From the NCBI RefSeq assembly GCF_006345805.1, contig NC_042998.1, forward strand, positions 180,048,001 through 180,112,000: a stretch of DNA of 64,000 bases. The letters are read 5' to 3'. Made by a program: the position numbers and the translations under genes. Origin of the DNA: Octopus sinensis. Lineage: Eukaryota. Of this stretch, positions 1 through 64,000 are shown in pieces; within the stretch, counting starts at the first letter, position 1, and each line of letters begins with the position of its first letter. The notes under the pieces were generated by a model. It was not told the DNA's origin. It ran no database searches and saw only the letters and a program-made list of their open reading frames with translations.

Positions 1-29
1 AGTTTACATATTTATTTTGTTACCAGGAG

Positions 30-240
30 ATTTTGATGTAGCATTGATGAGTTGGTACATCTATCTGGTTGCTCTTTCAATCGAATATAGCAGCCTAAAA
101 TCTCCTTAAACCACACCGTACTTTCTTAAAAAAGGACAAATTGGATATGGTCTAGGGTACTCTAATTTTGATAAAAAGAAGACTGATGATCATTATTGCT
201 TTACATAATCAAGGCTCACTTGGAGTCAAATAATAACATC
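30..240 (-). mobile_element. Degenerate SINE-like interspersed repeat (family 4)
   Basis: TAGCAGCCTAAAATCTCCTTAAACCACACC resembles the reverse complement of the GATTTGAGAGAGGTTTGGCTGCT motif at ~58600; related remnants at ~42995-43075, ~48560-48780 and ~63790-63890. Confidence 0.45.
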
Positions 241-2540
241 TGAAAGGAACCTATGTGCCAATATAGTTGATTTTGCATTTCCCTTATTATAGCATCTTCT
301 GTGTCTGGGGAGAATCATTCTTTTTTGGTGCCTTATAATTTAACACACTCAGTCTCTTTTATTTTCCTAAAATTTTCGTTGCGTCTTGCAACCTTTTCAA
401 TAGTTTTGACTATTGTACCATATTTACTTAAAATACGTAAAGTTTTAAAAAAAGCCTATGCAGAAAATATAAATGCAACATGTAATATAGAGATCTACTA
501 AACAATTCTAAAAAGTGGCACACACGTGGAAATCCCTCAGTTAATTTTAAAACCTCCAGATTGCTGGAAGTTTATAGAGAGCTATGAAATACAAAATCTC
601 TTTTGAAACTGTATATTTTCTGGAGCATTTCACACTTGGGAGGGTATATAAAGTCCATTTATCTAGTACTAAATGTCTACTATAAGGAGAGAAAATCTTT
701 CAAACCTATCTTGATAGTTGTTATCGATTATTTTTCACTTTATGTTAAGAAATGAACGCGTCCTAGAAACAGCTACTCACAATGAGAAAATACTAGATCA
801 CTTCTCTCACCTTTTCATTGAGACTATTTTACTAAAATAACGAAAATATCTTGAAAGAAAATTGTACTTAGCAAATACTTTATACAAATTTAACGATAGA
901 ATGATCTCGGAACTGAAGTCTATGTTTAATATTATTCGGATACAGTAGAGCTACATCGGTAGCGCTTTTTCAATTTTAATATATCCTTATTTTAACATCA
1001 GAGAAAAGTGCACAGCGTTGGACTTGAACAAAGTACAGTAGTTACGTCCCCGTATATATATGCGTGGGTGTGTGTGTGTACGCATGTATTTGCGCATATG
1101 TGCGTGTGTGTGTGTGTGCGCGCAGGCATGTTTGTGTTTGCAAGTATATGTATACACACATATACACACACACATACATATAATCTTTAATTCAAAAAAT
1201 TTATTTCTGTCCTACGAATAATATAAATAATATAATATTTCAACTACAAGAATTATTTTCTTCGATTCAGTTTCCGTTTATCAGTTAATTATCTTCAAAC
1301 AATATAATATAATAATTTTATGCCTTCGATTTCGTTCTACAACTATAGCATGACATACAGAGACGGTATAATATAATAATATAGATAAAGATTTCAATAA
1401 AAAATTATTTACGTTAAAAACTCTATGCTTTATATAATGCACATTCTCTAAACAACATGAGCCCAGTACAAAAAAGAACTATAGGATATAACTGCCAAAT
1501 TGCATGCCAATCGAACAATTCCATTCAAACTTGGAGCAATTTTATCAAAAATCGACCAATTCTATTTTTACTTGCTTTTAATTCACAACGGTCGACTTCA
1601 ATGGTGACTATTTACTGTGTTCAAGACAACTATAAATATAACAATAAAGAGTCTTTGGTCAACATTTAGAATAAAGTGACATTATCTGAAAGAGATACAT
1701 CATTACATATATACTTAAAATATAAAATTTGAAAAGAAAAAATATCAAGAAAAACTATTTCTTACAAATACCAGTGTTCGCAAATGAAAATGTCGTTCTT
1801 TCTTCTGACACAATCTTTACTTTGATCTAAAGAATAAAACTCTACTTTTGTATCATGCATTGATGCATGTCTCTGCACTACAATTCAAAACAAAATTCTA
1901 ATACTAGCCACATTTAACGAATGTTTATCAAATTTTTATGATCGAACATTTTTTTTTCCATCAAAGCGAACAGTATTCTTTTAAGTAAGTTCATAGGGTA
2001 CTGAAAGTAAGTTCGAAGTGCGTCTAAGTTCGTAGTGAAATTTTTATTAAATTCTACAAATGAATGATAAATAGAATCAAAGATATCAACGGATTAATAT
2101 AGAGATTTAGGACTAATTAAATTTAAAACCACTTGGCCTAGATGGAAGATAAATTTAGCAGGCCGGAGAAATCATACTTTTTTTTAGAAATATTACCAAA
2201 ATAACATTATTCACAGAATATCACAGAATATCAAAGCTATAAGTTATTCAGGAAATGAAAAAGGAAAAAAAAACCCTACAGCCTTTAGTGTCATAGATAC
2301 AAGCTCTAATTCACTCTCTTAGATACTAAATTTATTAAAATGAATAATCTAAGCAGCTGGCGCGTCTTTAAAATTATTATAAAGATTGAATCGACTTAAT
2401 TAGCAATTATAATTTATCGTTCAATTCTGCGCAAATTCGAATCAACTACTTCTGACTTGTTCTATTCCATACGAAGCAGCAGTGAAAGAAGACAAAAAAT
2501 TCTTCATGAATTTTTCCAACTGAGTTGAACATTGAAAAGA

Positions 2541-3426
2541 TTTATTAATTATGGATTATTAAGAGAACGTGTGAAACAGTGAATTCATAGTGAAATTTCA
2601 CCATTGATGTTGACAATTATTTGCAAGTTGAGAATAGTATGTCATATAACTTGTATGTTAACGGCAATACCGTGTGTTAATTCAAGTTGTTGATGAAAGC
2701 CATGATGTAAAGAAAACAGACAGTGGAGGCTATACAATTCAATACATTGTTGGACAGAATGTGCAACAGACTGTAACAGATTACTGAGATGTGCCAGCTC
2801 TAGGATTTCAGAAAATCAAAGAGCCACAGATGTCCGCCATTAAGTATTCAATATCAGTTGGCTATTGGAAGTTTTGGCTTGCTTAATTTTGGATTATAAG
2901 ATATGATTTCAATCACACTTTGACGACTTAAGATATGGTGTGACTGGATTTACTTTTATTGAGATCTGCAATATCAAACTTGTCATTCCTTTTTGGAGAC
3001 ATAATTTGGGGAGGAATGTTGCAGCTTCTTCTCGGAGGTGGAACGCCCGTGTAGAAAAATCACGATAAACATTACTGTTAGTATCAGTGTTGCTTGTTAT
3101 TGCAAGTTGCGACATTGTATTAGAGATACACATTTTGAATACAGAATCGTTGTATCTCCGAGAAGTAAAAATGCATTGAGTGTTTGCGATATTATCCTTT
3201 TTTACATGTACCTTCTCTCTAATATCAAATTTATGACCACTCAACACATATTCTTATAATTCGATATTCATGGTGACAGCTAAAATTAATCTCTCATTCG
3301 TTTGTAAATCCCCGCCTCTTCTGTCAGGCAATCTTATAGACATTTCTTCATATCCGTCAATGTCTAGTGGCACATTCATTTATTACATATTCCTTTCATA
3401 AAATAATTTGCAACAAACCACATAGA
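2541..3426 (+). pseudogene. Decayed intronless class A (peptide-receptor/Srw-like) GPCR relic
   Basis: One frame with scattered stops reads EISPLMLTIICKLRIVCHITCMLT (TM1-like, cf. LGIVGNI), FTFIEICNIKLVIPFWRHNLGR (TM5-like), EKSR*TLLLVSVLLVIASCD (TM6-like) and MSSGTFIYYIFLS*NNLQQT (TM7/helix 8-like). Recognised by eye only. Confidence 0.5.
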
Positions 3427-3603
3427 GAAAAGTCGATCGATATGTTTCGACGAAAAGTGACTTGCATCATAGAGTTGAGATCAAACTTTTTGGTTGATGC
3501 AAATCTGTAGGCAGTTACTAACCCTGAAAGATATATTATTTCTCCATATCTATCAAAATATTATGATTTGATGTACATTTGTTGAAATATAGCTTTGTAT
3601 CTA

Positions 3604-3639
<36 letters not shown>

Positions 3640-4111
3640 AATCCAAGGTGGAAAGTTAGTATCCAATGATAAATATTGCCTATGAGAAATAGAGCCAAAT
3701 TTTAAATATTTAAGTCGAATCGAATACATAGTTTGTTTCTTTCAATTATGTTGCGATCACTTCTTTTACTGCTAAGCTCAGTTCCACGTGGCAATCCCAA
3801 CTTCACAGTGAAAGATAATAACATCGACCGAAAGATGTTTTAATTAGGTGCTTAGTGTGACTGGAGTCGAACTTTGCAATCATAAATATGTTTTCCACGA
3901 ACAAAGTATTGTACCACTTTCATTTCTAAATACAAAGGCAAAATATTTCTTGGGAAAGTGAATGAATTTTAACGCAGATTTAAGGAATATTACGATTTTG
4001 CCGCCATAGGCGTTTAAGCTTTTGCCCCCACGGTATTCGCCACAAGCAAAAATATGTTAATGTTTTATCGCTTACTTTAATCTGTCAATGGGCTTCAGCC
4101 TTGCTGGGGCA

Positions 4112-4455
4112 TCTGCGGTCTCAAATACTTCAGAGGTCAACTTTGCCTTTCAGCCATTCGGTTCGAAAAAAAATTCCAATTCAATACAGGAGTTAATTGC
4201 TCTCTCGCATTCTCTCTCTCTCTGTGTTTCTGTCTGTCTGTCTGTCTCTGTCTGTCTCTCTTTTTCTCTGTCTCTCTCTTCTCCCCTTCTCTCTGGGTAG
4301 TACCTTCAATTTAGATGTCCAGCTAGGCCCTATGGATTGTGTTATGCTGATTCGGCTTGAGAACTACATTATGAATACATGTAATTATGGAATATTTAGC
4401 CGCTTACATGTTCATTACATGTGGTCAAACGAGTGCTCGTCGTCGAGACCGACGG
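4112..4455 (+). repeat. Left arm of a ~340-bp inverted duplication (decayed SINE pieces plus a CT tract)
   Basis: Reverse complement of 5864-6193, e.g. CCGCTTACATGTTCATTACATGTGGTCAAACGAGTGCTC vs GAGCACTCGTTTGACCACATGTAATGAACATGTAAGCGG. Confidence 0.85.
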
Positions 4456-4831
4456 GTTCTTGTCGAATAGATCACCACCAGCACTTATTTTTTTTATATC
4501 TGTTACTTATTCTATCAGCCTCCTTTGCAGAACCGCTAGGTTATGGAGACGTAAATAAACGCACACTGGTTGTCAAATGGGTAGGAGAACAAAGGTATAA
4601 AGAGACATACGCACATAAGTATGTATGAATGTATATATATATATATATAAGAATGGATGGTATTATTAAAATACCATCGCGCGTGGCAAGCGAGGTTATC
4701 AGCCGTACAGGCAATTTAATAAAATATATAATACAGTATATATGTACTTATATATACATATACATATACATACATGCATACATGAATACATGCATACATA
4801 CATACATACATATATATGTATATGTGTATAT

Positions 4832-4903
<72 letters not shown>

Positions 4904-5863
4904 TATATGTATTTGTATATGTCGGGCTTTCGCACAGTTTCTGCATTCCTGTATGCTAAATTTACTCGCAAGTCGTTGGGGTTATATAGTAGAAGAGACT
5001 CGCTCAGGATGCCGTGCAAAGAGATTAAGCCAGAAACTATCTGCTTACAAAGTGAGTTTCTTAGCCACACTGCCAATACCAGCGCCTAAATGGCAGCAAT
5101 GGCAACGGAAAAAAGTTTAAAAACATATAATAAAGAAAGATACAGTGATTCTGTAAACATTTTCTTGTTGAAGACAGTTAAATATATATCTTACTAGATG
5201 CTGTATGAAAGTCACATAAACTTATTCTGAAAACCAAATCAATATTAATGAATACCAAATGAGAAAAAGACAACCTTAATTTCATGTTTACTCTACAGCA
5301 AGCAATGTGTGGGTAAAAAAGAAGTTGATTTATTCAGTTTGTATTATAGCTGATTATTTATTAAAAAGCTGTTTGTAGATATCACCATGTTCTTCAAAAC
5401 CCAATAATTACAGCGATAATTGTTTTGTTTTATTTAAAATAAAACTTTCAGTGTATATTATTTCGGGATAAATTCACTTATAAACGTGCATTTGTGTTTC
5501 AGCAACACGTTTTTGCTTTTATAAGACTGTGATAGTTATTTGAAACTGTCAATGTTTGCATAAACGATATAAAGATGTAAACAGTTTGTTTGATATTGTT
5601 TTTATATATTTTAATTATGCTGAAATATATATGCTCCGCAAGAACTTTGCCACAAATCCTATTTATCAAATCAACTTCATTGCAGCATTTTCTTGATCTC
5701 GAATCTAAACTCTACAACATGGCAGTTGTGCTCATATGCACATACAATCTTTATACAGCTTTTATATTTTATAGCGACTTTTTCATTTTATAGTTTCTTG
5801 TCCATTTTCTAGTTATTTATTATCAAATCCGTAGTGATTAAATTAGCTGAAACAATGGATTAT

Positions 5864-6193
5864 CCGTCGGTTTCGACGATGAGCACTCGTTTGACCACAT
5901 GTAATGAACATGTAAGCGGCTGAATATTCCATAAGCACATGTATTCATAATGTAGTTCTCAACGCCAGAGGGCATAGCTGGACATCAAAATTGAAGGTAC
6001 AACCCCGAGAGAAGGGGGAAGAGAGAAAGAGAGAGAGAGAGAGAGAGGAAGACAGAGACAGAGACAGAGAGAGAGAAAGAGGGGGAGAGAGAGAATGCAA
6101 GAGAGCAATCAACTCCTGTATTGAATTGGACTTTTTTTCTAACCCGAATGGCTGAAAGACAAAGTTGGCATCTGAGGTATTTGAAACCGCAGA
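5864..6193 (-). repeat. Right arm of the ~340-bp inverted duplication
   Basis: Same composite order as 4112-4455 in the opposite orientation; about 1.4 kb spacer. Confidence 0.85.
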
Positions 6194-7919
6194 GTAGAAA
6201 GCTGGAATGAATAAAGACCTACCTCAGTAGACTTTTTTTTCATTCGACTCAGATCAATATAACAAACACAAGATCAAAAAAATCTAATTGTAATATACGT
6301 AAGGTTATATCTCACGTAACACGGCATCATTACCATTGAAATCTCACCAGGAAAATTGTACCCGAATTATCATTACATATAATGCAATGTAACAGTATGT
6401 TGGGCTTTTATAAAATCTATTTATATTTGGAGACAATACATCTTTAGATCATACAACTAATATTGGCAAACATTATCTGTTGAATGAAAAAGTTTTAAAC
6501 TTAGCCATTACAACCAAATGAAATCTAGTACAAAATAATATATTTCTGTTTATTCAAGAATTTAATTTGAAGCATTACGTGACAAAATATTTCCAAGAAT
6601 TTATGTGGTCAATTAAATATAAGAGTTACATTGGCGAGAGTGGTTAAGACATTTTTGGCATAAGAATGAATGGCATTCGTAAAATTGTATAAGACAGAAT
6701 TAAATATTTAGTAAATTCAAATTACTGTTTATAACAGCTAGATGTAAAGGAAGTAAACAATAGACGATTGTCAAATTTTATTGAATATAGGGCAATATAT
6801 AGTTTGGAATTGGATTTTTGTCAAGGTTGACAGTGTTACACACCGGCTGAACTTTCAAACAGGCTTCCGGCTATTATTAAATTACTTTATATTTTCTAAC
6901 TGCTTTAGCTATTTTATATTGTGGTAAACTCAAACGGACCGGAACATTAGGTGTCGAAAGAGAAAACTTAATTATGAAGCAGGCGTCGATAGTCTTTATA
7001 TTTTGCCAGTGAAAATACATGATATGGTATCGAATGTTTGAAACATTATTGGCAAATGCTTATCTCAAGGCTATTTTATTGCATACAATTACTGCGACTA
7101 TCACTCAAAACAATCGTTAATTATTTCCGCCTTGGTTGTATGCGTTCTGCCCTATTTTCCATAATTTGTAATATCTTCTCTAGTATTGCATTGATTTGAC
7201 AAAATAACAGTTTATTCACAAGTTTTCATTAACTTTCAGTCGCCTGTCTCACTCATTGTGTAAATGCAGCCGATTGTTATTTCCCCCTGAATTCAATAAT
7301 ATCTTGCAACGTCACAATGCCTAGCTGGTTTGGATATTAGTTTCTCGGTTTATGGATCGGTAGTTTGAACAATTTGTGTGCTCTGCTTAAATGAACAAGG
7401 AAGAGAAGATATATATTTCCAGGTTTCGTGGTTAGAAGAAAGCATCAAAGGAGCTGGGCTGAGCAATATGAACGCTTTTACTAAGTTTTCTGACTTATAG
7501 CTGTTAGGATAGAATGAAGAATGTGTATATCTTTGTAGCATGTTCGAGACATAAGTATTCGAATCATAAAATTCAAATTAATGGTTGAAAGTTTGACATG
7601 TTTTTGCATGGTAAGCAAGATTGCTTTTTCCTCTTTTAATCGCACTTTAATAATGACAAAAACAAGGACTCAACCTAAGCATATTACACATTTTATCGGT
7701 ACAAGGATAACGAAACTCACTGCTGAGCTCAAAAGTTGTGATTTTTAAATATATTTTCTAGACTAAAGAAAATACACAATAAGCTTAGAAATAATTCTAC
7801 AGGATATGCGATAGCTCCTGCACTGACGACCCTAATCCATATAACTTTGTATTGACTGTAATCAAAAAGCAATTAGATTAAATATTCTACAGTAACGCAC
7901 AAGATCATAATGGTTTAAA

Positions 7920-8095
7920 ATTTTGGCACAACGCCAACAAGTTTGAGGGAGTGGGTAAGTCAATTTCATCGACCCCGAAAGAATGAAAAGTAAAGTTGAC
8001 CTCGGAGGGAATTTGAACCCTGAATGTAAAGACGGACGAAATGCTGCTAAGCATTTTGCCCGGTGTGCTAACGATTCTATCAGTTCGCCGCCTTA
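7920..8095 (-). mobile_element. tRNA-derived SINE, family 2 (Nin-domain-like)
   Basis: CGACCCCGAAAGAATGAAAAGTAAAGTTGACCTCGG...GCTAACGATTCT...CGCCGCC matches the copies at 19659, 26177, 41190 and 60290. Confidence 0.8.
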
Positions 8096-8507
8096 CGTAG
8101 ATGATAATATCTATAACGTAATCTAGTGTATCAGCTCAATGCCACAGCTATAACAACAATGAAATAAGGCGCAAAATATGCAATCAAACCGTCAGCACAT
8201 TGTATTGTAAACGAGAATACTTAAATCCTGTGTGTTAGGCTGAGTGGCTGGTTTGTTTGCAATTCTTTGCAATCAACCGATCTTGTTCTCAACAACTGAC
8301 TTAGACTATCTAAATCATTATCTGCATATTTATATGTAGAAAAACCGAGTTATCGAAATTACCGGTAATAATTTTGATGCATTGACTATATTGTAATTTA
8401 TGAAACCCTAATAAGATCCCCAATAATCTCCATTCATTTGGATAGCAAAAAAAAAAACCGCGCTAAATTTTACGCTTTAGGGGAAATATTTTCGGTTTTA
8501 CAAACCA

Positions 8508-8569
8508 TATAAGAGCAGTTGCAGTCTGTATAAGAGCAGTTGCAGTGTGTATAAGAGCAGTTGCAGTCT
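8508..8569. repeat. 21-bp minisatellite, 3 copies
   Basis: TATAAGAGCAGTTGCAGT(C/G)TG repeated about three times. Confidence 0.9.
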
Positions 8570-9227
8570 AGAAATTTTGAAACTTCTTTAAACCATGCGT
8601 GTGGAATTAGGTTCATATTATTACTATAGACCACTGCTCCAAGATAAAAGCCCACCCAAACAAATCTTCATTAAAGTTAAAATTCGGTTAACGGCTTTAA
8701 AAAAACTGATGCTTTATAAGTGATATTATATCAGTTACACTGGTTTGGTAAGATCATGTTTTTGCAATGATGTTGAGCAAATAGCTCAATATCTGTGATA
8801 CTTCGTGAGTGATGTTGCGGGATTTTGCGTTGCGTTCTTGTTTGTGGTAATGAGGTTGTGGCAGCAGTGATGCGTAAATAATCAATATATAATTCTTTAA
8901 TTTTAATTGAATAACATTATATTATTTTACTTGAAGGGACATAAAAGAAAAAAAATAGTGAAACATTTCTCCCTCGATAGTAAAATAACATTTAGTTATC
9001 AGATTTGGTCGGTTAGTGATGACCGGCGTCTGTAGGAATCGGTTTGGCGCCTTTATGTCAATTCTAAATTAGTCTGGTGACCTAAGTCCAGTGTGAGATT
9101 ACCTAATTCCATGAAATTTATTACCCATTATTATTTTAGCAGCCAGCCATAAATGATAAAATAAAGTTTGGAAATAAAAGTAATGAAAAAGGAAGAGATA
9201 TGAGAAATTGTGATAGCGGGAAAAAAA

Positions 9228-9229
9228 GC

Positions 9230-9267
<38 letters not shown>

Positions 9268-9363
9268 GGGGGAAACGTGGAAAGAATATCATGAAACAAT
9301 ACTGTGTGAGAGAGAGAGAGAGAGACTGAGAGAGAGAGAAAGAAAGAGAAAGAGTGTGAGACA

Positions 9364-9410
<47 letters not shown>

Positions 9411-9445
9411 GAAGAAAAAAGAGAAAGAGAGAGAGAGAGAGAGAA
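9228..9445. repeat. (GA)n/(GAAA)n compound microsatellite
   Basis: Directly visible. Confidence 0.95.
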
Positions 9446-10779
9446 GACAAAGTGAGCAGTAGACTGATTGTGTTGTGAGAATGCTGTTGTGTGAGTGAAC
9501 GATGGCTTTGGTTTCGTGGTACGGTAAAGTCATCCAGGCGAGGTTGGTTATGTGTGCAATCTTATTTTAACAGTTATGTGGAGGTAACAGTGTAGAAGTG
9601 GTGTTGAGGTGTTCTTCACCAGAGCAGAAATGATGCTGTGGAGATATGGAGTATTTTAACAAAGGGTATGTTTAACCCTTGAGTTCAAGGACAGCTTGTC
9701 AGGGTAGCGTTTGTTCTACCCACAAAATAATCGTGTTAAAAGTAGTAAAGAATAAGCATAGGCGTTCACTTGTCGGACAACTATAATCTGTTCCTTAAAT
9801 AACAGCGAAGTAAGTACAACAGTATTGTTTTATGTATTAAATAATCCGACAAAATTATAACACATGAACATCGATAAAAATACAAAACAAAAAATGAATT
9901 AAGAAATGAAATATATGAGGCGATAAAGGTCACGGGGTGAAGGAGTATTTCATTGTCTGACAAGAGATAGATGCAAGAATAAATCCCATTGTTTTCTAAC
10001 TAGACAATCGTGTCGTGCTTAGAGTCTACATAGTTAATTTGTAAACGATCACTTAGCATGGCTTGCTTCCCCTATAGCTTAAGAAATATTGTCTTATCTC
10101 TTTAAATGTTATCGCTGTAAAATAAATTATTTCGTATAAGGGGTCGACTCAAAGGTATACATTTCCATTTTATCATTAACTTATATTTTATGTTCGTGGT
10201 AAATAACGAAATTCAAAGTACGTGTAAACCTTTGAAGTTTGCCGATTAAAAGTAATTTCTAACACAGAGCAAAGTGCACTTCAAAAACGACCATAATAAG
10301 AAAGGAGGTCCTTATAACATTTAAATGTCTTGATTAAATGTCTGAGACAAGTTGTTGTTAATAAGGTTATACTTTTTGGACTATTAACCCCTTCTTTAGC
10401 GATGAAACATTGTAAAACATTTCGATATACGCTACGTTTTGATTGATATGATATCCGATCGCATTGTACAGGTGACAGAGATATGGTGGGTTAAAAAAAA
10501 ACATTAACTTAGTTTTGAGAGAAAGGTTCCAAGTTTGGATCCAGTTCGGTATTATGTAAATTACTAAGAATAAAATACTAAATAACGATCGGAAATCAAA
10601 TCGACCCGGTCGTATTAAAAGATATGCCGTCTCATTTGAGAAACTATAAATTAGAAATACATACAGCAAATAATTTATGATAATATAGCAAATGGATTAC
10701 AAAATGTAAAGGAAACTACGCAAAACCTATTATCCACCACACCACGATCATATTATTTACTCTGTCTCTCCCTGCATAT

Positions 10780-11000
<221 letters not shown>

Positions 11001-11005
11001 TATAC

Positions 11006-11342
11006 ACGCATGGCTCAGTGGTTAGAGCGTCGAGCTTACGATCGTGAGGTTGTGAGCTCGAATCCCGGACCGGGCTGCGTGTTGTGTTCTTGAGCAAGGC
11101 ACTTTATTTCACGTTGCTCCAGTTCACTCAGCTGTAGAAATGAGTTGCGACGTCACAGGTGCCAAGCTGTATCGACCTTTGTCTTTCCCTTGGATAACAC
11201 TGGTGGCGTGGAGAGGGGAGGCTGGTATGCATGGGTGACTGCTGGTCTTCCATAAACAACCTTGCCCAGACTTGTGTCTAGGAGGGTAACTTTCTAGGTG
11301 CAATCCCATGGTCATTCATGACCGAAGGGGGTCTTTACCCCT
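11006..11342 (+). mobile_element. tRNA-derived CORE-type SINE, family 3, near full length
   Basis: Pol III A box TGGCTCAGTGG, B-box-like GAGCTCGAATCCC and CORE-like TTCTTGAGCAAGGCACTT; homologous to 45940-46260 (-), 20372-20632 (-) and 43425-43725 (+). Confidence 0.85.
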
Positions 11343-12699
11343 TTATACACGCACGAATGCACGCACATACACGCTCACACACACATATACCAGTATGTTT
11401 CCAGTAAACAAACAGGATATAACTTTAGCAGTGGAAGGTGAGGACATTTTTATTTCGACATCTTTGTCTTTCTGTTTTCTTACGATTGTGGATCTTGTGA
11501 TTCTCATCACCAGCTCCGCAATCATATCATTATAACCATATGATTATAAAATAATTATTTTATTATTCATTATTTTTTGTTATAAAGTTTAAGCATTTAT
11601 ATAGCAGTTTTTCAATAATCAGGTATGATTAGATATAGAGTGCTCTGTTGTGTCTCGTATCTGCGTTAATAAACAGTTTGTTAATAAACAGTTTGGTCCT
11701 TAATTGCGTAAGAGCATTGCATCTGTTGAATTGTGAAAGCTGACCTTGGCAAAAAGATTATAGTATGAAAAGCTATTAAAAATCGCATCAACAATATGGG
11801 AGTAGCAAATCACTTTCTGTGAAAACTATTTGGAAGTATTGACTAAGAGTTATAAAGAAGTTAAGGAAAAAATAATTGTCTTTAATGTAATACTCGACAG
11901 TTATTAATTATTTATCTAAGAGATTTAAACAGTTATAAAGCTTCAATAACACATGCGGGTTTTCTTTTAATTGCACAACAGTTTTGCCAAATAAACTAAA
12001 CTGATTTGCATGTCAAAGTTTGAAGGATTAGTTACGAAAATAGTGATATCAATCTCTTGATTCGTATAGATTGTTCACAAAAAATGATTTCCTGGAAATT
12101 CAAAGATTCTCCCAGTAACAAAGTTACATTGAGAATTATACTTATAAGTAGCAGTGAGAACAAAACATTAGTAAAGTAAAACTTATAAAGGCAAAAATGC
12201 AATCGTCTACATCCAGAAATCATTTATAATTTTTGATTATTTTTGTCAATAGGCACTGAACGTCTAAAAAAGATATGCTGTGACAGAAAATGTTATGATA
12301 CTGTTTGCTGACGTACATTGGAAAAAGAATGTATTAGTTAATATTTATAGTATAAACATTAAGAGCAGTTGATAAAGTATGTTAATCATATTATTGAAAT
12401 TATAAGGAAAATCAGTTAAATCTGCAGGAGATGGACAGGTTCTTCCTTATTTAATCATCTAATTATTGTCCACAAAGTGCTTGTTGGAAATAAAAATATA
12501 TAACTTGAAGCACATTTATAATTTCACCCTGGTGACTGCAGAAAGGTCAGCCTATACACTCTTGATATTTTGTCTCTAGCATGCCGTCGAGTCCTTAAGC
12601 GATACAAACCACTCATATGAAAAAGTCGAGTCTGTCAAGCATGCTTGAATCGAGTTTTACATACGCGCCCATATATGCCTCTGTGTATGTCTGTGTGCG

Positions 12700-12704
12700 T
12701 ATGC

Positions 12705-12761
<57 letters not shown>

Positions 12762-12820
12762 TGTGTGTACATACACATAAACACACTCACTCACACACAC
12801 ATTCACACACACACACACAT

Positions 12821-12893
<73 letters not shown>

Positions 12894-13116
12894 TGTGTGA
12901 ATGTGTGTGTGAGTGAGTGTGTTTATGTGTATGTACACACAGACATACGCATTTATGCGTGTGTGTGTATGCATACACATCTTTATACACGCATACACTT
13001 ATATATGTGCGTTACATTTCTTCTGGATATTGCTGACAAAGCGGTAGGTTTCGGAGCTGTACAGCGTTGTAGAGGCAGACATGAAGATACACATTCACAC
13101 ACACTCACCTGTACAT

Positions 13117-13147
<31 letters not shown>

Positions 13148-13190
13148 TATGCATATGTGTGTATACATGCATTATGAATGTATGTATGCA

Positions 13191-13230
<40 letters not shown>

Positions 13231-14032
13231 TGCATGCATACATTCGCACACACACACACACAATTAACGGACAAGAGGACGTGCACAAGAAATGAATTAG
13301 CTTAAAATCGGTAAAAAGAGAGAGTTTGACGTTTTGAACATAGCTCTTTGTCGGAAAGAAGAAAGGGTAAAAAAGAAGGAAAAGAAATCGCCACCGACAC
13401 GTGTGTGATTACTTCGCTGAAATGACCGGAAGTAGAAAGAGATAGAGAAAGTAGTTTTGGGTGACAGAAGAGTGTGAAGATGCTTAGTGTATGTGTGTGT
13501 GTGTGTGTTAGTATATGTGTGCGTGTCTCTTTGTGTTTGTGTGAGTGATGGGCGAATAAGAGTGTGAGTCAAAGAGTGATTCAGAGGGAGATGAAGTGTG
13601 TATAAGTGGGTGTTACCGTGTGTGTATATATTTGTCAGTATGTGTGCGCATGTCGGAATGTGTATGTGTGTGTGTGTGTGTGTGTGTATAAGTGCTTGTG
13701 TGTGTTTCTCTCTATATATACGAGTGTGTGTGCTTATAAATGTGCACGAGTGTCTGTGTTGAAGTATGAATACATGCATGTATCGTATGTGTGTGTATGT
13801 GTGTGTGCATGCGTGCGAAAGAGAAACTCGGTGGCACGTGTGTTGGTGCGTTGGTGCGTTGGTGCGTTGGTGTAGCCGTGCGTATATGTTTTAGTGTGTA
13901 TGCACATGAGCGCGCGCGTGTTTGCACATGAGCGCGTGTGTACGTATGTGCGAGTGTATTTGGATATATATGTACGTATGTACGTACTTACGTATGTATG
14001 TATGCATGTACGAATATATGTATGTATGTATG

Positions 14033-14066
<34 letters not shown>

Positions 14067-14377
14067 TGTGTGTATGTATATATGTATGTATGAATGTATG
14101 TATGTATGTGTGTATGTATGTGTGTATGTATGTATGTATGTATGTGTGTATGTATGTATGTGTGTATGTATGTATGTGTGTATGTATGTATGTATGTATG
14201 TATATGTGTATGTATGTATGTATGTATATATGCATGTATACCAGATTCACTCAGATAGCTATAGCAGAAGTTACTGCAACGCATTGCGACTGGATTCGAG
14301 ACCACGACGTTGCGAACTGAACTTCTTAACCACGGCACCTTCTTCGTTATACACACATTTATATATATATATATAAT

Positions 14378-14408
<31 letters not shown>

Positions 14409-14560
14409 CATATATATATATATATATATATATTGTATGTATGTATGTATGTATGTATGTATGTATGTATGTATGTATGTATGTATATATGTATGTATTT
14501 ATGTATATATATGTATATATATATGTATATACATCACGAATGTGTATGTTTATAGTGTGT
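12700..14560. repeat. Compound (TA)n/(CA)n/(TG)n/(TATG)n microsatellite field
   Basis: Directly visible; source of the YIYI, HTHT and CMYV ORFs. Confidence 0.9.
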
Positions 14561-15350
14561 GTACGCACGAATGTATATACTTCTGTATATACATTTTGCA
14601 GTGACATGATGCACTTGATTCATGATTGGTCGTTGACGATGAAAATGAATAATGATAATGTTTATGAATGATATGAATGCGATGGGTTGTGATAGTGTTG
14701 GTTGTGGTTAATATTGAGTGTGATTTTAATAAATATGGTTATCGTTCTGCCGATGCTGCTAATGCAGATGTTGACCACAACGACAATAGCGATTAAAATG
14801 AGTCTGACGATGCTAGTGATGATGATTCGGAATTTTGCATCAATATTTATCTCGATATTTTCCGCTCAAATAATTCAATTGGATTGCATTGTATTAAATT
14901 GAGCTGTACAACTTCTCATTGTCAAACCAAACAGACGAAACAATGAATTGAAAGGAAACTGTCGCTGAAACGCTAAAATCTTTATGTTTTCTCTGTTCTG
15001 CTAATGGACTAAATTTGTCAAAATTAATCGTTTTTATTGCTTCTTTCAATTATCCTTTCCAGATTAATAACACATACGACGGCTAATGTTCTTTCGAAGA
15101 AACGTTTTCGTTGAGTAAATAACGTAATTTTGTTAGTTTTGAGTTCAAACTTAAATAAGCTGGGCACTTGTTTTTCAATGTGCATTTTGGCATTTCAAAA
15201 ATATTTACACAACTCGTTTTATCCTGTCGAATGGGTATAGGAAACAAATTTTCAAGGGGTGTCACATCTGTCTAGATAAAGATTTATATATATATCTTAA
15301 TCTTTTATATGCAACAGAAGCAGCGTTAGATTAAAATAGCATTCTGTGTA

Positions 15351-15558
15351 TTACTCTTTACTCTTTTACTTGTTTCAGTCATTTGACTGCGGCCATGCTG
15401 GAGCACCGCCTTTAGTCGAGCAAATCGACCCCAGGACTTATTCTTTGTAAGCCCAGTACTTATTCTATCGGTCTCTTTTGCCGAACCGCTAAGTGACGGG
15501 GACGTAAACACACCAGCATCGGTTGTCAAGCAATGCTAGGGGGACAAACACAAACACA

Positions 15559-15590
<32 letters not shown>

Positions 15591-15762
15591 CATATATACG
15601 ACAGGCTTCTTTCAGTTTCCGTCTACCAAATCCACTCACAAGGCATTGGTCGGCCCGGGGTTATAGCAGTAGACACTTGCCCAAGATGCCACGCAGTGGG
15701 ACTGAACCCGGAACCATGTGGTTGGTTAGCAAGCTACTTACCACACAGCCACTCCTGCGCCT
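15351..15762 (-). mobile_element. tRNA-derived CORE-type SINE, family 1, full length with internal microsatellite
   Basis: Minus strand reads GGCGCAGGAGTGGCTGTGTGGTAAG (A box), GGTTCAGTCCC (B box), TTGGGCAAGTGTCT (CORE-like), and ends in an (AAAAGAGT)n tail; more than 8 copies in the window. Confidence 0.9.
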
Positions 15763-16431
15763 ATTGTACATAATATAAAAACATCGCGAAAAGCAAATTT
15801 AATGCAGTATTTTTCGGAGATATATTTTTTGCGCAAATGCTATGTTTAAAAGCAGAGTATATATTGGAGGCCGAGGAAAATCGCCCTTGCAGCAGATAGT
15901 GAGAATGCTAGACACACATTTCTGCCCCGTTGGGAATTGTCATCGCGATGTATTTACACTAATTATTGCTATACAAACGAACGTTATAAAATCGCATCTA
16001 AGACCGATCCTTGTGGCTTTGCACAAATTTTGAAGAAAGTCTTCGTTAATCCTACTGCTGAAGAGGCACTAGTAGGGTGATCATCTTTTGCTTCTTATCC
16101 GATAATCATTGTCAAGCAATATATCTAACAATAAGAAACACTGCAACAGTGTAAGTATTGCGATTATCTTTTGTATATGATATCTGCAACATGAAGGTAT
16201 TTCGTTGGCTTGAAATGGTGCGTAGTGATAAAAAGGGTGAATTATGTCTACTTTGAGACATAATATCCCAAATAAAACTAGAAAGATTCAGACCGGATTG
16301 TATAGCATGACGGAAATTTTTACTCTTAGGGATTATATTTTAAATTCACTGTTTTTCTGATTGTTTTGCATTATTTCACATATATATGTTATACGTTATA
16401 TAGCATATAACCGCGAAACAATTAGGCTGGT

Positions 16432-17176
16432 AGATTTCCAAGATATAGCCCCCAGATCATCACTGATTTTCCTCCATGTTTAACATTTGGAAGAAGGTAG
16501 TCTTCTTTTGGCTGTCTCCACATGTATACTCGGTTGATGACTCATCCGAGAAAATAACATTCTTCCACTGCTCTAGGGACCAATTCTGTAGGGTTTTACT
16601 CCACGTTTGTTTTTAAAAGTAATGGTTTTCTGATTGCAGCTCTACCCTTAAGATCCGGCTTTGTGCAGCTCCCGGCGAACAATTTTTGTGGAAACTGGGT
16701 TCTCGAGGTGGTCGTTAAGCTCTGCAGTAATTTTGGGAGAGCTGTACTTTTGCGTTCCTTTCTAACAATTCGTGTAAGAGTCCGACGGCCCCTATCTGGA
16801 AATTTTGGTTTTCTTCCGGAATTTTGCTTCGAAGAGGAGCTTTTTCCCTCCTTCTCAAAGGCTGTCATTACTTTCGGGACAGCACTTCTTGATACACCAA
16901 ACATTTCGGCTGTTTTCGTTACGCTGGCGCCTGCCATATGAACACCAACAATTTGAGCTCTTTGATAGTCCGATAGATCTGTCATTTTAATGAATTGTAA
17001 TTACCTTTTCTGATGATATCTGAAAAGAAACAGCAATTTTAACAAAACATATTAAGCAATATTAATAATAAAGCAAAAAACAAAAATAAAGAAGCTTTTG
17101 ACGGTTTTATAGATATTTCAAAATTATGATGCTATGATGCTAGGTGTTTCCATTATTTTGTTTTGTCCAACCCCTG
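16432..17176 (-). mobile_element. Truncated Tc1-like transposon (5' TIR plus N-terminal transposase)
   Basis: ORF 16596-16985 (MTDLSDYQRAQIVG...SGRKPK, HTH region). TIR CAGGGGTTGGACAAAACAAAATAATGGAAACACC on the minus strand. Same family as 46958-48208. Confidence 0.9.
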
Positions 17177-17184
17177 TGTATATA

Positions 17185-17227
17185 TATCTATATCTATATC
17201 TATCTATCTATCTATCTATCTATCTAC

Positions 17228-17288
<61 letters not shown>

Positions 17289-17315
17289 ATCTATCTATCT
17301 ATCTATCTATCTATC

Positions 17316-17345
<30 letters not shown>
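17185..17345. repeat. (TATC)n/(TA)n microsatellite
   Basis: Directly visible. Confidence 0.95.
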
Positions 17346-17347
<2 letters not shown>

Positions 17348-17356
17348 ATATATAAA

Positions 17357-17387
<31 letters not shown>

Positions 17388-17516
17388 CACACATTAATAT
17401 ATATATACATTCATATATATGTATAAATATATGTATATATATGTGACCGCGTGTGTATCGTTGGCGATTTTTTCCCTCCGTCTTCCCATCCTTGGATCTT
17501 TCCTTTTCCTATGTTT

Positions 17517-17545
17517 CTGACGAAGAGCTCCGCTGGAAATGTTAA
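17517..17545 (+). ncRNA. Degenerate minimal hammerhead-like motif in a ~200-bp element between (TA)n tracts
   Basis: CTGACGA-A-GAGC-TCC-GCT(G)-GAAATGTT: CUGANGA core, short stem II and GAAA, with substitutions. Confidence 0.45.
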
Positions 17546-17661
17546 CTTCTCCTTCCTTCTTTCCTTTCCTGAGCATCCAATAACACTTTACTTTTTCCAC
17601 GTCCTCGCGTTGTTGTGTTTTCTCTTTGTGTTTTCATGCTTTGATTTATATATATATATAT

Positions 17662-17799
17662 ATAGAATGGTTGTATACTGTCAATCTAACGTGAACGTGA
17701 CAGTAAGGGGTTACACCACCGCTGTTTAGCCCTAGGAAGCGGTGGTGCAACCCCCTACTGTCACGTTCACGTTAGATTGACAGTATACAACCATTCTAT
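17662..17799. repeat. Fold-back palindrome, 62-bp arms, 14-nt loop
   Basis: ATAGAATGGTTGTATACTGTCAATCTAACGTGAACGTGACAGTAAGGGGTTACACCACCGCT and its reverse complement with 2 mismatches; starts directly after a (TA)n tract. Confidence 0.95.
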
Positions 17800-17850
17800 C
17801 GCCCCATCACCGTACATATCTCTATGAGAGATTTATAAGTTTAATATTTT

Positions 17851-17889
<39 letters not shown>

Positions 17890-17890
<1 letters not shown>

Positions 17891-18172
17891 AGTCGAAATT
17901 TACAGAAAGACAAAGAACGAAGACATGTGTATAAACAACAAGCAGGTGTATTATTTTGAGGCTCTGGTAGGCGAGAAAGTTCACATGATTGACCGCTAAA
18001 TCCACAAGTTTTTCTCATTTTCTCTCTGTTTATTTCCTCTTGCTCCTTTCTGTTGAAGAGCGTAGGCTCGAAACGTAAAATACTTTCTCACCTTCCCAAG
18101 CGTCAAACTAATACATCTACTTGTTGTTTATACACCTGTCTTCGTGTTTTGTTTTCCTATAAATTTCAACTA
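17890..18172 (+). mobile_element. Penelope-like pLTR-type non-autonomous element with an inverted partial copy and a minimal hammerhead-like motif
   Basis: 17890-17980 is a diverged reverse complement of 18082-18172. Motif CTGTTGAAGAGCGTAGGCTCGAAACGTA at 18050-18077. Flanked by TA-rich microsatellite; homolog at 57111-57302 (-). Confidence 0.6.
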
Positions 18173-18187
18173 TATATGTATATATAT

Positions 18188-18221
<34 letters not shown>

Positions 18222-19482
18222 ATATACATATAATTTTCTGTGGGATAGCGCACTCGAAAACGTTCCTACACGATGTGGCATGTCAAAGAACACTGAATGT
18301 CTCAGCCAAGCGAGAGAGCTCGAGCCAAGTGATCTAGGATGATAGGTATCGATATTTTCCTAATGTTGTAGGTCTTCGGTACCATGTACTCGATTCACCT
18401 CGAAACGAATTGAATCACCGATCTGGGGACATAAATGCATATATTGTGAAACTTATTTGCTGATGTACTGTGGCGTAGCATATAAAACAAAATTATATTT
18501 CGAAACAAAATGAGCGCTAGTAAGGTAAACATTATTGGTGACACATACATAGTGCATGTGTTCTGTTTATACGCCAATTTTCTGCGGGATAGCCTTCTGG
18601 GAAAGCTCCCTACACGACGCCGAGTATTAAAGAACAATAATTCGAAACACATCAACGGTGGAGAAAATAGGGTAACATTATCCCATCAATGATCTACTTC
18701 CTGTTACAATACACACACTCATTCACGCACTCACAAACACACAGGATGAGATACTTATTTATTCTTCCTTATTCTCTCTCAAGCAGGCAACATAGACTCG
18801 TAGATTACCCTACTAGAAACATCAGTCAAAATACTCCGCAAATTACAACACATAGATCTGAACAAGGAGAAACAGATTACATTATGTAGTGCTACATATA
18901 TAAATGGCGTAGAGATGCATAAGATATTATGGTTGAAACATCTTTTAACTTCGTCTGATTAGTTGGGGTTCAGCTGGCACTAAACACAAACAAATCCTCA
19001 AACGAGTTTCATACTGGTTTTATGAACGGTGATATAAACATCGTTCTGCAATAGTAACTTCTCCGTGTCTGAAAGTATCGGAAATCGTTCAATTTGCTGC
19101 TATTACTAAACCTGCAATGCTTGCGCATATGTGTGTATGTGTGCTTTATAATAGACAAATGATGGAATAGACATAATGATAGATAATACCCTTACATGCG
19201 ATGCACTGAAATACTCCTGCAAGTGTGAATCGAGAATTTTAAACTTTTATATAGAAAAAGCTACTGCACTTATATAACCTGCTCAAATATACGTACTTAC
19301 ACACTTATATGCACACGGACAAACAAGTTAAAATTAGTAAATATGTACATAAATGTGCACTTTACTAAAATATAGAGTAATCCTTCATTTTAATGTTAGG
19401 ATTACATACATACATGTACACACACATACATACGTAAGCATGTATCTCTCATACATCTCTCTCTCTCTCTCTCTCTCTAAAT

Positions 19483-19535
<53 letters not shown>

Positions 19536-19658
19536 AATGTAAAATTATATATATATGTATATAAATTAACGAAGGCAGCTATAGCAACATTAAACCAAAA
19601 AGGAAAAATTTAATTGTCATTAATTGAGAGTGAGGGTGCCGGGTAGCAAATATATACA

Positions 19659-20070
19659 AGGCGGTGAGCTGGCAGAATCGTTAGCACGCCGGACGAAATG
19701 CTTAGCGGTATTTTGTCTGTCATTACGTTCTGAGTTCAAATTCCACCGAGGTCGACTTTGCCTTTCATCCTTTCGGGGTCGATGAATTAAGTACCAGTTA
19801 TGCACTGGGGTCAATGTAATCGACTTAATCCATTTGTCTGTCCTTGTTTGTCCCCTCTATGTTTAGCCCCTTGTGGGTAATAAAGAAATAGGTATTTTGT
19901 CTGTCATTACGTTGAGTTCAAATTCCACCGAGGTCGACTTTGTCTTTCATCCTTTCGGGGTCGATAAATTAAGTACCAGTTATGCACTGGGGTCAATGTA
20001 ATCGACTAAATCCCTTTGTCTGTCCTTGTTTGTCCCCTCTATGCTTAGCTCCTTGTGGGCAATAATGAAA
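19659..20070 (+). mobile_element. Family 2 SINE with an internal ~184-bp tandem dimer
   Basis: GGCGGTGAGCTGGCAGAATCG head, B box GAGTTCAAATTCC, Nin-like GCCTTTCATCCTTTCGGGGTCGA; unit repeated from ~19892. Confidence 0.9.
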
Positions 20071-20190
20071 CAAAATATATTGCTAGAAATAGAAGTTAAA
20101 GACTCTTGGAGCCGCAAGAAATCACATTTTCATATACTGACAGGGGAGATATCCACTCACACCGAAGCTAGATATATATATTCCAACATG

Positions 20191-20279
<89 letters not shown>

Positions 20280-20371
20280 GGGTAACATACACCCAGGTTG
20301 TAATGGTTAACCCAGATAACGGTGTTTCTGCTAGTATATATATATATATACGCACACACGTATACATATAT

Positions 20372-20632
20372 CACGTGATCACGTGACCGACTATCAACAT
20401 ATCAAGTTTTGTTACACCTTGATGGTCACAATCTGAATTTGCATTGTTTTAATGACGTCAACCCACTGCCTAGGTGAGCAGGCCAGCATTCCCTCCCTAA
20501 TCGAAGGGTGAACTTGTGCAACGTGAAATGAAATGTTTTGCTCAAGAACACACCTCACCTCCTAAATAGGGAATTGAACACACGATCTAACGATCGTGAG
20601 TGCAAAGACCTAACCACTAGGTCACGCGCCTT
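20372..20632 (-). mobile_element. Family 3-related SINE
   Basis: Minus strand GGCGCGTGACCTAGTGGTTAGG...GTTCAATTCCC...TTCTTGAGCAAAACATTT. Confidence 0.7.
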
Positions 20633-20681
20633 CACATGCATATGTATACACATTGCATGGAAATCTTAAGTAGCTCAATTA

Positions 20682-21305
20682 GTCAGGCTGGAAGGGAGCA
20701 AAATTTAACCGGGGAAAGTCAGTAGGATTGCGGCGCGGCACCTGGAGAAGTAAGCCCATGTCGTCCAACAGCGTCTCCATCGTAGGATGCTGGACCGACG
20801 GACCGGTTAAATTGCTCGGAGTCTGGTTCGGTCCGGACCTCCAAATGGAGAAGAACTGGGGCAAAATAACGACTGGGATGGCCACTCTCACCCAGCAATG
20901 GGTCGAGAGGAAGCTATCCCTAAAAGGTCGGGCGGAGGTGTCGAACGCGTACATCGCATCCGTCATCGAGTACCGTCTGACCGTCGTGCCTTGTCCCGAC
21001 CCTACCATCACTAGACTTGAACGCAGACTCTTCCGCTTCCTGTGGAAGGGAAGCGTTCCGATGTTTAGGCGATCCATTTGCTATCAACACCCGCTAAATG
21101 GAGGGCTAGGCATGCCGTGGTTGATGATGCGCAGATATGCGCTGAGACTGCGACATCTCCGGCGCTTCATAGACGACGGTGAACAGGTGTGGTCGCCGTT
21201 TATGCGGTGCACTTTCCCGCAGCTCGTCTCCTTGACCGAACTACAGTCGTGGATCAAACAGAGACCGAGGCTAGGCGAATTGCACCGCGAGTGTCACGTT
21301 GCCGG
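20682..21305 (+). mobile_element. L1/Tx1-clade LINE ORF2 fragment (RT thumb and downstream region)
   Basis: GC-rich island encoding LLGVWFG...NW...W..RKLSLKGRAEVSNAYIAS...FRFLWKG...GGLGMP, motifs typical of L1/Tx1 ORF2. Confidence 0.85.
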
Positions 21306-21744
21306 AAAAGAAATATTGTCGGTTATGTTTGCATGTTGTGCATTTTAAAAGGATATTAACGCTGTTATACCTTTTGTTGTAGGGTACAACATGAACGATA
21401 ACAAAAAAGAAACTTATGTCTATTTCACCACTGAAATAGGCAAGCTGAAAGTATGAGTAAAATTGTACTTTGAACGTTTTTTTACTGAGGGCATCGGGCA
21501 AGTTTCTATTTAAATTAACCATATCAATTGCTTTCTTGTCGCCAACAGTATTTCTACATTCGGCAAGTACACATATTTTAATATTATTTTCAGTTTTTAA
21601 TACATGAATTTAATTCTACCGTTACTCTTAATCAGGTGTCCCCAGGGTAATATGAAGAAAGTACTTGAATGCTTTTTGGGAGAGCTTTCTCTCTTTGCTT
21701 TCACATTGAGAAAAAGATAAATAGAGTGTAATAAAGAGTGAGAA

Positions 21745-21786
<42 letters not shown>

Positions 21787-23051
21787 TGAGAGAGAAATAA
21801 CAAGAAAGAGAGAAAGAGGAAGCAGGAATAGTGATATACATAACCGTAAAGATCCACGAGATGAGAAACTATTTATGTGATGAAGATATGTTTAGATGAG
21901 AGATGATGCAACTGAAAAAAGGTCGAATGGTTGATAAAGATCTGTATTACAGCATAACAATTTTCTAATTAGATTTGGTTGTTCATGGCATTAAATATGC
22001 TAACATCTCCTTAACTAGTGTATTTTGCCATCTCTGAATAATTTACTTAAATGGATTTTTTAAAAATAAATATATTTATTTTTCATTCTCACAAATTACT
22101 ACTTCAGTAAACACTGTGAAGTTTGTTTCGTTGAGGACACGTTTCAAGAGCGATACGTGCACAGAGCTGCCTCTCGCTCTTGTTGGAATATTGAAAATTA
22201 TATATATTACAGGCATCTTCTGCATAATATAAGCGTTGTTTTCCTGAAAATTTTACCATATTGTGTGATTCCGTAACGCCATTTATACTCCCCGTTGGTT
22301 TTCGTTTTACAGTGGTGCGAAAAGCGCTTCATATTAAAGAATTTCCCATTACGACAATATTTCCAGGGACTCAACACTTCTATAAAGTTGGGGCGGCTTA
22401 TAGTTTCTGAGAAATGCTTGTTTATCACTACATATATAGTTCTAATTATAATATATTTCTATAATATGATATATTTCTAATTCCAGAGTAAATAAGTTGA
22501 TTGTTGTATTTTCTATGGAAAGCGATTTTGAGACCTCGATGATTTTTTTCTGTAAATATATATTTCAATTTATTCCCTTGTCTTTTTTAAATGGTTTCTC
22601 ATTTAGGTGTAAGGCCAGCAATTTTGAGGGGCGGGTTTAGTTGGTGTAATTGGCTCTAATATTTCTCTGGTTCTTTATTTTACAGAATCCGAAACGAAAA
22701 GTTGGGAATTGAACTCAGTATATAAAAACCCGAAACAAATATTAGAGGACATTTTTTTCAGACGCTCAAATGAATCTGCAACCTCACCACTTTCGCATCT
22801 TTTAAATGATCTGATATGAATAGCGCAACGTGTGAGTAATGAAGAAAACCGATTTGATGAAAAAAGAAGCCAGAGAGGGAAAAAGTGAGTCAGTGATAAA
22901 AGGATGCTCGGGTAGAAAAGTAGTCACCAAATAACAGGAAACGGTCCATATAAGCAGTATGAATTCTACAAGTCTATAAGGAAAAGAAATAACGCATTTT
23001 TTCTGATGAAGTTGCTACAAATGAACCAAGGGATGGAATTCGAAAATAAAG

Positions 23052-23928
23052 TACTTTCAAAAAGTGTCTGACTTTTGGGAATAATAAAACAACAAATTTA
23101 TGCATTTTACAAGTTTGTTTAATCACCTTCAAAATACTCCCCTTGGGAGTTCACAAACTTCACCCAACGGTTCTACCACTGCTGGTAACACCCCTGGAAC
23201 CTCATCTCTGGAATGATATGAGGCTCCGCCGTCGCTTTTCTCATAATTTCCTCACACGACTCAAATCTGTTCCTTTTCAGCGTGGATTTCATTTTGGGGA
23301 AGAGCCAAGAGTCACACGGTGCCAAGTCGGGTGAGTAGTAAACCTGTTGAGCAAGTGGTGTATCGTTCTGGACAGGAAAGCTTGAATTATCCGACTTTAT
23401 TTTCCGCATGCACAAATCCTCCGTTGTAATGGGATGAAATGATTCTGTGCTTATTCCCACTTCGAAAGAGATATTCTGGATTCTTACATGACGAACTTTC
23501 GCAAACGGCTCCTGGTTTTGGTTTGTGGAGGCTTCCCTGAGCATTCGTCGCTCTCCACTGAAGCGCGGCCATGTTTGAAACAGTTTTGCTACCCCTTGAT
23601 CTGATTTTTACCAAGGCATCATCGACAAAGTCATGCTGAATCTTCTGGATGAAATGAGCCTGAGTTTCAGCAAGCTTTTGGCAAAACTTGATTCAATATC
23701 TCTGTTCGATACGTTCAGTGTTCTTGGATGAACACGAAAATCTGACCACCACGCAGTACATGTCTGTACTCTAGGCATAACAGCCGAGAACTGATGCGGC
23801 CTACAGTTGCGAAAGTTTTCACGTGTACACGAAAAGAATTGCATAACCTCCCAAGGAAGGGAGTTTGCTTACGTGGCATTAATTCAGGCGGGAAAATATA
23901 AAGTCATATAATTTTTTAACACACTTCG
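23052..23928 (-). mobile_element. Decayed mariner transposon
   Basis: Minus-strand YYSPDLAPCDSWLFPKMKSTLKRNRF (mariner YSPDLAPxD motif). Degenerate TIRs TTCAAAAAGTGTCTGACTTT and AAAGTCATATAATTTTTTAACACACTTCG followed by TA. Confidence 0.85.
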
Positions 23929-24882
23929 TATATCGTTGGCAGTGAAATTTGTCTGGTATGCGATGAGCAACACCCGTCCCTCAGGAAGCGAACTTGGCTG
24001 AAATCACGTGATCTGGCACTCCTACCAGATAGTCCTTGTCTACTAATTATATATGTCTTGTTCTCAGCCAGCCCCGTGTTTCTGTATGAGAGGGTCACTC
24101 AAAGTGAATACCACTGTACCTCCGAAAAGGATAGTTAACGCCAATGGAAATTGAACTCAGTACATAAAAAGCCGGAACAAGTATTACAGGACATGCTTTA
24201 CGGCGTTCTAATGATTCTGCCAGCTCACCACGTTCTTCTCCTTGATTATTAATCTAATAAGAACACGGCAACGTGTGTGTCACAAAGAAAGCTTAGAAAA
24301 TAGACAAAAGAAGCCAGAGACGGAAAAAGTGAAACTGACAAAAGAATGTGCGAGTAGAAAAATGTTCAAGTGAAAGGTAGTCATTAAGAAACGGTCCATA
24401 TAACAAGCATGAGATTTAGAAGTTCCTTAGACAGAGAAATATGCAATATTACGAGGACGCTGCTACAAAATTACTCTGAATCTAGGGATGGAATTTGAAA
24501 ATAACGAGGTGTGTATATATGCTGAATTCATTCTGGCAAATTTCAACATCAGTGTGATATTCTTTGTTGGATTTCGTAAACCTGAATTATGTGTTGAGAA
24601 TACGCATGGTACAGTGACATCGGGGACCCTTAGCCACCGGTGTTTGGACATGGGATGCTACGTCAATCAAAGACATTGCCCAGATATTGCATTTCAATCA
24701 CTAGATATTGCGGTCAGTCTAGAATCAGTCTAGGACACCGCCTTCGAGGGTTTGAGTCGATTATGTAGATTCTTTTATTCATTTTAGTCTAGCATGTTTT
24801 TATAGGTCACAGAGAGAACCGTAAGTAATTAAAACATTTCCCTAAAGTGGGAGACGCCTCAAAGTACGTAATACCTACACAG

Positions 24883-24888
24883 ATATAT

Positions 24889-24934
<46 letters not shown>

Positions 24935-24945
24935 GAGAGAGAGAG

Positions 24946-24995
<50 letters not shown>

Positions 24996-25342
24996 ATATA
25001 AACATACACATATCTATCTACTTCTCTCTCTCTCTCTATCTATCTATCTATCACCTCTATCTCTCTTTATATATATATATTTATATACGTACGTATGTAT
25101 ATATGTATATGTGTGCATGTATATCTGTCTCTCTCTCTCGATATATATATATATATAGATAGATAGATATAAACATACACATATCTATCACACATACATA
25201 CATACATACATACATACACACATACATACACACATACATACATACATACATACACACATACATACATACACACACACACATATACATACATACATACATA
25301 CATACATACATACATACATACATACATACATACATACATACA
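24883..25342. repeat. Compound (TA)/(GA)/(GATA)/(CATA) microsatellite
   Basis: Directly visible. Confidence 0.95.
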
Positions 25343-26176
25343 ATCGTATATTGCACATGAGCTTCGTAGTCCAATCAGAAAGTATTGATCAACTCAAAGC
25401 TGTTACAATAGAATACAATTTGTCAAGCTGCTGTGTAGCGAAATCGAACCTGCAGCTGCGTGGTTGTGAATCGTAGGTAAAAGACACGGCTATGTCCGCA
25501 CCTATTATTAAAGAAAATTAGAAAATGCTTCATCAATTTGCCAAACAAATTAGAGTAGGTATACTTAACGGAACTTCATTTCATTTCCTATATATAACTT
25601 AAAATTGATTTCCTTTGACTACACAGAATGAAAAATTTTTGTTGAAGAAAAAGTTGTGAATTAAATTGATATTGCAGTAACTTATTTTGCCGAAGCCAGT
25701 GTTGATGAATGGTACAATTAACTGAAGTTCAGTTGGGATACAGAGAGATTAAACTGAATATAATAAAACATTTACTCGGCATACTACTCTGTCTGCTATC
25801 ACCACCACCACTAGCTTTTCCTAGTGGACAGTTAAAAATAGAATTATTGTAAATATTCATTTACTTTGTTTGAAAAGTCTACTCTATACCCCAAGCATTT
25901 TCTAAAAACCAATAATAGTTTTTCATATTGTGTAATATGATAAATACATGTCAAAATATTGGATCCACTCCTATAAGAAATTGTTTGGTTGATATGATTG
26001 GTCACCTTTCATTCGCAATATCTTTTTATTTTATTTTATTTCCAAGAGAAAGAAAAAGGTTTTTATATTCTCTGTTACAGCTGCTGTTAAAGAGATGAAA
26101 ATAGATCTTATTCTACGAACATGTGAAAATTAAGTGCAAAGACTCAGACCTCCGTAAGAAGAATATAATAATAATA

Positions 26177-26575
26177 ATCCTTTCTACTACAGGCGCAAGG
26201 TTCGAAATTCTAAGGAAGGGGCTAGTCTATTACATCGACCCCAGTGCGTAACTGGCATTTATTTCATCGACGTCGAATGGATGAAAGGAAAAGTCGACCT
26301 CGGCTGAATTTGAACCCAGAACGTAAAGACGGAAAAAAACCCTATTTCTTTATTACCCACAAGGGGCTAAACACAGAGGGGACAAACAAGGACAGACATA
26401 GGCATTAAGTCGATTACATCGACCCAAGTGCGTAACTGGTACTTAATTTATCGACCCCGAAAGGATGAAAGGCAAAGTCGACCTCGGCGGAATTTGAACT
26501 CACAACGTAACGCAGACGAAATACCGCTAAGCATTTCGCCCGGCGTGCTAACGATTCTGCCAGTTCGCCTCCTTC
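26177..26575 (-). mobile_element. Family 2 SINE, tandem dimer
   Basis: Two copies of GATGAAAGG(A/C)AAAGTCGACCTCGGC...TTTGAAC; (TAA)n tail at the left end. Confidence 0.9.
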
Positions 26576-27160
26576 GTAATCCCCCAAACATTCTAATCTG
26601 TAAACATTGTCAAAAGTACTTTTAAGTTTCCAAAATAGCAAACACCTTTCACTGACATCTTAAGATCACATTGTCATGTTATAATCAAATTACTTTTAAC
26701 ATAAACTCCTAATGTTTTGACAGATTATTCTCTAGAAAAATACTTTGAGCATAAATGAAAATATGACACCCTAGTCATAACGCCAACTTGATCTTCTAAG
26801 TTGTCTCTTGAGGTCTCTGAGTGAAACTTGGGGTCAACCTGTACAAATACAAAGCAAAATCCAAACATATCTGATAATAATAATGATGATGGTGATGATT
26901 ATAATAATAAAAATTTCTAATTTAGGTAAAAGGCCAGACATATAGATTGAAAGTAACAGACGATTTATCACCGAAGTCAACATTGCAGTCTAAGATTAAT
27001 AAAAAAAAAGACGACCTTCACAAAATTTCTATTCAAACTATAAAGAATCGTATTATTTTATTCTCTGCTCTACCGATTCTGCTAATGTACATGCATGGGA
27101 ATGGCGGGAGCAAATGAAGAGTTGGGTCAAAGAAAAACATTCAAGTTACAACAAAACAGC

Positions 27161-27375
27161 CTAGCATTCAAAGTAAATATCATAGTGTTGCACCGTCTGA
27201 AGCCAGCTTTCTGCCAGTTCTTTGGTCCCACGCTGATACCAGTTTTTGTCCTTCGAGGTGAAGAACTCTTTCACAGAAGCTTCCACCTCTTCTTGGTTGA
27301 TTAGCGTCGCGAGTGCTGGAAGTGAGCCATTGAACAGAACAAATAATAATCTGAGCGAGCTAAGTCTGGAACTGG
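27161..27375 (-). mobile_element. Mariner transposase C-terminal fragment
   Basis: Minus strand PDLARSDYYLFCSMAHF, then after a frameshift NQEEVEASVKEFFTSKDKNWYQRGTKELAESWLQTVQHYDIYFEC*. Confidence 0.85.
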
Positions 27376-27829
27376 CAGAAAGGTGACTTCAGATGATGGT
27401 ACAATATGATGGCCCCTACTTTGAATGAATGCGAGGCTGCTTCTGTTTTAACTTGACGAATGAAGCAAATAGTTACTAAAATGTTGCAAAACTTTTGATT
27501 CAGCACAATGAAATGGAATGAATTACGATTCTACGTTTGGTACACTACATTGACAAGTTAGTAGATTAGTATTATTAGAAATCTTTTTATGTACGATTTC
27601 AAATTTTGTGTTGCGTATCTGCTCCACGATATTGTCAAAAGGTTTTTCATGCATAATAAGATGTCCTTTAGGAAACAAATGAACGGAACAGACTGACCAG
27701 TAGAACTGATGATTAGGAACCCCAGTGTGGGAGATAATAGAGAACACAATTTCGTGATAAATACTGTGGCATAGATATAAGTAAAGCTGTTTGTGGACAC
27801 TTTCCGAACACGAATTTTAAAGAATTAAT

Positions 27830-28530
27830 ATTTTTACAGCTAGAAAATCTTTTAAAACACGTCTAAATAGTAAGGATATTACCAGTGCTAAGAATACATT
27901 CATAATGCCAACTATATAACATATGGGCGGGTAGAAGTGGAGCAGAGCGTGTCTGACATAGACTTTAATACGAGATATATAATAAAAAAAGAAAACATCA
28001 CTTACTACACAATGTTATCCTAACGAATGTACATCCTTAAAAAAAAAGGTAATTTGGAACTACAAAGTGCCAGGAGCAATATTAGAAAATAGGCATTAAT
28101 GTTGCCCACAACTTTTTCATCCAAGAAGAAGGCCTGCTGCGCTGTCTTGTTGAATATGATGAAAAATAAATAAAATGAGCGTAACAAATTGATTATATCT
28201 GTAGTAAAATAATTTACATTAGATTTCTGACAGCTAAAATCTAAAACTAAAGCAGCAGCAGCAGTAGAAACACACATACTAATGGCATGTAAAAAATACT
28301 TGGTGAACACTAATAATGGTATGCTTTTATATATCCACTCTTTTCATGGGTTGAACACTTTATATATAAATATATGATTTTCATTGGCATGAATGCATAT
28401 ATTCGTCTGTGTGGTGCAGTAGAAGCAACAATTTTTGTGATACGCAAACAGTTCATCACTGCAAGTTATGTTGAAAATATTCTTACAGTATAAATAGCAA
28501 AGGCCGTCAGCGTTATGTATTTTCTGCAAC
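27830..28530 (-). pseudogene. Possible second decayed class A GPCR relic
   Basis: Minus-strand fragments KYITLTAFAIYTVRIFST*LAVMNCLR...IYAFMPMK (TM3/ICL2-like), YFLILLLALCSSKLPFF (TM-like) and ICYIVGIMNVFLALVISLLFRRVLKDFL (TM7 plus FRxxL helix 8-like), separated by frameshifts. Confidence 0.35.
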
Positions 28531-31459
28531 AACACACAACTATATTTCATAATGTCCCTCACTAACTCCAGCAACATATAATTGACGGCACAATAAGATA
28601 GCTAGGCTGTACTACATACACTTAACTGCGAGACCTCAACTAGTCCTTAACAGGTGGACTTAAACCAGTATAGAAAAGCTGGTGACAATATGCTAAGGAT
28701 TTCACCTTTTTGGTTTATAAATGAAATACAAGTGAAGAGCACTGAACTGACGCGATTGTTGGGGAGTCAGATGCTGTTGGAATGGAAATGCCTTGCAGTA
28801 TTTGCTCGGGTCTTTGCATTCTGAGTTCAATTCCACAAAAGTGTCTATGCTAGAGAAATCACATAATTGGCCACCTTGTACTGATAAACCTACGACCAGC
28901 ACAAATAATCTTGTAATAGCATGTTGAGACTTTCATCCAGCAGTTTATCACCAATGGCTAAATTGATACTGCTCATATGAACGTTGATGTTCAAATGTCA
29001 ATGTAAAAACAGCATGGAACTGTATATATGCTAACAAACAGACCATCAAATAGTACACTAAAAGCCCGACATTATTTCTGCAAGTCAGAAATGACAGTAA
29101 TAAACTAATAATTGACGTAGCGATGCCAAATGCCCAATGATGTTTTGCAAAGGTTCTTATTGAAATAATTTATCCTATTTTATTTGATCCTTTAATAAAC
29201 CAGGGCGCTACGTTCTGAGTTCAAATTCCGCCTTTCATCCTTTCGAGATCGATTAAATAAGTACCAGTTACGCACTGGGGTTGATATAATCGACTTAATC
29301 CGTTTGTCTATCATTGTTTGTCCCCTCTGTGTGTAGCCCCTTGTTGGTAGTAAAGAAATAGGTTTCATTGCTAATTTTCATTTTCCACAGCTTTAAATGG
29401 ATGAGAAGAAATTTATCATAGAATATATTTCTGTCATTCTTCAGACAATGGTTCTCTGAAATTGTCTATTCACGGCCCACTGTCAGAACTACGTTACCTC
29501 AAAATAAAGCACCTACACATGAAATGAAACATTTTTGAAGTTAAACAGAATTTATACTTCTCACTTTGATATATCTTATCTACACATAAGTTACGCTGCT
29601 ATTAAGGTTAATTATGTATGTCGAAAATATCGTACGAAAGAAATTGACAATATCATCAAGATAGAATTTAATTATTTAGCACTAACTGAAAATTTTAACT
29701 AGATTATTGTATTCTGATTAATGCATTTAATTTCCCTTTGAGAACATTAAACACGCAAACTATAATTGAGAAAATTAAATCCAAAACTTTAAAATATTTC
29801 TTTTGTAGTTTGTTGTTATATAAGAAAGTCTAGACTCAAAGACTCTCAGTTACTACGTTTGTATTTTTACTATAATGGTAAAGTAGTGAAGTTTAAAAGT
29901 TTTACTGCAAAAGGAAATAATTTAATCTTCTTAAGTTTTTGAATATTTTTACTCGGTTTGTACAGAAATGTTATGACCTGAACGATTGGCACATCTAAAG
30001 AATAAACTAACAAAGTTATATTGCATACTAAAAGTGTTTCAGACTAACCTTTCCAAAGATCTTACTAAATCAGATTTAGAATGAAGTATGGGAATCTGTT
30101 CTTTACTGAAGGCGATTGTTCGAAACTCAGTTAAGTGCCAGAAGTAAAGTAAATTTAAAAATACATTCATCTCATTTCATCTTGATTCGAATAAAACAAT
30201 ATGTCAACTGCCTAAACCAACTAAAAATGTAATAGCTATTTGTTTATATTTTCAGTTCTAGCCTCAAAAAGATTTATTCTTTTTGACATTCTTGAATCAT
30301 TTCAATGTTTAATAAACGCAAAGAGCAGACGATAACTTGGAATAACAGATAAAAACTCCATATTTGTCAAAGTATCAGAGTATTATCTTGTGATTGTTTC
30401 TGATTGCTTTCATCAATCATGCTGCTTGCGAGCCATTTCCTTCTTCCCTTTTTCTTCGCTTTCTACCTCCCAATCCCTCACTTTCCCATTCGTCTTTTCT
30501 TTTCACCTAAGAACATACTTCTTCACTCTAGACTTACATATTTATCGGTTGAGATAAAAAGTTTCTCCGTCCTTGTACAGCCACAGGAATTACATCTATT
30601 TCCTTCGCTTTATTTTTATGTTTATAACGATGCATCAGATCTTGAAGGTATTTTAGTCACCCCTATCCACCATCAAACGCGCAAACACGCATAAACAGAC
30701 ACATACACATACAGGCACACAAACACGCACATACATATACATACCCAACTCACATATATTCTCTGTCTCGTTAAGAGAATTTCACATGCGTTACCATGGG
30801 CCAAATGAGCTCATTTATCATGTCTCTTTTTTAAGTAAGTTTGCTTACTAGATAGTATGCCTATTTCGAAGTTTTGACCCGAAAAGGGGTCAACTCGTAG
30901 ATGGGGTTCTAAATCTTTCGGTTGAGGTAAAGTGTAAGAGATATAAATATATAACACATATACGGTATATGTATGTGTATGTATGTGTACATACACACAT
31001 CCACACAAACACATATATATATATATATACATACATAAATATACATATATACATATACACATATACATACACATATAAATATGTGTTCCTATATACGTTT
31101 GTGCATATGCAAGAATATATAAGTGTATACATTTATGCATACATGCTTTCATATACATATACACGTATGATACATATATAACACATATAATACATATATA
31201 CATGTATATTACATAAGGGGTAATGAGACGAATATGCACACACACATATATATGTGTGTGCGTAGGTGCACATACACAGACACACACGCTTGCACACATG
31301 CACACGCGTACAAACATATGCATGCCTGTATGTGCAAGCATGCATATTAATAATGGTACACACATACATATGCTGCAAAGGATACGAGAGAAAAAGCGCA
31401 CCGCGAATTTAATAAGATATGGCTTTGGAGCCTGAATGGGAAAGAAGGGCAAATAGATT

Positions 31460-32180
<721 letters not shown>

Positions 32181-32627
32181 TAGAGCTAGATATATGTAGA
32201 GAAAGGGAGAGGGAGAAGGGAAAAAGGGAATGAAAAGTTAGTGAAAGATATAACGAAGAATTCATGAGTACAGGAATCATTCTCGCGGGAGCTTCCGAAA
32301 TCTTCCATTATTTTCATAAATATGCTATCAAATGCATCTCGATCAATGTATGCGATAAGATATGTTACCATTGATCTGTATGCATTGACACAGTGAAAAG
32401 AAAGAGAGGAGAAAATGTCAAAAGAAGACAAGAGTGAATATAGGACAGAAAATAATATACTGTATATGTAGTCATGCATAAATGTATGAAGTTATAGGAG
32501 TTGAACGTGTAGAATGCTGGATAGCATTTACAGAAATATATGAAGGCTTTGTAGGACATGAAACGTTTAGACAATAGACAAACGACACATAAGTGTAGTT
32601 ACTGGTGTGGTCGTGTAGCTAAACAAT

Positions 32628-32666
<39 letters not shown>

Positions 32667-33506
32667 TATATGTCATAATTTTTGAAGAGTAGCGTCGTTG
32701 GTTACAGGTTTTCAAGAAACCGGTAACAAGTTCACTGCATATTTGACATCTTGAGTAACAATAGGCTGAGAAACACCAAGAGACTTCGTTCTTAAAGTAC
32801 AAATTATAAATATATATATTTTTTTGGTGGATGGTTCTCATTTATGTTTATATCTTCTATCTGCCAGTATAAACCTGTGAAGGGCTATACACATAAATAT
32901 ACACACACTTACTCACCCACACACACACATCAACATAAACACGTGTGCGTATATGCATGTATATTTGTATGGAGAAACATAGATAACGAGAGAGGGAGAG
33001 AGAGAATGGAAGTGAGAGACGACCGAATTTCGCTGTCTCCATTTACGCTATTCCATTGTTATTCTTCTGGTGAAGTCAAAGCTATGCTAAAAGGCACAGG
33101 CCAAGGTACAGCACAAAAAGATCAAACCTAGGCTTATGACGTCACGTAGCGTACCCCTTAAAAACACACCATCTCTAAATGCAATAAACTTCACACAGCC
33201 GAAAGACCATAAATTTACAGAAATGGCACATATAGCTATATAGATGTTTTCTCTCTCCTATATAAAAATGCACTCACACACTCACACACTCACACATTCA
33301 CACATTCGTCATACTAACACACACATACGCGCGCAAGCTGACACAAACATATTTTATGAAGAGTCTACATAAAACAGGTATTTCATCACCTGTTGACTGG
33401 AGACGCAAAACTTCCGGCATCATCCGGCAGTATGATAGCCTCGAACAGTTTCATACAGCATTCATGCTACTTGAGAATAACGGCGTTTGTTCAGCACAAG
33501 TAATAA

Positions 33507-33771
33507 TTACTCTTTTACTCTTTTACTTGTTTCCGTCATTTGACTGTGGCCAAGATGGAGCACCACCCAGGATTTATTCTTTGTAAGCCTAGTACTTATC
33601 TTATTCTATCGGTCTCTATTGCCGAATGCTAGGTTACGGGGACGTAAACACACCAGCATCTGTTGTCAAGCGATTTTGGGGGGAACAAACATAGACACAC
33701 AAACATATACACACACACACATACATACATAAATACATATATACATACACACACACACACACACACACACC

Positions 33772-33807
<36 letters not shown>

Positions 33808-33972
33808 CATATATACGACGGGCTTCTTTGAGTTTCCGTCTACCAAATCCACTCACGAGGCTTTGGTCAGCCCGAAGCTATAGTAGAAGACACTTGCCCA
33901 AGGTGCCACGCAGTGGGACTGAACCCGGAACCATGTGGTTCGTAAGCTAGCTACTTACCACACAGTCACTCA
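33507..33972 (-). mobile_element. Family 1 SINE
   Basis: Colinear with 15351-15762, with an expanded internal (CA)/(TA) tract. Confidence 0.9.
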
Positions 33973-34630
33973 TAGGCCTATAATTACTTCAAATTTTAGA
34001 ACAAGGTGAGTAATTTCGAGGGAGAGGATAAATCGATTATATCGATCGCAATGTTCAACTGGTATTTATTTTATCAACTTGTTTTCTAAGGACAATCCAA
34101 AATGCACACTTAGATACGGTTTCGAAAGCTTTAGCTAGTTATACAAAAGTTAGAAAAAAAGTTTCGGTTGTGCTCACGAACCTATTGCTGCAGCTGCCCG
34201 AGGCTAAATATCATATCCACTGCGCCATTTCTAGCCCGAAATCCACACACTAAGCTGGCAAGGGCATTAGTTAGTCTATTTAAGATAACACTTCCAAGGT
34301 TCTTTCCAGCAGCACACAAAAGTCAACCACGGCGGCATTTGAACTTAGAACGTAAAGTCAAAAGAAATAACGCTAAGAATTTTTCCGAGCGCGGTAACAA
34401 TTCTGCCAACTCAGCACATCCTATCTCGACGGATTTTGAACTATGAACGTAAAGACAGACGAAGTACTGCTAAGCATTTTGTCCGGCGTACTAACGATTC
34501 TGTCAGCTCACCACCCTACAGGACAAGTAATAATAGTCTGTATTTCCTCATTTCCTATCATCAACCAGCCACCAAACCGAATACGAAGCAATCAAACTTG
34601 CTCTCTGCCACAGTAATACCAAAATATATT

Positions 34631-34720
34631 TTCGGGCTGATGAGCAGCTAGTGGAGTACCCCACGGTGAGTAATTATTACTTCTGAGGTTCTGCTAGCTA
34701 GGAAATATATGTAGCCTGGA
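34631..34720 (+). ncRNA. Degenerate type I hammerhead-like fold with a long stem II
   Basis: TTCGGGC/GCCTGGA (stem I), (C)TGATGA, AGCTAGTGGAG/TTCTGCTAGCT (stem II), GAAA-TATATG-TA. One core C and the stem II closing pair appear mutated. Confidence 0.45.
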
Positions 34721-34778
34721 TTTTACCTGCTCCACTTCCTCAATTTGGTGGCTTCTATATATATATATATATATATAG

Positions 34779-35204
34779 AAACTACCTGATAATTTCTTGT
34801 TAAGATTTCTTATTAAGATTTTATCCTTAATTGTTAAATTTGTTCCGAAGAAACACGTTTCTTACCGAAATGCAGTTCGAAAAATCCCGCCATTTACATG
34901 AATATGTGATGGATAAACATTTCCATGTGCTACGATGGAGGCGACAGTTGTCTGTTTGGTTCCGCTAGGTATGTTGGTTTTGTTTATTTTTAATATGTTC
35001 TGAATATGTTTCACTGATGAACAAAAGACGTAGATAATACGTTAATTGCGAAATCACAGGTGATCTGGAACTAAATTCTGTTTTTTAAATGTCTTGCTTC
35101 GAGAGCTGTATTCGGTACGATTCGTTTAATTTTGGTAGTAATGACTTTGAAAGTCCCTCCTAGCGTGTGGCATTTATGTGTAATAATGCCCTCTATACAA
35201 TATA

Positions 35205-35210
<6 letters not shown>
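34779..35210 (+). mobile_element. Hammerhead-bearing ~430-bp element (element C), diverged copy between (TA)n tracts
   Basis: Colinear with 55519-55876 and the reverse complement of 55097-55515; (TA)n on both sides. Confidence 0.85.
35008..35071 (+). ncRNA. Type I hammerhead ribozyme
   Basis: GTTTCA/TGGAAC stem I; CTGATGA; (A)CAA..ACGTA-GATAA-TACGT..TTG(C) stem II; GAAA; TCAC-AG-GTGA stem III; cleavage triplet ATC at 35063-35065. G10.1 is mutated to A. Confidence 0.75.
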
Positions 35211-35235
<25 letters not shown>

Positions 35236-35398
35236 TCCAAAATGGAGACGAATACCATTTCTCCGTGGGATCTGCTTGAAAAATTGTTAAGATGTCAAGA
35301 TATTTTTCTTAACATGAAAATAATGGTAGCCTTAATACATAATAAAAAAAAAGTATTCACCAATATTGTGTTGAGCACTTACTCTCATTCTTCGACAT

Positions 35399-35445
<47 letters not shown>

Positions 35446-35639
35446 GTGTGTGTGTGTTTGTGTACAGCGAATTCTCTTGCTTTGAACGACAAATGAGAGT
35501 TTAGTAAAATAAAGCATCGATCATGATCTGTAGACACGAATGTGTCTCTTGAGGCCGACTGGTGTTTTGCAAACTTATGGCAAATGGAACATGTTGAGGA
35601 CAAGTTGAGTACTTGTGGCTTATTTCCGATGTGTTTTTT

Positions 35640-35860
35640 AAAGGGACAAGATCTGTTTTCTTGATACTGATGGTCAGACCAAAAGCCTTTGATGCACACA
35701 AGTTGTTTAGAATTCATTGCATGTCTTCAAGAGTGTGTGCTACAAGTGCACAATTGTCTGGGAAGAGCAAATATCGAACTGTTTGTACCAAAGTCTTAGT
35801 TTTGGCTTTCAAGCGCTGTTGGTTAAACAAGCCACCACTCAAACTTTACTCATTCTTTAA
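35640..35860 (-). mobile_element. RTE-clade LINE RT fragment
   Basis: Minus strand GGLFNQQRLKAKTKT...RYLLFPDNCALVAHTLEDMQ...SKAFGLTISIKKT (cf. LLFADDCAL...FGLTIS.KKT). Confidence 0.8.
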
Positions 35861-36098
35861 CACCCTCAAACATTGTTACCAACTTGCCAGAGAAATATAA
35901 GCAAATAAGACTGGTGCAAGAACACACCCTTGTTTTATCCCATTTGATACAGTAAATAAATTGCACACTTCCCCGCAGTCTCTGACAGAGTTCTAACGCG
36001 AGTTTATTAGTATCATGGTGATACCTACGCGAAACATTAATATGTGTATGTGTGTGTGCGTGTGTATACATGCATACATATATATGTGTGGTTGTGTG

Positions 36099-36139
<41 letters not shown>

Positions 36140-36215
36140 GTATATGTGTAAGTGCGTATATGTGTATATATATATATATACATACATATATATATATATA
36201 TATATAAACATATAT

Positions 36216-36585
36216 TTTCTTTTATTCTTTTATCTTTATCAGTCATTTGACTGCGGCCATGTACCGCCTTTAGTCGAACAAATCGACCCCAGGATTTATT
36301 CTTTGTAAGCCTAGTACGTATTCTATCGGTCCCTTTGCCGAACCGCTATACTTCGGCGAGGTAAACACACCTACATCAGTTGTCAAGCGATGGCGGTGGG
36401 GAGGGGGACAAACACAAACACACCGACATATGTCGGGGTTCTTTCAGTTTCTGTCGACCAAATCCACTCACAAGGCTCTGGTCGGCCTGAGGCTATAGTT
36501 GAAGACACTTCCCCAAGGTGCTATGCAGTGGGACTGAACCCGAAACCATGTGGTTGGGAAGCAAGCTACTCTCCACACAACCACG
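36216..36585 (-). mobile_element. Family 1 SINE
   Basis: Colinear with 15351-15762. Confidence 0.85.
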
Positions 36586-36603
36586 TATATACATATATAT
36601 ATG

Positions 36604-36660
<57 letters not shown>

Positions 36661-38327
36661 CATATATATGGATACATACATACATACATACATACATACA
36701 TAAAAATTCCCGTAGTGACACAGAATTATATATGCACATACGCGTCTGTGTGTGTGTGTGAGTGTGTATATTTGTGCGTGTTTCTGTTTTCATATAATCC
36801 TATAAACGCTTATATGAAACGTCACCCATTGCATTTTTCTTACACTATGAACACGCGTTGATTCAGCAGAATATGCACATTCACATATTGCAGCGACACA
36901 CACACACCCACATGCACAACTACGCACACCCACGCATGTACACGCAAACACACTAATATATACATATAGATAGAATAATAATAAAAAGAAAATTAAGTAT
37001 CAGTAATATCTTTCAGATAACGAAACTATTTTTTAATAAGGAATTTCAAAAAACTACGATATGCAAAAATTACATTAAAAAATAACAACAATAAAAATTA
37101 TAGTAATAAAATAAATATATATATATAAAAATATATTAATCTAAAAGTCAAATTAAAAAAAAAGCTTCACTATATAAATGAAAATAAGTGTTTCTATATT
37201 CATGTCCATAGCAGATCTACAAAACCGATAAAGTGAAACGGACGTTCGTTTTAGAATGTCTCCCATAATGACGTCATGAACACGTGCTGCGGTAAATGCC
37301 AGCTGCCTTGTTATTTCATGATGTGTGTTTTCTTTTTTTATTGGTGCTTTATTATTTGGTTTTATTTTTTTCTCTATGACTTTTAATTAATATGGCGGCG
37401 ACTAAATATTTTAAGTTAAAGGCTCACATAAAAAAAAAAGAAACCCTTTTAAAGATGTTTTGGTCCAGAATATGTTTACAACAGTAACTGTCTACCTGGC
37501 AACTTGTCTCATTAATATTTTATTTCTTTATGGTGTATCTGAGACCGAAGCCTCACTCCTCAACACCATTTACAGAAAAGAAAATAAAAATAAAATGATA
37601 ATGATAATATTAAATAAATAAATAAAATAAGTAATAAATAAAACAATAAATAAACAAATAAAATAAAATGTATAAATAAATAAATAAATAAACGTTCGTA
37701 TTTTGTTCTGTATATGTTCATCAAAACGTGATCTAATTTGTCTGTTAAATGTTGCACTTTATTCAAGATTTATTCATAAAAAAATAAAGACGAGACACAC
37801 ACCCTCGCATACACATGCAAATTAAAAAAGGAGCAGAAAATTAAAAGCATAACATCTAAAGAAAACAAGAACATTTTGCCACTCCTCGTAACTGCTGCAT
37901 TCTGCCACCAGCCCATAATTTCTTTGCTTTCCTTTTAAATCTGCACCGAGCAACACCGAGCACAATCTTCAACTTCGAAAAACTACATCTCTCACTCTAG
38001 GCCTTCCACTTTCTCCCTTCCTCTTTGCACACGTGTATTGTCACCTATTTCTGAACTTCAAACGTTTTAGACTAACGGCTATCTCTTTATGTATTCAGTT
38101 TTTTTTTCACACGACCTCGTCATCACAAGCAGAATGTATACAGGAGGAGAAGGAGAAGGAGAAGGAGAAGGAGGAGGAGGGCGTTGACGACGACGACGAT
38201 AACGATGGCTGCGTGATGACAAAAAAAAAAAAGAAATGTGTCGCGTTTTTCAACTGAATACGTTAAAGAAATAACATTAAAATATACCAACGGTTCTTGA
38301 GGAGCAAAACCTCAACAAAAACGAACA

Positions 38328-38400
38328 AATACATACATACATACATACATACATACATACATACATACGTACATACGTACATACATACATACATACATAT

Positions 38401-38467
<67 letters not shown>

Positions 38468-38922
38468 TCTCAAGTTTTATATTCTTTTTATCAATGTATA
38501 ATGTTCGCTGTGTGGGTGTATGAATGTGTGTACATACATGCACATATAGATAATACATGCATATATCCATTCATACACGCATGCATATATATACAAACAT
38601 GCACACACATTCACAATCACGTATATCTGCATACAAACATATGTATGTATATAATTTCACAAGCATGCACTACCTACCTACCTACATACACACACACATA
38701 CTTACATACATACATACATACATACATATACATACATACATACATACATACATACATACATACATACATACGTACGTACTTACATACATGCTTTCATACA
38801 TAGGTACATACGTATCTACATACTTACCTACCACCGTACATACATATATATATATATATGTATATGTATTTCTTTACTACCCACAAGGGGCTAAACACAG
38901 AGGGGACAAACAAATATATATG

Positions 38923-38954
<32 letters not shown>

Positions 38955-39335
38955 TGTATGTATGCATGCATGTATGTATGTATGCATGTATGTATGTATG
39001 TATGTATGTATGTATGTATGTATGTATGTATGTATGTATGTATGTATGTATGCATGCATGCATGTATGTATGTATGTATGTATGTATGTATGTATTTATG
39101 TATGTATGTATGTATGCATGTATGTATGTAGTTTGTATGTATGTATGTATGTATGTATGTATGTATGTATGTATGCATGTATGTATGTATGTAGTTTGTA
39201 TGTATGTATGTATGTATGTATGTATGTATGTATGCATGTATGTATGTATGTAGTTTGTATGTATGTATGTATGTATGTATGTATGTATGTATGTATGTAT
39301 GTATGTATGTATGTATGTATGTATGCATGTATGTG
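38328..39335. repeat. (TACA)n/(TATG)n microsatellite field with an embedded ~45-bp family 2 SINE fragment
   Basis: Directly visible; fragment TATTTCTTTACTACCCACAAGGGGCTAAACACAGAGGGGACAAACAA at ~38867-38913. Confidence 0.9.
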
Positions 39336-40353
39336 TTCAAGCATGTGTATGAATATCTGTGTAAACGCGCACAATTTTCTGTGTGTGTGAGGGGTAGAGA
39401 GAGAGAGAGACACAGAAAAAGTGAGCAAGAGAGAGTGAGAAAGAAGCGTATTTATAAACATCTCCTCATCCAACAGAGAAAATTAGAGGGTATGCCTTAT
39501 TGAAGGGACTTAGTGAAATAAAGCAATCGATTTCCCCGCACATTCACATGATGTTTCAAGTATTTATATTGACTTCACGTTTGCTCGCCTCTGAAGAAAA
39601 CGAGAATATTGCCACATTTTAATTCATTTATGTTCCATATATTATGATAATTACTAATGAGATGCCTGGAATTTTCAAAATTTTTTTTTTCAAATATTGA
39701 TGTTTCTCTTTTAATGCATAAATTCTTAGAAATTTTGAAGATATATTTCTTCAAAATATGATTATATTATGCTAATGTTTACCATTCTGTCTTCTATTTT
39801 TTTTCATAATTAATCTTATTTGATACATAACACTAAAACTGCACTTCATTTCCTTTTACTTGTTTCATGCACTGGACTGCGGCCATGCTGGTGCACTGCG
39901 TTGAATTTTTTTTATTCGAACAAATCGACCCCAGCACATATTTTTTAAGCCTGGTATTTAGTCTTTCAATGCACTTTGACGAACAGTTTAGTTACGGGTA
40001 TATAAACAAATTAACACCGGTTCTCAAGAGATAAGGTGATATACATATGCGTGCGGGCGCTCACACACACACACACACACACACACATACCTGCGTCTCG
40101 CTACTGCTCAATTTTCGTCAACCAAATTCACTCACAAGTCATTCTTTTCTACTCTGGACACAAGGCCCGAAAGTTTGGGGTAGGGAGACAGTCGATTAGA
40201 TCGACCCCCGTACGCAACTGGTACTTAAATTATCGTCCCCGGCGGTATTTCAACTCAGAACGCAAAGACAGGCGAAATACCACTCAGTATTTCGCCCAGC
40301 GTGCCCCTAACCGTTTTGCTCGGGGTGCTAACGATTCTGCCAGTTCGCCGCCT

Positions 40354-40453
40354 TAATAATAATAATAATAATAATGATGATGATGATGATGATGATGATG
40401 ATAATAATAATAATAATAATTATAATAATGATAATAATAATAATATAATAATA

Positions 40454-40535
<82 letters not shown>

Positions 40536-40536
40536 T
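40354..40536. repeat. (AAT)n/(GAT)n trinucleotide tract
   Basis: Directly visible. Confidence 0.97.
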
Positions 40537-41195
40537 TGGATGATCTTGGAAGATTGTCACAAACGACACAAAAACTTGTCGATAACCTGGATAGACTTTA
40601 AAAAATGCTTTTGATAGTTTAACACATAGCTGGATTAAGAAATGTCTGGAAATGTATAAAATAGCACCTACTCTACGAAACGTCTTGTCTGTAAGTATGA
40701 GATCATAGAGAACCACACTGACTTTGAACAGCGACAATGAATCTCTCAATGCTAGAGATGTAAGAATTTCATGTGGCAATTTCCAGGGTGACTCTCTATC
40801 ACCACTCCTCTTTTGTCTAGCCTTCATGCCTCTATCGAAATTGCTCGATGATGTATAACACGGCTATAAAACGTTTGATAAAAATATAAATAATCTCATT
40901 TACATGAATGATTTAAAGCTCTTTGCAAAAAATGACCAACAAGTGATTGTTAAACAATTCAGTGATAACATCAGGGTGCAATTTGCCTTCGATAAATGTG
41001 TAAAAGTTACCTTTATCAAAGGGAAAATGACAAAAATACCCTCTGCTAATCTTGACCATCAGAATGTCATAAAGGAGTTAGAACCAGCGGAGAGTTACAA
41101 ATACCTAAGGGTATTTCAAGGGGACAGAATCAAACACTAAGTATTGAGGGAAAAGATCAGAAGAGAATGTTATCGCAGTGTAAGGGCAATGCTGA
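40537..41195 (+). mobile_element. R4/Dong-clade LINE reverse transcriptase fragment
   Basis: TWIDFKNAFDSLTHSWI...GNFQGDSLSPLLFCLAFMPLS...LIYMNDLKLFAKND...SYKYLRV with stops; abuts an (AAT)n tract, and TAA repeats are the known Dong target. Confidence 0.85.
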
Positions 41196-41740
41196 ACTCA
41201 GAATTTGAACTCAGAACGTGGAGACGGATTAAATGCCGTTAAGTGTTTTGCCTGGTGTGCTAATGATTCTACCAGCTCACCGCCTTAATAATGATAACAA
41301 TTGATAATCCTTTCTACTATAGACATAAGGCCTGAGACTTTGGGGAAGTGGATATTCGATTACATCGATCCCGAAAGGATGAAAAACAAAGTCCACCTCG
41401 GCGGAATTTGAACTCAAAACATAGTGGCAGACGAAATACCTATTTCTTTACTACCCACAAGGGCTAAACACAGAGAGGACAAACAAGGACAGACAAACGG
41501 ATTAAGTCGATTATATCGACCTCAGTGCGTAACTGGTACTTAATTTATCGATCCCGAAAGGATGAAAGGTAAAGTCGACCTCGGCGGAATTTGAACTCAG
41601 AACGCAACGGCAGACGAAATACGGCTACGCATTTCGCCCGGCGTGCTAACGATTCTGCCAGATGGCCGCTTAATAATAAAAATAATAATTATTATTTCTA
41701 TTCTAGGCACTAATCCTTGAAAATTTAGGGGGAAGGATGC

Positions 41741-41801
<61 letters not shown>

Positions 41802-41970
41802 TAGACACAAGGCTCGAAATTTTGGAGTGGGGTATAGTTAATTACATCACCCCCAATGTTTCACTGGTACTTAATTTATCGACCCCGAAAGGATGAAAGA
41901 CAAAATCGACCTCGGCAGAATTTGAACTCAGAATGTAATGCTGATAAGCATTTCACCCGCATGCTAACGA
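41196..41970 (-). mobile_element. Cluster of family 2 SINE copies with (TAA)n tails
   Basis: Repeated CCCGAAAGGATGAAA...GACCTCGGCGGAATTTGAACTCAG units. Confidence 0.85.
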
Positions 41971-42206
41971 CATATGGAAAGAAACCTCTACAGGTTAATT
42001 GAAAATGTATACAAACAAATATTTAGTCACCAACCCAGAGAGTATATACCTAAACAACATACAACAAATACCAATATTAAGCCCTGCACACGTTTTACGT
42101 AGAGTAATTTAAAAAGAATACAAGCGAGAAAACACTGCTGGAACACCAGGCATACTGATCTGTGCATAGTAATTTATTGAAGTAGGAAATAAAAGTTAGT
42201 TTAGAG

Positions 42207-42479
42207 CAGTGGTTTTCAACCGGTGTCCAAATAGCCTTTGGGGGTTCATATAAGATGTTGTTGTTAAACTTTATGTGCAATAAATTGATTATACTTTTAC
42301 AATAAACAAAATATTTTACCAGTCTTTTTTTATACAGTTCTTAATATTTAATTATAAAAATATATTAGGATTTATTAGGATATATTAGGATTTATTAAAC
42401 ATTGACTTGTTATGAGTGTTCACCCGAGTAAAATAGGTATCAAATGGGCCCATAGGCAATAAATGGTTAGGAACCAATG
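42207..42479. mobile_element. hAT (Charlie-like) MITE
   Basis: TIRs CAGTGGTTTTCAACC / GGTTAGGAACCAATG; 8-bp TSD GTTTAGAG (42199-42206) / GTTTAGGG (42480-42487). Confidence 0.8.
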
Positions 42480-43424
42480 GTTTAGGGTATGGATAGCTGA
42501 CAGTTATTTCAGAGGTGCAGAGATCCTGGCAGAAGCAACAGTAGACGCAAAGAGAGAAAATGATATGCTTGTGAAACAAAACCGTTTTAAGGCCCATTAA
42601 CACTGGTTAGTTGCGCAGGAGACTCAGGATTCTAGAGACCCAATACTAATCTGTATATACAGTAGCTTGCGGTCAGTAAATAAATATTATAAGGCTACGT
42701 GCATGGAACTGAACAGAGGCTTCTAGTGCTGCAAAGACGGCCCTGGTGTGGTTGATATATCAGTGAATGTAAGTTAAGTAGCAAAAACACTAGCAGCATC
42801 AGCAGTACCGACCTATGCGTATGTGGAGTACTCCAAAGCGGGTCTATCATGAATTTTGTAAAGAGTGAGCAATATTGTGGAATTATTTCATAACTTTCAC
42901 GAGGAACCCTCGATTTGTCTGGTTGTTGTAACGATATTGTCGTTATGACTATGTTGTCGTTGTTGCTGTCGCAATTGTTGTTAGTTTTGCTGTCAAGTCC
43001 AGATCAACTCTGGAGTGCAAACGTATGATAAAAGACATTCCAGCCACAACGTTGCATTCAAGATTACATTATCTTATCTTAAATTTATTCATAGAAATCT
43101 GCGCTGCACCTAGACACTTCTTCGACATACCAGGGTACTGCGATCTAGATACAGATAATAACGTATTTGTGATTTCATTTTAAATAAAGTATTGGAATAT
43201 TAATTCTGGATGTTTCTAGTTTTGCTTTATGATGTAGAGATAAGTATTATGTCTACTCACGATAATTCTGCTGACTAAAGTATTTGGCAAATTGATATTT
43301 CAACGAAAACACAGTTTTCACAGAAATACTATTTTAAGCTAAAAAAATTGCACGAGAGCATAATTTAAAGTAGTTTTGAATAAAGCATTGTCTATTTTAG
43401 TTTTAGTAAAATTGAGTGAGCGAA

Positions 43425-43725
43425 GGCGCGTGGCTTAGTGGTTAGGGTATTCGGATCATGATCGTAAGGTCATGAGTTCGATACGTGGCGGCGCGCTGTG
43501 TCCTTGAATAAGACACTTCAGTTTACGTTGCTCCAGTTCACTTAGATGGCAAAAAGGAGTTGTACCAGAATTTCAAAGGGCCAGCCTTATCACATTCTGT
43601 GTCACGCTGAATCTCCCTCAGAAATACGTTAAGGGTACGCGTGTCTATGAAGTGCTTAGCCACCTGCACGCTACTTTCACGAGCAGGATCAAGTAGAACA
43701 CTTTTCGTCACAACTGACGGAGTAC
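43425..43725 (+). mobile_element. tRNA-derived CORE-type SINE (family 3-related)
   Basis: GGCGCGTGGCTTAGTGGTTAGG...GAGTTCGATAC...TCCTTGAATAAGACACTT. Confidence 0.75.
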
Positions 43726-45104
43726 CTGTTTTTTTTTTCTGTAATTTTTAATTGAATGTGGAGACAAAGGCTTTTTACACAATATCTTCCATAATTTTGC
43801 GACTAATGCGCCAAGGGCAAGGAAGATCTCCTGCATAGCACCTCTACCAAAAACATTAACTGCATAACTACATAGGTAAATCGTTACACTATCAGCTAGA
43901 AAACATCATGGCCACACAAACCCCCACCACAGAATTATTGACAACTTTAGCTGAATTACACATCCTAACAGTGAGATTTTTGTCCCGAGGAGAGACATTT
44001 CCCCGGAAGGCTTTTGTCTCATGGCCTTTTGTTCCCAAAATATACCTTCCCGCGTTTAAATGAAGATAACTAAGATAGCATTTAAGTGCTTTGATTTATC
44101 AAGCAAAGTTTTTCCTGCGGGGCGCCTCATTGAAATTTCAAGTTATCTTTCTATAATTTAGTGATAACTACAGATATATATCGTAGGCGCTAACGCTTCA
44201 AGATGCAGCGATAAGAATTTATAGGAAGAGAAATATCCGACGGATTATAGGTAAGTGAGGGTTGATGTTATTGTCGTTGTTTTCGTTGTTGCTGAGTGTT
44301 TTTCTTCAGAATGTTTTGATAGGTAAAAGTCTCATTGAGTTTGATGCTAATTTTAAAGCATAAGCTTCTCCCATTATTGGTTGGCAATCCAAGAAATGAA
44401 AACATTCTATCGTAAACCTACTGGGGTTGAAAGCCACTAGCGAGTAAACTACACAAACACACACACACACACACGCATCCCCTTCGATGTTCACTAAATT
44501 CCTGAAATACGTTCGTTTGTGTGTTTAGACCGCTCTTTCCTCTACGTCTATCTCACTCGCTCTATCATGCATAAATACATACACATTAAGATACTTTACA
44601 GATACATGCATGATATGCATGATTCCCTCTCTCCGTCACTCCATCCATCCATCAATCCAAACGCACACATACTCGCATGCATCCACACACCGCGCCTACG
44701 CACATGCATATGTGAAAAATAACGACAAAAGGCTGAAAATGCATCAACTTTTGATATACATACATATTTTTTTGCGCAATTAAACAAGTTTAACTTTTTG
44801 ACAGAAGGTGAAAATAATTTTTTTCTATGTATTTATATGTTATATAGATAAGTGTATGAAATGCGTTTTAATAGAATAAATGTTTTCCTATTATAGTTTA
44901 ACTGAAAATATTTAGGTGCACATATATACATATATATACCGAATTGAGAAGGGGAGAAGCTGAAAACAGGATCACATTTTACGTTGAGTCTCTTGGCTAG
45001 AAAAAGGTTTTAGTGCATAGATTTTCGTGTAATATATATATATATACACACACACTCACACAAGTATATATATATAATATATATATATTATACATATATA
45101 TATA

Positions 45105-45139
<35 letters not shown>

Positions 45140-45160
45140 GATATATATATATTATTATGT

Positions 45161-45922
<762 letters not shown>

Positions 45923-45939
45923 CATGTACAGAACTCGAC

Positions 45940-46260
45940 TCTATCGGTCACGAATGACTATGGGTACACATAAGAGGTTCTCCTCCGGGGTACAAGTCTA
46001 GGCGGAAAGTCCCATCACCGGCGAACGCACAACCTGGGTTGTTTTCATGGAAGACCAGCAGTCACCCACGCATACCTGCCTCCCCTCTCAACGCCACTGA
46101 TGTTATCCAAGGGAAAGCAATGGCCGATACAGCTTGGCATCAGTTATATCACAACTCATTTCTACAGCTGAGTGAACTGGAGAAACGTGAAATAAAGTGT
46201 CTTGCTCAAGAACACAACACGCAGCCCGGTCCGGGAATCGAACTCACAACCTCACGACGT
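45940..46260 (-). mobile_element. Family 3 SINE
   Basis: Reverse complement of 11006-11342. Confidence 0.85.
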
Positions 46261-46892
46261 ACGTACTACATTGCATTTTATCAGTCTAAACAATCTACAA
46301 CCTTTATTATACGCAGATATATTCGGATTTGTGTCATATTATCGACGCAACCTTTTAGCCATTGTACACTCCGACTTTATTCGGATAAGTGAATTCTAAA
46401 ATATTCTCGGAATTTCAAACTGAATCCTTAATTAAATGAACGGGGGTAAATTATTCTCGTTTCGTTATCCTACCAGGGAGATTCATATATTTGTTAATTT
46501 ACTTGTGAGTTTACTTACTTTTACCTCTTGAACCAAAATGTATATTTTCTGACCAAACCAGCGACTGAACTCACGCCCACGAGATAAACTACGACACTTG
46601 ACGCATAATGACTGCTTATATACGCAGTCCTATTAGCCCGTAGAACAATTAAGTAATGGGATAGTGAGCATAGGCGTTGATTAGGTGTCAAGTGCTAAGT
46701 GTTAAGTGTTAAGTAGTTTTAGTGGGCGTGAAAACATTAGTCAAAATATATCAGCGTATATAATAATGTTAATTCTTTCAATTTCAGACACTTATGTTGT
46801 GAATATGATTATATAAGTTTGTATTAGGAGTTTATATTTAATAGCTACTGCGGCAGAAAAACTAGACAAACAAATAGAATAAAGAGAAAGAA

Positions 46893-46937
<45 letters not shown>

Positions 46938-46957
46938 ACAGACAGACAGAGAATATA

Positions 46958-48208
46958 CATGGGTTGGACAAAATAATGGAAACACCTGGCATCATAGCAT
47001 CATAATTTTGAAATATCTATAAAACCGTCAAAGCTTGTTTATTTTTGTTTTTTGATTTATCATTAATTTTGCTTCATATGTTTTGCTAAAATTGCTGTAT
47101 CTTTTCAGATATCACCAGAAAAAGGTAATTAAAATTCATTAAAATGACAGATCTATCGGAGTTTCAAAGTGATCAAAATTGTTGGTGCTCGTATGGCAGC
47201 CGCTAGCGTAACGAAAAAAGCCGTAATGTTTGGTGTATCAAGATGTACTGTCTCGAAAGTAATGACAGCCTTTGAGAAAGAGGGAAAAATCTCCTCCTGG
47301 AAACAAAACTGCGGAAGAAAACCAAAACTTTCAGATAGGGACCGTCGGACTCTTACGCGAATTATTAGAAAGGATCACAAAAGTACAGTTCCCAAAATTA
47401 CTGCAAGGCTTAATGATCACCTCGAGAACCCAGTTTCCACAAAAGCTGTTCGCCGGGAGCTGCACAAAGCCGGATTTCATGGGAGGTATGCAATCAGAAA
47501 ACCACTGCTATCAAAAACAAATGTTGCAAAGCGTTTACAGTGGAGTAGAAACCTACAGAATTGGTCCCTAGAGCAGTGGAAGAATATTATTTTCTCGGAC
47601 GAGTCATTCTTCACTTTATTTCCGACCATCGGCTTATTATACACAGCCAAAAGAAGCATTTGACCCAGGCTGCCTTCTCCCAACTGGAGGAAGATCTGTG
47701 ATGATCTGGGGGGAGGGGCTGTATCTGGGAAATCCGCCGTCTCAATGCTTTACCTTCATGGCAGAATTAATAGTCAAGATTATTTAAGAATTTTATCTGA
47801 TCAAATTCATCCTATGGTTGCGGAACTGTTTCCAGAGGGAAATGCAATCTTTTAGGATGACAATGCACCAATTCACACAGCTAAAGTTGTAATTGAATAG
47901 CACAAAGAACATTCTTGTAAAGTTGAACATCTTATCTGGCCACCACAGTCCCCAGATCTCAATATTATTGAATCTTTATGGTGCATTTTAGAAAAACGAG
48001 TAAGGAGTCGATATCTTCCACCATCATCACTACATGAACTGGAGACTGTTTTAGCTGAAGAATGCACAAAATTCCTTTGGAAACAATTCAAACTTTGTAC
48101 GAGTCCATACCTTGTAGAATTCAAGCTGTAATTACTGCCAAAGGCGGTCCTACTCCATATTAAAATAAATTTGTTTTAATGTGTTTCCATTATTTTGTCC
48201 TACTCCTG
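46958..48208 (+). mobile_element. Near full-length Tc1-like DNA transposon (~1.25 kb)
   Basis: TIRs CATGGGTTGGACAAAATAATGGAAACAC / GTGTTTCCATTATTTTGTCCTACTCCTG with a TA TSD on both sides. Confidence 0.95.
47144..48163 (+). pseudogene. Tc1 transposase pseudogene
   Basis: ATG at 47144; CGRKPKLSDRDRR, WKNIIFSDES, F*DDNAPIH, WPPQSPDLNIIESLW, AKGGPTPY*; frameshifts and stops. Confidence 0.9.
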
Positions 48209-49732
48209 TAGTTGTGATGTGTTGGTATTAAAATCCGTTTCAATAAATTCTGGTCATTTAAACAACAGTAATAACAGTTCTCATAGAGATATTTTTATAA
48301 CAATAACAAAAATAAAAAAGAAAGAAAAATAACAAATAATCATTTCCCTTCCTTTCTACTATACGCACAAGGTCTGAAAATTGGGAGAAGGGAGACAGCC
48401 GATTAGATCGACACCAGTACACAACTGGTACTTAATTTATCGACCCCGAAAGGGTGAAAGGCATGGCGCGCTAATATTTTGGCGAGCTCGTCGCCTTCAA
48501 AAATAATAAATAATGCTAAGTTAAAGTTGTTGCTGCTGTTGTTGTTGTTGTTATTCTGTAGTCCACGGTCAGCCCTTGACTTAGCAGACTCATGATAAAT
48601 TGGCATTTTCTTCTAGAACATATTTCCCCACTTTTTTGTTTTGCTTGAGGCATTGGGTACCAGGACTACATAATGCAACGTGTTCATTTACAAAAAAAAT
48701 TGCGATAGAACGATATTCGGGAAGTGTTGGTTGCCACATCTAGCACGTCGATCGTCCACATATAGGCTTTCTTGTTGACTCATACTATTCTCAGTGGAAA
48801 ATCTACGCGCACTTTAACGACTTTCTATGAAAGTATTTACAAATATAAAACATTTACTTTGAGATGCTTAAGTTCTAAATCATTTCTTAATCAGTTTTCA
48901 AAATCAGACAAAATCAACAAGGATTCGGTGTAACTCATCGCATCACATCATGGTTGAGGTGTAGCATTTCAAACGGAAAGAAACAAAGAATAATTTGGTA
49001 TATTTGTGGGAAGGGTTCCCTTAGGAGATCATTAGTTAAGCTCATATTCTCTCAACCGACACCAACCCAGTTTCATTATTGCTATAATTTTATCGTAAAG
49101 TCAACTAGTAAAATTCTCATGAAAATTGAATTGAACCGAATCTGCTCTCAGTGTCGATGTAACTGTTAAAATATTTCGGAGGAATCCGATATCGGAGCGA
49201 GTTTTTCTTTGGTTATTTGCTGCGCACCAAATTTTAGCAGTCACGATTATATTTATTTTCCTCTCTCTCTCTCTCTTAATTTTTGTATTTATTTATTCAA
49301 ATTCTGCCATAGTAGTCAGTTAACTCTAAACCCTTTTATACAAACATATATAAGGATATACATAAAATAACTATTCTGTTCACACACATAATATAATTCT
49401 TTGTAATTTTGGCACAAGGCCAGTATTTTTGAAGGGAGGGGAAATACAATTACATCCAAGTTCCTGAGTGCTTCACCCTGCGTGAGTGAAAGGCAGAGTT
49501 AACCGTAGCGGTATTTGAACTCAAATCAAACACATAATATAATGTAATGTGATATAATATAATAGAATAAAAGACGCATACACATTATGTGTGTCAGTGT
49601 TCATCGTTAGGAGAGTTGCTCAGTTTGAACCAGAACAATTCACTTGGTTGCTAGAACAGTTACTCTAGTTAATCTAGATTTCGAAATAGATTGTCCCATG
49701 AAAAATTTCAAGACACTCTATACATATATACA

Positions 49733-49808
<76 letters not shown>

Positions 49809-49824
49809 TATATTATATATATAT

Positions 49825-49855
<31 letters not shown>

Positions 49856-50070
49856 TTATTTATTTTATAGAAGGAGCTACAACTTAGGAATATGTATCGC
49901 CTTAGGCAAAGTTTGTCCAAGATGGCCGATAATTTACAAAAAAACTATCACGCCTTGAACAAAATAATTGAAATGTTTAACTGAATTTTACATTTTAAAT
50001 TGTTAATGCACTTTGAACATCAAGGCAGTGAAGTGGAAGAGTCGTTAGAGCATTGGATTGAATGCATCGC

Positions 50071-50487
50071 GGATCTTTTCAGTTTGAACGGCAGTTTTTT
50101 CTAGCGGTGTCATATGAAATTGTCACCCATAATTATGACCCTAGTATCGATCTATTGCATTTCAATCTTTTTTAGGGTTAGTTAGGGTTAGGGGTGGGGG
50201 AAAGGTATCTTTTTTCTTCACAAATGTAAATAAACCCAATATGCTTCTTGAACGAGGGATATATTCATACGGAACAGAATGTTTTTTTAACTCAATAGAC
50301 CTTAGTGATTGGTTGAAATTGCAGAAATTGAAGTAAAAAAAACAACAAATATCTTACAAACAGAATTTTCTCAATAAAGCCAAGAGAAAAAGATGTTTTA
50401 TAAACAGATTCTACTAGTGTATGAAGTTTAAAAATTTTAGTCACCTAGAAATTATGTTAAAAACTGCCGTTCAAACCGAAAAGATCC
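50071..50487. mobile_element. MITE with 29-bp GG-terminal TIRs and an 8-bp TSD (Merlin-like), inserted in a family 2 SINE
   Basis: GGATCTTTTCAGTTTGAACGGCAGTTTTT / AAAAACTGCCGTTCAAACCGAAAAGATCC; perfect TSD TGCATCGC at 50063-50070 and 50488-50495. Confidence 0.9.
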
Positions 50488-52129
50488 TGCATCGCAGTAT
50501 TTCCACCGACACTCTGCTTTCGGAACTCAATTCCTGTTGAGATTAATTAGACTCTTTGTCCCTTTCGGGAGCGACAAGAGAAAGCACAAATCCAGGACAG
50601 TGAATTGAAGAGTAATACAAAATGTTTTACGGTGTCCTTTCTCTGATTTTCTTGCGTTTTGACAGCAGCAGTAGACTCTAGTGCTAAATTGTATTGGCCC
50701 TTTCTAGCCGCTTTTCTGTTCAATAAGCAACAATGGTGCGGAGAAAAGTTACTTGCATCTATAAGCAACTGCCAGTTTACTCCTAAAATGCTTATCCAGG
50801 CTTGCGTATATATTTGCAGACGCATGGCACGAATCGATGGAGGGCTTGAAGAATTGAATATCTCATTTGAGTCAAATCGGTCTTGATTGAAGACGACTAA
50901 AATGGAATAGAAATGTCCAATAAATATTTATTGGCGACGGAATATTTCCCATCTTTTATTGATTTTACTATTTGTGATGATATGAACATATAGTCGGTAC
51001 CGACTCTGAAATGAAACTTTGGTAATTCCAATAGCAGCTACAAACACCAACCTTCCACAAGGTCAACAATTTTAGTTTTATATAATTCAGTATGTTTTAT
51101 CAGAAGTTTGTTATTCGTGGTTAGACAGTTAATCAGGTCTTTTATAAAGAGAAGGAAAATTTTGTCAAAGAAATCGTTGAGAATAGTAAATTAATGATCA
51201 TTGTTTCTTGTATTATAAAAAAAAAAGACTCCTTCGCATAGTAAATTCTATTCAAAGAGTTTTAACAGAAAACAAATTCCTGTGATATCATGCCTTCTCC
51301 GTTCACGCGATGTTGTCTGTAAAAGCAACATTTAATCATATAACAGTTGAAGTATTACAGTATAGATTCTGAAAGAGTCTTGAATTTAAATCTATTGAAA
51401 GAATTCACTTTGTGTAAGACAATATTCCATTATATTTTTATTTACTTTAGAGCATTGGGCAGTAGTCATGCTGGGGCATTGCTTTCAGTGGTTTTAGTAA
51501 ATTATATAGACCAAATAACGTAGGAGCTGAGAGTGATAGAAGTGTTAGCACGTCAGAAAAAGTACTTAGCAGTATTTACTTTGTCTTTTCCCGTTCTGCG
51601 TTCAAATCTCACCATGAACGATTTTGTCTTTCTTCTCTTCGGAGATGATGAAATAAAGTAACGATTAAGTACTTGGGTCGAAGTAATCGACTTTCCCCTC
51701 TTTTTAAAAGAATTGCTGGCCTTGAAACCTGCAACGGACCGGCGTCCTGTTGAGAGGGATGTTGTGAGCTCGGTGACTTGTACACCAGAGAACCCGGGTA
51801 ACCGACTACGTGAGTATAGTATTCGAGAACAAAATGGATCTGGGGCTTAATTTCGTACACTTTTTATTCGATAGCAATGGAATGCCTTTGTTTATTCATC
51901 TTTTTAGGAAATTACCTCTATTGAACGGGCATAAAATTCACAGCCGTTTACACTGGCTTACACATACATGCACACACTTATACGACAGGCTTTCGCGCAA
52001 TGCCTATCTACGAATGTTTACTCACAAAACACCGGTTACATAGCGTCTGGAGTAGAAGACGCTCACCCAAGATGCTGTGAAGTTGGATGGATCGAGGAAG
52101 CAAGTGTTGCAGAAAATGCACGTTTTTCC

Positions 52130-52445
52130 TTCACATCAATGGAGAAGTTCTTAAGCAGATCAGGCCGAAAATGTCGCTAGAAGCTAGGATCACCAAGCAT
52201 AGATTGGCATATTTCGGTCATATTATGCGGAGAAAATCCCTGGAGAAGGACATCATGCTCAGAATGGTCAGTGGCAAGAGAGGAAGAGGCCAATCAAGAA
52301 CCCGCTGGCTTGACACCATCAAGAGTGATATCAGAATGGACATAGCCAATCTGAAAGAAGCGGCCCAGGATAGAACTGACTGGAGGACACTGACTCAACG
52401 AGTAACCGAGAGTCGACTTCGACTGAGCGGATAGATAGATAGATG
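52130..52445 (+). mobile_element. RTE (BovB-like) LINE 3' end
   Basis: LAYFGHIMRRKSLEKDIMLRMVSGKRGRGQSRTRWLDTIKSD...DRTDWR, followed by a (GATA)n tail. Confidence 0.9.
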
Positions 52446-52995
52446 AATATGAAAACCTACAAGTACGGAATTAGATTATATTCATATTCAAACATCTACG
52501 TTTGTCCAGGATGGATTTAGTTATGCAGAAGCAGCCCGATGCTTGAAACAAATATAAGATTAAGGATAATTACAACCCTAAAAGTCATTACAATTGCTGA
52601 TGCCTTTTCCTAATGCAGCCGAAATTGCATCTTAAAAACCGACCTTCATTTTCAAGGGCCGAATTTAGTTAATCTCTGATCACTTAGTGACCTTAAAAAT
52701 CTAAAGTAACGCCTACAATGGAATATAGTTCCCACATATGACACGATGCTTATTCGACATACGCAAAATTCTTGGCGACATACGACTTTCGCATCAACCC
52801 TATACAAACCACGAGACTGGGAACATACACACATATTTATTATATGTGTGTGTGTATTTGTGTGTATCTGTGTGTGAGTGTGCGTGCGTGCGCGTGTGTG
52901 TGTGCCTATATATATATATGGGAACCTCTGAAACTCATTAACATTATTTTAATGTTTATCGTTGTTAATAAAGTATATATATAAATATGTATGTG

Positions 52996-53043
<48 letters not shown>

Positions 53044-53476
53044 ACACACACACATATATATATATATATATTATATATATATATACATTGGCAAATACGG
53101 CCTCCGTAGCCAAGTGGGAGAGATAATCATTCAAAAGGTTGCGAATGGCGGCAAACGAACTTTGACAATAAAAAAATAAATAATAAGCATGAAACAAAAT
53201 ATGTTAGACTGTTTAATCAACAAGTTGAGCAAACGATCGATAAGTTAGATATTTACCCAATTGACTAATAATAGAGGAGTGGAATTGGAATTGAAACGGT
53301 GCGTGTCTTATTAATATTGGCGTAATGATGTTCCCAAGACACAGCAAAATTCGTTTCAACACACATTAAGAATCCTGTAAACCAAATACAATAACGAATA
53401 CATATATATACATATATATATATATTATATATATATATATACATATATACATACATACATATATATATATTATATA

Positions 53477-53507
<31 letters not shown>

Positions 53508-53512
53508 CATAT

Positions 53513-53555
<43 letters not shown>

Positions 53556-53789
53556 TATATGTATTCATATATACATCCATATATGTACAAACATACATAC
53601 ATGCATACATACAAACATACATACATACATACATACATACATGCATACATACATACATGCACACATACATGCATACATACATACATGCATAATACATCAT
53701 ACATACATACATACATTCATACATACGTACATACATACATACATACATACATACATACATACATACATACATACATACATACATACATA

Positions 53790-54125
53790 CTGTCTAAATA
53801 CTAATCTTGAGAAATTAGGCTTCTCAAAATCAGAAATCTGATTCGAAGACTACAGATTCAAGCCATCACTGTAAGCACAAAAATCTATAAAATTTTCCAG
53901 AGGTTTATCATTTAAGTACACATACGCATGTCTACATATGTAAGTATATGCATGAGAAGACATACATAACAGAAAACATAAAAATCTGCGCGTATACATA
54001 CATACTTACAAAAATACACTGTGCTTGATCTTGAAATTCCAATGAAGAAGCCCTGGATCTAGGTTAGAAACCGGCTCCTTCTCTATTGACAAGGTATCTT
54101 GAAATAAAACTGAATAATGACATAG
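53790..54125 (+). mobile_element. R4/Dong-like LINE 3' end inserted in (TACA)n
   Basis: [16 protein letters not shown] parallels CLNENLGKLGFSERRI at ~56286; (TACA)n on both sides. Confidence 0.7.
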
Positions 54126-54214
54126 CTACATGCATACATACACGCATGCATACATACATACATACATACATACATATAATACATACATACATACATATAT
54201 ACATACATACATAC

Positions 54215-54245
<31 letters not shown>

Positions 54246-55225
54246 CATACATACATACATACATGCATACATACATATTAAAAGGAAAGCATACAAAAAA
54301 TCATATATTTAAAATGTATTGAATTCTAGACATACTGCTAAAATTTCAGACAATTTGGATGAAAGTTGTTCACGTGGTTAGGTGATGAAATGATGTCAAA
54401 ATTTTTGGGACTATGTTCTTTTTTTGTGCATGTGATTTGCAGATGTCTTAAGATGTCGTCACGGTACTACCTCCCTGTGCGGCACGATGTTCTTGCTAAA
54501 ACAATTTACAATGCCATCCGCTAAAAAACTGTCCTGAAATTAACTTAGAAAACCATCTGCTATGGAAGACATTCATAAGCACCAACTCAAGGAATACTGG
54601 TGGTATATTCCCATCAAACCTTCTGTCAAATTTAAGCGTAACAGGGCGGATATTTTTGTTTGGGGCAGAGCGGCAAAGGTATGTACCATCATAGAGGTCA
54701 GCTGCCCTGCAGATATAAATATCTCTTTGAAAATGAAAGAAAAAGAGAATAACTATGAACAACCGCTTCGAAACCTCCAGCTTCTATATCTAGACTATGA
54801 ATCCATAGGCGTAGGAGTGGCTGTGTGGTAAGTAGTTTGCTTAACAACTACATGATTCTGGGTTCAAGGCGTGGCTCCTTGGGGATGTGTCTCCTACTAT
54901 AGCCTCAGGCCAACCAAAGCCTTGTGAGTAGATTTGGTAGTCTGAAACTGAAAGAAGCCCGTCGTATATATATATTTAACAATTAAGGATAACTTCTTAA
55001 TAAGGAATCTTAACAAGAAATTATCAGGTAGTTAGCGTGAAAAACCTCATAAGAGAAAAATTTGAGTTTAATTTTTTTCTTTTGAACATATTAATTTATA
55101 TTATATAGAGGGCATTATTACACATAAATGCCTCACACTAAGAGGGACATAAGTCATTACTACCAAAATTTCACTAATCATACCCAATGTAGTTTTTCAA
55201 AGCAAGAGATTTAAAAAATGAATTT

Positions 55226-55292
55226 AGTCCTATATCACCTGTGATTTCGCACTTACCGCATAAAAAATGCGTCTATACTCATCGGTAGAACT
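55226..55292 (-). ncRNA. Type I hammerhead ribozyme (CCGAUGA core variant)
   Basis: Reverse complement reads AGTTCTA-CCGATGA-GTAT..CGCAT..ATGCG..GTGC-GAAA-TCACAGGTGA-TA-TAGGACT. Confidence 0.7.
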
Positions 55293-55681
55293 GATTCTGA
55301 ACACATCATAAATAAACGACCAACACTGGCGAAGTCGAACAGGCAACTGCTCTCTCCGGCGAAGCACATGGAGATGTTTATAAATCATATATTCGGTAAA
55401 TGGCGGGCTTTTTCGAACTGCATTTCGGATAGGAAAAGTTTTTTCGGAATAAATTTAACAATTAAGGATAACTTCTTAATAAGGAATCTTAACAAGAAAT
55501 TATCAGGTAGTTAGCATGAATTTATTCCGTAAAAACTTTTCCTACTCGAAATGAAGTTCGAAAAAGCCCGCCATTTACCGAATATATGATTTATAAACAT
55601 CTCCATGTGCTTCGCCGGAGAGAGCAGTTGCCTGTTCGACTTCGCCAGTGTTGGTCGTTTATTTATGATGTGTTCAGAATC

Positions 55682-55748
55682 AGTTCTACCGATGAGCATA
55701 GACGCATTTTTTATGCGGTAAGTGCGAAATCACAGGTGATATAGGACT
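55682..55748 (+). ncRNA. Type I hammerhead ribozyme (CCGAUGA core variant)
   Basis: AGTTCTA/TAGGACT stem I (7 bp), CCGATGA, GCAT/GTGC stem II with inner CGCAT/ATGCG, GAAA, TCAC-AG-GTGA stem III, triplet ATA (predicted cleavage after 55741). Confidence 0.75.
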
Positions 55749-55866
55749 AAATTCATTTTTTAAATGTCTTGCTTTGAAAAACTGCATTGGGTATGATTAG
55801 TGAAATTTTGGTAGTAATGACTTATGTCCCTCTTAGTGTGAGGCATTTATGTGTAATAATGCCCTC

Positions 55867-55934
<68 letters not shown>

Positions 55935-55974
55935 TATATATGTATATGTATATATATGTATGTATGTATGTACG

Positions 55975-56006
<32 letters not shown>

Positions 56007-56764
56007 GTATATATGTATGTTTATGTATGTATATATGTTTGTGTGTCTGTATTTGTCTCCCCCACCATCGCTTGACAACTGATGTAGGTGTGTTTACGTC
56101 GCCGTAGCTTAACGGTTCGGCCAAAGTGACCGATAGAATAAGTACTAGGCTTACAAAGAATAAGACCTGGGGTCGATTTGTTCGACTAAAGGTGGTGCTC
56201 CAGTACGGCCGCAATCAAATGACTGAAACAAATAAAAGAATAAAAGAATACCAATAATAATTGGAGCACTAGGTTTTGTTAGTAAATGTTTAAATGAGAA
56301 TCTGGGTAAACTGGGATTTTCAGAACGAAGAATCGACCAGCTAACTCATACAAGTGCAGTTGGTGAGTGGAACAGTAAAAATATGCAAGACTTTTCTCAA
56401 GTTACAAATGTGAATTTGTCTGTGTTAACTACATCTCAAAGATGGAGCCTTGTATCTTTGTTGGACACCGGCTCCCTTCTCAGTGATTTATAATTTTTAA
56501 TAAGATTTATAATTAAAAAATAGAGAATACATACATATATACATATATCGGGGTCAATAAATTAAGTAACAGTTGCGTACTGGTGTCGATCTAATCGACT
56601 GGCACCTCCTACCCCAAAATTCGGGCCTAGTGCCTTGAGTAGAAAAGATTCTTGTACTTATTCTATTGGTTACTTTGGCCGGACCGCTATGCAACGTAGA
56701 CAAATACAGACGCAAACACACCTAGAAATATTCGCGCATTCGCACCTCCACATATATTAATATA

Positions 56765-56805
<41 letters not shown>

Positions 56806-56809
<4 letters not shown>

Positions 56810-56940
56810 ACAATCAAGGAACGGCCATAATAGGCCATTCACCCACTAGAAATAACAGCCAAAGCTTCAACCGCGGTTGAAGCTTTGCTGTTATTTCTAG
56901 TGGGTGAATGGCCTATTATGGCCGTTCCTTGATTGTTGAT
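56806..56940. repeat. Spacerless palindrome, ~67-bp arms, inside (TA)n
   Basis: Centre CCG|CGG at 56871-56876; the arms differ by one inserted C. Confidence 0.95.
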
Positions 56941-57046
56941 GTTGAATTTATAAATGGTCTTTGACTATTTAATTTTTTCCCACTAGGCCGCTGGTGGCAA
57001 AAAATTCTAAGAAAAATTCTACGAATTTTTTGCCACCCTATATTGA

Positions 57047-57098
<52 letters not shown>

Positions 57099-57110
57099 TA
57101 TATATATATA

Positions 57111-57302
57111 TAGGGAGAGTTTACGAAAAAAACAAAAGACGAAGACAGGTGGAGTACAAAACAAACAGATGTATTAGTATAACGCTCAGAAATAGAAAAA
57201 GTCTTTTACGTTTCGAGCCTACGCTCTTCTACAGAAAGGGACACAGAAAAAACAAGGGGAGAAAAATATGTGTGTAGTGGCTAACGATTTATCATGGAGA
57301 CT
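57111..57302 (-). mobile_element. Second copy of the 17890-18172 element, with a minimal hammerhead-like motif
   Basis: Minus strand CTTT-CTGTAGAAGAGCGTAGGCTCGAAACGTA-AAAG (core 57207-57234); (TA)n on both sides. Confidence 0.65.
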
Positions 57303-57494
57303 ATATATATATATATATATCAACGACGGGTTTCTTTTAGTCTCCCCTATCAAATCCAATAACAAGACTTTAGTCGACCCCAGCCTCCATTAGGTGACAA
57401 GAAATGAGACTAAATCCAGAACCATGTGGCTGGGAAGCAACCCCCCTCACCACTCAGCCACGCCTGCGTGTATGTATGTGTATACACACACACA

Positions 57495-57532
<38 letters not shown>

Positions 57533-57854
57533 ACACACACACATATACATATATAATATTTATTGTTCCAAAACAAAAATACAGTGAATTCGAAGTTTCG
57601 GTCTACTGTGTCTTTATTCTTGTATTTATATGTGTGTGACTACGCGTGTGTATGTATGTATGTATGTATGTATTTATGTACGTATGTATGTATTTGAGCA
57701 TGTTTGAGTGTGTGTGTGTGTGTGTGTTTGTATGTGTTTGTGCGTGCGTGTTTCTTAAATGACATCGTAACCTTGGTCATATCAATATAAACACATACGT
57801 AGGCACAATATTAGACGCTGTCGCTCCTATCCCTACTGCTGTCGTTGTTGCCGT

Positions 57855-57867
57855 CGATGATGATGAT

Positions 57868-57910
<43 letters not shown>

Positions 57911-57999
57911 CTAATGATGATGATGATGATGATGATGATGGTGGTGATGCTAATGATGCTGATGACGACAATGGCGTCGATAGCAATGACCACGACAGC

Positions 58000-58042
<43 letters not shown>

Positions 58043-58175
58043 GTGATGGTGATGATGATGGTGATGGTGATGATGATGGTGATGGTGATGATGATGGTGA
58101 TGCTAATGATGATGCTGCTGATGACGACAATGACATCGATAGCAATGACCACGGCAGCGATGATGATGATGATGC
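57855..58175. repeat. (GAT)n tract with a duplicated higher-order unit
   Basis: GATGACGACAATG(G/A)C(G/A)TCGATAGCAATGACCACG(A/G)CAGCG at ~57961 and ~58120. Confidence 0.9.
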
Positions 58176-58257
58176 GAGAAAATGTTGATGCCAACAGTCG
58201 TATTGCTGTCCTTATATGGACAGGAGACAAGACTGGAAGTGCTCGGACAGCACTTAC

Positions 58258-58302
58258 CCTGTACCTGACCACCATTTTTATGGCTGCTGTGAAATTTATC
58301 TC
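58258..58302 (-). CDS. Candidate 45-nt internal exon of an unidentified minus-strand gene
   Basis: Acceptor TTTAATTTTCCTCCGTCGTAGTTTCAG|, donor CAGG|GTAAGT, length 3n, open in phase 1 as (G)DKFHSSHKNGGQVQ; lies in unique sequence. Confidence 0.45.
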
Positions 58303-58938
58303 CTGAAACTACGACGGAGGAAAATTAAATTTTCCGGATGATGGGAACCAGTATCGGAAAATACCCATGTTATTTGTGTTTCCATTAAAACATTTGTGTT
58401 GTTGTTGGCGTTGTAGTTGTTGTTGTTATTGGTAGTGATAGTGACAGTCGTAGTCGGGAAGTGGCCATAGTGGTCGTGGAAGTATTACTATTTAACCCTA
58501 GGTTCGCCCTGACAATTTTGCTTAGATAGAGATCTACTGTAACCAGCTAAACATTCTGTAAGGTGTATCTTTCTGTATGAAAGCAGCAGGATTGTATGAT
58601 TTGAGAGAGGTTTGGCTGCTAGAAAAAGGAACCAAATCTCCCTCAAATCACAGGACTGTATAAAAACATCCTTTGTTAGTAGCATAATGAAATAATGACG
58701 ATATCATTGGTGTTTGTGTATACATACACATATATGAGTGTGTCTGTATGTATGCACACACAGGCGCGCGCACGCACACACACACACACACACACACATA
58801 TGTAGGTGCAGACATTTTTGTATGGTAAGAAGCATCCAACCACATAATTCTGGATTCAGTCCTTCCTTTAGGCAAGTGTCTTCTACTATAACTTTGGGCC
58901 ATCCAAAACCTTGTGAATGGATTGGTAGAAGCAGATCG

Positions 58939-59005
<67 letters not shown>

Positions 59006-59614
59006 TTGTATATATATATATGTGTGTGTGTGTGTATGCACGTATGTATGTATATATTATATATATGTATATATATATGTGTGTGTGTATGTATATATAT
59101 ACATATATCCATATATATATGTGTGTGTATGTGTATATATATATATAATCATATATATATATGCATATATATATGTATATATATATAATTATATATATAT
59201 ATATATATGCACACACACTTAATCTACAGAAGTTACTCATGATTCGAGAATTTCGTGTATTGTTATTCATGAAACCTGTATCTATATATTAATCTCTCCC
59301 CTTCTCTCTCTCGTTGTGTCTCTGTTTGACCGCCTCTCTGGTTAATATATAAAACGAAAATATTTACTCAGTGAAAATGTATTTTCATATTTTTATTTTC
59401 ATACATATAAATATATATAAGAAAGCTATTTTCTATTTAAATTAAAAAGTTAAAAATGCTTTTAGAAAAAAATATACATCAATATAAAACTTTGGCGTAT
59501 TTTCATACCTTTTCCAGTATCTTTCGTGCATATGTGTACGTGCATATATATTTATATACACATATATATACATATATATACATATATAATATATATATAT
59601 ATATAATATATATA

Positions 59615-59654
<40 letters not shown>

Positions 59655-59664
59655 TATATATATA

Positions 59665-59698
<34 letters not shown>

Positions 59699-59740
59699 GT
59701 ATATATAATATGCATGTATGTATGTATGTATTTATATATG

Positions 59741-60111
59741 TAGTAAGAAGCTTCTTTCTCAACCGCATGGTTCCTGGTTGAGTTCCACTACTTGACATCT
59801 TGGGCGAGTCTTTTCTACTATAGCTTCAGGCCGACCAAAGCCTTGTGAAGTGATTTGATAGACGGAAACTGAAGGAAGCCCGTCGCATATAATATATGTG
59901 TGTGTGCGTGTGTGTGTGTGTATGTGTGTATGTTGTCACTAGCCCACCACCGATTTACACCCGATGCTGGTGTGTTTATGTTTTCTTAAAGAAGCGGTTC
60001 GGTAAAAGAGCCCGATAAAATAAGTGTTAGGGTCGATTTCTTTGACTAAAACCCTCTAAGGGTGCTCCAGCATGGCCGCAAATGGCTGAAGTAAGTAAAA
60101 GAATAAAAGAA
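59741..60111 (+). mobile_element. Family 1 SINE
   Basis: Colinear with the other family 1 copies; AAAAGAAT tail. Confidence 0.85.
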
Positions 60112-60289
60112 TATATATATATATATATATACCCGCATAATGCGTGTTGAGCAGTAGCTATAAGGGTTTGTAACTGAGTAACTCTCAGCAGTGGTGGTTA
60201 GAAAAGGGTTGCTGATGTTGATGGTTGCTGTTGTTGTTTCTGATATTGCCCATCTCCTCTTTAAGTCAATATTGATCGAACTGTAATGC

Positions 60290-60868
60290 AGTTAGCTGGG
60301 AGAATCGTTAGCACGCCGGCAAAATGCTTAGCGATATTTCGTCTACATTTACGTTCCGAATTCAAATTCCGAAGAGGTCGACTTTGTCTTTCATCCTTTC
60401 GGGGTCGATTAAATAAGTACCAGTTACGCACTGGGGTCGATGTAATCGACTTAATCCGTTTGTCTATCCTTGTTTGTCCTCTCTATGTTTAGCCCCTTGT
60501 AAGTAGTAAAGAAATATGTATTTCGTCTGCGGCTATGTTCCGGGTTCAGATTCCGCCAAGGTCAACTTTGCCTTTCATCCTTTCGAGGTCGATTAAATAA
60601 GTACCAGTTACGCACTGGGGTCGATAGAATCGACTTAATCCGTTTGTCTGACCGTATTTGTCCCCTCTGTGTGTAGCCCCTTGTGGGCAGTAAGGAAATA
60701 GGTATTTCGTCTATCTTTATGTTCTGAGTTCAAATTCCGCCGAGGTCGACTTTGCCTTTCATCTTTTTGGGGGTCGATAAATTAAGTACCAGTTGCGTGC
60801 TAGGGTCGATGTAATCAACTGTACCCCCTGCCCTAAAATTTCGGGCCTTGTGCATAGAGTAGACAATA
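60290..60868 (+). mobile_element. Family 2 SINE with an internal ~184-bp tandem trimer
   Basis: TATTTCGTCT unit starts at ~60335, ~60519 and ~60703. Confidence 0.9.
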
Positions 60869-61529
60869 ATATTGATCGAATTGTGCTGCTACACTTATCT
60901 CGTTTTGTCGGCGATATAGTAGGACTGTATCATCTCATAACCCGTTATTCCTTACCTAAGACAATTCTTCCTTACCTAAGACAATTCTTCCTGATTTAAG
61001 GATATTGCGCTGTTTCTTATTGAAGACAACTAAGCGCTAATATGGCTATTTCCAGCAGGCCGAGCATTGCCTCGGCTATATGACTTTGCGAAGTTGGCCG
61101 ACAATCTCAGCATTTAGGGTTGCGCTGATTAATGGTGGTATGATGGCATTGATGAATGTAAGGTGAGGGGCAAGTAGCTTGTTCTTGAAGATAAAAATTC
61201 GTTAAAGAGGGACGAGTTTGTGATGGTAAATGGAGGAAGTTAGTGGTGAACGTGTGTGTCTGTGTGTCTGTGTATCTGTATGTACATGTGCGTATGTTTG
61301 TGTGAGTGCGTGTGCAAGTGGTATACTCGCAAGAGTCGTCGAAATGGCGGTAGTATAGGGGTGGCAGTGCGGGCTGGGGATATTGAAAGTTTGGCGAACA
61401 TGGCAGAAGAGTTAGCGTTTGTAACAGTGAAGCTGTTGTTTTGTGCAGTTCTTGCTGTTGTTGTTGTTGTCTTAGTCAGTGTTGATGATGGGAATTTAAT
61501 GGTTAGCAGAGAAGGATACATCGATTAGG

Positions 61530-62990
61530 TAATGATGGTGGCGGCGGTGGTGGTGGTGGTAGTGGTGGTGGTGGTGATGGTGATTATGCTGATGCTGATG
61601 ATGATGGTAGTAGTGGTGGTAGTGGCGGTGATGGTGGTGATAGTGATGATGGTGGGGGTGGTGCGGGTGGTGGTGGTGGTAGTAGTGGTGGTGGTTTTGG
61701 CGGTGGTGGTGTTGATGGTGGTGTTGGTGTTAGCGTTGCTGCTGATGCTGATGATGGTAACAGTGGTGGTGGCAATGATGTTAATGATGACGAAGAGGAG
61801 GGTGGTGGTGGTTGTGGTAGTGGTGATGGTGATGATGGTGATTATGCTGATGCTGATGATGATGGTAGTAGTGGTGGTAGTGGTGGTGATGGTGGTAGTG
61901 GTGGTGATGGTGGTGATAGTGATGATGATGATGGTGGTGGTGGTGGTGGTGGTGGTGGTGGTAGTAGTGGTGGTGGTTTTGGCGGTGGTGGTGTTGGTGG
62001 TGGTGTTGGTGTTGGTGTTGGTGTTGGTGTTAGCGTTGCTGCTGGTGCTGATGATGATAACGGTGGTGGTGGCAATGATGTTAATGATGGAGAAGAGGAG
62101 GTGGAGAAGGGTGGTGGTGGTGATGATTATGCTGATGCTGATAATGATAGTAGTGGTGGTGGTAGTAGTGGTGATGGTGGTGATAGTGATGATGATGGTG
62201 GTGGTGGTGGTGGTGGTGGTGGTAGTGGTGGGTGGTGTTTTTGGCGGTGGTGGTGTTGGTGTTAGCGTTGCTGCTGATGCTGATGATGGTAACGGTGGTG
62301 GTGGCGGCGGCAATGATGTTAATGATGACGAAGAGGAGGAAGAGGAGGATGGTGGTGGTGGTGGTGGTGGTGGTGGTGGTGGTGGTAGTGGTTGCACTAA
62401 TTGTTGTATGGAAGGTAGTGATGGCAAGCGTAAGCGGAAGAAAAAGATGGCTGTCGGTGGTGTGTTGGTCTAACTATTTGGTGATGTCGGTCGGTTGTGA
62501 CTACGTTGATGGCTATGACGGTGGGTACGAGACGAGTGAGGATCGTGGCATTTAAGTAGCATTCTGAGTGCACATTTAAATGGACTGAGTATATTCGGTG
62601 ACGCTGTCGATCATGGTTGTAATGATAAGCGGTGCCGCTGGGGTAACATTTTGTAGAAACGGTTATGGAACTGTTTAGTGTCTGTTGCTGGTAATGGGGT
62701 ATATAGGTGGCTGCGATAGTTTTTAGTGATTACTTTGGGAAGATTCGGTGGTGGTGGTGGTGGGGGTGGGATAGTGGGGGTGGGGGTGATGGTGGTGGTG
62801 GCGATGGTGGTGGTGATGGTGGTGGTGGTGGTGGTGATGATGGTGGTGGTGGGGAAAGTGGTGGTGGTGGTGGTGGTGATGATGGTGGTGGTGGTGATGA
62901 TGGTGGTGGGGAAAGTGGTGGTGGTGGTGGTGGTGGTGGTGGTGGTGATGGCGGTGGTGGAGGTGGAAGTGGTGGTGGTGATGGTGATGG
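61530..62990. repeat. G-rich (GGT/GAT)n complex trinucleotide repeat with higher-order units
   Basis: GGCAATGATGTTAATGATG(A/G)(C/A)GAAGAGGAG recurs at ~61771, ~62071 and ~62309. Confidence 0.9.
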
Positions 62991-63189
62991 AAGGAAGAGA
63001 CAATATCGCTAATGTCTTCCCCAGTCAATGTTGGGGGGAAACATTCCCGGAAGATGCGATGCTACCTTGACAACACTGTCCACTTTGATAGACTTTAAAG
63101 ATGTCGCCGTCGTTATTAATGAAGGTGACTGGCTTCTCCTCAGTGACACAATTGGCAGAGAGGAGAGAAAAGGAAAGAAAGAAAGAGAG

Positions 63190-63241
<52 letters not shown>

Positions 63242-63894
63242 TGAGTGAGTGAATGAGTGAGAGAAAGAGTGAGTGAGTGTGCAGATAAGAAACTCCATTT
63301 ACATGAGATAGACAGTCAACAATGACAAATGGCGTCGTGACCGTCAAACCAAGTGAAAAATGCCTCGGGAAACTCAAATTCGAATAAATCTAATGTGTAA
63401 ATTAGAACAGTTTGATTGAGAAAACCAGATTTTATTTAATCACGACCATTGCTTTCTAATAAATTATCCGTTCCTTTTACATGTTTATGGCTCACAAATA
63501 TAACTGTCGGATTGGACTTTAAGCTGTGTTAGAACCAGGATCTTGTTTATAGTGTGCGGTTTATAGTCACTCGTCCGACACTAGCGAGAAATAATGTCAC
63601 AGTATTACGCTCACAAACAAGTGCATATACAAACATACACACGAAAACATATACACGCGTGCTCTTCGCTCTCATGTATGCACATCTCTATATATATGCA
63701 TGTATTTGGTGTGTTAGTATATAAATGAATTATAAATGAATTTGCTAAGAACAATGTTATAAATAATATTAAACGGTAGATTTCGTAAACAACCAAGGAG
63801 GGAACTCCCTACGAGCTCACTAGGCATTCAAGAAATAGCAATCAGGTCTGTTTCAAAGAAGCCTATTATCTTAACATATGCAGTGTTTAAATAA

Positions 63895-64000
63895 GGGCAG
63901 TGAGCAGGCAGAATCGTTGGCACACCGGGTAAAATGCTTAGCAGTATTTCGTCTGCCCTTAGGTTCTGAGTTCAAATTCCGCCGAGGTCGACTTTGTCTT
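63895..64000 (+). mobile_element. Family 2 SINE, running off the window end
   Basis: GGCAGTGAGCAGGCAGAATCG...GAGTTCAAATTCCGCCGAGGTCGACTTTG. Confidence 0.85.

Follow-up and report, generated by a model that had tools for sequence, protein, structure and literature searches.

Hammerhead ribozymes resembling the one described here have been reported in metazoan retrozymes, in Penelope-like elements (PLEs) and in repeats of the newt type, and these systems differ in the length of helix III. In the portions available of the work on retrozymes, invertebrate elements with a helix III of 2 bp cleave as single motifs, and the dimer-dependent amphibian motif has a helix III of 1 bp (PMC7229834). The combination of a palindromic loop with a dimer reading has already been published (PMC4209133; PMC3088659, legend of Fig. 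S8; excerpts of both), and, as a caution, the available text of a recent study reports no in vitro cleavage for 8 of 9 retrozyme dimers predicted in Xenopus (bioRxiv 10.64898/2026.07.22.740005). The accessible sections on PLEs describe 5' truncation, inversion and a one-sided tail (PMC8557442), as well as two internal reverse transcriptase (RT) start sites and AT-rich targets (PMC11167929).

Here, we analyzed a 64,000-nt stretch of the Octopus sinensis genome (the window), which carries two insertions of a ~480-bp element, one solo and one head-to-head. The reading that we favor, with a probability of about 0.7 and on the basis of sequence comparison and modeled folds, is that of a type I hammerhead whose structure has been kept within a non-coding ~480-bp mobile element, likely copied by a PLE RT and likely cleaving best as a double hammerhead. 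The features of the window on which the analysis rests are the following.

34780-35213, plus strand: solo, less-than-unit copy of subfamily A, ~435 bp, with (TA)n on both sides; its 3' terminus is the short fixed one, at ~+147 relative to the cleavage site
35002-35078, plus strand: type I hammerhead motif with a distal stem I extension, GAAU (35002-35005) and AUUC (35075-35078), past the internal loop
35008-35013, plus strand: 5' strand of stem I, GTTTCA, pairing with TGGAAC (35066-35071); two-sided changes in 6 of 6 pairs
35014-35020, plus strand: catalytic core C3-A9, CUGAUGA, whose partner in the predicted monomer fold (off state) is the helix III strand
35021-35049, plus strand: long stem II, consisting of an A10.1.C11.1 mismatch (35021/35049), 3 bp, a 2x2 internal loop, 6 bp and a 5-nt loop
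35022-35024 and 35046-35048, plus strand: the 3-bp part of stem II, CAA and TTG
35050-35065, plus strand: GAAA (35050-35053), the near-palindromic helix III AUCAC-AG-GUGAU and C17; cleavage predicted between 35065 and 35066
54974-55512, minus strand: subfamily B arm of the head-to-head insertion, a full unit plus ~60 nt of terminal redundancy, whose long fixed 3' end adjoins (TA)n
55227-55291, minus strand: third hammerhead motif, with a CCGAUGA core
55467-55886, plus strand: second subfamily B arm, with the short fixed 3' end followed by (TA)n
55683-55747, plus strand: subfamily B hammerhead motif with a U4C core, G10.1-C11.1 and an AUA triplet

The bases of the hammerhead core (C3 U4 G5 A6 N7 G8 A9, then G12 A13 A14 A15.1, and U16.1 H17) are present at 35014-35020, 35050-35053 and 35064-35065. 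Three helices surround this core, stem I is the open one, and the arrangement is supported by covariation, as in a type I hammerhead. Helix III (TCAC-AG-GTGA) occupies 35054-35063 and the cleavage triplet ATC 35063-35065; U16.1 is followed by C17 (35065), and the standard hammerhead rule places the predicted cleavage site between 35065 and 35066. All pairings listed in the original prediction (stem I, CAA/TTG, the inner stem), as well as the CTGATGA core and the ATC triplet, were found in the sequence, but two stems had been drawn too short. Indeed, the inner stem, given as CGTA/TACG, extends to 6 bp (GACGUA/UACGUU), and stem I, 6 bp as proposed, resumes beyond an internal loop as GAAU/AUUC. 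The Rfam hammerhead models gave no match at the gathering score in the 64-kb window and none at an E of ≤10 in five loci; the probable reason is the length of stem II, 29 nt.

The solo copy and the head-to-head pair (54974-55886) are about 78-81% alike in a self-comparison of the window. The plus-strand motif of this pair carries the CCGATGA core and ATA triplet attributed to it, and the motif on the minus strand had been overlooked. Changes between 35008-35071 and 55683-55747 were said to preserve the fold. This is true of three two-sided changes (stem I C-G to U-A, stem II A-U to U.G, inner stem U-A to C-G), but one broken pair (A-U to A.G in 55683-55747) had been left out; two further changes, in or near stem I, are one-sided. 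Similarly, GAAATCACAGGTGAT, described as invariant, is constant within these two subfamilies, but its center varies (AG, AT, TG, TA, AA or a single base) and related families diverge more.

At the base of stem II in 35008-35071, positions 10.1 and 11.1 form A.C and are thus unpaired. What had been taken for a mutation of this copy is shared by every copy scored, 28/28 in subfamily A and 30/30 in subfamily C, indicating that A.C is the state of the subfamily and no lesion needing repair. Across an alignment of 31 lineage representatives, hand-picked from the search lists and scored at 20 named pairs, no stem position varies more than 10.1-11.1 (GC in 15, GU in 4, AU in 1, other in 11), with a standard pair in 20/31. 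U4C is found in subfamily B and in several older lineages. Natural hammerheads with U4C and with U10.1.U11.1 are on record in the accessible part of PMC3088659, as is a natural U.U mismatch at 10.1-11.1 in that of PMC7229834; a paired 10.1-11.1 is therefore a typical rather than a strict feature of hammerheads.

The same alignment, in which the constancy of the core and of helix III is partly imposed by the search patterns, allowed the pairing to be assessed. Overall, 93.1% of the cells were paired, compared to 82.0% ± 0.8% in shuffles (reached in 0/500) and 22 to 44% when the structure was slid along the alignment. Of the 16 pairs that lie outside helix III, 13 showed two-sided changes, and RNAalifold recovered the hammerhead without prompting; the count of extra pair types was not above that of the shuffles (239/500). 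Because relatedness inflates covariation counts, we inferred a tree of 30 rows from the flanking sequence alone (G9 was dropped for its non-homologous flanks and some flanks were masked). On this tree, 18.6 same-branch double changes were counted, compared to 4.0 ± 1.9 when the stem columns were re-paired (0/2000); an earlier re-pairing null, with 0.2 expected, was biased and was replaced by this one. Double changes starting from a pair restored pairing in 17.6/17.6, compared to 8.4 expected from the substitution spectrum of the flanks. Furthermore, loops changed about twice as often as stems. In many of the one-sided changes, the product is G.U on this strand but not on the other, which points to RNA. 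In an R-scape-like test, three pairs reached an E of <0.05 within the 20 proposed, but none did so over all 3,081 pairs (best E, 0.12), and some unrelated column pairs scored level with the third significant one. Among the copy-level changes that followed insertion in subfamily A (2 of 30 copies left out of the count), 5/7 break a pair. Selection on RNA structure in the subfamily masters, as originally proposed, is thus supported by the tree-aware excess of double changes, by pairing above shuffles and by RNAalifold.

Two observations concern the surroundings of the ribozyme. Stem positions show 2.75 changes per column, compared to 1.95 in the flanking unit sequence, and yet remain paired. The flanks show unusual conservation and may contain more structure, including a near-palindromic segment at the long 3' end.

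In the 2.72-Gb genome, the core-plus-helix-III pattern gave 1,006 matches, compared to 2 for a reversed control; genome-wide, exact patterns gave 2,135 (control, 145), a pattern without the innermost C gave 711 (control, 40), and three subfamily probes returned 868, 1,339 and 880 first-look candidates, of which 40 were scored per probe. Tallies of copies in which loci overlapped were left aside. An array in subfamily D contains 14 motifs at a spacing of 475 to 478 bp; its units are 99.6% alike, with 33% GC and a longest sense ATG open reading frame (ORF) of 41 codons. Subfamily C has two-unit copies, and neither insertion in the window has a same-strand partner. The element thus has the attributes of a retrozyme, namely, non-coding, low-GC tandem units that each carry a type I hammerhead, with no long terminal repeat (LTR) or ORF. 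Additionally, a helix III of the form GAAAUCA-n-UGAU together with a long stem II recurs in several families with unrelated flanks (loci L217-L240 and L104-L127), delineating a wider superfamily. The window holds other repeats as well. A broken C-terminal fragment at 54450-54800, presumably from a non-LTR retrotransposon with a restriction-like endonuclease, was assigned by RHD and PD..EVSC motifs, and SINE-like units of ~182 bp form short tandems at 19658-20070, 26223-26574, 41364-41669 and 60285-60820. Judging by their motifs, we take 16537-17274 and 46863-47660, 23176-23607, and 20683-21345 to be Tc1/mariner-like transposase fragments and a LINE RT fragment.

Cleavage as a dimer had been suggested on the grounds of a 2-nt loop and of a stem III as weak as that of the newt motif. 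This comparison does not hold: rather than being too short (1 to 2 bp), helix III of 35008-35071 can form 4 bp and a tetraloop in the monomer, compared to 1 bp in the dimer-dependent amphibian motif as given in the available part of PMC7229834. Since such a hairpin can form, and since retrozymes with 2 bp cleave singly, the loop argument is weak. The proposal itself is nevertheless plausible for other reasons, namely, covariation of the palindrome and folding. Helix III and loop 3 are together self-complementary, as in a double hammerhead. Among 395 motifs of related families with two A/T bases at the center of loop 3, genome-wide, TA was found in 207, AT in 170 and AA/TT in 18, counts in which copies are non-independent and few families dominate, though several distinct families carry each center. 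These families are relatives of A and B, whose own center, AG, is not complementary. Other palindromic centers are CG, TCGA, TTAA, CATG and CTAG, and the families found when the innermost C was forbidden again have a self-complementary center. Because the bases of a palindromic center are unable to pair inside one hairpin, they lend support to a dimer.

The predicted folds go in the same direction. For the monomer, a fold with the core paired to helix III is favored over the hammerhead, by 2.1 kcal/mol in A and by 3.3 kcal/mol in B. The hammerhead is the minimum free energy (MFE) structure of the monomer in 2/21 representatives, and with two strands and no constraint, the MFE structure is the double hammerhead in 14/21, including both window copies; 10 G-type rows, whose bulged stem I breaks the fixed constraint, were left out of the two-strand set. 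When all 256 loops were folded, the double hammerhead was obtained in 29/64 with the innermost pair versus 4/192 without it for A, 37/64 versus 18/192 for B, and 54/64 versus 22/192 for C. Nearest-neighbor models penalize three-way junctions and ignore tertiary contacts, and hence the off state of the monomer may be overstated. Overall, we lean toward cleavage mainly as a dimer. More tentatively, the number of copies could act as a switch: a single unit or circle would lock the core on helix III, tandem transcripts would flip to the double hammerhead, and the swaps of the loop 3 center (TA, AT, CG, TCGA, TTAA, CATG) would represent direct evolutionary evidence of selection on inter-copy pairing, even with a long helix III.

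The alternative that survives best keeps the same element but has the ribozyme act mainly as a monomer, the 4-bp helix III, its tetraloop and contacts between loops 1 and 2 being enough and the palindrome a relic or an optional boost. In agreement with this, helix III is longer than in the singly cleaving invertebrate retrozymes, which have 2 bp (accessible text of PMC7229834), the internal loops of stems I and II are positionally conserved, the hammerhead is the monomer MFE in subfamily C and H3, and the AG center varies freely in the family of A and B (4.5 steps per column). However, helix III alone has a predicted stability of 0.0 kcal/mol as a hairpin versus -11.2 kcal/mol as a duplex, lineages with a single central base keep a fifth pair that is unclosable in a monomer, and related families switch among palindromic centers. 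We consider mainly monomeric cleavage rather unlikely.

Regarding the mode of insertion, 3' ends were mapped in 89 copies (1 of 30 C loci left out): relative to the cleavage site, 47 lie between +133 and +150 and 30 between +238 and +262, so that 77/89 copies stop at either fixed 3' end, nearly all adjoining (TA)n, while 4/89 continue into another unit and 8/89 end elsewhere. The tail, i.e., the distance between the two fixed ends, is ~110 nt, compared to the usual 30 to 40. About half of the copies have an inverted partner (50/89 by eye, both arms being counted for some insertions), usually with the short 3' end on one arm and the long one on the other. The 5' ends are scattered, with no clustering at the cleavage site among the 89 copies, although the primary matches could not have revealed such ends because they had to span the ribozyme; among upstream partial repeats, one only (L037) begins at this site. 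The long tail and the lack of such clustering count against the favored reading. Upstream partial repeats often begin at ~+55 to +62 from the cleavage site (L062, L072, L074, L083-L085 and others), which may possibly represent a preferred 5' end or a stop site.

Fixed 3' ends, an optional tail, 5' truncation, partial tandems, 5' inversions and (TA)n targets together are what a non-autonomous PLE would leave. By analogy, the ends and inversions match the PLE arrangement, for which the available text of the work cited above invokes AT-rich targets and a pair of internal sites at which the RT starts. Judged from sequence, the anatomy is that of a Penelope-mobilized non-LTR retrozyme. The genome contains an abundant PLE family with near-intact frames of 1,044 to 1,120 aa and long inverted duplications (L161, L162; G000:C29:2.28 Mb, C15:63.65 Mb), in which a same-sense degenerate hammerhead-like string overlaps the stop codon. 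We take these frames to carry RT and C-terminal GIY-YIG motifs; a Pfam search with a 283-aa piece of the protein gave no match.

This anatomy would also be expected if the units were detached pseudo-LTRs of an autonomous PLE instead of a self-standing non-autonomous family, and the long stem II and palindromic helix III do resemble PLE hammerheads (as described in the accessible part of PMC4209133). In the two PLE families that the comparison covered, no significant sequence common to the unit and an autonomous PLE was found (best E, 0.07 and 0.013), a result that counts against the favored reading; a 25-nt antisense likeness (E of 0.07 to 0.25) was dismissed as chance. As to a pseudo-LTR origin, what speaks against it is that head-to-tail arrays of up to 14 pure non-coding units exist, and the element loci fetched do not run into a PLE ORF (tblastn, two PLE queries), except for the two loci from which the queries came and two weak matches. 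A pseudo-LTR origin is thus improbable.

We regard as equally improbable that the fold persists because it serves the PLE protein as a signal for binding or folding, with little cleavage or cleavage only with protein assistance. According to the available sections of PMC11167929, the hammerhead of an anole PLE needs protein for cleavage and can be dispensed with for insertion in vitro. The 5' ends of the octopus copies do not map to the cleavage site, and successful subfamilies carry U4C, A10.1.C11.1 or U10.1.U11.1, expected to lower activity (PMC3088659, in part). The catalytic bases argue against a mere signal. They are kept, with 0.5 steps per column on the flank-only tree versus 9.0 for N7 and 5.0 for H17, the core being partly fixed by the search, and N7 and H17 vary exactly within the cleavage rules (H17 is A or C in 31/31 representatives). 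Contigs from three runs guessed to be RNA and from one other cover the unit; no run is recorded as RNA, and contigs cannot show transcription, ends or circles. Finally, few lineages and the lack of a significant pair over all column pairs would suit pair changes arising as a by-product of shared ancestry or DNA hairpins, but the tree-aware excess of double changes and the strand-specific G.U pairs argue against it, leaving this explanation with hardly any credibility.

In the mechanism that we propose for a PLE-copied element cleaving best as a double hammerhead, tandem arrays would be transcribed into multimers, in which AUCAC-AG-GUGAU would mediate pairing of neighboring ribozymes; cleavage after AUH would then liberate units of ~480 nt. 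These may be circularized, and such circles would stay uncut. A lone unit would likewise remain largely uncut, as its core is predicted to be paired to helix III. A borrowed PLE RT/GIY-YIG protein would then start copying at AT-rich targets by priming from one or the other of two fixed sites (about +145 and +255), which would yield 5'-truncated, often inverted and sometimes more-than-unit copies, and selection would act on few source loci. The solo copy at 34780-35213, which has no cis partner, probably represents a dead end and still agrees with the master of its subfamily.

The comparison with known systems rests on the available parts of the papers concerned. Like the metazoan non-LTR retrozymes of coral, mussel and axolotl (Cervera and de la Pena 2020, PMC7229834; Li, Clavereau, Pollet 2026, bioRxiv 10.64898/2026.07.22.740005), the octopus element consists of non-coding, low-GC tandem units with a type I hammerhead, has many solo copies and shares its genome with PLEs. 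Its unit of ~480 bp compares with 170 to 400 nt (PMC7229834) or 51 to 972 (bioRxiv 10.64898/2026.07.22.740005). However, its helix III has 4 to 5 bp instead of 1 to 2, it adds a long stem II with an internal loop, and the retrozymes are set apart by circular RNA and cleavage, whereas the octopus element is known from sequence alone. With PLE hammerheads (PMC4209133), it shares a large helix II, a palindromic helix III and loop 3, a proposed activity as dimers, many families per genome with compensatory changes, and opposite-strand pairs 100 to 700 bp apart. Those motifs, in contrast, are minimal: there is little of helix III, and G10.1-C11.1 is highly conserved, whereas the octopus element has a complete helix III, a variable 10.1-11.1 (GC, GU, AU, AC, UU) and no ORF attached. 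The double hammerheads of newt satellite 2 and similar repeats (PMC7229834; PMC3088659, legend of Fig. S8) also have a self-complementary helix III and loop 3 forming an inter-copy duplex of 10 to 12 bp, but their helix III is a single pair, while the predicted block of the octopus monomer is an alternative core pairing and not a missing helix III. A literature search for a cephalopod hammerhead, within openly accessible article text, found no paper describing this family. Because its subfamilies differ at U4/C4, at 10.1-11.1 and at the palindrome center, the family could serve as a natural-variant test system for monomer versus dimer cleavage and for the role of the ribozyme in Penelope-type mobilization, both still argued in the literature. 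Overall, this is a well-supported hammerhead retrozyme family, itself new, which belongs to a published class with a published dimer principle and does not constitute a new kind of system.

What the first reader, a model, noticed from the sequence alone, without database searches (positions are those of the whole stretch)
54974..55876. Hammerhead-ribozyme retroelement (retrozyme- or Penelope-pLTR-like) with a 479-bp monomer, partial tandem and fold-back copy, inserted in (TA)n
Seen: a non-coding unit whose end (54974-55041) recurs exactly 479 bp later, joined to a near-identical ~358-bp inverted copy across a 63-nt spacer. Each arm holds a complete type I hammerhead fold (55226-55292 minus, 55682-55748 plus), and the whole sits inside the TA tract of a SINE. 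Established: animal non-LTR retrozymes are tandem monomers with type I hammerheads that are processed to circular RNA, and Penelope-like elements carry hammerheads in pLTRs and insert as partial tandems with inverted truncated copies. Inference: a recently active, non-autonomous ribozyme retroelement family that prefers TA microsatellites. I cannot tell whether it is already catalogued.
Basis: partly seen in the sequence, partly recalled or inferred. Interest (0 to 1): 0.85.

Follow-up and report, generated by a model that had tools for sequence, protein, structure and literature searches.

The report
Hammerhead retroelement family inserting into (TA)n
A 479-base non-coding repeat carrying a predicted hammerhead ribozyme sits in a TA microsatellite as one unit plus a flipped copy; it is likely a new animal retrozyme-like element moved by Penelope-type enzymes, a kind of element already known.

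Summary
A 68-bp segment recurs 479 bp later (67 of 68 identical). Two 358-bp arms (7 mismatches) fold back across 63 nt. Each arm has a type I hammerhead fold, and the insert splits the TA tract of a SINE. New here: a second copy (80% alike, 34780-35213, (TA)n on both sides) and contigs of 4 laid runs (3 organism labels) show a multi-copy family. Its hammerhead core is mostly canonical, with a compensated stem I pair. All three junctions of the 479-nt unit recur, so the unit closes on itself with no ORF. Family copies end at (TA)n at two recurring points, about 136-145 and 257-259 nt past the cleavage site; this locus uses one at each end. That anatomy matches published Penelope-like insertions (inverted copy, one-sided tail). 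Best reading: a non-autonomous retrozyme-like element, reverse-transcribed from a circular or multimeric RNA by Penelope-type enzymes. This copy is probably dead-end: U4C core, one hammerhead per direction. Cleavage, circles, tandem arrays and the partner enzyme are untested, and Rfam gave no hammerhead hit. The kind is known; the family was not found in print.

The parts
54805..54964 (+). 5' half of the host SINE (target context)
   Evidence: 76-83% matches to 5 other window copies; SINE label recalled
54965..54975 (.). short (TA)n remnant, left side of the target tract
   Evidence: sequence
54974..55452 (-). one full 479-nt unit; the ribozyme-sense strand is minus (order Y, Z, X); 33% GC, no ORF over 52 aa from ATG
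   Evidence: junctions recur in family contigs
54974..55041 (-). segment X, outer copy; RNA-sense hairpin; its end (+257 to +259 from the cleavage site) abuts (TA)n
   Evidence: z -4.39, 0 of 300 shuffles; other loci ending here (X5 records 17 and 18)
55042..55097 (-). segment Z, A/T-rich link between Y and X; with X it forms the one-sided extension of about 120 nt
   Evidence: bridged to both neighbours in family contigs (table 8)
55098..55455 (-). left arm (segment Y)
55226..55292 (-). type I hammerhead motif, U4C core, predicted cut after 55233
   Evidence: family variation
55453..55520 (-). segment X, inner copy (partial tandem); fold-back junction at 55519-55520 with 2-nt microhomology
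55519..55877 (+). inverted right arm (segment Y), running from +257/259 to +136 of the unit and ending in (TA)n
55682..55748 (+). type I hammerhead motif, U4C core, predicted cut after 55741
55877..56036 (.). (TA)n/(TATG)n tract, right side of the target
56037..56250 (+). 3' half of the host SINE
34780..35213 (+). second, older family copy (X+Y, about 80% alike), (TA)n on both sides; hammerhead at about 35008-35071 with canonical U4 and a UC site but no 10.1-11.1 pair

Best explanation
This is one dispersed copy of a multi-copy, non-coding 479-nt repeat family with a conserved type I hammerhead motif, likely a non-autonomous retrozyme-like element copied into (TA)n by the reverse transcriptase and GIY-YIG endonuclease of a Penelope-like element. 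Shown: the unit, its closure on itself in family contigs, the conserved core, the TA targets and two recurring ends. Inferred steps: (1) source arrays are transcribed into multimers that the hammerhead cuts, probably giving 479-nt circles; (2) a Penelope-type enzyme nicks the TA tract and primes cDNA inside the RNA, at about +257/259 or +136/145 from the cleavage site; (3) here one cDNA started at +259 and ran 547 nt, more than one unit and across an intact cleavage site, so the template was a circle or an uncut multimer; (4) the opposite target strand primed a second cDNA at +136 on the same template, and the two cDNAs were joined head to head at a 2-nt microhomology at the foot of the X hairpin. 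I put two-ended priming at about 55% and snap-back of the first cDNA at about 35%. This copy is probably a dead end.
For: Second window copy, flanked by (TA)n, keeps core and stem III and has one both-sided and two one-sided stem I changes. Four laid runs (labels A, A, B, D) have depth in 30 of 30 bins. U4 is the majority letter in all four (3686/5242, 6253/7904, 447/447, 313/313). The paired stem I positions 55286 and 55232 both vary in all four runs, in X12 at the same depth (254.3) as one contig. Position 7 varies. None of the 40 of 99 listed differences touches C3, G5, A6, G8, A9, G12-A15.1 or stem III. Unit closure: X-Z is bridged by 31 or more letters each side in X12 record 1 (depth 369) and X8 record 25; Z-Y in records of all four runs (e.g. 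X4 record 10, depth 409); Y-X in the window twice and by 'goes back' joints (X8, side 33). The share of laid contigs running on into unlike sequence is 0 in all four runs. The circular unit folds at z -3.8, 0 of 60 shuffles, and has no ORF. TA ends: 23 contigs at 55097 in X5 and joints to 55089/55094 in X4, X5 and X8; X-end loci with other flanks in X5 records 17 and 18. Both arms share letters that are minority in the family (55284 and 55393 in 4 of 4 runs), so they came from one template. Literature: inverted 5'-adjacent copies, one-sided tails and microsatellite bias are typical of Penelope-like insertions (PMC8557442, passages and section 15). A Penelope-like enzyme cut and extended both target strands, preferred AT-rich DNA and started inside the RNA at two sites downstream of the hammerhead (PMC11167929, parts 1-2).
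Against: No Rfam hammerhead match. The hammerhead fold is 3.3 kcal/mol above the minimum-energy fold here and 6.6 above it in copy 2. The three-sequence covariation is not significant (160 of 500 shuffles). The G10.1-C11.1 pair is broken in copy 2 and altered in some contigs (55278, 55249). No tandem of two full units was seen; contigs cannot show arrays. The extension here is about 120 nt, against 30-40 nt for published tails. No partner ORF was found or linked. The +136/145 end is itself TA-like, so it could reflect microhomology and not a start site. The unit is longer than the 170-400 nt given for invertebrate retrozymes (PMC7229834). No listed joint shows this locus's own fold-back junction.
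Confidence: 0.7

Rival explanations
1. The pieces are only the terminal repeat (pLTR) and tail of an autonomous Penelope-like element, inserted as 5'-truncated stubs; the 479-nt unit is not an independent replicon.
For: The anatomy is that of Penelope-like insertions (PMC8557442). The window holds other short fold-back inserts beside (TA)n, two with a minimal-hammerhead-like motif. Most such motifs occur as single truncated copies (PMC4209133, parts 1-2).
Against: In an autonomous element the tail should run into the ORF. Here Z runs into X and X into Y in family contigs, and the share running on into unlike sequence is 0. No ORF in the unit. Only 24 of 348 loose ends were shown, so a low-copy ORF-bearing parent is not excluded.
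Confidence: 0.15
2. The template is a linear unit-length RNA whose ends lie at the X/Y boundary (a SINE-like element). The partial tandem comes from a template jump and the inversion from LINE-type twin priming, with no circle and no role for the ribozyme.
For: The outer end and the inner end of the inverted arm coincide at +257 to +259, as they would if these were the RNA's two ends. All three window copies keep the cleavage site intact. Ribozyme mutants did not affect insertion in vitro for one Penelope-like element (PMC11167929).
Against: The X-Y junction is common and nearly the same across runs (tables 5 and 5c) and in copy 2, which suggests a templated junction and not independent jumps. 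No poly(A) tail or target duplication is visible. The core is conserved across copies.
Confidence: 0.1
3. The inversion is an assembly artefact or a later DNA-level fold-back duplication unrelated to retrotransposition.
For: No laid contig shows this junction. Segment X is a hairpin that could seed template switching.
Against: The arms differ at 7 sites, with private letters on both arms. The SINE resumes after the right arm. The right arm ends where other family copies end.
Confidence: 0.05

Closest known systems
Metazoan non-LTR retrozymes (Cervera and de la Pena 2020, PMC7229834; Li, Clavereau, Pollet 2026, bioRxiv 10.64898/2026.07.22.740005)
   Same: Short non-coding unit, GC under 45%, one type I hammerhead per unit, strongly self-paired as a circle, more-than-unit genomic copy; proposed to be moved by Penelope-like elements.
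   Different: 479 nt (170-400 nt in the 2020 paper's invertebrates; 51-972 in the 2026 survey). Seen as dispersed (TA)n insertions with an inverted arm and two fixed ends, not as tandem arrays. Stem III is 4-5 bp and stem II is extended. In the text I read, neither paper describes TA targeting or inverted copies for retrozymes.
Endonuclease-bearing Penelope-like elements (Penelope/Poseidon, Neptune; PMC8557442, PMC4209133, PMC11167929)
   Same: Type I hammerhead about 90-145 nt upstream of the 3' end, partial tandem, inverted 5'-adjacent copy, one-sided extension, AT-rich or microsatellite targets, self-complementary stem III able to form a dimer (-11.2 kcal/mol).
   Different: No RT or GIY-YIG ORF. 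The unit closes on itself. The extension is about 120 nt, not 30-40. Stem III is longer than in minimal hammerheads.
Naiad elements (PMC8557442)
   Same: (TA)n targeting; tandem and inverted insertions.
   Different: Naiads lack canonical hammerheads and are described as long inactive in cephalopods.

Membership tests
type I hammerhead ribozyme | core CUGANGA / GAAA / UH with three stems, open end in stem I | tested here: met
   Descriptor scan, 3 hits vs 0 in 100 shuffled windows. Family majority U4. This locus is U4C, a natural variant with considerably lower activity in vitro (PMC3088659, passage).
type I hammerhead ribozyme | match to a curated covariance model | tested here: not met
   No Rfam hammerhead hit; the extended stem II may be why (inference).
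type I hammerhead ribozyme | self-cleavage at the UH site | not testable with these tools
   needs in vitro transcription
metazoan non-LTR retrozyme | short non-coding unit with GC under 45% and a type I hammerhead | tested here: met
   479 nt, 33% GC; longest ATG frame 52 aa when read round the circle
metazoan non-LTR retrozyme | [quoted passage not shown] | tested here: not met
   1.14 direct units, one hammerhead per direction; it would class as a monomer copy
metazoan non-LTR retrozyme | tandem arrays somewhere in the family | tested here: inconclusive
   All three unit junctions recur in contigs of 4 runs, but no piece spans a full unit; no genome held
metazoan non-LTR retrozyme | highly self-paired circular monomer | tested here: met
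   prediction only: z -3.8, 63% paired, 0 of 60 shuffles
metazoan non-LTR retrozyme | expression as unit-length circular RNA | not testable with these tools
   only contigs were available; the RNA label of run X12 is a guess
autonomous Penelope-like element | single ORF with RT and GIY-YIG endonuclease between pLTRs | tested here: not met
   no ORF in the unit; no contig share running into unlike sequence
autonomous Penelope-like element | insertion anatomy: partial tandem, inverted 5'-adjacent copy, one-sided tail, microsatellite target | tested here: met
   against PMC8557442; the tail is about 120 nt, not 30-40
autonomous Penelope-like element | sequence homology of the unit to the pLTR of a named element | not testable with these tools
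   no Dfam, Repbase or host genome available

The most novel reading that the evidence does not exclude
A retrozyme family whose insertions record Penelope-type chemistry on a circular RNA: both strands of a TA tract prime on one 479-nt circle at two fixed sites, and the second cDNA stops exactly where the first began. That would be direct genomic evidence that animal ribozyme circles are the templates of Penelope enzymes, in what is probably a cephalopod family.
Probability: 0.25. Interest if true: 0.7.

Novelty: new variant of a known kind. Interest (0 to 1): 0.45.

Why it matters
Which enzymes move animal retrozymes is still argued from co-occurrence and pLTR similarity (PMC7229834 discussion; the 2026 preprint). 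A high-copy family whose insertions carry Penelope-specific marks (inverted arm, one-sided extension, TA targets, two fixed ends) makes the question testable by counting ends in one assembly and by an in vitro reaction. The kind of element is known, so the surprise is moderate. The value is a clean, recent example and an apparently uncatalogued family present under at least three organism labels.

Tried and rejected
No whole genome is held, so copy number, arrays and partner linkage could not be measured. Rfam: no hammerhead match in 3 searches. Metagenome scan with a conserved 29-nt stretch: 0 loci. A looser hammerhead pattern gave 8 metagenome loci; all 8 were rejected as chance, because they match the unit over no more than 16-19 nt and I saw no stems by eye. 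The same pattern gave 0 viral loci. Runs: 20 of 24 listed hold part of the stretch, and no RNA holder is on record; this says nothing about expression. Only 4 of the 20 holders were laid. About half of the laid contigs overhang the ends and are probably the SINE, so contig totals and depths were not used as copy numbers. One strand-change joint inside X (55016/55194, run X5) is a single contig and was not counted as evidence of a hotspot. Formal covariation on 3 sequences was not significant, and the inner stem II of copy 2 was misaligned by one column. A coding role, including an endless frame on the circle, was rejected. A hammerhead on the unit's opposite strand was not found by the relaxed scan. 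Earlier scan findings: nothing in 3 look-ups. Not in print, as far as searched: hammerhead+Penelope+Octopus, ribozyme+cephalopod+retrotransposon, hammerhead ribozyme+octopus and four sequence motifs showed no description of this family. The supplement of PMC7229834 was unreadable, the preprint's supplements are closed, and the Octopus vulgaris repeat library of PMC13282606, Dfam and Repbase were not seen; the family may be catalogued there.

Full report
Observation. The layout described is present. Segment X (54974-55041) recurs 479 bp later at 55453-55520 with one mismatch in 68. Arms 55098-55455 and 55519-55876 are reverse complements with 7 mismatches in 358, separated by 63 nt. Read on the minus strand, which is the ribozyme sense of the left unit, the insert is: inverted Y, X, Y, Z, X. 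It lies between the two halves of a SINE. Four other window copies of that SINE have halves 11-113 bp apart, against about 1,070 bp here, so the insert split the SINE's TA tract. The host looks like an octopus from my recall of this SINE; I did not test that, and no genome is held.

The ribozyme motif. Both arms contain a type I hammerhead layout: stem I 7 bp, stem II 4 bp plus a 5-bp extension, stem III 4-5 bp, UA site, predicted cuts after 55741 and 55233. A descriptor scan gives 3 hits in the window and none in 100 block-shuffled windows, with thresholds chosen after seeing the motifs. Stem III is self-complementary and could pair between two copies (-11.2 kcal/mol). Against the motif: Rfam finds no hammerhead, and the active fold is 3.3 kcal/mol above the minimum-energy fold. 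Both arms have C at core position 4. That variant is reported to lower activity considerably in vitro while still allowing viroid infectivity (PMC3088659, passage).

A family, not a one-off. The window holds a second copy at 34780-35213, about 80% alike, with (TA)n on both sides; it consists of X followed by Y. Its motif has canonical U4, a UC site and an identical stem III. Stem I shows one both-sided and two one-sided changes, but the first pair of stem II is lost, and with three sequences the covariation is not significant. Twenty of 24 listed public runs, from 10 studies and 4 organism labels, hold part of the unit. I laid 4 of the 20. All are contigs, and all cover 30 of 30 bins. U4 is the majority letter in all four. 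The paired stem I positions 55286 and 55232 vary in all four, in run X12 at the depth of one contig that covers both. A G-U pair at 55229 is A-U in most depth of three runs, and position 7 varies in two. None of the 40 listed differences (of 99) touches the other core positions or stem III, but two rows alter the 10.1-11.1 pair in some contigs.

The unit closes on itself. X-Z is bridged with at least 31 letters each side by X12 record 1 (depth 369) and X8 record 25. Z-Y is bridged in records of all four runs. Y-X is in the window twice and in 'goes back' joints of three runs, one with 33 letters on the short side. X12 record 1 holds Y end, X, Z and Y start in one 157-nt contig, though its outer junctions have under 31 letters on one side. 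The share of laid contigs that run on into unlike sequence is 0 in each run. No piece spans a whole unit, so arrays are not shown, and only 24 of 348 loose ends were printed, so a rare ORF-bearing form is not excluded. Folded as a circle, the unit is 33% GC, 63% paired, z -3.8 (0 of 60 shuffles; the opposite strand gives z -2.5). It has no frame over 52 aa from ATG.

Insertion ends. Counting from the cleavage site, family copies meet (TA)n at two places. One is +136 to +145: the right arm here, copy 2, 23 loose-end contigs in X5, and joints in X4, X5 and X8. The other is +257 to +259: the left end here and X5 records 17 and 18, which have different flanks. Both RNA 3' ends of this locus point outward. 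The direct part is 547 nt, 1.14 units, and crosses an intact cleavage site, so its template was a circle or an uncut multimer (inference). The inverted arm runs from +136 back to +257/259, the same point at which the outer end starts. It joins the inner X at +192/194 through a 2-nt microhomology; copy 2 starts nearby at +200. X is a hairpin (z -4.39 in RNA sense, -1.46 in the other sense). The arms share letters that are minority in the family (55284 and 55393 in all four runs), so both came from one template. The left arm has three letters nearly absent from the four runs, which means those runs do not test this locus's junction. Two per cent divergence between arms would be about 3 million years at the octopus rate quoted in PMC13282606, if that rate applies.

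Mechanism. The best reading is a non-autonomous element copied by a Penelope-type RT and GIY-YIG endonuclease. PMC8557442 (passages and section 15) describes partial tandems, an inverted copy at the 5' end, a 30-40-bp tail at one end and microsatellite bias as typical of these elements. PMC11167929 (parts 1-2 of 4) shows one such enzyme cutting and extending both strands of AT-rich DNA and starting inside the RNA at two sites downstream of the hammerhead. It also found that ribozyme mutants did not impair insertion. Every structural mark is matched here except the tail length. Two-ended priming on one template (about 55%) and snap-back of the first cDNA at the X hairpin (about 35%) both explain the fold-back, and my data do not separate them. 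This copy cannot release a monomer by double cleavage, because each strand has one hammerhead, and a read-through transcript would bury it in a 358-bp duplex (inference).

Comparison with what is known. It works like a metazoan non-LTR retrozyme (PMC7229834: passages, sections 14 and 17; supplement unreadable). It also fits the 2026 preprint's proposal that these derive from Penelope-like pLTRs (parts 1-3 of 5). The locus fails that preprint's definition of an active copy and would class as a monomer; whether the family has arrays is open. It is not an autonomous Penelope-like element, since it has no ORF. PMC4209133 (parts 1-2 of 4) already reports pairs of hammerheads 100-700 bp apart on opposite strands in Schistosoma, so the fold-back pair is not new in kind. 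PMC13282606 (parts 1-2 of 3 and a supplement search) lists 190 Penelope-like families, 31 recently active, in Octopus vulgaris; its supplement does not mention hammerheads, ribozymes or retrozymes. PMC6765202 was seen as passages only. Four searches showed no description of this family, but repeat libraries were not seen.

Verdict. Real, correctly read, and of a known kind. It is a retrozyme-like variant seen as dispersed TA-targeted insertions with Penelope-type marks. Interest 0.45; 0.7 if the one-circle, two-primer reading holds (probability about 0.25).

Noticed in passing
window 17885-18180 and 57112-57303: A second repeat family between (TA)n tracts (84% alike over 112 bp), with a minimal-hammerhead-like motif whose core has U at position 6; the first copy has inverted arms. 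Looks like Penelope pLTR stubs.
   Followed up: partly
window 17662-17799 and 56806-56940: Near-perfect 135-bp hairpins (91% and 98.5%) directly beside (TA)n, unrelated in sequence to the finding; fold-back inserts in TA tracts seem common in this genome.
   Followed up: partly
window 54400-54800: Broken reading frames that resemble, by recall only, the restriction-like endonuclease end of an R4/Dong-type LINE, just upstream of the SINE; not scanned.
   Followed up: no
window 47148-47660 and about 16596-17000: Tc1/mariner transposase fragments; the first matches PF01498 at E 7e-16, the second is similar by eye.
   Followed up: partly
window 19707-20070 and 60335-60810: Tandem repeats of a 182-184-bp unit, 2.0 and 2.6 copies, similar to each other.
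   Followed up: no
run X5, positions 55016/55194 of the laid stretch: One contig (depth 69) changes strand inside the X hairpin, a different inversion junction in another family copy.
   Followed up: no
window 27141-27456: An inverted pair, 76% alike over 88 bp, not beside (TA)n; possibly a decayed DNA transposon.
   Followed up: no
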